DNA of 64,000 nt, taken from Adineta vaga. Lineage: Eukaryota > Animalia > Rotifera. The translations under genes and the position numbers were made by a program. Positions 1-64,000 of the stretch are shown in pieces. Within the stretch, counting starts at the first letter, position 1, and each line of letters starts with the position of its first letter. The notes under the pieces are model-generated. The model saw only the letters and a program-made list of their open reading frames with translations, was not told the origin of the DNA and made no database searches. Location: contig CP075493.1 of assembly GCA_021613535.1 (NCBI GenBank), positions 2,790,001 through 2,854,000 of the forward strand, written 5' to 3'.

Positions 1-40
1 GTATGAAACTAACATTGTTGAATATACAAATCGAAATAAA

Positions 41-998
41 ATGGAAGAAACAACAGCAAAAGTATTTGCTCGATTACATCATATGAAAAGTGTATTATGT
101 AAAACAATTAAAAGTAAGTTATCTATCAATCCTCAGATGAATGAAGACGATAGTTTAATACTATGAAATCTACTTTGCAATTCACTCGTATCTCATTGAG
201 GAAAATCGAACTTTTCTACTTAGTTACTTGTCTTATGTGACATATTCAATATATTTACTTTTGTTTTTAGAAACGCCGAAATTTTGTGGTGGTATTAGAA
301 ATCAAAATGTCACATATTGTTCTCCAACAAGTTATATGTCAACAACTGACGATGAGATCGACAAACTATACGAACCGACGGTGACTTCATTTGCTGATGT
401 GAGTAATAATGCGACAGAAGAAAGTAACAAAATATTTGATTTTATTTCGATTTAGATTACATCGGATGATACGATCTCAGCTATCAGTAGAGATTCATCT
501 GATTCTGGTGTGTCAACATTGAGTGACTTTTCACACTGTTCATTATTGTCATCGACGTCATCAATTCATCGATCAATAACCAAATCACAATCATGTCATT
601 TAAGGTGTGATCCATCATTCATTAATTATGTTTCACATAATCTATTATCTTCGGATCGTTCGGAGTTTTTTCTCAATGAAATTGAAGAATCTCCATCAGC
701 ACAATTACCATTAGCTGAAAGTAGTCGACGAATTGTTTATGAAAATGATCAAACCATTATCGCCGAAGATGAAGATGAACATGCCGGACCATTGACATCA
801 ACATTAGTAGATGGATGGTATACGATTACAAAAAGTTACTCCGCAATCTTTCGTCAGGATTTAACTGTACGAAAGAATGAACTGGTACAAGTACTTCGTT
901 GTACACATCCACATTGGGTTTGGGTACGAAATGAAGAAAGTAATGAAGGTTTTGTACCAACAGATTGCCTTACCGCTTCATCATTATTGCAACATTGA
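41..998 (+). CDS. Small Ser-rich protein with C-terminal SH3 domain (3 exons: ~41-113, 271-398, 456-998)
   Basis: GT-AG spliced ORF MEETTAKVFARL...; last exon has SH3 signature YSAIFRQDLTVRKNELVQVL..WVWVRNEESNEGFVPTDCL. Start codon tentative (window edge). Confidence 0.75.
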
Positions 999-1288
999 AA
1001 TGGCAAAAACGTGTTGTTGCTGTTTTTTTTAAACAAATCTATTCTGAACATTGAAAATAATGTACTATTCATGTTGTGTGATGTATATAGTTTGATTTTA
1101 AACTAAAAAGAAGAAAATTGTATTTTTAAATGACTAATGATCTTTTGAATTGCTTCGAATACGTAGCGAAAGAAAAGAAATATAAGTACGTAATAAAAGA
1201 CTGAAAGTAGATTATAGATATGAATATTGAGATTATTTATTAGGAAATCATACTGATGATGTTATTGCACATTGGCATGTTTATTTAT

Positions 1289-2050
1289 CAGGGCTCCGTG
1301 TAGGATCGGATGGGACGAAATTTTTTCGTCCCATCCCATCCCATTATTTAACAAAAAATCTCAAATAGCATTTCAAAAACGGATTTTTCGGATCATTGTC
1401 AGTTCTATCAATCAGATTGAGTTTTTCAGTATTTCGTGTTACATTTCTTAGCTTTTTTATAATGAAGTTCACCACATTTTTTACCTTTTTTTAAAAATAC
1501 ATATCACTATTTATATAAATACAAAAAATAAATAACGGAGTAAATTAGAGTGATAAATGAATACCTCCTCCTCAGCTCCCTCAAGAATAAAGGGCTTTGG
1601 GCCTTATATTATGTCGCGACACATTCGGTTCAAAACCTGGCTAAATATCCGCCAAAATACACACAATTCTCCCGAAAATTTCCTTCCAGTGGCCTTCTAA
1701 GAATGATGAATGGGTTATATTAGTTCAAATTTAGAGTACCTTTATTTTGATCGAGATTACCATCTAATTAGTATGCCTTGTAATCACTCAAAGAGTCTTT
1801 TAAAAAACACATTTTTAAGTTGTTTTTGTTGCATAATTTCGACCAATATCCATGTTTTTTTTCGATAAATTGAGAATTTCTATAGAAAACTTGTCCCACG
1901 GGATGGGATGGGATTTTAAAAAAATCTTCGCCCCATGGTGGGATGGGACTCTAAAAAATTTTCCGTCCTATCCCATCCCATGGGATAATAATTTTTTAAA
2001 AACCGTCCCATGGGATAGGATGAGATCGTCTCATCCCACACGGAGCCCTG
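1289..2050. mobile_element. Non-autonomous hAT-type DNA transposon (MITE), 762 bp
   Basis: Perfect 13-bp TIRs CAGGGCTCCGTGT / ACACGGAGCCCTG; identical 8-bp TSD TTATTTAT at 1281-1288 and 2051-2058; subterminal ATGGG/CCCAT arrays at both ends; no transposase ORF. Confidence 0.92.
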
Positions 2051-2222
2051 TTATTTATGTATTGATGCAATGTATGAATCAGTTAAGTAGAGCTACTATG
2101 ATTATGTTTGTGTTTGGTGTATTTTTGAATATATGACTCATTGTGGTTGTTATTGCGCAAGTATAGGATCAATGAAAATAAATAGGTTGTTTTTTTTGTT
2201 TTGAAGAAAAGAATACGATCAC

Positions 2223-3439
2223 ATGGGTGAGGAAGGTTCGATTCAAGATTTTGAAGTTGAATGGCATGATTTTTTAACGAAATTTCATGCTGACAACGAC
2301 GATGCTAAACAACGAATACGAAAAGTAAATATTGTGATAAACATACATCTTGTATTTGTTTATTTCTATCAAAAGGTGGATCTTCTTCCTGATAAGAACG
2401 TTGTTTGCTTTGTTCTTTACAATACATTTTCTCCTGATGAATGTCAATTTTTAATTAATTCGATAGAAAATATTGGTAACGATTCTTTCTAGAATATATT
2501 AACAAATTCTTTGAAACTATTATAATAGGTTTTAATAAACTTTTATATGGAGATAATTATCGTACAAATACACGGTTAGAATTTATTTTGATACTAAATT
2601 GATTTGACATCTGATTCTTTTCAGAACTCAAATAACGCAAAAAAATCTTGCAAATGAATTTTTTCTTCGTGTAAAAGGTAACTTTGTCCCCCCTCTTTCC
2701 AAAACAATACATATTTAACCATATTATCATAATATAAATAAAGATTTTCTTCCAAACCAATGGCCCGGCAAACAGAATACATTGCATTGGAATTTATTGA
2801 ATCTAAATGAACGAATACGGATATGCAGGTATGAATGAAAATAGTGAAAGTTTCGTAACTTAGAAATTCTATTTTAGATATGAACCTGGTCAATATTTTG
2901 CACCTCATTTCGATGGAATTTATAAACGATCTTACATGGAACAGAGTCAATTAACCATCATGGCATATCTCAACGATTCATTTACTGGTGGTCATACAAA
3001 TTTTCTCGATGAGAAATCTAAACCGCCTCCAGTTACTTATGCATTGAAACCTGAAACAGGTACTGATATTTTATGACATTCTATTGATTTGATAGAAATG
3101 AAATTGTCTTAATTTGTTGTTTTCAGGAATGGTTTTAATTTTTCAACATGAAATCTATCATGAAGGTGAAGCTGTTATTACAGGCAAGAAATATATTATG
3201 CGAAGGTATGCTATTAAATGCTCTTAGTTTGTCAAATTGAAATATGTTTGTTGTCTATTGTTGTAAAATAGTATGTGATATATACACGAGTGTTAAGTGA
3301 ACCAATGTCTCAAAAAGAACAAGAAGCAAGAGATTTAATTGCTGAAGCTGAACGTCATGAAGATCAATCGAATTTCGACGAAGCAACAAAATGTTATCGA
3401 AAAGCGTATAAATTATGGCCAGATTTGGAAAAAGAATAA
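2223..3439 (+). CDS. Prolyl-4-hydroxylase-like 2OG-Fe(II) oxygenase with C-terminal TPR-like helices (~8 exons; apparent 1-nt deletion near 3272)
   Basis: Spliced motifs YEPGQYFAPHFDG (HxD), LTIMAYLNDSFTGGHTNF, PETGMVLIFQHEIYHEGEAV (distal His), GKKYIMRS; last exon ...AEAERHEDQSNFDEATKCYRKAYKLWPDLEKE*. Confidence 0.85.
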
Positions 3440-3809
3440 ATTAATTTTTTTTGTAATTTTATCTAAATAAATATCAACTGACGTGAACATGTCTACGTGT
3501 TTGAGTGTGTAAAAAATGAGTTAAATACAACATTTCTTTATTATATATTTTGTGATGTCGTTGAATTACAACTGAATAATCAGGTGATCGCATTGTTTTT
3601 GTGTAATAACTACATTGATATAAAAACTAGTGGATTGATTCATAGCCAATCATTTACTATAATGGATAATAGATAAAGCCTGTCCAATAGTTATGACATA
3701 TAAGTGAATAGCACCGAATTAGACCAATTAAAAACTCAATTCATCTATTATGGTATTATTGTGAGTATTGTATAATTTTTGGATTAGTTTTAATATATGC
3801 ATTATAGAT

Positions 3810-4260
3810 CTATCAAAGTCGAGAGAATTGATCAGATGTTCATTTAACACTATCGACAGCAACACCATCTCATGAAGATGTTCCACCTAAATTAGCAACG
3901 TTGAAAATAGGTGCAGTAACGAGTCTCGATCTGTGTTCAGCCAACAAAGACGGAGATAGAACGAGCAAAAATCGATGCTGATGTAAGTTTATGTTTACTC
4001 TACTAAATGAACAAATCTTTTTCAAATAATTCTTTTTTTTTAGAGTAAACAATACAAAGTAACCATTGCTATACTGGATATATAATGTTTGTTTGGGAGA
4101 TACATTTGATTTTCCACTGGGTACAGACACAAATGTAAAAGTTGAATATAGACCAGTGAAAAAATGAACGTGAAATTCATTTCATCTGATTTACGATCAA
4201 AAGAACATGGTTTAAACTATACAGTAACAATGGTTGATTCAAATAATCTTGAATGACCAA
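3810..4260 (+). pseudogene. Possible decayed mL38/PEBP-family gene fragment
   Basis: Broken-frame fragments (G-IYN-x-LFG, NVKVEY, LNYTVTMVD) in the order expected for mitochondrial ribosomal protein mL38/PEBP; retains a GT-AG intron (~3983-4043); stops and frameshifts throughout. Confidence 0.3.
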
Positions 4261-5320
4261 TAGATAGAAAACTGGAATATAAACAAACATAAGATATATA
4301 TATACATAAATTTTGTTTTTATAGTAAACTTTCAAAGAGCGAAATAAGTAGATCTGTCTTTTTCTTCTTATTGTATCATTTTAACGTACTCGTATGTTGT
4401 ATTGTTGCTTATGTATCTAATAAAGAATTGTTTAATAGAAAAATCAATGCTTGATCTAATTGAAATATTTCAACGAAATCTCAACATGATTATATATAGT
4501 ATACTGTCTCCTATAATAGGCAGTTATTTACAATCATCCTTTGATTGCAACACATTTTACAGTGGGAGGTGAAAGTCAAAACTGTGTGCTAAATTTTACA
4601 AAGTTCATTCAAAATATTGATATCAAATAGCGTGAAACTTGTTATTTTTAAAATTAAATACTCATTTATCCCTCCCTGATGGTTTAACAATTGTAATTCT
4701 TTACAGGAATGATTCTATATCATTGAATCTCATTATCAGCAAATCAACTCGAATAGATTAGTTCATAGGTATATGTAAATTAGATCCTATTTTTTCTAAT
4801 CATTTCTTTTTACACCAATTTCTATTAATTAAAATAAATCATCAATGTCATTATTTCTCTTTCTTTCTATGATATTTTTCATCATTACAAGACATGACCA
4901 GTTAATATTTCAATGACATCATATCATGTTTTCTGCTTTCTTTTCTTTCGTTTCTCATCTAATTACAATCCTCATCAACCCACGCGTCGTCTTATTGCTA
5001 CCGAGCATTCACGCATAACGTTCGACTGTACTTTTTTTGTTCCCGTCGTGCATTTCGAAGAGAAAGAAGGAGACGATCATTGCTTGTTTCTTCTTTTTTC
5101 CTCTTATATGTCTTTTTTAGCAAAGTGTCTACCTTTAACATCACTGAATTTCGGCATGGTTGAGCGAACTCGCATTGCCTATTATACATATATGAATATA
5201 TGTTGCCTTCAAGATTTGATTTTTTTATGAATAGGTGCAATATTGTAGTCATGCTTTTTGGAGGTCTTTATTCGCTCTTTTTCTGTCCGTCCGATAGGAC
5301 ATATACTTGGGGTTTTTTCT

Positions 5321-5325
<5 letters not shown>

Positions 5326-5352
<27 letters not shown>
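5326..5352. repeat. (CT)n microsatellite
   Basis: Direct run of CT dinucleotides upstream of the 5653 gene; a (GA)n run lies at ~5471-5482. Confidence 0.85.
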
Positions 5353-5358
<6 letters not shown>

Positions 5359-5652
5359 CTATTTCTAGTCAATGAAGAGAGATGGGTAATTAGAAGTTGT
5401 TTTCTTTTCTTTTTTTCGCTTCTTTTTTCCGATTTAACAAAACACAACAAAGACGAAAAAGTTAGAAAAAGAGAGAGAGAGAAAAAGAGAAACAGTAAGA
5501 GCGAGTGTATTGGACCGTGCTCAGGAAAGAAATATTGCACGCAAGACGCCTAAGAAATTGGTGTTAATGAGAAGGATTACAAAAGAAAATTCTTCCTTTT
5601 ATTTTTAGATTAAGTCGTTGTTGATTGGACTTTTCGCGTGCAAAATAGCATC

Positions 5653-6130
5653 ATGTCCATCCGGCCACGACCCTACGCTTCCGTTAATCGATATGCAGTG
5701 TAAGTTGATTGAGAAGACTTTGAAATTATAATCGTTTATTGTTTGTTTCTTAGACGAAGACCAACATTTATTCCACGAGCACCAGTTGCCCCTGCAGCAG
5801 CTGGAGGTGGCCGTGGACTTGCTGGTATTATTGGTGGAATAGCTTGTCCATTACTCTGTCTTGGATGTCTAGCATCATTAGCTTTACTTGGTCTTTTCGC
5901 TACTATGATCGCTGCTGCTGCTTACATGAGTATGTTATTTTTGTGGTTTATTTCATTATTGTAACACTAACGTCTTTCTTCTATATTTAGACAAGATTCA
6001 AAGTCAAATTCGTAAAAATGCTACAGGAGCTGGATCGATAATGGAATTGAACATTATGGTTCTCGTCTGTGCTCTGCTCTGCTCGGTCTATGTATTATCT
6101 AAACATCGTCGAAGTGTTGCGAGCACTTGA
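5653..6130 (+). CDS. Small two-hydrophobic-segment membrane protein, paralog A (3 exons: ~5653-5699, 5754-5928, 5991-6130)
   Basis: MSIRPRPYASVNRYAV|RRRPTFIPRAPVAPAAAGGGRGLAGIIGGIACPLLCLGCLASLALLGLFATMIAAAAYM|NKIQSQIRKNATGAGSIMELNIMVLVCALLCSVYVLSKHRRSVAST*; canonical splice sites; similar to the 7207 gene. Confidence 0.8.
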
Positions 6131-7206
6131 TCAAATAAACAAACTTCTATAAATCTATTCTAACACCTTTGAATCAGAAAAAAAATCGCCTATTTTTTTG
6201 CAACACAACTATATTTTTCCTTTCAATTTTTCTAATATTTTTGCGCGCCAGAAGAAAAAATTCTCTTTTTTTTTGAACAGGTACAATCGTTTTTTTTTCT
6301 CTCCTAATTTAATCCAACAATCATCGTCGTTATCGTCGTCGTCGTTATTATTTACTACTTTTTCTTGAAATATAAAATAAAATGCTGCGAGTTTTGTTTT
6401 TATTATTAAATATATTTAAACCTGTTTAATATATTCTCTTTAATATCAAGAAAGTTTTCAGTGAATATGGATTATTCATTCATCTAAAACCTATTCAAAT
6501 AGTTCAGATATGGACAAACTTTTCGATGTTTGTTTTTTTTCTTGTTCTGTCGAAATATAATCGTTGAGTTTGATTACCAAGGCCAATTCTCGTTTACTTG
6601 CACATATACTCATGAAAAACCTGTCATTCTATTCTATAGTCCATGCGTTTGTTCTGCTACGTCATGCATGATTGGTATTCTTTTTTTTTGTCATATTTGT
6701 ACATATTCATCGTCAAATACGGAGGCTGATGTACACAACTTGTTTCTCTCTTTGATGTCATTTTTTTCATTCGTTCACGTAGGTGAAATACCTTTTTTTT
6801 CCTCTCTATGTTATAAGTCATGCACATTGATGAGAAATATATTAGTTTTTCTCTTGTGTTAACATGAGGAAAAAAATGCCGTCAACCATAACGTAAATGT
6901 ACAGGGTTGTTTCTCCTTCAGATGGTAGAATATAGATAGAAAAAGAATAGAAGAGAGAGAGAGCGCGAGAAGCAGAGTGTGAAGAAATACAGTGGCGTAT
7001 TTTTTTCAAACAATAATAACTAACGAGTGTGGTATGTTTAGGCAAGAAAGGAAAAGAGAGTGCATACGATAGGATTTAGTATTGGTTATTTGTTTTTTTC
7101 GAAGAACAAAAAATATTTCTCTTTCTCTCTCTCTCTCTCTTTTTGAATTGATTATCAACCAGTTTCTATTTACTTTCTAGATCGCTGTCCATCCTAAACT
7201 AAAAAC

Positions 7207-7615
7207 ATGCTCGGACGGTAGGTGTAATATCAATTATGTTTTGATAATAATTTATCTGTAACTTGTTTATTTCAGACCAGCAGGACCTGCAGCCGCAGGT
7301 GGCGGCAAAATGGGTGGATTATTAGGTGGTTTAGGTGGTGCTATCACCTGCCTCTGTTGTTTATCAGCACTTGGTCTCATTGGACTTTGGGCAACTTTTA
7401 TTCCATTCGTTGCATTCTTCAGTAAGTTACCTTAATGATTCTCCTTCCGTTCATATCTTATATATTTTCTTTTCTTAAAAATAGAATATGCCTATGATCA
7501 AGAAGTAAGAGCTTATGGTGCTGGTCCAAGCATTCAAAATCTTCAACAAATTGTTTTACTTCTCGCTATTTGCCTATTATCGATTCGTTTTGCTAAACGG
7601 CAGATGAATACATAA
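7207..7615 (+). CDS. Small two-hydrophobic-segment membrane protein, paralog B (3 exons: ~7207-7217, 7276-7421, 7485-7615)
   Basis: MLGR|PAGPAAAGGGKMGGLLGGLGGAITCLCCLSALGLIGLWATFIPFVAFF|KYAYDQEVRAYGAGPSIQNLQQIVLLLAICLLSIRFAKRQMNT*; same exon layout and phases as paralog A; absent from the ORF track. Confidence 0.8.
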
Positions 7616-8479
7616 GATCAATTATATTCAAAAACACTTTCATCTATTTTTTGCATATTGAACTACAGTCGTTATCATCGTCATCGTTGTTTTTTTTCTG
7701 TCAAATTTCTTCCACAACAAAATGTATATGCGCGCTTGGTAAACACAAAGAAATAGAGAGAGAAGAGTTGTTGTTGTCGTCGTCGTCATTATCGTTATTT
7801 AAAATTCATCCCAACACCACAATTCTACCTTTTTTTTCCAGTCTCGATCTCTCTACAAGTTTTTTGTCTTTATTTTTTTCTATATATGAATTTTTTTATC
7901 TATTGATCAAAGCACGCGTCCGCATATATCCATATTTTTGTATCTAAAATAATATTTCATGCACATCTATCGGATGATTTAAGAAAGAGTTGCAATCATC
8001 AAATATTTTTATACTATATTCAGTTTAAACCATTCATAGTGTGAGATGGGATCATTTATATTTTGTCCAGACATAAAAATTTGTAAAACAACTATTGACA
8101 ACAACAAAACACATTTGTTACATATTTTTATGATTTGTTCACCTACTCGACGATTAGCGACATCTATTCCTAATTCAGAAACCGATCCAACGTTGTGAAT
8201 CTAATGGAATAATTCTCTTTGAAATTTCCTACCAACGCAAAAACAACTCGTTTTGTATTTATTAATACATTTTATTCGAAAAAAATATGGAATCATCAAT
8301 GATGTTATATAAGTGATGGATAAATATCACCAATAATTGAATTGAAATAAATAGTATATCGATTGTTGTTTCTTTTTAATTTAAATTACTACACAACACA
8401 TAGTCTTGCTTCTATCAAATACAAATTTTCGTATGATAATCAATTCAAATCATGTATATCTAAGATTTCTTTTATTTAG

Positions 8480-10511
8480 ATGTCGTCTTCAGGACAACAA
8501 TTCAATAACTCAAATAATGCACAATCACAAAATACAAATAATAACATGTTAGATGATTATGAAGATGATCCATCATTAACACAAAATACTTCGTATGTTA
8601 TACAAACGTTTGGAACATTTTTCTAGTTGACTTATTTACGACTTTTTAAATAACAACAGATTGAGGGGAAAAAACTAGTTTCTAAATATATCGTTGATAC
8701 TTTCCTCGACTCAAGGAGTATTGTTATGAACTAATAACTTTCGACAGTTAAAACATTCATTACTTAAATTGCGATAGTATAATACGATCTACATGATGAA
8801 TGGTTGAAATTTATTGAAAATTCTCCAGATGTAATATCTATTTGACAAAATGTAATCAACATTAAAAACAGACTATCATTAGGGAAATGGAATTCTATTT
8901 GAAAATTCTTAAAAACTCGAAATAATTTTAAAAAACACTTGAGAAAACCATCTCATTTCAATAGTTTCACTTCCTAGATTATGATAAATAATTCTTTCAT
9001 TATATTTAAAAAAGAAATTCTACGAGTTCAAATGTAGCGCTATTTTTGTGAAATTCACATATGTTTCTCGAAGAAAAATAAGTGAGTGTAAGTTTGAAGT
9101 CGAGAAATTTTGAGTGCCCTTCCTCTCTCCATTATAGACACAATCCCATTGTAATTAGAACTTCATTATAGGAATAATCCAATTTCAAAATAAAATACTG
9201 GCTATTATCGCAAATAGACTACGTGAGTTCCACATTTTAGTCCTAAAGAGACTGCACTGAAAAGCTTTTTATAGTATCATATTAAGTATAAATATCATCA
9301 TTCGATTGTTGTTCGAGATAAACATATTCCGGAACAATATGTGTCTATACTCGTTCGCGTCAACTATTCAGTTAATGTCGTAAATAGTCTGCAAGTATTT
9401 ATTTGTCTCAAAAAAAAAAAACTTCAAAATAACATTAAATGAGAAGGTTTTCTTCGGATAATTGATTTTCATAGAGGCAAACAACACATGTGCCATTATT
9501 CATGCTATTTCCGATGAGAATTATTAATAAAAAAAACTTGTAATTGTATTTCTTTCTAGTTCTAATTTCAATAATCAAACATCAAATATAAATAATCAGA
9601 ATACGAATCATGCAGCAGAATCAACGTAAGAAAATTTCCTTATTCAAATGAATATGTTTTGAAAATTGATTTAAAGATATTATCCTTTTGCTGGTTATCA
9701 TGGTGAAGGTGAAGTAAATGATCCCGATGCGAATTATCATGGTGAAGATGAAGAAAATGATCAAGATGATGACAATTTAGCCGAAATTGAAGAACATCTT
9801 CAAAATGCACAACTTAATAGTAATGATGATGACTATGAACTTTTTTCGGATGATGTTCAACGTGCATTTGAAAATTATGAAAATGAAGTATGTTAAAAAT
9901 AAGACTATTCCTTTCATTCATAGTTTATCTTATCATAGAATTCAAGACGTTGGCAACGTAGTGATTCGGTAAATATAACTATCTCTATATCATTGTGTTG
10001 TCTTGTTTCAGTGTTAATAGAAAAAAGCGACTTTTTTTTAGACGTGGAATACTTGTTCATCTGAAGAGGTAGTATTCAAATAATTTGCTTTATCAGTTTT
10101 TTTTTCTTTTATTAATAATTTTATATGCAAAAAAAAACCAGCTTTATTAGATCATTTATTCAATATTTATCTTTTTCTTCCTTTTAATAGCAAGATATCA
10201 TGTTTGAAGAAATGCGTGAATGTATGTTCTATATGACACAAGAATACTGTACAGCAGAAATGCCAACTGAATTAGTAATTACGATCAGATTAGTCGCCGG
10301 AGAAATAAATCTATTATCCTAATTATAGGTTGAAATTACTCAAAAAAGTGATTTAAATCCAAATGCCGTAGAATTTTGTCCATCATATCGGATACCGCCA
10401 ACAACAACAACAACAACATCAAGTGATACAATACCAATCATTGTAATGTCATGGACACCCTGTGTAGCACAAAAAGCTGAAGGCAATGCTGACGAGCAAG
10501 AACAAGAATAA
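8480..10511 (+). CDS. PAIP2-like acidic protein with PAM2 (PABP-interacting) motif (7 exons)
   Basis: Spliced ORF with N/Q-rich N-terminus, YPFAGY, a long D/E-rich tract, QDIMFEEMRECMF and PAM2 consensus KSDLNPNAVEFCPS (~10345-10386); ends ...ADEQEQE*. Confidence 0.7.
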
Positions 10512-11074
10512 GATGACCTCTAACTGATTTCCATATGCATGTATTTTATTATTAACAAAAACATGAAGATATAGATATTCTAATAACAAATCCACCTGTG
10601 AGATTGTCCGTTGCTTTCTTCTATTTTTTTTTCTATTCATACCATGTTTCTTTTTTCTTCTGGGTTTTTTCTCTCATTCTTAATTTTCAACAACGGCTGC
10701 AAAAAAAATATTAAACTGTCTATGTGGACTCCGTCTCTTTTTTTATCGAGTAAAGCAAATAAAAAAGAAGAATATTAACGTCTATGACCTTCATTGCTTG
10801 GTTTTTTTCCTTTCTTTGGATGTACTGTCGTGACAGTTTTTTTCTTTCCTATTTCAGATAGTTAAGTCGAATTTCGGCGAAAACAAACCAACGAATTCTT
10901 ATTTATGTTGCTTTTTGGCTTCTAATTGTGTTCGTTCTGAAGGAGTATCTGAATTGTTTTTTCTTTCTTTCAATTTGACGACACTATTTTACATGCTTGA
11001 AAGTCGAATGTCTTTTCCTTTTCTGTTGCTAGATAGATTGTATCTTCTTGTTTTTAAAAACAAAAACGACGTTT

Positions 11075-13534
11075 ATGGCGTCTAATATCGCTCCAAAATC
11101 TTCATGTAAACATTCTTCTGATAAATCTGTTTCACCTGATGTAAGTAACATATCTTTGGATGAAAGTGATGGTTCACTTCAAACAAATGAAATGAATATG
11201 AATGGAAATTCATATGTAAATACACCATCGCCATCATCAATCACATCGTTAAGTTCTCTCGATCGTTCATATAGACGTCGACAAACAAGTTTTAAAAGTA
11301 AGCTAACCAATGACTTGTATGTTAATAAAAAGGTTATTCTTTTTCTTTCTTAGATGATTATCGTTCACATTTACGAAACGTCGTTTTCGAACTGATAAAT
11401 TATTTCAACATACGCATTCACTCAATCGACAATATGTCGTCGCAATGACAAATATACTTTTTCAAATGCAAAAAGAAATCTATAGACTTCGACGACGTAC
11501 AAATCATATTGAGCAAATACTTTCGAAACAATCCAAATCAAGTCAGCCAATCATTCGTATCCCACGATTAACACGAGGTAGAATAAAATATAAAATATAA
11601 GAAAACAGATGATTGTGTTTTTTTTTCCTTTAGATGAACTTTCTACGATATATGTCAATAATAACGAAAACAAAGAAAGAACTGTTTCGGATATTTCTGA
11701 CGAAAATATCGATGGTTTACAATCAATAACAACGAATAGTATCGATTCTCCAAGTAAAGAATTTATTAAAATGAAACAAAAAGATTCATATCTTTGTAAT
11801 AGGTGAACATAAAGATGAGACATCAGGTTCAAAAGGATTCGAAACAAAATATCGTTCAAGTATCGAAATAACTCAACAAGAACAATCATCATCCTCATTA
11901 AATCAGAAAACAAAATATTGCATACGTTGTCAACATGAATTTTCACATCGATCGGGTTATCTACGTCATGTTAAAAATATACATAAAGGAATTGATCCTT
12001 CGATACCTGACAATGTCATTCTATATGAAGTATAATTCAGATTCCATTTTGTGAACGTTTTTTTTCCAACTATTTTTTTTCTAGAATGAGAATCCTCCGA
12101 GTGGTTCAACAAATACCACAATGGATCAACCATCAGGTAAATAGAACACATCGAAATCATTTCATATTTATTGAACTATTTAGGCAATTATTTCGACATG
12201 GACAATGAACAAGTACATTTTCTCGTTAATCAATGGGATATTGGAGAAGGCCGATTACGTCCAAGACCAGCTCCAAAATTAGTTAACGAACCGGCAACCA
12301 AAGTTAAATGTCATATTTGTAATAAATTCTATCGTGCTGAATATATCAAGGTTTGTACTAGGGATAATTTCATAACAGACTGCAAAATTTCAAAAAATAA
12401 CTTTTAACATCTTCCTATTTTAATCAATATTGACGTTCACAATTTGTTAATGTGAATAAATAGTTCTTTCTAACCTGGAAGCCTAGAGGAAAAAACTCAC
12501 AGTAAAATGTTTAGACAGATACAAACAACAATTATATTATATATTTAGAAACATGAAATACGTGCACATCATGAACGAAAATCATCCATTTCATCATCAA
12601 ATGATATTAATGTTATTCCTGATCCTATCGAATTCAATGTTGACAAACCTGTAGATGATATTCAACCAATTTCTAATGAATCACTTACAAATAATACCGA
12701 TCCTCCATCGGCAATCACTATTGCAGAAATGGATATTGATGATATGCCAATTGAATTTCGCGTAAGTTTTATTTGAAATAGAGAATATCTTAGTTAATGA
12801 AATCTTTTATTTAGAAACTTCCAAATAAACTATTTGTTATTGCTACTACGTGTCTTGAACGTTATCAATTAGTATGTATTTGAATATCTAGAATAAACTA
12901 AAAAATGAAAATCTTGTTTATTTAGAATCTTGTCGATGAATTTTTACAAAAATTTTCTTCTCAAGTTTGTCAAACAAATATGATTGATTCTCAAACAACA
13001 CATTTGATAATCAATGATGATGAACATCCATTACGTTCACCATTATCCATGAAATTAATTGAAGCTGTTGCCAATCATTGTTATTGTGTTTCACATCGTT
13101 GGATTGTTGAATGTCTTCGATATGATCGACTTGTTGATGAAGCACGCTTCGAAATTGAAGGTGATAATACCGATTCTCAACCTCATGGTGGACCAAAACG
13201 ATCTCGTTTAGCCGAGAAACGTCATGCTTTATTTGAAAATGTTTGTTTCATGATTAAATGTACAGAAAATAATGATATTAAATTAAGTAATGAACGCTTG
13301 CAAGAATTGATTACTACATGTGGTGGACAAATCATAACCTGTGTAACTCAGAGCTTACTTCGTCAATATACCATTGTTGTTCTTTGTGATAAATTATATG
13401 TTTCTGAACGACGTCATAATTATGATCAATGTCAATTATTAGGTATTCATTTTGTTTCTTCAGATTGGGTACTTGAATCAATTCTTGAATATCAACAAAA
13501 AACACTTTCATTATTTGCAGAAACGCCATTATAA
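11075..13534 (+). CDS. Two C2H2 zinc fingers plus BRCA1/BARD1-type tandem BRCT protein (apparent 1-nt deletion near 11377)
   Basis: C2H2 fingers CIRCQHEFSHRSGYLRHVKNIH and CHICNKFYRAEYIK|KHEIRAH; BRCT1 (TTHLII..SMKLIEAV..VSHRWIVECL), linker FEIEGD..HGGPKRSR, BRCT2 (LFENVCF..LITTCGGQI..VSSDWVLESI). Confidence 0.85.
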
Positions 13535-13750
13535 ATGATTTTTTTTTAATTTTTATTTGTTCTTTTTATTGTGTACAAAAATAATACAAAACAATCTTTT
13601 TTCTTCTGTGTAGAAGTAATATCAATGAGAAATCAAGATAGGCTGTGACTACGAATGAATATTCTTATCATTTTTATTGTTTGTTTATTCTTTTCGTTTT
13701 TTGCTTTTTTTGGTAATAGATTATAATTAGAAAATCTAATAAAAAGAATT

Positions 13751-16131
13751 ATGACCACTACTACAAGTTCATCATCATCATCATCAATTCTCCCAGATAA
13801 AGATCAAATTCGTGTACATGTTCGACGAGATGGTTCAATTGAAAGACAACGATTTAATGGACGTGTTTGGAGACAATTATGTAAATATGATGGCGGAGAG
13901 GAATGTCAAGCATTCGTTGCTTATAGGAGTCTTTGTGTTGGACATTATCATCAAACATCAGGTATAACGGTTAATGAATCGAAACGTAGACAATTAATTC
14001 AACAATCAGCAGCTGCTGCTGCATCATCTAAGGCAACAACAACAACATCAACAACGGGATCAATAATACCAACAAAACTTCGATATTGTTCGTATTGTTA
14101 ATTGAATATAAGAAAAATAAATAAAATTTCTCTATTATCTTTTAGCAGTTGAAACACCTTTATCTCTTGGTCTTAAAAGTGAGTTAGAAAATGATTTTCT
14201 TTCGTTACTATCAATTATCAATTCAGATTGGCGACGGAAAACTGTTCAACCAAATTGTAAGTCATATATCTCGATTCTATACCTTACATTTTTTCATAGA
14301 AATAGAATTGTTATTTTTATCATACTTATTCAATGTTTTGCCTAGATATGTTAGTAGTCTTAAAGTTTAAAAAAAGTAAATTAATTCATTCATTCAGATT
14401 TGACATGTTCAGTCGAAGGAATGTTTTTTAGCAAGTGGAAGAATTACCTTTTTTTTAATTGCAGACAACAGGCACTAGTAAGATCCGATTAAAAACATAT
14501 AAAATTGTAATTACCATACGAGACGAGTTTTTTTTCTTATAAAAGCGTGCCTGTCTGGAAATATTATAAGAAAAAATAGAACTGCCATTAGTACGGAGCA
14601 TGAAAAATGTTTGCTAAACGTATCTACTTATAAAAAGAAGTATAAAATAATGAAAAATAAATATGTTGATTGAGAGGTACTCAGACATTAATAACGTTCA
14701 CTTGAATTTATTAAAATTATGAAATGTATATCTATATGACAACAATAACTAAGAACACCTTGATGAATATATAAATCAAAGGAAAGAAACAACACATCAC
14801 AGATTATTGAAATATGTGTCAAACTAATTCAATATTGATTTGAATAGTGAAACAATTCATTACTCACTTTCGAGTACTCCATATATATTATCTTCGAACT
14901 ATTTCATGTACTCAACAACAATAATAAACGTCGAAAATCCGATGAATGGGTTCTTTTAAAACGTTCTCGTTTCGATACAAATCAAAATAGTATGTCTTTC
15001 TTTTCCTTTTTAAAAAAGAAAAAAGAAATACATCTCATATTGAATCCTTCTAGTACCTCCTGTTCAATCAATTTTACCTAATACAACAACAAATGCAACT
15101 TTAGATGAATCAGCTGCAACATCTGATGTAAACCTTTGAAAATCGAAGACAAAAGTTTCATACATAGAGTTTTGTTTTCTCTAGTCAAATCAAGCATGTT
15201 CATCAGCTAGTTCAATGGAAAGTCGTCTTGATGATTATGTAATGACGCCCAAACCGATATCAATAACTGGTTCTCGTCTAACTGATGAACAAATGGTAAG
15301 ACGAGTGAAAAAATTAAAGAAAACTTAGCCATGAAATTCATCTCCTATTTCAATCAGGATCGTTTGGATCAATTTCTTCAACGTTTTAATGTTCATTATT
15401 CGGATGAAATTGATGAAAAAACTACACATTTAATAACCGATGATACAACAATTCCATTCGTTTGTGCTTTATCATCGAAAGTTGTTCATGCATTAGCACG
15501 TCATTTAACTGTTTTATCGATACGTTGGATTGATGAATGTCTTCGTTGTGATAAACTTTTACTCGATGAATTATCTTTACAATTTGAAATACGTGGTGAT
15601 TTAACATGTGCAACAATGTTTCATGGTGGTATGCAACGATCACGTTTAATTACACGAAGACATTCATTATTTTCCAAACATATCTTTATGTTGAAATGTT
15701 CAGGTGTACAAAATGTAAGATGAACTTTGCTTCTTCTTCTTCTTCTTCTTCTTTGTTTTTCGAGAACATAAAATAAACATGATACATTTTAGTTGATGGA
15801 TAATCAAGAATTACGTACATTAATAACATTATGTGGTGGTCATACATGTTCATCATTACGTACAGATCAAGTAACACGTTGGACAGCACAAGGCAAAATG
15901 ATTGTTGTTCTTTGTGAACAATCGTATGTTCAAGAACGTCAAGATAAATATTGGAAATGTGTGGAATTAGGTATAAGATTTTGTTCACCAGAATTTATTA
16001 TTGAATCAATTGCTCAATATCAAGTTCAAGATTATGCTATTTATGAAGAAGAACCTCAACAAGAAGATGATAATGATGATGAAGAGAATGAAAATGTCAA
16101 TGATGATGATGATAATGATGATGATCAATAG
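13751..16131 (+). CDS. Cys/His module plus BRCA1/BARD1-type tandem BRCT protein with acidic tail
   Basis: N-terminal RQRFNGRVWRQLC-x7-C..LCVGH; BRCT1 (ITGSRL..TTHLIT..SSKVVHAL..LSIRWIDECL), linker FEIRGD..HGGMQRSR, BRCT2 (LITLCGGH..SPEFIIESI), D/E-rich end. Confidence 0.85.
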
Positions 16132-17194
16132 AAACTGTCTTTTATTTATCTTATAGTTTTCTTTTTCGTTTGTTTTCGTTGATATTTAGTAAGCAGATTG
16201 TGTGAAAAGAAAAGAAAAGCCGGTGATACTGAAACGATATATTTGTGTGTTTGTGTGTGTGTCAGATATGTTTTGTCGTTTTTCCATTTGTTTCTTTTTT
16301 TGTTAGTGACTGTATGTCAGATGATTTTCTCTACTTGTTCTTGTTATTGTTGTTACTTAAAAACAGTGCAAAGAAAATAAAAACAGAAATCCATCTCGGT
16401 GAAAATGAAACAGATTCATGATTCATCATTTCGACTAGATTTTTAATTAGTTTCAATCAGAATCTCAATATATAGTTAAATTAACAATTAATACAAATAA
16501 ATATTAATGTCAACATTCATTATTCGATTTCTATTACATATCTTATTAACTAAAAGATCAAACATATACCGTAAAGATGAACAAATAACAGATATGTCAC
16601 TCAATGTTAATAGATTTCGAGACGGAAGTGCGAGTGAAGTCTCGCCAGCATATCCCTGACCGCACTTTCTCCCTCGATAGATTCTCTATCTTCTCTGTGT
16701 ATGTTAAAGATGTCCTGTATTTTGTTTTTCATCTTAAACAATAAGTTGAATGCACGGGAACTTTCTGACATTTTCTCCATTGTATTCTGATTGAGAATTC
16801 TTGCATTTGGAAAATGTCAAGAAAAAAAGGAGAGTATCGGAAAAGATAAAGAAAACATGGTCGTCTATTACATGAATAAATATACTCAACAATTATTTTA
16901 ATCATTTTGATTCAGTAAGAGAATATATTTATATTGTATATATGACAAGTAAAACATGATTTGACATTCATATCAGTTATTTGATATATTTTACATATAG
17001 TTATATTTACATTCTCGAATATTTCTTTCAAATCAATGGAAACAGAACAATTATTGAGTTGTTTTTCGTTCATTTAAACTAAAATAATATATGCAACATA
17101 GTACGAATGGAAATCTATGTATATCGAAAGAAGATGTCAGCTGATCCGATAAGTGATAAAGAGAAAAGATAATAACAAAAAGAAAGAAGAAGTA

Positions 17195-17632
17195 TTATTT
17201 TCTTGTTAATTTAAGTGCATCAGATAAAATTTCAGTTGTTGCTAAATCTTCTGTATGATCCATTTGTGTCATTGCGATGGCTGTTTTCATTGCAGCTAAC
17301 ATTTCATTGGTTGATTTATCACTATCCTCATCTGATGTTATTTTTGTTGCTAATTTCAATGCAATTGCCAACGATTCAGGTGTTAAATCGTGTTGCTGCT
17401 GTTGTTCTTCATCATTTGAATTCTTGCTTGTTGATACTTTTATAGCAGTATTGATATTTTCTGGTGTTAATTTATCTTGTTTGTCAGTTGAAAGTGCTGC
17501 TAATCGAATTGCACTAGCTAACAGATCTGGTGTTAATTTTCTTGATTGGTCACTTTCTTTTGTTAGTCTAGTTGCAGCACGTAAAGCTGATGCCATCGCT
17601 TCAACCGGTGAACTTGGTTCATTAGTTGCCAT
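17195..17632 (-). CDS. Intronless 145-aa protein of imperfect helical repeats, unknown function
   Basis: Clean ATG-to-TAA ORF with repeats SPVEAMASALRAA / LTPDLLASAIRLA / LTPENINTAIKVS / LTPESLAIALKLA / STNEMLAAMKTA / ATTEILSDALKL. Confidence 0.7.
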   Translation of the reverse strand: MATNEPSSPVEAMASALRAATRLTKESDQSRKLTPDLLASAIRLAALSTDKQDKLTPENINTAIKVSTSKNSNDEEQQQQHDLTPESLAIALKLATKITSDEDSDKSTNEMLAAMKTAIAMTQMDHTEDLATTEILSDALKLTRK

Positions 17633-20219
17633 AATTTTTTCTTTCTGACGTCAGAGAGAAAACTTTTCAAACGATAATATTCTTAACTGATTATGTAGAA
17701 GTAAAATACGAAAGGAAAAACGATGTTATTTTGCAAGGTTTTTTCTCTTTTCTTTTTTTCTTCTCGTTAGTTATAAAGAAAACAAATGATTTGTAAGGTA
17801 ACCATAACAGAAAAGGAAAATATCATCTAAAAATATAACACGAGAAAAGAAAGAAAAGAAAAAGAAGTTTCGTGATGTTTAAAATTAAAATGTACTTTAT
17901 AATACTTGAAAAAGTCGAACTCGTACATTGATTAAAAAAAAAGACAATTTTATCATTTGTTCGATTTCAATATTGTTTAATAATATTCCATCGAGACTTT
18001 TTTTTGCGTAATATTATTAGAGAGAACGATATACGATCTGATGTGATTATACTAAAAATGTTAATCTATATTACGAGATGATCAAAAGTCGATCGTTGAT
18101 TAGACGATTTATATGTGAATAATATCAAACAAATGTCATGATCGTCATAGAACGATCGAATGAGTTTTCAATACAATTATATTAGTGCCATATGAATGAT
18201 CAAAAAGACAATGCGTAATATCGAATAATTTTGTAAGATATTCATTTGGTTATGTTAGTTTTTTTATTCACATCATTCCAATAAATCCTAATCTTTCATG
18301 TCAGGTATTAATTAATATCTCCATTGTTTATTTGTATTTTTTTTCTATAGTTCATCGTCATTCTTTATACTTTATTAGAAGAAACATGTCTTCATTGTGT
18401 AATAGTATGTGATGATGATGAACCTTCAAGAACTAATGTTGATAGGAACATTCCCTTTCTCTCTCTTAGAAGATGATGATTCAATCGATTGGTGTCAGCA
18501 TCTTAACCTTCGACGATTTTATGACAGACAGGTGATTGATAGTCATAGGCGTCAATTGTTTGGATTATCCCTATCTTCTTGATTTCTAGTTTTGTTTTAT
18601 TCGTTATCATATATCTCTCGATACTTATTTGAGAATAACCTTCGGGACGAAGACATGCCGATAGAGAATGTTCAACTAGATACAATGTCATTAAACGTCA
18701 TTGGTTTATGGTCTATTCTATCTGCCGATATCCGAACTATGTTTATCATTTGATCATGTGATCATCGCTCTCTCTCTTTCTCAATCGAATTCATTCATGC
18801 AATCGAATTATCATATAGATGAATTTCAAAACGTAGAAGAAAACTATTCGATAGAAACAAAAGATTTTTTTTTGTCTCAATCGAAATGTCAAAAAACATC
18901 CTCAAAGATGCCATTCAAATAATCAGATATTCTATCTTCAATGTTCATGATAGTAATTGCATTTACGTCAGTCGACAGTCTATCGCACAACATTTTCGAT
19001 TTCTCGATCTCTATTCTTTTCTATGGAATATTCAATCGAGAAACACAATGATGCGTAAGAAAATATCTGATTTCTTTTTAGTATTCTATTTTATTAGATA
19101 TCGAGCAATCATAATCGACAAATGAAGGTTATCTAATAGGAGAGAAGAAGGTGAACTTCATTGAAGTAGACTTGTCCGCGCTTCTGTTGTCGGCGACCTT
19201 ACTCGATGATGTACGTGTATGTCTCAATTAGAACAGACCTTGATTTAACTCTAAAAATGATAGTAATGTCGCCATATTCATTTCTGTTTGATACTAAAAT
19301 CGTCACTTTTTTTTCTCTCACTAAGATCGATGTTCATCGTAACAACTTATTCTCATGGTCAGTATTATCATCGTTCAAAAGATATAAAGTTTCTTTCTTT
19401 CTTTTTTGTACAAATAAACGATCATAGAACATACTATTTGATATCGATTAGCCATTTTGATGATAAATCTATGCGTATGGTTAGTAAACTGTTGAGTTCT
19501 TGTCAATAGTAGATCAGATTTTACCTTCATCTGTTTTTCCTCTCGTCGGTTTTTTTTTTCAATATTCAAGGCAAAATAGATAATTTCGACTTTGTAGTCA
19601 TCGAAGAGAAACCAAAATAGACTAGCTCAAAATTTTTGGTTCTTATTTCATAATAATGTAGAATCTTTGAAAAAGAACACTGATGTGGTTCAAATTATCA
19701 TATCGTTGTAAAAAAAAAAGGATCATATTATTACTAGTAATGTGAGCAGAGAGAGAGGCGTTGAGAAAAAGAGGCGAAGGAAAAAAGACATTTAAGAACA
19801 CTTCTAGTTTCTCTTTTCTTCCTGATTTTATATATTTGACTAAATAATTTCTTTCATCATCATGTTTTATTGTGACTACCAAATGATTAGAGATGAATAT
19901 GAAAAAGAAATGATATAGTTAGATAAATAGAATTTGTCATTCTTTTATCAAACTACGCCATATCGATCTGACTTATATTTTCCAAAGCGAAATTCTATAC
20001 ATCAGTAAAGTTAATAGCTACTGATTTACATTGATAATTATTGTTAATTATGTTCTTCTCTATCTAGACTTTTTTTTCTAACGAGAAATATTATTATCGC
20101 TTGGCAGAATACTTTTTATTTTGTTACTGATGTGTCTCTGTCAGATGACGTATTATCAGATGAAAGAAAGAAACTATTAGACAGACAAACATTGTCACTC
20201 TTACTTCTAGATTGAAAAC

Positions 20220-22339
20220 ATGAATAGTTTGAATCAAACCAATTCTGTGGATATATTACCGACTTCGGCAGCATCTTTTCATCGTTCATTGCAACGTTTT
20301 GGTATTATCTACATAGCAGCTGTAATTACACTTGGATTTATTGGAAACTCTATATCATCCTATGTTTTCATTCGAAGTAAACTTAAGTAAAAACGTATTT
20401 TTTTTCCAAATATAATTACATTTTCTAATAATATTTCGTTTATTTTTAGACGTTTAAGTTGCAGTTCATATCTAATCGCTTTATCTCTTTCTGATAATGG
20501 CTATCTAATATGTTTAAGTCTAATCTGGTTAGAAAATCTACGAATCAATATATTTCATAACAATGGCATTTGTCAAATTGCTGTTTATCTTACAACTGTT
20601 TTCAGTTCATTATCTGTTTGGTAAGTATTACATTTGCGAACAAATTTAATAGTCATTCTATAAATGGAAATGTTTAAAAGTTCAAAAAACATATCATGTG
20701 AAATTTTCATTAGACAATCTTGTTGATTATAGATAATTTCATGAGTGACATTCTCGATATGTTTTCATCATACCAAAATAGACAAATGAAGGCGTTTAAT
20801 AATAGAGATAACAAGTTTCTTTGATCTCTAAACGAAATTAAAGTACTCTTAAAAATCTTCGCCGATTTGATTAAGGTTCGTTCATCAAAGACATATCTAT
20901 AAATATCAATGAATTGTCTCATTAAAAGGAAACGTGCAACTATACGAATATAGTATCATTTCATTCGCCGTTCAATACATTTAATTAGATTCAATTTCCA
21001 TCGTTGTAATATGATACTCTTCATTGTAGAAAATGCAATTCGATTAGATCGACAGGAAAACTCCAAGACATTTGAGTTGTAGCGTATGGGTTGAATTAAT
21101 TGTCAAAAAATACGCTTAAATGTTAGAAAAGAATGGTATTAGAGAGAGAAAATAGATGTAACTTTAAATGTCACGTTTGATGTAATAAAAGAATGTTACG
21201 GAAGAATGGACGTCAAACAGTTTCGTTCGGTTAATACGCACGCATGCTCAAATTTTTAAATGTAATAGTATTCGGTAGAAATAAAGTCATGATTCCATTT
21301 ATTCTATTTATAATAGTTCAAAATATAGAAATTGAGTACTCTTACTATTAATAGGTTTACTGTTACTTTTACAATTGAACGTTTCGTTGTTGTTGCTTAT
21401 CCATTGAAACGTTCGCAATATAATTCAGCAAGTCGTTCTCGTTATGTTATTCTTCTATTAACATTTTTGGCTATTCTTCTCTATTCCTCGTCATTATGGA
21501 CATCAGGTATCGAAATAGCTGAAACACAACGTTCACCAACATCTTCTCGTGAAACACGTTGTGTTACTCTTCGTCCTTGGGTGAAATTTACACGTCAAAT
21601 GAATATAATCGATTTTTTTCTCACATTTATCATCCCATTTTTTACAATTCTTACATTAAATACATTAATTATTTTAAAATCTGGTCATTATGATCGTTTA
21701 TTAGAACGAAACTATATTCAACCATCAACATATGTTCTACATAATCTCTTAGAACATCGTTTACGTCGTTCAAAATATCATCGACGTATAACGAAAATGT
21801 TATTAATTATTTCAACAACATTTCTATTACTAAATACACCAATGCATTTATTAAAAATCTATTATTTCTTTTTTTCAACAGATGATAATCATGATGAAAA
21901 TAATTCAATCGAATCAATCATTGAAATGTTAACATTCTATTTATTTTATACGAATTTTTCCATAAATTTCTTTCTTTATTCATTATGTGGAAAAAATTTT
22001 CGTTCATCATTGATGGATTTGATAAAACATTTGAGAAAAAATACTCAGACAACAAGTTTCTTTTCACAAACAGGTGATTATCCATTTGGACAATATTATC
22101 AACGTTCACATCCTTTTCATCTGCATTCACGTTTTGTTAAACGTGAACTTAGTAGTACATTTAGTAATGGAAATGGTTTTATGTCAACATCAAACATTGC
22201 AGGAACAATGGCAACTGGTATAAGTCAACAAACATTACATCCATCATCATCCGCATCATCATTTCAACGAAGTTCATTGAAAATTGAATTACATACACCA
22301 GCTGTCGTGAAATTTTATCCAGCTTTAACAATGAAATAA
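20220..22339 (+). CDS. Class A peptide-type GPCR (3 exons: ~20220-20385, 20450-20620, 21355-22339)
   Basis: TM1 LGFIGNSIS, TM2 YLIALSLSDNGYL, TM3 FTIERFVVVAYPL, TM6 KMLLIISTTFLLLNTP, TM7 TNFSINFFLYSLCGKNFR; FMRFamide/sex-peptide-receptor-like group. Confidence 0.92.
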
Positions 22340-22409
22340 TTGTTCAGATTTTCATTTGTACATACTTCAAACGTTAAACGAATGAAGAAAAACCAAACAT
22401 TATTTTCAT

Positions 22410-22432
22410 TGTTGTTGTTGTTGTTGTTGTTG
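22410..22432. repeat. (GTT)n microsatellite downstream of the GPCR stop codon
   Basis: Direct GTT repeats. Confidence 0.85.
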
Positions 22433-22788
22433 TGCAAAATGAATGCTTGGCAAAAAAAACATTTTCTTCATTGTTTTTTTCGTGTTCCATTGTGAATAAT
22501 CTATGCTTTCGTAGTACGTTCATTGTCTTTGTTTTCTACTTTTCAGTAAGATTGCAATGAATACAAGAAAAATACTTTGATTTCTACTCAATAGTTTTGA
22601 TATATGAAACCTTAATAATGATGACGAGATGCATCTGATAATATAGAAAAGTCTAGAATTTCTCAGACTTTGTAGATCGAAAGAGTTCTCCGAGTAAATT
22701 TGAATGATCTATTAGTCGAAAAATGAATACATCCTATTTGAAATTTCTTCTTTTTGTTTATTTCAACACAAATAATCAAAACAATAGA

Positions 22789-23557
22789 TTAATTCTTTTT
22801 CTTTGTTATTGGAACAATCTGTTGTTGTAATTGTTTTTTAATAAGATCAAATGGACTGCTGGAATATTCAACTGATTGAGAAATCTTATTGAATGTATCA
22901 ATATTAGCTTGACTAGAAGAAGAATTTATTTAAATAAAAATAAAAGAGAATCTTGTTTTTCTCCAGTTTTACCTCTGTCGATTACGTTCAATCTGTGATG
23001 GAATTTGTTTTTGTGTATTTTTCTTTGTTGCCATTGTTAAACGTTGTTCTTCCAAATAGGATTCAATCTGACCAAGAGAATTTTCAAATTCATGTTTCAT
23101 GTCACTAACAATAACAGTTTGTCGACGAGCAGCTCGTTCTTTTGCTTCACGTTTTGATTCATGATCGGCATGAAGACCTGGAAGAAATGAATAGAAAGGT
23201 TAAGTACGAAGTGATCTATCATTGTTAAATTAATGGGTAAATTATTTAACTTACGTTTCAAAAGAAATTGTCGTTTCAATTTGATTTTATCTTTCTTCTT
23301 TGATACGAGTGATTTTATTGTTTTATTAGATATTACACTACGTTTATCGAAATCAATATCATTATGTTCAGCTAATTCTTCATCTTCTAACAAATCATCA
23401 TCATCATCAACATCGTCCATGATCTAAAAATATTCGATTCAATAAAAAAAGAAATCTTTTTATAACAACTTACTTCTTCATCTTCGACTTGTTTCGGTAC
23501 AATTTTTACATCTTGTTTCGATTTACTTTTACTTTTATTAAGACGAAGTTTACCCAT
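22789..23557 (-). CDS. SLX9: Ribosome biogenesis factor SLX9/FAM207A homolog (4 exons)
   Basis: MGKLRLNK..., KKKDKIKLKRQFLLKRL, ERAARRQTVIVSDMK, FNKISQSVEYSSSPFDLIKKQL match the FAM207A/SLX9 pattern (MGK start, KKEKMKLRR, RRATVVVGDL, AYRASPL). Confidence 0.75.
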
Positions 23558-23755
23558 ATTTATCTAAAATACCGATTAGATTAGCAAAAAAGGGGACTAC
23601 AAAGTTACTCTGAAAGCACGGGTATTAGAACATGTCAAAAGATCATCAAATGCAATTTTTTTGATAAAAAAACAAAGAGTATATATAAGTATGTTAATAT
23701 AAATAAAATAAAGTTCTTCTCTTCTTCTTTTTTTTCGTCTGCTATTTGTGTCACA

Positions 23756-26700
23756 TCACATAATTGCGCAAAAGCGTTTTTGAGGATACATTTGATTTTC
23801 ATCGAATTCACCACCATCATAATTGCTAGGTAATTCAGGATGTGGACTTGGAAATACACCACCAATCTCGGGATTTATTGGTGTTGGAGTTACTTCCTCG
23901 TCACTAGGTCCTAACAGATTTGACCATTCACCAAATAAACTATCGACATTTTCATCTTGAAAGAATACATCAGCTTCAGTCTAGAATTAAAACAAACGAA
24001 AAGATCAGATCAATCACTTATATCCTCAATCTAACGTCCTAAAAATATAATCTCATAACTCCTGTTTTCTCGTTTTCACAATTGAATCGAATCTTACCAG
24101 ATCTTCTTTATCTTGATCAAGTTGACTAAAACAAATGCCATAAAACTGTTTTATTTCAATGACAAAAAACGAAGAAAATTGTACATACGCTTGATCTGCT
24201 TGTTTTTCAGTAAACATTCGGAGAAGAAATTTACCTGGTTTATCACTATCATATGTACTCGGTATAATAATATATGAACCAGGTGGTACACGAAAACGTT
24301 TAGTTACTTCTCGTCGATTAATGTATGATCCACTTGCACCAACTCGTTCCAATTGTGACATATAAAACTTTAAATTTCCTTGCTCGATATTTTCTTGTAC
24401 ATCAACATCATCTTTAATCTAAACATGAGAAAAAAAGAGCGCCTAAAAACCATTGTACTTTTTTCTTTTCTCGCAAGAATGACTAAGAATCCATTGTCCA
24501 AAAAACATGATCTACGCGATTTATATCCCATTGTTGAAGACATTCCATTGGAAAAGAAAAGTCAATTACAACTGACAAATCTGATAGAAAATAATGAAAC
24601 AGAAGAAAATCTAATTGATTTTATTCTTGTCTATGAAGAAGAAACATTGTCGGATAATATTAATGATATCAATCCTTTTCAACGTGCACAAAAAGCAATG
24701 AGAAAAAATTTCGAAGCAAATTTACAAAATTACGGACTGATATTAAATTATCGAACGATTCCTTTGAAATATCAACGACAACGAGTTTTCGTTTTAATTA
24801 CAACACCTTTTGAAAAACTACTTGAAATGGCTGAAATTACTCGTAAGTAAAAACTTATCAATCAAACAATTTTATTCTCTCAATTATTTAGGTACTTATT
24901 TACCTTTTGATCGTATTAATCCAATCTTACGACAATTACTCACATATCCATCGTTAACTTATGGTATACCTCAATTATTTCTTCCTAATTCAATCGTCTT
25001 TCAAGAAAATAATCAACGATCATCATATATTTTCTATCCGTATTCAAAACGATTACATAAGAAATTTGCACGATATTTCATTCAATCAAATTCACAAACA
25101 CTTCTCAAAACTCATACATTTACTATTGGTAAAAGAATTTCTAATCTAAATCTTCCTATCTAAACAATATTAGCACAACGAACACGTTTAACTTATGAAA
25201 TTCTTTCTCGTATGCCTCTCTTACCACCTGCAACAAAAAAACATCATTCAACTGTTCTTTCTCCTGATTTACGACGACTTTCTCCATTAAATCTTAGTAC
25301 AACAACATTTCAATCATTAAAAATACATGTACCATCTACAACAACATCACGAGCCAGTTTCAGTTCCATTCCACATGATGACATCATTGAAAAATTAAAT
25401 GATTCTCATCGACATCCAATCTTGAAAATTCTTTCCTCACATCAATACGCTTATGGAATAAATATTCTAATACAAATTGGAATCTATTCAACTGCCTATT
25501 CACCACATGAAGAATATAAGAAAAATTCTCGTGAAAATACTCGAAAATTACTTTATCTCTATTGGGCACAAATAAAACATGTAAACTATTCATTTGAAAG
25601 TTTTCATTCAATGATTTCTCAGTTAGATTTCAGATATTTAAAATTCAACCTATTGAATTAATACGTGCTTATTTTGGTGAAAATATTGCACTCTATTTTG
25701 TTTTTCTTGGATGGTATACATTTATGCTTTTATTACCATCAATTATCGGATGTTTCGTAGTCGTCTACTCAATTATCAATGTCTTTTTCGATATTCCAAC
25801 ATTGGAAACGTGTAATGGTAGGTTAAACATTCTCTACTCTATATACTTAAATGAAATACGATTTGATCAATTTATTTTAACTCATTCAGATTCCATTAAT
25901 CTCATAAAAATAAGTCTGGTATTCACCCTACTCTATTTCGAATGGACAGGCGATATATCTATAAATTTAGCTCATATGAATGTCAATCGAATTATAATCA
26001 AGATTATTTTATCAAATACATTTCAGGTGTCAGTATTAGTATGGAATATCTATGTCCTCAACGTACACGTAAGAAATATGTATCAATTGGAAATGATTGT
26101 CTTACAAAACGATTTAGTACAATATTTGATAATTATTCGACACAAATGTTTGGTGTATTTATGATCTTCTGGATTCTTTGTTTACGACGTTTTTGGCAAC
26201 GTTATTTAGCACGATTTCAATATCAATGGAGTGTTTGTACATATCTATTTTCAATAAATTCTATCCTTTTGTTTAACTAAACATTTCCTTTATTCTAGAT
26301 GAAGATGAACATCGTCATGAATTAACTCGATCATCATTTTTAATTCAATCGACACAAACAAAAATCAATCGTATTAATGGTATCGAAGAACCTTACATTT
26401 CTTTCTGGATTATATCTTTCTCTCGCTATTATCCTTTCTTGTTCTATTACTATTTCTTGGATTATCAACATTAAATATTGTTCTAATGTTATATATTCGT
26501 TTGAAATTATTTCATATATTCCATTCTATTCAAAATGAATTTGTCAAAGAAAATTCATTTATTATTATTAGTATCATAACTTCAACAATTTCCTTAATAA
26601 TTAGTGTGATACTTGATTTTATTTTTGGTTATATTGCTCATCGAATGACAGATTTCGAACGACATAGATATCAATCTGATTTCGAAGCAAGTTTAACTTT

Positions 26701-29700
26701 AAAATTATTCAGTAAGTTTCATATTCAATAGTTTTTCTTGATACATTTCCAATCGATATGATATTTACAATAGTTTTTGCATTTGCTAATTATTATTCTG
26801 TTCCAATCTATATTGCGTTTTTTAAACCATGGATACCATCATTACCAGGAAATCAAATAACGGGCGCAAAATCTTATTTTGTTTTTACAGAAAGATTAGA
26901 ACCATGTAATGATCTAACGGGATGTTCATATGAAATAAGTGTGATTTTATTAATTACATTGATTGGTAAACAATCAGTGAATGCAATCATTGAAATTATA
27001 ACGACAAAATTATCGAATTCGATAACTTATTTTCATTATCATAAGACAGAATTAAATCGACAACGATCATTTACATCATTGACAGGTAATCGAATAGAAG
27101 TTGTCTACGAAATTCGTATGTATAACTTCGATGTAAAGGAAAAAAAACTATTAGTATTAACTTATCCGAAAGATCTGGAATGTAGAAGGACGTGCCAGGG
27201 TGGCCGAGTGGTTAAGGCGTTGGACTTAAGATCCAATTCACAATAGTGAGCATGGGTTCGATCCCCATCCCTGGCAAATAACTTTTTTTTTCTCATTCCG
27301 TTCTGTATAGACATTACTGATGACGTCACTGACGAAGAAACATCTACCAGAGAACGAGAAACATGGGAAACAGATATCTACCTACAACGTCTTGGCCGCT
27401 GGCAATTATATAATGAGTAAAACTCGATCTCTTTTAATATATTTAATCATTGTCTTCTTTTTCTTTTTAAAAAAAGATATATCGAAATCATGGTACAATA
27501 CGGTTTTATTGCAATGTTTTCTATTGCTCTTCCAATTGCACCATTTCTCGCAATGATTAATAATCTATTCGAACTTCGTACAGATGCTAGTAAAATTTTA
27601 TTTGAATTTCGTCGACCATTTGGTGAACTTGCCTATACTCTTGGTATATGGGAGAAAATTTTCGATGCTCTATCCAAACTTGCCATTCTTGCGAATATAC
27701 TTTATCTATTAATCACATGTGATTTAATCTCAAAATTATTCTATATCTATATTGATAAGAATATTAGTTTAAAGAATTATATTAATTTTACATTATCATA
27801 TTTCTATATAAATGATTTGGATGATCATGATGAAATTTATCAAGGAAAACAATTAAATATTACATTTTGTCGGTATCGAGATTTTAGATATGATTATGGT
27901 AAATATTCTCTTTTCGATGAGATCTTATTTTGACTATTACGTTTTTCTTTCTCAAAACAATGTCGATTTGAACCGCATTGGAAAAATTTCTTGTTCCTTA
28001 TTCTATTGAATTCAATCTTTTTTTTAGATTCATCTTATAAATATCAATTAACATCAATCTATTATCAAATTCGAATGATTCAATGGCTATCGATCTTTTT
28101 CTTCGTAATATTTATAATTCTTATCTATTCGTATGTTATTTCATTTGATTTCTTTGTCTCAACTAAACCTTTCGTTTTAGTCTATTGCTGTTCTTTGTTA
28201 ATGATAAAACTCATATAATACGAGATTTACGTCATCAAGAAGAGATTCTTTCTGAACAAGAACTTTGGTCAGATATTCCCAATGTCTTACCTTAAAAACT
28301 CGAAATTGAACATAATCTTCACCTTCCACACCTTGAAGACGACGTTGTCGTGTTTCTTTTTGCATTAAAGCAATAATCATTGTACATAGATTTTCATCAT
28401 CACCATCATCAATAAAATTCAATCGAACTAAATACTGCGGATTTGTCCAATATTTTTCTAACGAGAGAAGAAAAAAACGTATTTGTTTTTCAAAATCAAA
28501 GGAAATTCATTCACTAAATGAAAACCTTTATTCGGTTGACCTGAACCACCGGCAGTCGATCCAGGAATCCATTCACCATGTAGTAATTCTTCATTCCATG
28601 TTAATTTATCATCCTAGAAACCAAAATATGAATAATTTTCAATCAAATAAATCATTTGATATATCAATTCATACTCGAAATAAATTATTCCATGAACAAA
28701 CACCAGCATCATCTTCAGTTGTTCCTAAACTAGCTGGTCCTCGATGACATATATGTAATTGATGAAAATTTGAAAAGAAATCATCAAAACTAATCCAAAA
28801 TTCTCCATCATGTAATGCATGTACACCTATTTCTTGTTTTTCTTCATCACTTATATCGTTCCATGCATCAGAACTAAAATGAAATTGAATATTTTCATTT
28901 TAGTTCATTTGTTTTCATACATACTTATCGGAATATTTCCCATTCCTGAAACAAAAACAAACAAAAAACTAAAATCTTTTTAATATTTATTTCAATTAAC
29001 TAACCATTCTGTTTCATTTCCCCATGGATCTAAATAAAAATACTTTGATTTAAATATAAAATATCTCGAGAGAGAAATTCATTTACTTAAACATCGAATT
29101 AATGTAACACTATTTCCATCAGTTGTAACATCAGCAACTCGTGTAATTGAATAAGCATGACCTAGATGAATCTTTCTTTCGATAAATTCTGTACAAATAA
29201 TTCTCAATTAGACAACCTTTAACAAGACCATTGGGAAGTTTCGCTTCAGTTATTCGTGGATCGGCAGTAATCGAGCATCCAAGCATGGATTTACGCAAAT
29301 AAGCTTGCCAAAGAACACGTTTTATTTGTTCTTTAAAATCTTTTGTTCCTGAAGGATTATTGATATCAAATGCTTCTTCAATTCCACCAGTCATATCAAT
29401 TAATGCATCAGTTGTAAAACCACCTTCCATTGCTTCATATGAACCACATAGTCTTTGAAAAATAAATAAAACAATAAAGAATAGATTTCGTCTATTTAAT
29501 TTAAGATATTCAAATACTTTGCATAGGCTTTTTCTAACAATGGTGCCCACATTTCATTTTTGTCTTTTTTATTTCGACAAAAAACAAGTCGACCATCGGA
29601 ATGAAATGGTAGTTGATCATCAACAACAACATCATACCATTGACCATATAACCAAAAACGAAAATGAAAGATACCTTTCGAAAAAAAAGAAGAAACAAGA

Positions 29701-30178
29701 AGTGAAAAATTTCATAGAAATATGATAAGTTTACCTGCATAGTTAGCTTCATCAAATGATTGATTTGTTGGAACAACACGTTGAAGTAAATCAGGATTGA
29801 GTGTTACAGCACCAGCACCAGCAATAAACCAACAATTACCTAAATAAAATCGATAATTTAATTGAAGAAACGATGAAACTATACCGATTTCGCCTTGATC
29901 AAGATCACCACGTTGAAAACCATCGATAACAAATTGAGGCTTTTGAAAGACTGTCTATTATGAAAAAGAAAACGAGAAATAAGAATGATCATTTGATTGA
30001 ATAAAAAGAATATTTCTACCGTTGGTCGATACCATTTGACATCAGTTAAACGTTTTCCTGTATGATAAATTGATTTATTCGTTGCTGGAAATTCTGAATC
30101 AACGAAAAGATTATTTGCATCATATTTCTTCTTAAGTGTTTCATAAACTTGATTTTTATATGGTCGAATATCACACAT
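23756..30178 (-). CDS. Calpain (CysPc + C2-like domain III, no penta-EF hand) ending in CaaX box CAIM; ~14 exons; 3872-bp intron 24419-28290 hosts the anoctamin gene
   Basis: [21 protein letters not shown] (Cys), GHAYS (His), RCLNPWG (Asn), [52 protein letters not shown]; last exon 23980-23756 ends QKRFCAIM*. Confidence 0.95.
24479..28295 (+). CDS. Anoctamin/TMEM16 family Ca2+-activated scramblase/channel, nested antisense in the calpain intron (~11 exons; apparent 1-nt deletion near 26427)
   Basis: [123 protein letters not shown]. An in-frame upstream ATG exists at 24425. Confidence 0.93.
27194..27276 (+). tRNA. tRNA-Leu (anticodon TAA), inside anoctamin intron 27086-27310
   Basis: GCCAGGG/CCCTGGC acceptor stem, A-box TGGCCGAGTGG, anticodon arm TTGGA-CTTAAGA-TCCAA, long variable arm, GTTCGATCC T-loop, followed by an oligo-T Pol III terminator. 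Confidence 0.97.
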
Positions 30179-31510
30179 ATTTAACTAGAGATTCTTTTCT
30201 TCTTCGTTGGTTAACTTAACTCGTATGTATATTATGCGTGAAAGCAATGAATCATCGACGTGATGATTGGTTCGCGCACATGTAGCTATGCGACTGTCCT
30301 TCTGTCAATTCTCATTAGAATTATATCACACATATACACACATACTTGATTAACAAAGAGGTCGACTGTAAACAACAAAAGAACATTTCACTTCTGTAAT
30401 TTTGTCGGATATTAGATCAAGCTGATCTTCGAAAGGTTTGATAATTCTTAATCAAGATGAAGTAGAATTTTTTTAGGACACACTTACAGGTCAATGCACT
30501 ATAGTTGGTTTCAAATGTGAACAAGTATATCTTGAGGCAAACGTTTGTTCGAATATATTAATATATCCTTAATATTTAATTAAAATGAAGATTATTTATA
30601 TTTTTTAAGGCGACTCTCGAAAGAAGAGTTAGTACTTGTGTAAATCATACATCATTCTACATTTTCTAGTAGAATAAATTCAGTTTTACAAAATCACGTG
30701 CGAATATTTAAATTATAAAAAAAAACGTATATTTCATAGATTGTTTGTATCAAACAGGTACATTGTACTGTATAAACATATTACTTTCTATACATTAATT
30801 ATATTTATAAATTAATTAAAAATGTAAACGAAAGAAAAACCTGTATCTAATTAATATACTTTCAATTAAATTACTATTTTAGATGATTATATCTTACTCC
30901 ATCTATATAGATTTCTTATGTATGGAATATTCGTTTTAACCAATGGAAAAATTCCAGTCGCCACAATCTGCTATTACATATATCAATCCTAGTAGCGCTC
31001 TTAATCAAAAATTCCCTCGATAAGATTGGTTCTCTTCCTGTGTGTTTTCAAGGTTGTTTTTTTCTTGTATTTCACATATACATTTGGTTTCTCTATCGAA
31101 TTTTTATTATAGCACATTACTTGAGTCAGATAAATGTTTATTTCATTTTTTTTTCTTCGACTCTTTACAACCAACAAAAAACAGATATCGATGTACCTTA
31201 TATTGCATCAATTTTTTCTTCCTTATTCTTTTTTTTTTCGGTAAAGCAGAGAGAGAGAGAAAAAAATCCGACAAGCATATCCGTAGCGTTCTTTTTTTTA
31301 CATCGATTTACGGTCAATCTATGTAATATGATTTTTTTTCTTTTTTGCGTTCGTGCGTCATTAATGGTAGAAGCGAGAGGTAAAAGAAAAAAAAGTTTCT
31401 TGTTTTTTTTCTTCTTACTTCGTTCTATGACCTTACCTTGAATGATTATTTTCACTTTTTTTTTAGATTGAAATTCTTCTCTCTTCTCAGTAGATAGGAT
31501 AATCTAAGCA

Positions 31511-31923
31511 ATGAAGTCATTAACAGTTACCTTAGCCGGTATTTTCTTAGTCTATGCAACAGTGATTACAACTGGTAAGGAAATTATATTGAATTATGCA
31601 AGATAATATGATCGGTTGCTTTTTTTTTGTCATTAGTCTATTGTGTTGATCTTCGTGGTCTTACATTAACAAAGGAAGAACGAATTGCTTTAACACGCGA
31701 TCATTTTAATCGTGATGATCCCGATGAATTACTTAATGGTTTCTTGCCTGTTTGGGCAGTTATTCAATTTTTAATTGCATGTACGTTCAAAAGATAAAAT
31801 ATTGATCTTTTTTCTCATTCGATCTATTTAGGCTTCTTCTTCGTCGTGGCTGTTCTCAGTTTCGTATGTTATATCGCAGGTTGTAAAACACCAGCAGAAG
31901 AACGAAACAAACGTATCAAATAA
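31511..31923 (+). CDS. Small (~99 aa) type I membrane protein, unknown family (3 exons)
   Basis: Signal peptide MKSLTVTLAGIFLVYATVITTVYC, short ectodomain VDLRGLTLTKEERIALTRDHFNRDDPDELLNG, TM FLPVWAVIQFLIACFFFVVAVLSFVCYIAGC, tail KTPAEERNKRIK*; canonical splice sites. Confidence 0.75.
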
Positions 31924-32800
31924 AAACCAATGCACAATGACGATTCTTTTCCTCTGTCTCTCTTTCTCTCATATTCTTTTCTTATCACTTCAAATTTCAA
32001 GTTTTTGTCAACTCCGAAGAATTTTTCAATCTGTCCCGTTATTTAATCAATGTCATAGTTCGATGTCTTTGTGTAGTAAATCAAACTAGTGCGTATTTCT
32101 TTTGTGCATTGTTTCTTTTACTTTTTTGTTTTAAAAAGTATTTTAGTTTGAATAAATATTTCGAATATTAATATTTTAGAAAAAGAAAAAGTAAGATTCA
32201 AGTATAATAATTAAGAATTTAAATATCTTGCTCGTTTATGCATATCATTCAAAATGGTTTCATGATACGAAGCTGTTTCGTTTATTATATCAGTTGTTAT
32301 TAGACTTGTTGAGAGACATGATGAAAAAATTTGAAGTATGCCAGCGGAGTTTATTTTATAAATAAACTAAGTTTTTCTATTGACTCTTACTAAATAAATA
32401 ATGATCTATTCAGTCTGTTCTAAATTTAACTATTGTACCATCTACATTCATGAAAAGGGATAAACGATCCACTTAAAATGCTTACGTTTTGCCTGAAAGA
32501 GAATTAAAGTACCTGATATTGTTCTTACGCTAGAAAGAAAGATATAATTCATAACTGTTCTGTATCATCAAATTCTTTTGCAGACGGTAAAATAGATTAT
32601 GTATTTCACTTCAAGCAAGTCGTATAATTTGAATATCTTAGTTACCATTTTATAAATGTCCTTCAATGATCATTTAGAGTTCATCTACATGTCAAAATAT
32701 ATCAAATGAAATGTTTAACATTTATTGAAATATAAATACAATGAAAATATATAACAGTTGAATATTCATTGTTTTCCTTCAAAAGAAAGACGAAAGGAAT

Positions 32801-34549
32801 TTATTTTCCATGTTGTATATCAACAATTAATGCAGCTAATCGTCTTTGTCGTCTTGTAAATCGTCGAAATAGTTTTCTATATGCTTCACGAAAACGTGGT
32901 TGAATAAATGGATATAGAATTGGATTGACAGTTGAATTAAGCCAGAGAAGCCAAAAAGCTGCTGAATATAATTGACCATTCGTGTCGGTTAGAATTTCAA
33001 TTGGAAAAATTCGTCCAACAACAACGACAAAGACATAGGGTAATAGAAATATCATAAATACGAGTACTAAAGTAAATAGTGATGTTGCCGCACGTTTATC
33101 TCGTCTTAAACGTCGAACAGTACGTTGTTCACCTGTACTAGTAGGTAGAGGACTAGCTGTTGGTGTTATTTGTGTATCTGATAGAGGTATCGTAGTAGAA
33201 TTATGACGCCAAACGATTATTGAATTATTTCTTGATTTCGATTTTTTTGTTGATAGAGATAATGTTTGAGTTGATTTCGATGAAAGATGTTCATTTCGTG
33301 AACTATTAGTTTGAATTGAATTTGGTAGGAGAACGTGTTTGAAACGTAAATAGATATTTGTTGATGGCCTCAAATCTGATTCAGTTGATGGAAGTGTTCG
33401 AAATTCAATAGAACCATCGTCATTTGGTATTTCATTCAATTCGCGACTTGGGGTTTGTCTTTCATCGATAAAGTGAATATTATTCTGCTAGAATATAGAA
33501 TATAATATATCAAGAAAGAAAGATAATATTTATATAATCGATTTACAAAAATAACTTCTAAAATAATGAGATATTCTACTGAAAGAATAAGGTCGATTTA
33601 TCTATTCTATTTCGTCGAAAATTACCTCTAAGTCTATTTTATTTATTAGATAACAGTTGGCTCCATTAACAACTGTCGTTGTTTGTACATCGTTGTTAAT
33701 CTGTTGTGTACGTTGGTGCAGCTGTTGTTGTTGTTGTTGCTGCATGTCTTCTGTTTCAATTTTCTGCCGATATTGTTCTCGTAATGAATTCGCACGATGT
33801 TGTTGTTGTTGTTGTTTATTTTGTGGTACTCGAAAACTCACAAAGCCAGCAAAACGATGTGATCGTTTATATAGATTAACAACAATAAGAACATTGAGAA
33901 CGATAATAACAACTAATGGCCAAGCAAAAAAATTTATTTGTGACATGATTAAATAAATTGTATTTGAATGATAAGCACCGATACATTCATATTTGTTTTC
34001 TGTCATGTTATGAATTGAAATGGATGATTTGTTTTGATTAGTCGGTTTTAATAACCAAATACCAGGTGCAAAATTAATAAATGGAATGAGCCATATTAAA
34101 ATGGAAACTATTCGTATACGAGTTTTAGTTGTATGCTGACGATAATGTACGCTATGATTAATACTCCAATAACGTTCAATTGTTATAGCAACAATAGAGA
34201 GAACACTAGCCATTGTCACAACATCATCAATTGTAATCCAAACTTTACAGAAAAGTTCTCCAAATGGCCATGAATTTTTCATTTGAGCATAACTAAGAAA
34301 ACAAAAACTGAATTTATTGATATTGATCAATGAAAAGAAAACTTACGCATAAAATGGCATACCAACAAGACCTACAAGTAGATCGGCAATTGCCATTGAT
34401 AGAAGGAAATTATTTGATGGTGTTAAAAGATGTGGATCATTACAAAAAGCAAATAGAACAACAAGATTACCCCCAACTGTTAACAAGATAATCAAAATAA
34501 TAGCAAAACAGACAGACAGAAATTCTATCGTTTGCCAAGAAAATGACAT
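32801..34549 (-). CDS. Aminergic class A GPCR, histamine H3/muscarinic-like (3 exons), poly-Q in third intracellular loop
   Basis: LTVGGNLVV, NNFLLSMAIADLLVG, WPFGELFCKVWITIDD (TM3 Asp), ITIERYW, RDKRAATSL, FWLLWLNSTVNPILYP. Confidence 0.93.
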
Positions 34550-37278
34550 AATTGATAATATTTGTCAAGGAGTTGTTTACAGGATAATTCTTTTTATTTT
34601 GTTAGAGACTATATATATTCACATCTAAAAGAACATGATAGAGAAGACTTACCAGATAGATTTATTATGTTCTCTATTAATTTGAAATGACAAGGAAAAT
34701 CAAAATATTAATATTATATACGTATATTCTATCTATTCATCTTCATCATCTTCCCCAAGTAATTGTTTGGGAAAAATAGGCTATATATTATTGAAGCATG
34801 CAATATAACTCACTTGAAATTCTAACCTAAAGACAAGGATGAGTGATTGAAAATACGAAGAAAACAAAGCAAATGCGAGCTATTGTTTTCTTTTTTTGAT
34901 TGATTTCTTCTTCTTTTTTTGTCTCGGTCGTCTCTCCTTTTTTTATCTTTATCCTGATCATCATGCCATCAATTTACGAGACACTATGGAAGCGACGAAG
35001 AAAGAAAAGTGACGGTGGCTAAGTCAACTAGAAATAATAGAGTAATAGGAGATATTCTTTCCCTTTTCTGTATAGTTGTTATACCTAAGGAGAAAGTCTG
35101 ATAGGATATATGTTTTAACAATGCAGATAACTGTTTGTTAATCGACAGAAATAAACATGTCTTATTCTTCCTTGGCATTACTATGCAACTACAAAATTTT
35201 GTCTATTAAGAAGGTTTTTCTTGGAAAATTCTGAATTTATAAGCAACTTACTTGAAAATTCTTCCACTTGAAGCATAAGAAAGAAGCTAAGATGATAATG
35301 ATAACTATAAATGAAATGGCAAAACAAAACATTGTTATCATGTTTTGTAATTATCAGAAGATTCTGTTTTGTTCTTCATGTAAAGAAATGACGGTTAAGA
35401 ACACATTCTTTCTTTTTTTTTTAATAATGCTACTGTCATTGGCAGATCATTTAGACATGATACTTTGCCTCCTGAAGAAAATGATAGTCGGATGATATAA
35501 ACAATATTATTTTCTATCTTACCTCTTTTTCTTCTTCTCTTTTCTCGATTTTTTTCATGGAAAAACTAAGTACGGATGTTAGAAAAATTAAACTATCCAT
35601 TTTCAACATATACTATGAATTAAAATTGTTCTTCTTTCTTCTTTTGTCATATTTTCTATTCTTATTATTGAATCGCCTCACTTCCTTTTTCTCTTTCTTT
35701 ACGAAGTACTCTCTTTCATGAAACTAGCAAGTATTTCTTGCATCATATCCGAATCTGATGCTTCAGTTAACGAATTCGAGCAAAGAAATCGTAACATAAT
35801 TGTTCTGTTTTTCAGTAAAATTCAGATTTAAATAGTTTCATTGACTAATCGAGATGTTCTATTTGTTGATGCGGAGAAAGAGAGAAAAACGTAATTAAAA
35901 GCAATTTTAAATTACTAATTAGTTCAACTGAGAAGTAAAGCAACAATATCATCGTTGAACATATCTCATCTTTCCAAACTTACATACAGAGAACACCGAA
36001 CACTAACATCATTTGTTTCGTATTTCATAACTTCATAAATGACATTTTCAAGTATACAAAAAAAACGGATATCTTATTCGTACTTATGTGCTAGACGATG
36101 TTGTATATTTTCTTATAAGTGACATAACTGAACAAACATCTCTTACATTTATAGAATGACTCTTGTTAAAGATGATATTCTTTTCAAGAAAAATCTTCAA
36201 GTAGTTTACAGTCTATTTATTAAAATGTCCTAGATTTTCTTCAAAACTATGATTGCAATTCTTTTCTTATTGAAACAATATGAGATAAAAGAATGTAACT
36301 AATCATTGTTAAGTAAATTTGGTTTTCTCGTCAACAAAACAAAAAAAGACTAATATGATTAAACGGAAAGACATTTCTATATATAAATAAATTCGAACTA
36401 TGAAAAGAAAACTATGATCGATCTTCTTGTATTTTCAATAAATTTTCATGAGAAAAACAATCATTTCGTTCAGATAATAGTTTGACAGTTGTTTTATTAA
36501 GAGAAGAGAAAATCAACGGCAACGATTGCTTTAAACTATTCGTTTTGTAATAATAGAATATCTAATGAATGCAATTCAATTTTCTTTTTTTCTAATGATT
36601 TTTCAATGAAATAGATACGATTAGAAATTCATTTAACGAGTCAATACTTTTGTTTTCCTAATAGCTATTTCATTACTTGTCATCTGTGAACGTTTTCGAA
36701 AGAAAAGAAAAAAATGAGTATCCGGTCGTAATGATAAGTGCCTTCGGATAATACAAACATTTGTTATTCGAAAATAGAAAGATTCTACTTAAAGTACATC
36801 TTTTATCTAGTAAAAAGAAAAAAAAACGAATGTGTGAACACGATTTATTCTATTCACTCAAGAATGTTTAACAATTATTATAAGTATTAAAGAAAATAGA
36901 TGGAAAATAATAGATATAATCTTTTACAATTGATGACATTCATGCAAATATATCTGTCATGTTGACATATAAATCAAAACGTTGCCAATGTCCCAGATGG
37001 TAAAATATATTTATTCAATTAGACAAAGAAGAGGAAAAAACTCATGTCAGAACGAACAGTGATTACTTAAGAAAGATCGCGTTTCTTACTAATTGATTTT
37101 TTTCAAAGACAATATATATATGTGTGTGTGTGTGTGTCTGCATGTTTGCTAAGAGAGTTATTTCCACCAAATGGATTACTATTTGTTAGAAGATAATATA
37201 TATATATATATTTGAATTGGAAGAGAAAGCAAGCTATTTTAGTGATTTATCAGAAGAAGAAAAGGAAAAAAAATAGAA

Positions 37279-37351
37279 TGTTCTGTGCAGGTGTCGAACC
37301 TGCGACCTTCTGCGTGTTAAGCAGATGTGATAACCGCTACACCAACAGAAC
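37279..37351 (-). tRNA. tRNA-Val (anticodon AAC)
   Basis: Reverse complement GTTCTGTTGGTGTAGCGGTTATCACATCTGCTTAACACGCAGAAGGTCGCAGGTTCGACACCTGCACAGAACA forms a cloverleaf with arm TCTGC-TTAACAC-GCAGA; T-run downstream. Confidence 0.96.
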
Positions 37352-37618
37352 TTCGTCTTATACATCATAATCTTTAAAGTTAATCAGCCTTATATAGTTT
37401 TTGTTGTAATGATATTTGATATATAGAAAAATACATATTTCTCAAAACATCTGTTTTCCGATGTATAATCGTTTCGATATAGGTCATTGTATCAAGAGAA
37501 AGATCGATGAATGACATCATTTGCTGTACAATTCTCTTTATACTTTCAGAAGCTGTTGTGTAAAAGACTTTATTTCGATTTATTTATTTAAAAGAAACAT
37601 TGGTTTTCTATCAAGAAA

Positions 37619-38484
37619 TTTATATTGAATACAGATGACATCGTGCTATATGTACAGTATTAACTTTTTCTTGAATTTTTTCGTATTGATCAAGAATTTC
37701 CCAATTAACTGGACAGACAGGAATATGTATTGGATCAGGCAATGTAGAGAACAATGGTATAGTAACTGGTTTTTTAAACGAACATTTTTGATCTTAATAA
37801 GAAAAAGAGAAAAAAGATTTCATTTCTTTTTTTCTATATGAAATCAATCTTACTTGAATAAGGAGATGGAGTAATTTGACATGTAGCTATATTTCGTTGT
37901 TTATCACTCCACTGACATTCACAATGAACATCAAATAATGGTGTTAAATCAATTGCAAGACATTTTGAATCATCATGACTATTTCGAAGTTTTAATAACG
38001 AACATTTTCGAATGGAAGATAGATTATGTTTATCATTATATGTATGTTCACATTCAGATCCATAATATGCTGATGAACATGCACATTTTTCAGTTTGTTT
38101 TAGAACAATACATTTACCATAATTCAAACATTTTTTTCTACAAAGATTATCAGAATTTGTTCGATGATATTGACAACGTGACCCATCGAAATTAGATGGA
38201 CATCGACAATCAAATCCATTTACTAATTCAATACATGTACCATTATTTAAACAAGCATCTTTTTCACAATCTTTTATATCTTTATTACATATTTCACCAT
38301 ATATTCCTGGATCACAAACACATTGATCACTAATACAATGACCATACAAACATGTTTCATTTGTGCATTTACCTATTTAAATCAAAAGATCGAACTCAAA
38401 TTTTTAGATGATTAATCATGGAGAAAATATTTTACCATGAACGATGATAATGATAGGGAAAAACCAAAGTATAAAGATTTGCAT
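37619..38484 (-). CDS. Secreted protein with 3 EGF-like domains and a Cys-rich C-terminal region (3 exons)
   Basis: Signal peptide MQIFILWFFPIIIIVHG; EGF motifs CVCDPGIYGEIC, DIKDCEKDACLNNGTCIELVNGFDCRCPSNFDGSRC, CLNYGKC..CACSSAYYGSEC. Confidence 0.88.
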
Positions 38485-38727
38485 GATGAATAAACAGAGA
38501 ACGTTAGATAAAGAAAATGATAAAATACGAAAAAAAAAGAATGACATTCCATTTTATAACGTGCAAATATGTTCTATCGACTGATTGTACAATATAACGA
38601 ATCAACATAGATGTACTTCATTTTTTTATTCAAATATAAAATAGAGAAATCAATGTCTTGATCTTGCTTCGATGCAATCATACTTCTTATTTATAAATTA
38701 TAAATGTTTAGTTTCGAAAAATAAGAA

Positions 38728-39580
38728 TCATTTTAAACCGCCACATGCTTTGACACAGTTAACCAGATTGTTACCAAAACAACCTGTACAATCGAGCAGA
38801 ACACCATTTGTAGATCCTTTAAAAACAGGCATAAAAATTGAAAATTGTCGCCTGTTCTCATGTTAATCAAAACATACCTGCACAATGTTGTGGAGTAGAA
38901 CCGCAGCTAGAAAGGAAGTAATGTATTACATAATAGTGTTAGAATCATCTCGACATACTAGCCAAATCTTGAACAACAAAGTCCTCGTGCGCAACCTGTT
39001 TGTTGACAATTACCTTGACCAACTGTTAAATCAATATTTCCACAATGTGCTACTGTTGTACCACAACTAAAATATTCTTACACTTGTCTTTGATGTTTTT
39101 TTTTGTTTTTCTTTTACATACAATCCATAGGCACTACAGCATTGACCGGCAGGACATCCTTGTGTTTTACAATTACCATTTGTTATCGGAGTGTTGTCAC
39201 AGTGTTCAGCTGTATTTCCACAATAACCATATTTTGAGCAACATAATCCATTTGGACAACCCTTTGTTTGACAATCACCTTGTGTTCGTGCACCTTCACA
39301 ATGTTCAGGTGTTGAACCACAACTATTTGTAGGAAATAAATAGAAAAAGCAATTAGAGAATGTGTTAATGATGATGAATAATATTTACTATCCATATTGT
39401 GAACAACATTGACCGTCTGGACAGCCGAAAAGGAAACAAGTTCCACAGCATTGCTCGTCTAAAGTTCGTATATAATTTTACAAAAAAAATCCAATTAATT
39501 AATCTACTTTTTCCTGTAACGTTCAAAGCAAGTGATTGTACTAATGTAATAAAAGTCAGAAGAAATACAATACCAATCAT
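38728..39580 (-). CDS. Secreted lectin with four tandem hevein-like (chitin-binding type 1, CBM18) domains (6 exons)
   Basis: Signal MIGIVFLLTFITLVQS; repeats GCPDGQCCSQYGYCGSTPEHC, GCPNGLCCSKYGYCGNTAEHC, GCPAGQCCSAYGFCGTTVAHC, GCARGLCCSRFGYCGSTPQHC; Cys-rich tail DCTGCFGNNLVNCVKACGGLK*. Confidence 0.92.
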
Positions 39581-40747
39581 TGTAGTTTCTTTTTGTAATA
39601 TCAACAAGTTGGTCTCTGTGGAAAAAAAAGTTCTTTTTACTACGTAATCTTTGTTTTCTGTTTCATTTTTTGTATATAGAAGATATTTATATACTGATTA
39701 ACCGCAAAACTATAGTTAATCTGTGTTTTGCCTACACATTTAAAACTTGCTATTTATTGTATACTAATCGTAGAAAAGGACAACAAAAACAAAGTAACAA
39801 GGTTAAAATCTTTCAATAGAAATAGATCACAGGATCTAAGTCTTTAGATCGAAGTTTATCGAAAAGATCAAGAGACATAAAGCTTTAATCCATTTAAATA
39901 GATTCTATATATTATATATAGTGGTTGGAAATTCTTCGTGTATTATCGAATACAATCGAAATTCATTCATTCGTTGTTGCATATAAATACTTAAGACATC
40001 TGAAATCTGTCTTCAATAATGACCTGATCTTCTCGAGATCCATCTGCGAAGCGCATCATTCGAATATTTGCTTTTTTTATTCACGAGTAACAACTATTTC
40101 TTCTGCTGCATTTCCCTTGTCCATTTCATTACACGATGATTCTATAAATCCGAAATATAGATGGAATCATTGTCATCAACAACAAGATGAGAAAAGAACT
40201 GTCATTTCAATCTAAATATCACATTGAAGAATGAAATTATTTCAGTTATTCATTATAGATTGTATACCATTCGTCCGATATGTTATATTTCTATAGACTA
40301 ATATGATTGATCAAATTAATTTGGCATACACATGACGATTCTTTCATAATGAAAGTCAATGTACATTATAAAAAATTTGTTTTAGTACAAAAGACCATCA
40401 TTACATAACATCCTTTACTTAATAAATGAGATTTTTCTTTCAAGGCTCAGTAATGATCACGGTTTGTCTTCAGATATGTTCAGGCCAATAGGGAATCTAA
40501 GGGTATACATCATTGCCTTGTTTAAGATTCGAACCACAAATATTCGTACCAACTTGTCTTAGACCATTCAACTACATTCTTTCGTTCTGTCTTTCTTTTC
40601 ATCAATTCTTAATCGATCGGATAGAGCATATCTCAGATGTTGTTCTACCTCTTAAAACTGATAATTAGTTTTCAAAACAATTCAATAACATGTTTTATAC
40701 TGTGAAGTTGTTCTTTATTTGAATAACTATCGAAAACATGTTTCATT

Positions 40748-41152
40748 TTAACCGCTATGTTTAAGACGTCGATAACAATTGAGCATTTCTGTAACAACAT
40801 CAAGTTTGGAACTGTTCTTATAATATTTCAAACCCCGAATACAATTGAGTACTTCTGTTGTTGTCCATAATGCATCACGTTTAACAATTGTATGATCATG
40901 TGGATGACGTGTATTACGATGTAATGTTTCACTTGATGTTGCTGATAGAGATTCATCAATAAGTTTACGTGAAAGAAATTCATCGAGTTCAGCCAATTGT
41001 TGATGAGTTAAAGATCGAAATTGATTATTTAGTTCAATTGTATCACCATCACTATTATCATTATCATCACGATCATATACTGAAGCTGCTTGACAAACAA
41101 CACATAATGTCAAGCAAACTAGAATTAAACAACAAAAGATATTGACTTTCAT
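40748..41152 (-). CDS. Putative secreted peptide-hormone/neuropeptide precursor
   Basis: Signal peptide, acidic spacer, KR site, then a 42-residue segment with two Cys ending in terminal Gly (amidation signal). Confidence 0.7.
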   Translation of the reverse strand: MKVNIFCCLILVCLTLCVVCQAASVYDRDDNDNSDGDTIELNNQFRSLTHQQLAELDEFLSRKLIDESLSATSSETLHRNTRHPHDHTIVKRDALWTTTEVLNCIRGLKYYKNSSKLDVVTEMLNCYRRLKHSG

Positions 41153-42391
41153 ATCAATTTAGTTATAGATTACTTACCAAATAATGAAAATTTCATTAAC
41201 ATGGTTCAGAGTATAGACGTGTTGACCGTATGCAAAAGAAATAGATAGATATGCGTCTGATAAGCAAACGAGTATATGTATGCTCGGATATATAAACGTA
41301 TACATGTGTATATATACAGAGATATCGATGGCGTCAATTTTTGTCTACTGTTGCCTACGATTGCGTTTTTTTCTCTTCTTCTTTTCCTTTCGCATTTGCT
41401 GCTGTCACTCAAGGCAATGATGAATGAGTTATAATACTAAGAACCAATGTTTATCATTGGATAAGTGATGATATTCTTTATCGTCAATCAACACTTACAA
41501 TTCTATAAAATAGATTCAATATAAGTCCTACTTATACTAAAAAACCTTTTGATAAAATGTATAAACAAAGATCCACACTTATTAATCTTCCGAAATGAAT
41601 GACTTACAAATGAAATTCCGAAGAATAGTAAATATATGATGTTTTATTTATCTAGAATATATACTTGAATTAATGATTCCTTCAAGTTGTATATTTTTAT
41701 CATTACATATTCGTCTATACAAGTATTGTCAGTAGCTTTTAGATTTATTCCATAGATTTTACTCTGGGAAGAAAATTAAGAACTAAATTTTAAAACATTC
41801 TTCTTCTGTATAAAATTCATTTCTCGTTTGAAACGAAACTGATCAAATAGACACCAATCTGTCCATATATAATAAAAAAACAAGCATATCTATCGATAGA
41901 AAAGTAGTGTCTTTTTAGTTTTGTTTTATCATACTTTCACGTCGTTTTCTGGTGTGGATCCACATAAAATAATTCACATATTTTGTATGAAAAATTTCAA
42001 ATAGAAAAAAACACCATTTACAGTATTCGTTCTTACATAAAATATATGTCTTATAATTTCAAGAATGACTATCATCCGTATTTGAAGAGAATACATACAT
42101 TCAGCGAGATTCTCATTCACAATGATAAAGAATTTCCGTGAGAAAAAACCATTCGTTTATCAATCACTTGTGAAGATCAAAAGCTACTACGTGATTAAAT
42201 GTATCTTCGATACAGAAATCATGAGATTATTTAATAGAACCATCTGCACGTATTTAGTATGTGCTCTGTACATCCTATACATGAAACAATACCGTTCTTA
42301 ACATACTTCACATAACGAAAATCTTCTATAAAAAGTGATAGACACTTCAAATATTTATTTTACTTTAACAATATAATACAGAAGTATAAGC

Positions 42392-44648
42392 ATGACGGTC
42401 AAGTCTGAATCAAAATTAGACTTAGACACTGACTACAAAGAAAAAGCAAGTCAAGTAGATAATGATGAAGAATATGATTATATTACTGTACCACCCGATG
42501 GAGGTTTTGGTTGGATTGTTCTTATTGCATGTTTTGTAAGTGTTCATTGTTAAAAATATTCTGGAAAATTTCATCTAGTTTTATTCAGATGATCAATTTA
42601 ATTGTCGATGGTTTTCTCTATTCATTTGGAGCAATAAGTGCTGATCTTGGAAAATTCTATCATTGTGAAGAATGGGCTGTTACATTGATTCTTTCATTAG
42701 CATGTGGTTTTTATTTACTCAGTGGTAATTAAGTCATTTTATTTCTTTTCAAATTCGCTTGATCTTTATATAGCACCTGTGGCTGCTGCTCTCTGTAATA
42801 AATGGAGTTGTCGTACAACTGGTGCTATTGGAAGTATTCTTGCCGGATTAGCTGTTGGAATATCTGTTTGTTCACCAAATATATACGTAATGTGTTTATT
42901 ATTTGGTCTCATTGGTGGTATTGGAATGGGTTTGCTTTATTTACCAAGTATCATTATGGTTGGATATTATTTTGAAGGAAAACGTGCAATTGCTACAGGT
43001 TGAATAAAGAATTTTGCTCGTTGAAAACTAGGAAATCAAATTTGAATGTTCTAGGTATTGTCACGGCTGGTACTGGAATCGGTTCAATTATAATTCCACC
43101 TATCTCTAGATATTTATTCAATGCATTTGGTTGGAAATACGGTTTAGTTATTTTGTCTGTACTTCTACTTTCTTGTGTGATTTGTTGTGCTTTTATGCTT
43201 CCTTTAAAACCAATGCGTATACGACGCAATGTCCCATCAGTTGATGTGTAAGTTTTTCGAATTTTTCAAAATAACTTTCATCATTTTGTTTTCATTTATT
43301 TTTATTCCAAAGTATTGATGATAATGTTTTCAGTAGCAAGGTGAGTTATAAAATCTTGATTTGAGATTTATATTTTCATTTTCATTTCGTATAGACGACA
43401 TCTGTAGTTAATCATGCAGCTGTAATAGTACCATCAGCCAATGCTTCAGAATTTTACGCAGAAGATAAGATTAAAAAACGATCTCGAACTGAATCAGCAC
43501 TATCATCAAAATCAAGACAAAGTATTAAAGCTGAAGATGCTGTTCGTCCGTAAGACAATTCATTGTTGAAACGTCTTTTTTTCTTACATTTTCTTCTTCT
43601 CTAGTTTATATAGAGAAGATGTTCTCTATCAAGGTGATACACGAGATTTACCTGAATATCGATCACATAATGATATTCCAAGTTATATTCAAGATACAAC
43701 AAAAGTTCCTGAAGTAGTAGATAAATCAAAAATGAAAGCATTTTGGGATGTCTTTCTTTCCATGACAAATTTCGATCTATTAAAGGACAGAAAAATGCTT
43801 ATTATTTGTTTGGTAAAGTAAATATAGACAGAATATTTTCGTTTTTATTTGTTTCTCTTCATTCTTCAAGGCTAATATTTGTTCAATGATCGGTTATTAC
43901 ACACCATATGCATTTATTGTTAAAGTTGCAAGTTCAGAAGGAGTTCCAGAAAGAAGTGCTGTTTTTCTCCTATCAGTCATTGGTAATTCGAATAATAACA
44001 ATGATGCTAGTCATATTCTATTCAAAACAACCTCTTTGTTCTTCTAGGTTTTAGCAATACACCAACTCGTTTTCTCTCAGGTTTGATAACAAAAATTCCT
44101 TATATGACACCATTACTTGTCAATAATATTGGTCTAACTGTTGCTGGTATTGCCACATTCTTTATACCATTGTATAATACATATGAACTTTTAATCTTTT
44201 ATTGTATCATATGGGGTGGTTTTATTGGTAAATATGAAAAGTTCTTTATATTATGAAGTAATTGAAAGATGTTCTTTGTTTTCTTGTAGCATTTCATGTT
44301 TCATTAAGTCCAGTGATTATTTGCGAAATGGCTGGTCTTGAACGTTATAGTAGTGCATTAGGTTTAACAATGATGTTTCGAGGTATAACATCCTTAATTG
44401 CTCCACCGGTAAATTATTTCGATTTAAAAATAGATTCTTTTTCCCATAATTCGATTTAGATTATGGGTGCTATTCGTGATTTAACTGGAGATTTTGATAT
44501 TCCATTTATTGTTTCTGGAATGAGTTTTATTTTAAGTGCATTGATACACTTTTATCTTATGTGGATCAATCATCGTGAGAAGATTCAAATGAAAAAACAA
44601 CAAAATAATATTGATCTTCAAATCAATCCAATTGCATCAGATGTTTGA
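42392..44648 (+). CDS. Monocarboxylate transporter family (SLC16, MFS), ~12 exons
   Basis: PPDGGFGWIVLIACF, GLIGGIGMGLLYLPSIIMVGYYFEGKRAIATGI, FGWKYGLVIL, GLERYSSALGLTMMFRG, MGAIRDLTGDFDIPF. Confidence 0.95.
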
Positions 44649-45043
44649 TTCTTCTCTTTCATCAAATGACTTTTTTCAATTTTCTATCATTCATTAATCG
44701 GATTTAAATGTTCTGTAGTTCTAGTTCTTTTATATTTATCTAAGTATAATCTCTTTTGAAGGTTCAATTTCACATCTCATTTCTTCTCTCTACTTAATAA
44801 TATTCTCATAAGTTATCAATGTCAATATAGTATGACAGTTAGTCTTGGACTTTCATTTGATGGAGACGTGTGTTCCTATAAGTTACCTCTCAATACAAAA
44901 AAAACATCTATAAATCATAGAGAAGTAATTATAATCGTAATCTCTTTTCATAACGAAAAGTATATTGAAAAGAAAATCAATTTCGTTTCTTTTTCCTGTG
45001 TCATGATTATATAAAAAATCAAAACAGATCATATATCATATAT

Positions 45044-45991
45044 TCATGTGCATTGATATGTACTATCACATTGACTTGTAAAACGATTAAATTTTTGTCC
45101 AATTGGACAGACAGCTCCTATAGGTGCTAGAATAGAAAGATATATGTGATACTCTTGTGCGAGAACAGAATCTTTCGTTACTACTTACTACCAAAAGGTT
45201 GAGGACAATAGAAATATCGACCAATACCACATTGTGCTGTATCAGGAAAGACACCTTGTCGTGTACAAGTAAAATAACCTTTTTATATTAATAAATAAAC
45301 AAATGAATATATAGAAAATAAATAAAATAGGATGACCTACATTGATTGCAATTTACTCCTCGATAACCAGGTGTACAATGACAATAGGCATAAGTACTTG
45401 CTCCAATTGTTTGTTCATAACAAGTTCCACTTTGACATAATCCTGCATAACAACGTGTTGCCATACCTATAAGATATTTTTCGAACAAAAATAAGAGATA
45501 AAATTTCAACAAATATAAATCGATATTTAACCTTGAATTTCGCAATGTTCGCCACTGAAGCCTAATTGACACCAGCACACCTGTTGGCCATTGACAACAT
45601 TACAAACGCCACTGTTCACACATGTTTTTGCACAAGCTGCTTGAAATGGATTGACTGCACCTATGAACAAAATATCGATGCAATTTTACAGAGCACGATC
45701 AATCATCTTCTTACGGCAAGGTGCATTTACAACAGATTGAATATTATTTGGACATGTACATAAAACTGTATTATAACTCGGTGGTAAATCATTACAACAA
45801 TAACCAGTAAATGAATCAAAAACACCAGGGACAAGTTGACATGGATTACTTGCACATGTAACTATGAATATATTCACAATATAAATTCAATTAAATAATA
45901 TGGTTCATTTCTTAAGCATACCTCCTTCAATAATATGTACGCATTGATGTAACAGAAAAGTTACAATTATTAAAACCGATGCACGATTCAT
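45044..45991 (-). CDS. Secreted protein with EGF-like domains and a C-terminal peritrophin-A (CBM14) chitin-binding domain (6 exons)
   Basis: Signal MNRASVLIIVTFLLHQCVHIIEG; EGF CVNSGVC..CWCQLGFSGEHC and CQSGTC..CHCTPGYRGVNC; CBM14 pattern FTCTRQGVFPDTAQCGIGRYFYC..CPIGQKFNRFTSQCD. Confidence 0.85.
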
Positions 45992-46169
45992 GATGAGATA
46001 AACAATAGAAAAACAAGTTAGAAAATTTATCATTCTTTTATATCATCGATCTGTGGTCCTTCGAAGATGTTAATCTCTTGTTATTTCTTAATTATTTTCA
46101 TGAAATTGATATCTTATTTTGAGATTTTTTCTTTATTCAGGATAAAAAAAATGTTTCTTTTCTTTTCTC

Positions 46170-47794
46170 TTAAGCCAACGTACCCATACAACAATCAATC
46201 TTATTAAAAAAACGAATCTGTTTTGAAAACAAATTATCAAATAAAAGATATAAGAAATGAATATGATAATGTAATAAAAATGGTAATGGATCATTCCATG
46301 ACCAAATCGCTTCTTTACCTGTAAAAATCATTCGTAAACATGCCATTAATTTCTTCATCGATCGAATATTTCGACAGAATTGCCATAATTCATTTGGTAA
46401 CCAATAAATTATTCGAGTTGATGATAATGGAACAATCATTGATGTTGATTCACTTTCAAAATAAGCATTTGCGACAAATGGATGATTATAAAATGAAGTT
46501 ATTACAGAATTTACATATGGATGACATTCAATAGCATAAACTTGTCCATCAAGATCATTTTGAATAAAATTCAATGATAGATGACCCGTTAATTTCAATG
46601 TTTGAATGTATTGAGTACACCATTGTAAAATATCGGGTCGATCAATATGTTTATAATGAGTTTTTAATGAACAGACAAATAATTTTATTTCACCATTAAT
46701 ACATGTAAGATGTGTAGAATATTCTTGACCGGAAATGAACTTTTGTAAAAGATATGGACAATCTTCACTGATAGATAATTTGTTAATAGATTCAATCGTT
46801 TCAGTGAGTGTTGATCGAGGTAATTTAATCGTTTTATCATGATGAATGTCGTTATTTGGAATAGCTGGTTTACATATGTAGGAATGATCAATATTGTTAA
46901 AATCAAAATTTAATAATTCTTGTCGTGATGTAATTAGAAAAGAGATTGGTACTGTTAAATTCATGGAACGAGCTTTTTCAATAAATGTATATTGATTCTT
47001 AATGATCATCAGATGATCTGAATTGAGATGGAATATCGAACAATTATGTGTCGCTAAGGCAGATTCCAACTATTTAAAAACAAAGAATTATGAACTTGTC
47101 TTCTTACAATTTGTTAATTATGACATACCTGTGTATCGATTTGAGAATTACAACATGGAATAAATATATTAATCTTTTCTTTTCGTACAATATTTGCAAG
47201 TGTTTTTATATAAGCATTCGATTCTTTTATTGGCGATGGATGAACATAGAATCGTTCAACTGAATTCGACCAACGATGGCCTGTAAGCCAATTTATTGAT
47301 TCATCAACAAGAATTATCTGATGACCAGCGCGATAAAATGATCGACATAATTGAAGTGCTTTTGTTGTACTACCACCTGAAATTAATATTCGTTTAGTAT
47401 TTGGATTGGATATTGTTAATAAACATTTTCGTTGAATACGATTTATTAAATAGGATAAAAACAATGTAAATAATGTGATAAGTAAATTTAATGGAAACAT
47501 TAAACCAAGTAAAACAAGACAAAATATTGTACGAATATAATTATTTAATATATAAGAAGGTATATGAGTTAATTGAGAGATATATTTTATCAATCGACGA
47601 TATGGTAACCATGATTGTTCAAGATTTTCTTGTGATTCTTGTCTAAATTTAGTGATTTTCATGGAATCGAATATTCTTTTATGTAAATCATCAGAATCTA
47701 GATTTCAATGATACGAAAAAGAAAAGATTTTATCGAATAATTTCAATATACCTTGAACTTTATGAATATCGTTTTTGTTTAAAATCGAAGACAT
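46170..47794 (-). CDS. mysC: MysC-like ATP-grasp protein (mycosporine-glycine ligase homolog); exons 47794-47752, 47697-47129, 47069-46170
   Basis: RILISGGSTTKALQLCRSFYRAGHQIILVD..WLTGHRWSNSVERFYVHPSP, EKARSMNLTVPISFLITS, LKLTGHLS, DGQVYAIEC, SVITSFYNHP, DPLPFLLHYH are collinear with cyanobacterial/fungal MysC; two in-frame GT-AG introns. Confidence 0.88.
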
Positions 47795-49103
47795 TATTTA
47801 GAATTAATCGGAAGAAAAGTAGGTGTGTTCGTTGTAAATTTCGAGATGAAGAATGCGTATACAGTGGACTTCTGAACTATTCGTTTAATTCTATCGTTTA
47901 GTAAACAAAGAACTATTTGAATCGATTCAATTCGACAGTATGTATTACGTCATCCAGTATCCTAGATCATATCGATCGTCATTTAGAAACGAAAAACAAA
48001 AGACATTCAACTGATCATCTGATCGTCTATTATTCAGCATTGCTATAGTCATATAAGTGCTGTACTTGTGATGATTAGAAATACAGAAAAATGAATAAAA
48101 AGATATCGTACTCAATGGCCTTTTCTAAATTTCTTAGTGTTGTTTTGCATTTCAAAGAAGTAAGATGGAACGAAATAGTTTTCACTAAATTAATTAAAAA
48201 ATACCATCAAGATGTGAGTAACGTCATCGATTTAAGAACTCATCTTTTACTTTTTACATCTGTATTTATCGTTTGGTTGATATGAAATCTTATCTATTAA
48301 ATCATCGTATTGATTATTTAAATTATAAACGTTAGTGATGTTATTGATTTGTATTTTACAACAACAAATGATGTTTTCGATGATTTATGTCTCGTTAAAT
48401 TGATAATATAATTATCTCGTAAATATAGAGCAACATTTGGTCGTTAAAGAATAAGAATAACGAAGATTGGCATTCCATGATTCGTTTATGTATGAATGAC
48501 TAAATTTAATTTCATTAATCTTAGATGAACGTGACATGATATGCTTTTAGAATTTTAATGAAAGATTTAGTTCAAAGACATCAACATAGAACATTAGATA
48601 AAGAGATAAATGTTTTGAAATGTTAATCTGTTTCTTATATTCTATTCTCTAATGACATGAAGGAACTCCTCTCGAGCATTACTAGATAATATAATTGCTG
48701 TACCGAACATAAGTACCAAACAAAATCAAGGACGATATCTAAATGAAAGATCAAACGATAGGATGTCTCCTTACATTGAAACAAGCATTTTCTATGTTCT
48801 ATTTTTATTAGAAAGTATTTTAATTGTATTTCTATGGACATTAGGTATATGAAGATAATTATCAGTACACTCTTTTTCTTGTCTCACTATAAATAGTCTG
48901 TAAACAACATCTGTCATGTCTTCGAAAAAGAGACGGACTTCGCATCCAAGTACATATCATTTAGAGATTGATATCTTTGACCTTTTCTGATTACATGATA
49001 TATCGTAATTATCATCGAAAACGTATATAGTATTTTCGTTCATCTAGTATAGATATTTAGCAGAAATTTGTAAAAAAAACCCAAAAAAAAGAGACATGAA
49101 TTT

Positions 49104-49958
49104 CTATACAGGTGATTCTTGTATACATCGTTCATTTGTTGTTATCGTTGTTGTATGTCCCTGATCTTCATTTTGTTTACGTTGTGAAACATCATTCGTT
49201 GAATATGAAATACTATGTCGAACATTAGCAAGATTATCTATACTTTTTCGATGTAAATCAAGTAAACTTCGTCGAATATCAGTTGGAATCATATATGGAT
49301 TCAATAATTGATCATTCGGATGAGAATATTTTGTTATTGAATTTGTTGAAATAGTTGAACCACGTGGTCGTCTATGCTCAAATAGATGTGTATTTAATTG
49401 TGGTGTTGTATCCGAATTTGTATAATCATCCAGAGTTGGATCATATATTGGTGTTATAAAAGCACCTGTTGAAGAAAAACGTGGTTTGGAATGAATTACC
49501 ATATCACTAGTACGATGAACAACAGTAATATGATTTAAATTCATGGGTGGTTTGCCAGGTGAACGATAAGGTATATCACGATGACGAATACGTAATAATT
49601 CTGAATGACGAATAAAAACGAATATAGAACCAAGCCATAATAATAGAACACATATTATAATCATAATCTCTGGTATACGAAGTGGATCAGGTTGATCATC
49701 TAGATTGAAATATAACAATATGAGAAGAAGAAAAAATATATATTTTCCTTGTTTTCTTACCATCATCATTGTTCGTCACAGCGGTAATATCAACACTATG
49801 ATTAATACTCGATGATGGTCGAACTTGAACAATGAATTTTTGTGCATCATTAATTAATAAAATTAAGTGTTCAGTATCATTCTATATTTCATCGATAAAA
49901 ATCAAGAAAGAGAAAAAAAACCGTCAGATTTTACCTTATTTGATTTGACTAAACCCAT
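49104..49958 (-). CDS. Single-pass membrane protein with FNDC4/5-like TM segment and C-terminal PDZ-binding motif (3 exons)
   Basis: LRIPEIMIIICVLLLWLGSIFVFIRH resembles the FNDC5 TM (LRTGEVLIIVVVLFMWAGVIALFCR); ends ESPV*. 5' exons tentative. Confidence 0.65.
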
Positions 49959-51418
49959 GATGAATCAATTAAATAATCTTCTATGAAAAAGAAAACAAAA
50001 TTTCTCTATCTATGCGTGTTCGTAGGAGTAAGCAAGAAAGAGGAATGTCAGTTGATAGAAGATAGGAAAACACATTTGTTATAGAAATCGGAATGCCAAC
50101 GTATAGAACGACTTGCCATTTGCTGATTTCTATTGTAATCATCTACATTGGAGTGTATATACGCTAGAGCTTTCTCTCTCGCTTTCACGATTACTTTAGC
50201 AAAACGATGTTTGGTTATCAATAAACCAAAACAAGACAAATTATCTGATTACTATTCTTGCTATCATTCTGATCATCTCATCGTAGATTACTAATGACGA
50301 ACGAGATGAATGAAATCGAACAAATCCTAAACGATACACACATGCGGAAATTGTTTTTGATTAGTATCTAGACAGAACAAAAACTGACTCGATAGCTATC
50401 CAAACATCCGAAACGACCCACGGGCATTTATTTTATTAACATCTAATGTTTTCTTTCACTTTCATAGTCTTGAAAAAACAAGAATTTGTCCTACAATACA
50501 TTGTTTATTTTGTAAAACAAAAGAACTCGAGCACAATGAAATCGACTATTTGGGAAAGTATTATTTAGTGCATAGAATAGAGTATCAATCAACACATTTG
50601 ATCTGATTATTAGAAACCAAAAATCGACATCGATTTATCTTCCAGACATTCATGACATCATCTAATTTTAGCAATATTTCTAATGATAAATACACAAACT
50701 CTCTCTTTTTCTTCTTTCTTCATATTCAATAACGGAAATTGCGCCTAACATTCTTCCTTCTCGAAGTATTGTTCGTCGGATTTGTTAATCATATCGAATT
50801 TCTATATGAACATCAACATAGCTTTAATATGCTTAATCAAGGCTGTGTTTTTTTTCTATTAATATCTCAAAACAATGACATTATCCTGTCTCTTTGTCTT
50901 TTGGGAATAATTACAAAACTATGTGATTGAGATTGTTTATTATACTTACACTGGAAAAAAAGATTGATGATTTGACCTAGTTTTTGTGCGTGATAATGAA
51001 CTATCTAGTTGATAGTATCATGATTCATACAAAATATTTGCTTTTTTGATTTCTTTTTCTCGAGAACTAGAAAATATCTTTGCTTTCTTCTATTTATTCT
51101 TCGTATTTTCTCTTCATCAAATTTCGTCGTCGTCAATACGAAGTGAGTACTAAGTATTCTATTGAAAAAATGATGTGAATAACTCTAACAACTATTTTAA
51201 TAAATCAAAAAAAGAGTTCTAATGGATATGTTAAGTATCATTGAGAACTGAAAATATTGAATTTATTCTAAGTATGAGGAAATCTATTTACAAACGATGA
51301 TATGAATAAAAGCGACATCTTCTGTTGAATAGCATCCGTTGGTTACATATTTCTTTCTAAATCAATTTATACGAAAAACTAGACCAGATAGATAGATCAT
51401 TATATTCTTCGTATTTAA

Positions 51419-54173
51419 ATGTCGTCAACTTCTATTTCCTTGTCATCAATTCAATTGAATCAAATAACATCATTAACGAAATTATGTTCCAATGCATTAG
51501 TTTTAGTTGATCAAATCACATTTGAATGGTTTCATATGACAAATCTCATCGGACATTTATTTTGTTCAATTGATCATCCAACAATAAAATTAATCAATGA
51601 TCTAGTAAATAAAACTGTATTTATTTCTTTCTCAATAATTTTTCGTTTGTTTTTAGAATCTATTTGAAAATAATAAACATAAACATTTAGTTATTATTCT
51701 AAGTGAATCAATTGCAATAGCTCGTTTGAATCAAATCTGTAGTCAACATTCATTTGATTCAATTGATTTATTAACAAGTTCACCAACATTAATTGATGAT
51801 TATAATAATGAATTAGATGAACATTTATTTGATTTATTACAATTAAAATATTTACAATTTCCTTTTATATCAATAACTGAACAGTTCTTTTTAATACCAA
51901 CACTTATTCCATATCGATTGCCATCAATTGAAACGATTACTTCATTCAATAATGAAAAAATTAAAGTAAATGATTTCTCTTATCGATCAATTTTATTCTT
52001 GATATCATTTTTAAGACATTAACTTCATTAGATGGAATCTTTCATACAGATGAAATTAAAACTATTCGAGTAAGAAAATAAGATATTGAATTCATGAAAA
52101 ATAATCAATGAATGTATTCTTTTTCCTTATTCAAAAGACTTATTCCGAAATGTTAAACACATTAATGGCAAGTATGAATGCATATGAAGATATTTTTGCA
52201 CTTGGTCCATTAAGTCATATTATTGCGCGTGAATATACACAAATGAAGCATACGAAACAACGACGAAGAGTAGGGAAATTCATTTGATTTGATTGAATTC
52301 GAAATAAAATTCGATTATTTTAGTCCGGTGAAAATAAAATTGCACTCTTACTGATTGACCGACATTTAGACTTAGCAACACCATCAGCACATCAACAGGA
52401 TACTTTACTTGCACAAATGATTAATATTTTACCCAATAAAAGAATTCAAAGTACCGATAAATGTCAACAACGAACCATTGATATTAAAGTTGATACACGA
52501 GCATTAATAAAAAGTTCCTCGTAAGTTTTCATCTCGTTTTCTTTTGTTTCATTTTGAATTTTTGTTTATTATATAGAATGAAATTTGAGAATGATTTTAA
52601 TTCATATTTCTTTGCTGATATGAAACGACGAGTAGAAAATTTAGATGCAAAATCAATATTTGATAATATTGTTTATTCCAAATCGAAGGTATATTAGATC
52701 GAAAAAGAAATGAAGATAAAATGACTTTTTTCTCGATTTATTCAGGTAGCTACAAGTGAAGTATTTACTCATCTACTTGAATCTCTTATTTACAATAATT
52801 TGGAAACAAAAATTAAACCTGTGAAAGTCTCTGCAGCTGCAATCAGTGCATGTTTAGAAAAATTTCGGTAACAAAAGAACATAAAACATAGTTTATCATA
52901 CGTTACTTCGCAATTTCGTTTTAGACAATCGCCAATAACTGTTTGTAAGAATTATGAATTATTAGTCATGTCTTGTTGTCTTATGCAATTGTTGGATTCT
53001 GTTAGTCAAAACCAAAAAATTGAACGATTAGCTGGTCTTGAAAAAGTATATATTAATAAAACTAAAAGAAAATGAGATGGATAATTGTCTTCTTAGATTC
53101 TTGTACAAGCTTTAACAACAAATGCAGGTCCTAGTCCATATTCAATTGTTTTACAAACATTAAAAGAAGATTTAACTAAACCTGAAGAACAACGGTTCGT
53201 TCGTTTTCCGAACGATTAACTCGTTATTTTAGTTTAAATCTTTATTTTGTTTTAGTCAATTAAAATTGATAGATTATATTATTCTACTTGTTCACATTTA
53301 TTCTCTTGCTGGAAATGATGTTTTCTATGGTAAAGAAGAAAAAGATCGTATACATGTAAATATACTTTGATAAAAGTCAAGTTTAACTAAACGAAAAACA
53401 AACATCAATCAATTATTTGTAGAAGTTAATTGGAAAAGAAATTCTCGTCGATTCTTCATTTACAAATGAACTTCGTCAAGAAATGAAAAGTATAAATAAC
53501 TTCAAATTACATAATCATTCTAATCATCAATTCATTCTAGTCTTAGGATATTCATTAGAAATCGAACATGTACTTGATGTTATCTATGAACAACTTGATT
53601 TACTATCATCACATAAACGTCGTTATAAACATTTAAAGTTTGTTTCTCTTGTTTTTCAATTCATTTTTCAATTATTTATATTTAGCTCACTTGTTGTTCA
53701 TGGTAATGATGAACAACCTACCTATCGTCAATCATTACTTAAACAAATATTTGATCTTCACAAACGAGTTCGTTCATCTGCTTCAACAAGTCAACAGGAA
53801 CAATTGTTACAAGATATTGAACATGTTCCATTCGATGGTTTTACAGATTTTGTTAAAAGTGCTGCAAGAGGGTAAATATTTAATTGATTTGTATGACTAA
53901 TTACTATATGAAATGATTTTTGTAGATTCTTTCGTGACTGCGAAACCAACATTAGTTAGTAATGATTATTCGACCTTAGTTATTTTTATTGTGGGTGGAG
54001 TAACAACACAGGAAATACAATTTGTTCAAGAGTATAGCCAACAAATAAAAAAACAAGTATGCAATAATATTTTTCTATTTATTATGAATAGATCAACAAT
54101 CTATTTTTAGATTATCATTGGTTCGTCGGGTATTATAAAACCGGAAGATATTTTATCAATGTTATTAAATTAA
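51419..54173 (+). CDS. SCFD2: Sec1 family domain-containing protein 2-like (many short exons)
   Basis: EDIFALGPLSHIIA, IALLLIDRHLDLATP, DIEHV..DFVKS, LVIFIVGGVTTQEI, QIIIGSSGIIKPEDILSMLLN*. Confidence 0.8.
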
Positions 54174-54586
54174 AAACTTGCGTTTTATATTTCTTCGTTG
54201 TTAATTTCTAAAATAAACCTAAAATATATGCGTATTTCAGTGATAAATAGCGTATTTGTTTTCGAGTAATATATTGGTCATGACAAAAACAGCCTTGTGC
54301 GTTTTGTTGATCAGAAAAAAATATGCGTAAAAATAATACAATATAATGAGCTTTGCTTGATATGCGTGTGTTTGTCATACCTTTATTCATTGATTGACAC
54401 GAGAAATACGTACTATTTATCTTGCATACAAACATCGCCCACACACTTACCTTCAACTGAGATAGAGTAATATATGTGCATTCGCGCGAATAACATTTGA
54501 ACCATTAGTTCTGTTGCTTGAAGTCAAACAAATATATATATATATCTCTTCGTACATAAACTATTTGAATTGTTCTTATCACTGAC

Positions 54587-55340
54587 ATGTCTCAAATAGC
54601 GAAAAAATCATTCTCAACAAAACTAATACGATCTCGGTCGTCTATCACATTTGGTAAGAAAGAAAAGGCAAATCAACAAATGGATACGAATTCGAAACAT
54701 TTGAGTACGGCGAAATACATTTCAAATCAACGTGAAAAAGCACGTGAGATTGTTTCATGTTTACAACGAAAAAATATTAAATTAATCGCGATTGATTTTG
54801 ATAATACATTCTTATCAATTCATACCAGTGGTTTCTATCAAGGAACAGTTGATAATTTAATTGAATATATTCGTTCAACATTTTATTATTTTATTCAAGA
54901 AATACTTAATTCACCAGCATTTGGTCAAACACTTCATGTATGTATTGTCACATTTTCATCCCAAGAACAATTAATACGTAAATTACTTCAATTAGCGTTC
55001 AAAACTCCGTAAGTTTTCTTTTTGGAAACTGATTCAATAATTAATTCATATTTTTAGTAAAACAGAACGAATTATTATTCGAGGTAACACACCAAAATTA
55101 ATATCAAATATGAATGACGAAGATTTTCTTGGTAAACAGTTTCATTTATCATCTGTTATTACTGAATTAGCAACACAACGAAAGAAAACAATAAAACCAC
55201 ATGAAATCTTACTATTAGATGATGATGTACAAAATATTCTCATTGCCGAAAAATTTGGACATAAAGTATTGGAAATTCGTGATGGAATTAACCTTGACAT
55301 TCTAAAAGAATTTACTTTTAATGTATTACCTAAATGTTAA
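54587..55340 (+). CDS. HAD-superfamily hydrolase (2 exons: ~54587-55008, 55058-55340)
   Basis: Motif I LIAIDFDNT, motif II IVTFS, motif III GK, motif IV LLLDDDVQNI. Confidence 0.85.
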
Positions 55341-56563
55341 ATTTGTAAACATTTTAATAGGCAATGAAATGGGAAGTTTTAGCAGATTAAATTTACTGAG
55401 ATGAAAATCTAATTTAAGAATGATTTATCAATACTCATCAAGGAAGTTTTGTTTTCTGCGTGTCGGCTTCGCGATATGCCAAAACATTATAAAGTTCGAA
55501 TGAGAAATGTAAATTGATCTATTGTTTTCAATTTTTTTATCAAAAACTTATCTATGGTGAATAAATAGATCCATTATCTATTGATTAAATAGTATCAAAT
55601 ACGCAAAAATTGTCAACTATTTACGTATTAAATCCGCTGAAAAACTTCGAATGTATCAAAAATTTGCTAATACATATTTTTCGATGGGACCACAAATATA
55701 TTTGACTAAACTTCTCTACTTACAATTTGAAGTGTACTGTCGAACACTTTCTTTTTTATCAGATTATATATATAGTAACAATTGCACATAATCGATTATA
55801 TCGTAATCCTATACATAATTCATTTGTCAATAAAACATAGATGAAATGAAAGTGAAACTGTTCATCGATATATTTCATCGAGGAAAAAAAAGGCAAGTTT
55901 AGTGTATTTTTGAATGTTATTAACTTGATTTTTGGTGAGAGACAATAATCTCGTGACCAAATCGATTACTCATCAAATAGTCATTTTTTTATCCTTTTTC
56001 TTCTCTATCAAAACGACTTGTTTTCGTTCGTATTATACAGAAATCGATGAGTCAAATTCACGATTTACTTTGTTTTCGACTAGTAGAAAAAAAAGAAACG
56101 ATTCGTACATAGAAGTTAAGTGCTCCGTTACCTTTTTCATGTAATATAATAGTATATATGTCGATTGATTCATTCATTCATCCTAAGTTTTCGTTTTTCT
56201 TTTTTAAATAGAATATTTAATCGTGATCATTGTCAATTGCACGCATGTATGTATACTTAGTCTCTTATATTTGCAATTTTATTTGAACATCTCAATTGAA
56301 TACATCTTTATTTGATTATAGTGAAATGAGCGCCATCTAGTCTATTCTCTTGTTCGATTGGTAATCATTATTGAGAACAACAAATAAACAAATAAATAAA
56401 AGTTGACTCAGTCTCCTATCGCTAGTAAAAGAATAATGATTATTCGCTCGTTCGATCGATGACGAAGAAATTGAGTTGACTCAGACGATATATTTACGAA
56501 CATAAGAGAAATAAAAAACGAACAAATCTTAAATTTATTATTCTACTTTTTTCAGAACTAGCC

Positions 56564-59500
56564 ATGGCGACTCACGCTGGAAATCCAAGTAACTATTGAA
56601 ATTTATTTGAAGATCAATTAGAAAGATCATCTCTCATTGTTTAGATATGGAATTATTAATTCCAATGATCAATCAACTTCAACATATCTTCACTGCAGTA
56701 AATGCTAGATTGACATTAACATTGCCACAAATAGCAGTGGTCGGTGCTCAATCTGCTGGTAAAAGTTCTGTACTTGAAAATATTGTTGGACGGTAATTTG
56801 AAATAATTTATTTATTTTTCTCTATCATACTTTGTTTTTCTGTTCAATAGAGATTTTCTTCCTCGCGGTGGAAATATGGTCACAAAACGACCACTTGTAT
56901 TACAATTGATAACATCACAAGGACAAGGTAGATAAATAAAAGAAATAAATACATTTCATCTTACTTATTATGATTAGAATATGCCGTATTTGGACATAAA
57001 CCACAACAAAGATTTATTAATTATGCTGATGTACGAGCAGAAATTGAAAATGATACAAAAGCAGTTGTACGAGAAGATATGGGTGTTTCAAATATACCGA
57101 TTAATTTAACAATTTATTCACCACATGGTAATAATCTATTGAAATGATATCATACAGGATTTGTATTACAACATTTTATCTATCTTTAGTTGTTAATCTT
57201 ACTCTGGTCGATTTACCAGGCATGGTTAAAGTACCATCGCAAGGTCAACCTCCGGATATTGTGAAGAAGATTGATGATATTATTATCGAATATATAAGCA
57301 ATGAAAATTGTCTTATTCTTGCTGTCACACCAGCCAACATTGATATTGTTACCTCAGATGCTTTAGTTATGGCACGTAGTCGAGATCCAATGGGTAAACG
57401 TACAATTGGTGTTCTAACTAAACTTGATATGATGGGTAAAGGACATAATGCTCGTGATGTCCTTTTAAATAAAGTTGTCGTACTTGAACGAGGTAAATTA
57501 TCATAAACGAAATAAATAAAATACATATTTGAATTAATTAATTTAGGTTTTATTGGTGTTGTCCTTCGTGGTCTACGTTTGGACGAATATGGTCGAGCAT
57601 CCAAAGAATTAGATATTCCAGGAGCTCTTGAACATGAACGACAATTTTTTCAAAGTGAACCAGCATATCGGTAAAGAAATTATAAACTTCTTTCTATTAA
57701 TAAGTCTTGTGTGCTTTTTTCTCTTCTCTTAGTGATATTGCTGATCGTATGGGCGTTCCATTTTTACAACGTACGTTGAGCATTCAATTGACTGAACATA
57801 TTCTTAAATGTCTTCCTGAGTTAAAACGAGAATTAACGGCTCGACATCGTGATCTATCCAAAGAAGTTGCAGAATATCGTGCAACAGCCATGTTTGATAG
57901 TTCAACAACTTCGGATACGAAAGCTCTTGTTGGGTAATATAACACAATGACTACTGAAATCAATGTAAAAAAACGAAAACATTGAATTTTAGATTAACAC
58001 ATGAATTACGTGAAGATTTTGATACTGCTTTACAAGGCACACATTTAAAAGAATCCGATTTAAAGACATTAACTGGTGGTGCACGCATTGCTAATATCTT
58101 TCGTGAACGTTTTCCATTTGAATTAGTGAAAGTATGTATTTATATGAAATTGACTATTTTTCCCAAATAAATCAATCTTTAGACTGAATTACAAGATAAA
58201 GATATGCGTAATCAAACAATAGTAGCGATTAAAAACATTCGTGGTTTTCGGTATGTTTCATTCTTTTTTTTTCTCGTTTGTTATTTATGGAATTTTTTTT
58301 ATCATTTAGATCGGGTCTTTTCACCCCTGATGAAGCATTTGAATATATTGTTCAAATGCAAATATCAAAATTTGAAGAACCAGTTATAAAATGTGTAGAT
58401 ATGGTTGTATCAGAATTAATGGCTATTATTCATGAAGCAACTAGTAAAGTAAGATTTGTTTCTGTCAAGAGATCAATTCTTTTTTTTTAAACAATTTAAA
58501 TTTTTATTTTCAGATGAAACGTTATCCATTATTACGACAATCCACTGAAGAATTATTAATACAATACCTTCGTGAACGTGAAATTGCAACTAAACAAGCA
58601 TGTCAAAATTATATTCAAACTCAGTTATCGTATATAAATACGAATAATGAAGATTTCATTGGATTTGCAGGGTAAAGTGTTCTTTTTCTTTTTTTTTTCG
58701 TTTTTCTAGCAATACGAATGTATTAAATCTTAATGTCACAGTATTGACCTTCATTTTACTCAGTATGTGTCTCTGTCGTTATTTACATTCGTCTCATCTT
58801 GTAAAGATCATACACGCATAAGACTTATTTCAAAAATATTGATAATAATAATAAGTTATATCACGTTAATAGACATAAGAAAAATGTTGATATAGATCAG
58901 ATGTGAAATGTCATTATGCGATCTATTTGTATGACTGATTGAATGAAGAGATAGTCATATTGACTAGTAAATTAAACATATACATTCAATATCAATATAT
59001 ATAACAATTAGCATTTTGTGTCATAATCGTCGTGGATGTGCTTAAGAACGTTCTTTTCATTACGTCATTGTTAGAATTTATCGAAGGTTTATTATATGCC
59101 TAGATATCCAGTAAACATAATCTGTTGTTGATTGTATATAATCAAATATATTTCTATTGATATTGTCCGGAATTTTGAATGTTTATTCTTTTTTTAGTGC
59201 GGAAAAATCAGTCGCTGCCGGTGAAGTCAAACGAACGGTTACAAATCAGGTAAAATTAGATGATTTTATATAATTCAATTGCTAATCTTATTCAATATGA
59301 ATTATCTATTGTAGGTTATACGCAAAGGTTTTCTTCGTGTTCATACTGGTGTGAAATTATTTCAAGCCAAAGACTGCTTTTTTGTTTTATCAACTGACAA
59401 TTTATCTTGGTTTACTGATTCTGATGTAAGATATCGAATCAAATCTTATGTATTAGAATCAATTGAATATTTGCCTGTTTTTGTAGGAAAAAGAAAAGAA

Positions 59501-61551
59501 ATATATGTTACCATTAGAAAATCTTAAAATTCGTGATGTTGAAGGTGGTTTCATGGCTAAACGACCACAATTTGCGATATTCAATATTGATTCAAAGTAA
59601 ATTCATTTTGAAATTGTATATCAACAAATAACTATATCTATTTTTTAGAAATGTATATAAGGAACATAAAACTCTTGAATTATCAGTTGATAATTCGGAA
59701 GAACTTGATATGTGGAAAGCATCATTTTTACGTGCTGGTGTTTATCCTGAACGTGAACAACCTCATGAAGATACTCAAGTAAGATTTATTACGAATAAAT
59801 ATTCGATAGTGTAATGATTTAAAATCTTTTCAGGCAACAGCTGAAGTTGGTCCTGTTGATCCACATATGGAACGACAAGTTGAAACAATCAATAAATTAG
59901 TAACATCCTATATGCAAATTGTTGCTAAAATGACACGTGATTACATTCCAAAAACTATTATGTTTCATATCGTTCAAAATGTAAATCGATATTATCTTAT
60001 TTTGTATTATTTATTAAGTTTATTCGAATTGAATTTTAGATGCAAAAATTTGTTGCAAAAGAATTATTAGCACATCTCTACGCACTCCCTGATCCAGTAA
60101 GAATATATTAATGATGAATCGAAGATGTTGATTTGTCTTTTTTCTGTATTTAGAAATCATTATTACAAGAATCAGAAGAAGAACGACAACGACGAGAAGC
60201 AAAACTTGCTGAATTTGAAGCCATTAAAAGTGTATGTCTCGTTTAGAAATTGATGTACGAAAATACAGTTGAATATTCAATTCATTTTAGGCATTAAGTA
60301 TCATTGAAAATTTCCATACCAATGCACGTAAAGTAGCTGGTTCAGTTATGCCAGCTTCGGTATTAGCTGCTGGTTTTTCAAGTGCTACAGCAAATACAAA
60401 TAATTTTGGATCATCTTCTGGTTATTCATCAAACTCTCTTGATACCTCCTATTTTCAATCATCATTTGCAACGTATGCAGAGCATTCATATTAGAAAGTT
60501 ACTTATCTATTTATAAATTTATTTCTAGAAATCGCCCACCAAGTCCCAATCCATCACGAAAACAACCGGCACCACCCAATCCAATACCAGCTTCCTTTCC
60601 ATCACGTGAACCACCACCACCTCCACTTCGTCCAAGTCCGGTACCAAGTGGATTTGGTAGTAATTCATCAACTTTACCAGCACCAATTATGCCTCAGTAA
60701 GTTTTTCGTTTATATCTATGAAATTTTTTGTCTTATATATATATATGTATCTGTATATGAATGAGTTCAATATTTCTTCTTGCACTTTCCTATCAGGACT
60801 AATTCATCATATAAACCACAACCAATGCCATCATCATCTAATAATTTATTTTCGGAATTAAACGATAAATTAGCAAGACAAGTAGCGTGAGTTTCACCTG
60901 CCTAGGCTATAATATTGACCAAGGGCGATTGTCAAAAGCTAATTATGCTAATCATTCTTACATTCTGCTCATAAAATAATTTTTATATCATTTGTTTGAT
61001 GTTGTTTCGTATTTGTCTCATCTTCTATAGACGAGCTCAGTCATCATCGATGAATTCATCATCATCACAATCGTCATCTAATATGTTTCACGGATTAGAT
61101 CCGTTTGCGACACCTTCATCGGTGTACCAAAATGGTACATCAACCCCACCGATACCAGCGTAAGTTTGAATTCAATCTAACAAATATTTTACATATCGCT
61201 CACTGAAACTGATGATTCTTCTCACGGATTGATTTTTCTTTTTTCTTACTAATTGCATGTGTTTTGCTTCTACTAACATAGCGCTCATATGTCAATGCTT
61301 CTCTTCTTTTTGCAGACCGATTATGAATCTACAAGGCAGAGCAAGCCCACAACCCGGGGGCTTGCCACCGCCTTTATCGCCGCTGTAAGTTATAACTACT
61401 GTTGTCTGTATTTGTGAAAATCTTTCTTTTGAGATACTTGATCTTGTTAAGACCAATAAATACTCATTTTTGTATTAATTATTTTAGTCGACCAACACCA
61501 TCCATTCCACCACGACCATTCGAGCGTCCACCTGTTCCACAACGAAATTAA
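56564..61551 (+). CDS. DNM: Classical dynamin (GTPase, middle, PH, GED, proline-rich domain)
   Basis: [74 protein letters not shown] domain [52 protein letters not shown], Pro-rich tail. Confidence 0.97.
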
Positions 61552-62557
61552 ATCTGAATATTAGATCTGGTATACAGCAAAAAAGTTACATTCATCACTT
61601 ATTCTCTCATTCTTAATGTAACCACCTGTTTTTCTTGTGTATAAAGCGTCTTTTACTTGTGCGTGCGTGTGTGTGTGTTTATTCATCTAGATGCAATTAT
61701 CTCATTATAGAACTCTCAATCATAATACACATATATTTTATTCTTGACCGTTGCACAGCTTACTATCATTATTTTTTTCCTCGTCATTTTGGTCTCTTGA
61801 CTGTAAATTTTTTTGTGTTCCGGTTATCGAAACAACAAATATCAAAGAAGCAAAAATCCTTTCGTTTGATAGTTCGTGCAACCAAAATAAATGAGTAGAG
61901 TCTTTCCCTCCAATGTTCCTTCTGTTATTTAGACATTTACGTAATTGATGTTGTAGGTTTTTGTGTATGTGTATGTGTATAATTGTATCTTGTGCTTTCT
62001 CGAACAGTGTCTATATCGATTCTGAAATTCATTTTATTTATTTGATTTTTTCCATCATATTCATACTATTTGTAGAAAAAAAACCAAATACACTAAAAAC
62101 GTCAACACCTGTTTATTCAAATTCTTATCTCATTGTTCTTGTTTGCGTATATTATTATTATTACTATTTTTCCATTTCTAACACAGATATTATACACTAC
62201 CTTAACTGATTATTCGTAATGTCATTGTATGTAGATTGTTCTTCTTCTTTTTCTTCTTCTTCTTCTTCTACTACTTGGTTGAATTCATTTGTAGCCCTTT
62301 TTCATATCGCTAAGCTGCGTTGCGCTGAATTTTCTCTTTAATAAAAAACATACGTGATCCTACATTCTTTCTTTCTTTCTTTTTGATTAAATTTAATTCG
62401 AAACAGAGCTTCTATTCGTGTACATGACTATACGAACAAGTAGGACTGATAGTTAGGTTAGATGAACATTCTTACAATACATACATTTCTTTTTCAATAA
62501 TATTTGTAGATTTTCTTAGTCGACAGTTAACATGTGATTATTTCTATTCGTCTTATC

Positions 62558-64000
62558 ATGTGGTAGGTCACATAGTTTTAGTTTTATTAATTCATAGTTT
62601 CACGTATTACAATTTCCGTCGTTAGGCCATCGCGTTTTAAGCAATATTCTGTTGTTCAACAACAAGGAACTGATCATCATGAAACAGATACAAATTTAGC
62701 TTTCACAATTCCTCGAGAATTTATTACTCGACAAGATTTAACATCCGGTTCTTTATTTCATGGTAGAATTCTACTGTAATATTGTTAATAAGAAAACAAA
62801 TCTTGTCTTTCTTTTTATCTTAGGTGGTATTGACAGTCCATCAATCAATGCAATCGATCCTATATCAAAACAACCTGTACATATAACAAAATATCTTTGT
62901 CTAAAATCAAAAACAAGTACTCCACAATATATAAATCATTTATATGAACGTATTCTTCTTACCAGTCATCTATCACATCCAAATGTTCGTCGAATTTTAT
63001 CTTGGTATATTGCTGATGCTTGTCTATATTCCATTACTGGTCTTATACAAGGTACATTACGTCATGCAATTCAATCGGAAACATTTACACTTGAACGTAT
63101 TGCTCGTTTATCATTACAAATTATCAATGGAACAATTTATTTACAATCCAAAGGTCTTTGTCCATTAACACCTTGGTAAAAATCATTTGTAATCAAAACA
63201 ATTGTCGACTTCTTTTTTCTTTCTTTCAGGTATACAACAAATATTGAATTAACACGTGATGATCGAATTCGATTATGTTCACCAACAATATCAACAACAA
63301 AATTAAATGGTGGTATTGTTCATCATCATCATCTATGGAGACATGCACCAGAAAGTTTAATTCGAATGATTATTGAAAATGAATCTCTCGTTAAGTATGT
63401 TGAATATGATTGTCCTTGATTTGCATTCGAAAAGACTTTGTTTTCCTATCTATTCAAGGCAGTTTCTATTTTTCACAACTAGTCACAGTTTCTTCAGGCT
63501 AAAAATAACATTACAGATGAAGTATTGATGTAAAAAAAGGTCTGTTTATCTATTTGTTTTTTTACAAACAAAAGTCAATGAGATTCTTAAAAGTAACATT
63601 TTTCTCTACGCCAAAACTGTTACTATTTTTAGTCATCATGTTTTGAGTTACTCTCTTCTTCAATACATGACTTTTCAAAGAATAAACAATAGTTCGAATT
63701 GATCAAGGACACATCTATGAAATATGATTCATCATTATCAAATAGTTAATAAATATTTTCGTAGTCCTACTCGTTTTATTAACATTCCATGAATTGATTG
63801 ATGTCTTTGTTTTAGTATTGGATCATTCGATAATTCAAAAGAAGATGTTTGGTCAATTGCTTGTATCATTGTTGAAATGATGATTAATACAATCTTATTT
63901 CGTCCACCAAACGATGATCCACATTTACAATTACTTCATATTGTTCAATTAGTTGGTGGTTTAACAACATCTTTAATCGATTGTTTTCCAATGCATGTTA
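62558..64000 (+). CDS. p38/JNK-like MAPK-fold pseudokinase (3' end runs off window)
   Basis: FTIPREF, AIDPISKQPVHITK, SHLSHPNV, LQIINGTIYLQSKG, LWRHAPE, EDVWSIACIIVEMM..LF..HLQLLHIVQLVG; HRD and DFG absent. Confidence 0.75.

Follow-up and report, generated by a model that had tools for sequence, protein, structure and literature searches.

In the bdelloid rotifer Adineta vaga, a tRNA-Leu(TAA) gene sits in an intron of an anoctamin (TMEM16) gene, and the anoctamin gene itself takes up essentially all of the one large intron of a calpain gene on the opposite strand. The window, by which we mean the whole stretch of 64,000 nucleotides that was analyzed (C1:2790001-2854000), comes from a six-contig assembly totalling 100.8 Mb. 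We consider it likely that this locus is an old, structurally locked-in nest of three independent transcription units, and that its persistence does not come about through action as a Ca2+ unit. Several parts of this reading are directly supported: the anatomy of the nest, the existence of the host intron before the guest, the conservation of the layout across species, and the independent fates of the layers. The features of the locus are collected in Table 1.

Table 1. Features of the calpain-anoctamin-tRNA locus, in coordinates of the window.
Feature	Position	Strand	Basis
Calpain CDS span	23756..30178	-	Pfam tiling and all-GT-AG single-ORF model
Calpain exons 12-14 (C-terminal half of domain III, tail)	23756..24418	-	Pfam, exon model
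Calpain host intron 11 (3872 nt, phase 0, GTAAG...TTTAG)	24419..28290	-	exon model, orthologues, paralogue
Calpain exons 1-11 (CysPc core, N-terminal half of domain III)	28291..30178	-	Pfam, exon model
Anoctamin (TMEM16) CDS span (11 exons, ~957 aa if read through)	24479..28295	+	Pfam, exon model, solved relatives
One-base shortfall site, after Arg codon 26424-26426, in the TM3-encoding exon	26424..26431	+	five orthologues, exon model
Premature stop in the shifted frame, after 525 codons	26472..26474	+	exon model
Anoctamin intron 7 (225 nt), holding the tRNA gene	27086..27310	+	exon model
tRNA-Leu(TAA) with long variable arm, same strand as anoctamin	27193..27277	+	ARAGORN, Rfam, orthologous copies
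Nine-T run after the tRNA, putative RNA polymerase III terminator	27283..27291	+	sequence reading
Five bases common to the anoctamin CDS end (last codon and stop) and the calpain exon 11 end	28291..28295	.	sequence, orthologues

The calpain model was obtained with a script that lists frame-keeping GT...AG pairs; it has 14 exons, all with GT-AG splice sites, and a single 594-aa open reading frame. Its introns measure, in order, 65, 45, 60, 65, 55, 57, 59, 51, 61, 68, 3872, 63, and 117 nt; as originally predicted, there is one 3872-nt intron (24419-28290), and the rest are short (45-117 nt). Pfam was queried exon by exon with exon-sized, stop-free pieces of the minus strand. Positions 1-297 of the Peptidase_C2 profile are tiled in order by the pieces over 30178..28672. 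For Calpain_III, positions 19-75 match at 28506..28296 and positions 87-137 at 24418..24200. Given that pieces of Calpain_III lie on both sides of the 3.9-kb gap, domain III of the calpain is split by that intron. The Cys-His-Asn triad had been described as intact and, indeed, all three codons are found: Cys79 (29834-29832, motif GNCWF), His244 (29159-29157, motif GHAYS), and Asn268 (29087/29029-29028, motif LNPWG), the last of which is interrupted by intron 6. With a full CysPc core, the triad, and a C2-like domain III all present, the protein belongs to peptidase family C2. A short acidic tail after domain III forms its C-terminus; the last exon (74 aa) gives no Pfam match of any kind, and the protein ends at 594 aa. 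The lack of a penta-EF-hand makes this a non-classical calpain, not one of the CAPN1/2 type.

The anoctamin begins with an exon at 24479-24842 and ends with one at 28181-28295. All of its splice sites are GT-AG, and its introns are, in order, 49, 45, 53, 209, 62, 62, 225, 60, 129, and 50 nt long. The intron that holds the tRNA had been described as an enlarged one; it is not alone in this, since introns of 209 nt and 129 nt are also there. The coordinates of the anoctamin stand as first described, and our model has 11 exons, but the gene cannot be called full, because its spliced CDS of 2873 nt is not divisible by three and the frame is interrupted. With plus-strand pieces as queries, Pfam matches Anoct_dimer (PF16178) on exons 1 and 3 and PF04547 on later exons (positions 1-43, 38-78, 117-208, 208-289, and 329-412); the Anoct_dimer and Anoctamin profile pieces together tile 24479..27906. 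The closest solved relatives are ANO1 and ANO6, at E ~5e-26. In alignment with the ANO1/ANO6 motifs, the predicted Ca2+-binding residues are all present, as Asn/Glu in TM6, Glu/Glu in TM7, and Glu/Asp in TM8 (codons at 26980, 26992, 27415/27477, 27484, 27571, and 27583), in keeping with the earlier claim that the acidic residues of this site are intact. We also considered P0057 and similar longer proteins as spliced transcripts and set them aside; they are intron read-through from genomic contigs.

The same arrangement is found in other rotifers. Among named species, the genes of the window have their closest relatives in A. ricciae, A. steineri, and Didymodactylos carnosus. Over 14 kb, loci in A. 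ricciae and A. steineri keep the gene order of the window (7tm_1, SLX9, 3' part of the calpain, anoctamin, 5' part of the calpain), and in both species the anoctamin lies on the strand opposite to the calpain. The nest also appears in a Logan contig (L015), in ENA metagenome contigs (L017/L018 and L019), and in a half-locus (L021). Another contig, L022, was examined for the nest and discarded; it carries an unrelated calpain locus and is uninformative on this point. The contig from Didymodactylos carnosus stops 714 nt upstream of calpain exon 12. Within these 714 nt there is no calpain exon 11 and no ordinary intron-sized spacing; there are weak matches to the profiles of anoctamin exons 1 and 2, collinear and on the correct strand (best E 1e-4, with the motif FYPYSK). 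D. carnosus probably has the calpain-anoctamin nest too, and these matches suggest that the nest probably predates the split between Adineta and Didymodactylos.

The guest is packed tightly into its host. Its ATG lies 60 nt from calpain exon 12 and its CDS ends 5 nt within exon 11, so that the two genes are physically interlocked, as had been proposed. The proposal that the anoctamin fills the calpain intron likewise holds, but the end of the guest CDS lies just outside it; strictly speaking, the arrangement is a nested-plus-overlapping pair. Among the orthologues, 40-66 nt separate the anoctamin start from exon 12; the stop again falls 5 nt inside exon 11 in A. ricciae, and it lies 9-18 nt inside the intron in four other taxa. 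Given this tight spacing at both ends, the promoter and the 3' end of the anoctamin would have to overlap calpain exons in every orthologue.

The innermost layer, an intact tRNA-Leu(TAA) within the anoctamin intron at 27086-27310, was confirmed by two programs: Rfam gives 65.8 bits for RF00005 against a gathering score of 29, and ARAGORN concurs. ARAGORN also places a tRNA-Leu(TAA) in the same anoctamin intron in loci L011, L012, L013, L017, L018, and L019. The gene is present at this intron in all complete loci, and six other loci retain an intact copy at this place, one of them with a dead host gene. The cloverleaf, the score, the T run, and the conserved copies all point to a predicted functional nuclear tRNA gene. 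At least five other near-identical copies of tRNA-Leu(TAA) lie on other contigs of the genome.

The host intron shows the same boundaries wherever we see it. In every orthologue, the GTAAG donor and the (T)TAG acceptor fall at the same codon boundary, and the intron is 3395-4089 nt long. The closest calpain paralogue (C2, ~14.367 Mb) has at the same position a phase-0 intron of only 73 nt with no guest gene; it lies between RLYR and IKDS, which corresponds to the boundary between RVFK and IKDD in the window calpain. When the window exons are joined, the resulting FRVFK|IKDD (residues 434|435) aligns without gaps to four uninterrupted relatives (P0016, P0018, P0025, and P0026), which are related calpain fragments from a word search, aligned locally to the joined model. 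Across orthologues, exon 12 shows 90-99% amino-acid identity, including 19 codons upstream of its first Met. Four independent lines of evidence agree, and we predict that splicing of the calpain mRNA removes the 3872-nt intron and connects the exons that flank it.

The layers of the nest have had different histories at one locus, on scaffold L020. There, exon 2 of the anoctamin is gone, as are exons 5-8 and most of exons 1 and 3; exon 4 is frameshifted, and parts of exon 9 are deleted. At the same locus, calpain exons 12 and 14 are intact (90% and 84% identity), as is the tRNA. At the sequence level, these data show that the calpain, the anoctamin, and the tRNA evolve independently of one another.

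Elsewhere in the A. vaga genome, the two protein families are not found side by side. Calpain_III loci number at least six in the assembly and Anoct_dimer loci at least five, the window pair included; among the other loci (at least five Calpain_III and at least four Anoct_dimer), no calpain lies near an anoctamin. In its best-conserved exon, the nearest anoctamin paralogue reaches only 38% identity. The A. vaga reference is a six-chromosome haploid assembly of nanopore reads, with short and PacBio reads used for polishing, in which chromosome 4 is the homoeologue of chromosome 1 (PMC8494291). On C4, the expected homoeologue, we did not find a copy of the nested calpain. The calpain region on C2 was considered as the homoeologous copy and rejected, as it shares only the calpain with the window; because there is no synteny beyond this gene, we call the C2 region a paralogue.

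The interruption of the anoctamin frame bears on what the guest is. As assembled, the frame of the gene stays open for 510 codons, the last of which ends at 26426; beyond two stray bases (26427-26428) it is open for another 446 codons, with the final stop codon at 28293-28295. Five orthologues (A. ricciae, A. steineri, L015, L017, and L019) have one extra base at this point, and in them the TM3 segment is read through uninterrupted. In the assembled A. vaga sequence, a single frame running unbroken through the ten TM helices is not found; the premature stop precedes all of the Ca2+-site residues. An intron from GT(26380) to AG(26549) would restore the frame, but it was rejected as the normal form because it would delete TM3, a conserved segment that is in frame in all of the orthologues.

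We lean, by a modest degree, toward the missing base being an assembly error or a variant of one haplotype. All 956 codons are otherwise open, the GT-AG sites are intact, and no further defects are seen; the amino-acid changes private to the window are few and conservative, and the reference was assembled from nanopore reads and then polished (PMC8494291). The competing reading, that the base is genuinely missing and the anoctamin is a real, recent pseudogene heading toward decay of the kind seen at L020, is somewhat less probable and still a serious contender. The window has one base fewer than the five orthologues, a stop follows 15 codons on, and decay of the anoctamin in place is documented at L020. 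In addition, window-private amino-acid changes number 16 after the shift vs 6 before it, compared to 51 vs 83 in other taxa (Fisher p = 0.004). A codon-position test for relaxed selection after the shift is limited by saturated third positions. Metagenome contigs scanned for exact patterns across the frameshift site, with either 2 or 3 bases at the gap, gave zero matches. In an exact look-up in the protein collection, the 81-aa open reading frame downstream of the shift has no identical record; the best identities in that collection are 85-87%. If the lesion is real, the calpain carries a dead guest together with a live tRNA. Either way, the one-base problem in the anoctamin of the reference sequence merits checking against reads.

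Under the reading that we prefer, three independent units in a locked-in nest, the calpain pre-mRNA would span the whole locus and lose the 3.9-kb phase-0 intron that divides domain III. The anoctamin would be transcribed from the opposite strand from a separate promoter, located within or beyond the 3' exons of the calpain, and its 3' end would fall in calpain exon 11. The tRNA-Leu(TAA) would be made by RNA polymerase III from an internal promoter, with transcription ending at the T run. The guest presumably entered a pre-existing short phase-0 intron after the calpain split from the C2 paralogue and before the sampled bdelloids diverged; alternatively, the C2 paralogue lost the guest. The layout would have persisted because no simple rearrangement could separate the genes without breaking the calpain. 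Antisense interference between the anoctamin and the calpain is possible.

Two observations run counter to this explanation. A tight antisense overlap that is kept for a long time is also what selected regulatory coupling would be expected to yield, and a large, 11-exon gene in an intron that would otherwise be ~70 nt is unlike typical nests.

The original prediction went further, proposing a functional Ca2+-responsive membrane module. In this reading the interlock was selected because it couples, or makes mutually exclusive, a Ca2+-activated protease and a Ca2+-activated scramblase or channel that would mend membranes, as when the animal dries out and rehydrates. In vertebrate muscle, membrane repair does involve both families (PMC8155887), the overlap of the anoctamin ends with calpain exons in antisense is kept in all orthologues, and opposite-strand nests in Drosophila show transcriptional interference (PMC5174743). 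Nevertheless, we regard such a module as unlikely; the data at hand leave it unsupported and weigh against an obligatory unit. No guest occupies the corresponding intron of the paralogous calpain, the L020 anoctamin decayed in place as the calpain and the tRNA persisted, the anoctamin frame is broken in the present assembly, and the genome holds no other linked pair; moreover, the common label "Ca2+" was spotted after the fact. A narrower version is less probable still: that tight antisense packing, with a polymerase III gene in its midst, predates the bdelloid radiation and has been maintained because it lets any one cell or state express either the calpain or the anoctamin but not both. If this were true, the locus would be a hard-wired switch between a proteolytic and a lipid-scrambling response to Ca2+ influx.

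We find it very improbable that there is no nesting at all and that an insertion broke the calpain into two separate genes. Public annotations do flank the anoctamin with two models, of 437 aa and 141 aa in A. ricciae and of 441 aa and 141 aa in A. steineri, thereby dividing the calpain in two. Either half of the calpain, however, would hold an incomplete domain III. The 19 codons before the annotated Met of the 3' model are conserved like the remainder of exon 12, and they start exactly at the conserved AG, in phase 0. The join also agrees residue for residue with the uninterrupted relatives, and the paralogue carries an ordinary intron at that point. A misassembly that falsely placed the anoctamin between the calpain halves is ruled out for practical purposes, since independent assemblies of at least five other taxa, including A. 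ricciae, A. steineri, and further rotifer contigs, share the nesting with the same collinear order over 14 kb and the same conserved host splice sites, which also argues that the nest is old.

These results provide a cleanly documented example, in an animal with a compact genome, of a nest that has three levels and is old in evolutionary terms. One large guest accounts for the whole of a host intron and shares bases with a host exon, and the layers live and die independently. The nest opens no new question on Ca2+ signalling or desiccation.

How does this locus compare with known systems? In vertebrates, ANO5/ANO6 and calpains act in plasma-membrane repair (PMC8155887). The rotifer genes belong to the same families, and the Ca2+-site residues and the catalytic triad are present. 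In contrast to classical calpains, the rotifer calpain is without a penta-EF-hand, and the rotifer anoctamin has a broken frame as assembled. Set against the vertebrate repair pair, the functional link between the two rotifer genes would appear to be one of label only.

Small RNA genes nested in introns, tRNA genes among them, are common and have been studied in Caenorhabditis; when nematodes were compared with flies, that study found no RNA gene retained in an orthologous intron (PMC3342880). Like the Caenorhabditis intronic RNA genes, the rotifer tRNA is a polymerase III gene with an internal promoter inside a protein-coding intron. Unlike the nematode-fly case, it occupies one and the same intron at each orthologous locus that we saw, and, again unlike that picture, it is retained even where its anoctamin host has decayed.

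Nested protein-coding genes in introns make up ~10% of Drosophila melanogaster genes, and in animal genomes nesting arises often and is for the most part neutral (PMC3814207, PMC5174743); guests are typically short and young, and their host introns long (PMC5174743). The rotifer locus resembles these in that one gene lies essentially within the intron of another, here on the opposite strand, in its probable entry into a pre-existing intron, and in the possibility of interference. It differs from the usual nests in the size of the guest, which has 11 exons and 3.8 kb and takes up essentially the whole intron, whereas the other calpain introns are 45-117 nt, and in that the guest CDS shares 5 nt with a host exon. 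And whereas the usual nests are young, the rotifer nest is old, common to several Adineta lineages and probably to Didymodactylos.

Publicly available gene annotations list the calpain as two models that flank the anoctamin, the first of 437 aa in A. ricciae and 441 aa in A. steineri, and the second of 141 aa in both. The evidence indicates that, in each species, these annotated halves form a single gene. The same nest is also present in an Adineta-like rotifer, on a metagenome scaffold (L020:2372-5066) where the anoctamin is heavily deleted; despite this decay, the calpain exons are intact.

Calpain exon 12 is unsplit in the window and in the Adineta orthologues. In contrast, an additional intron divides this exon at a matching position both in D. 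carnosus (L014:715-989) and in the closest calpain paralogue, on contig C2 of the window's own genome (L009:5052-5320). This distribution suggests that the intron was lost within exon 12 of the Adineta orthologue. There is also another calpain-like exon about 2.5 kb away from the C2 paralogue, on the opposite strand (L009:2542-2733).

Directly downstream of the calpain (window 22750-23560) lies a predicted SLX9 homologue, followed by a putative 7tm_1 receptor gene; both assignments come from shared gene order with A. ricciae and A. steineri, in which the corresponding loci are annotated.

Coordinates of features in and around the nest in the window and in related loci
Feature	Locus	Coordinates	Strand	Length
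Anoctamin intron 4	window	25818-26026		209 nt
Second tRNA gene, tRNA-Val(AAC)	window	37279-37351	minus	
tRNA-Leu(TAA), intact	L020	4345-4429		
Calpain models, public annotation	A. ricciae (L011)	4508-6344 and 10001-10548		
Calpain models, public annotation	A. steineri (L012)	3946-5875 and 10001-11423		

Intron 4 of the anoctamin varies in length: compared to 209 nt in the window, A. steineri has a longer version of about 390 nt, and those of A. ricciae and of a metagenome contig carrying the same nest (L017) are shorter, at about 50 nt. Because its sequence is single-copy in the window's genome, this intron is not an obvious repeat insertion. The region around the nested tRNA-Leu (window 27174-27305) matches tRNA-Leu copies elsewhere in the same assembly, at C4:11591836, C2:14088895, C5:6123075, and C3:13224903, with 94-97% identity over 98-132 nt; these matches are longer than the 85-nt tRNA itself, and therefore some flanking sequence is common to the copies.
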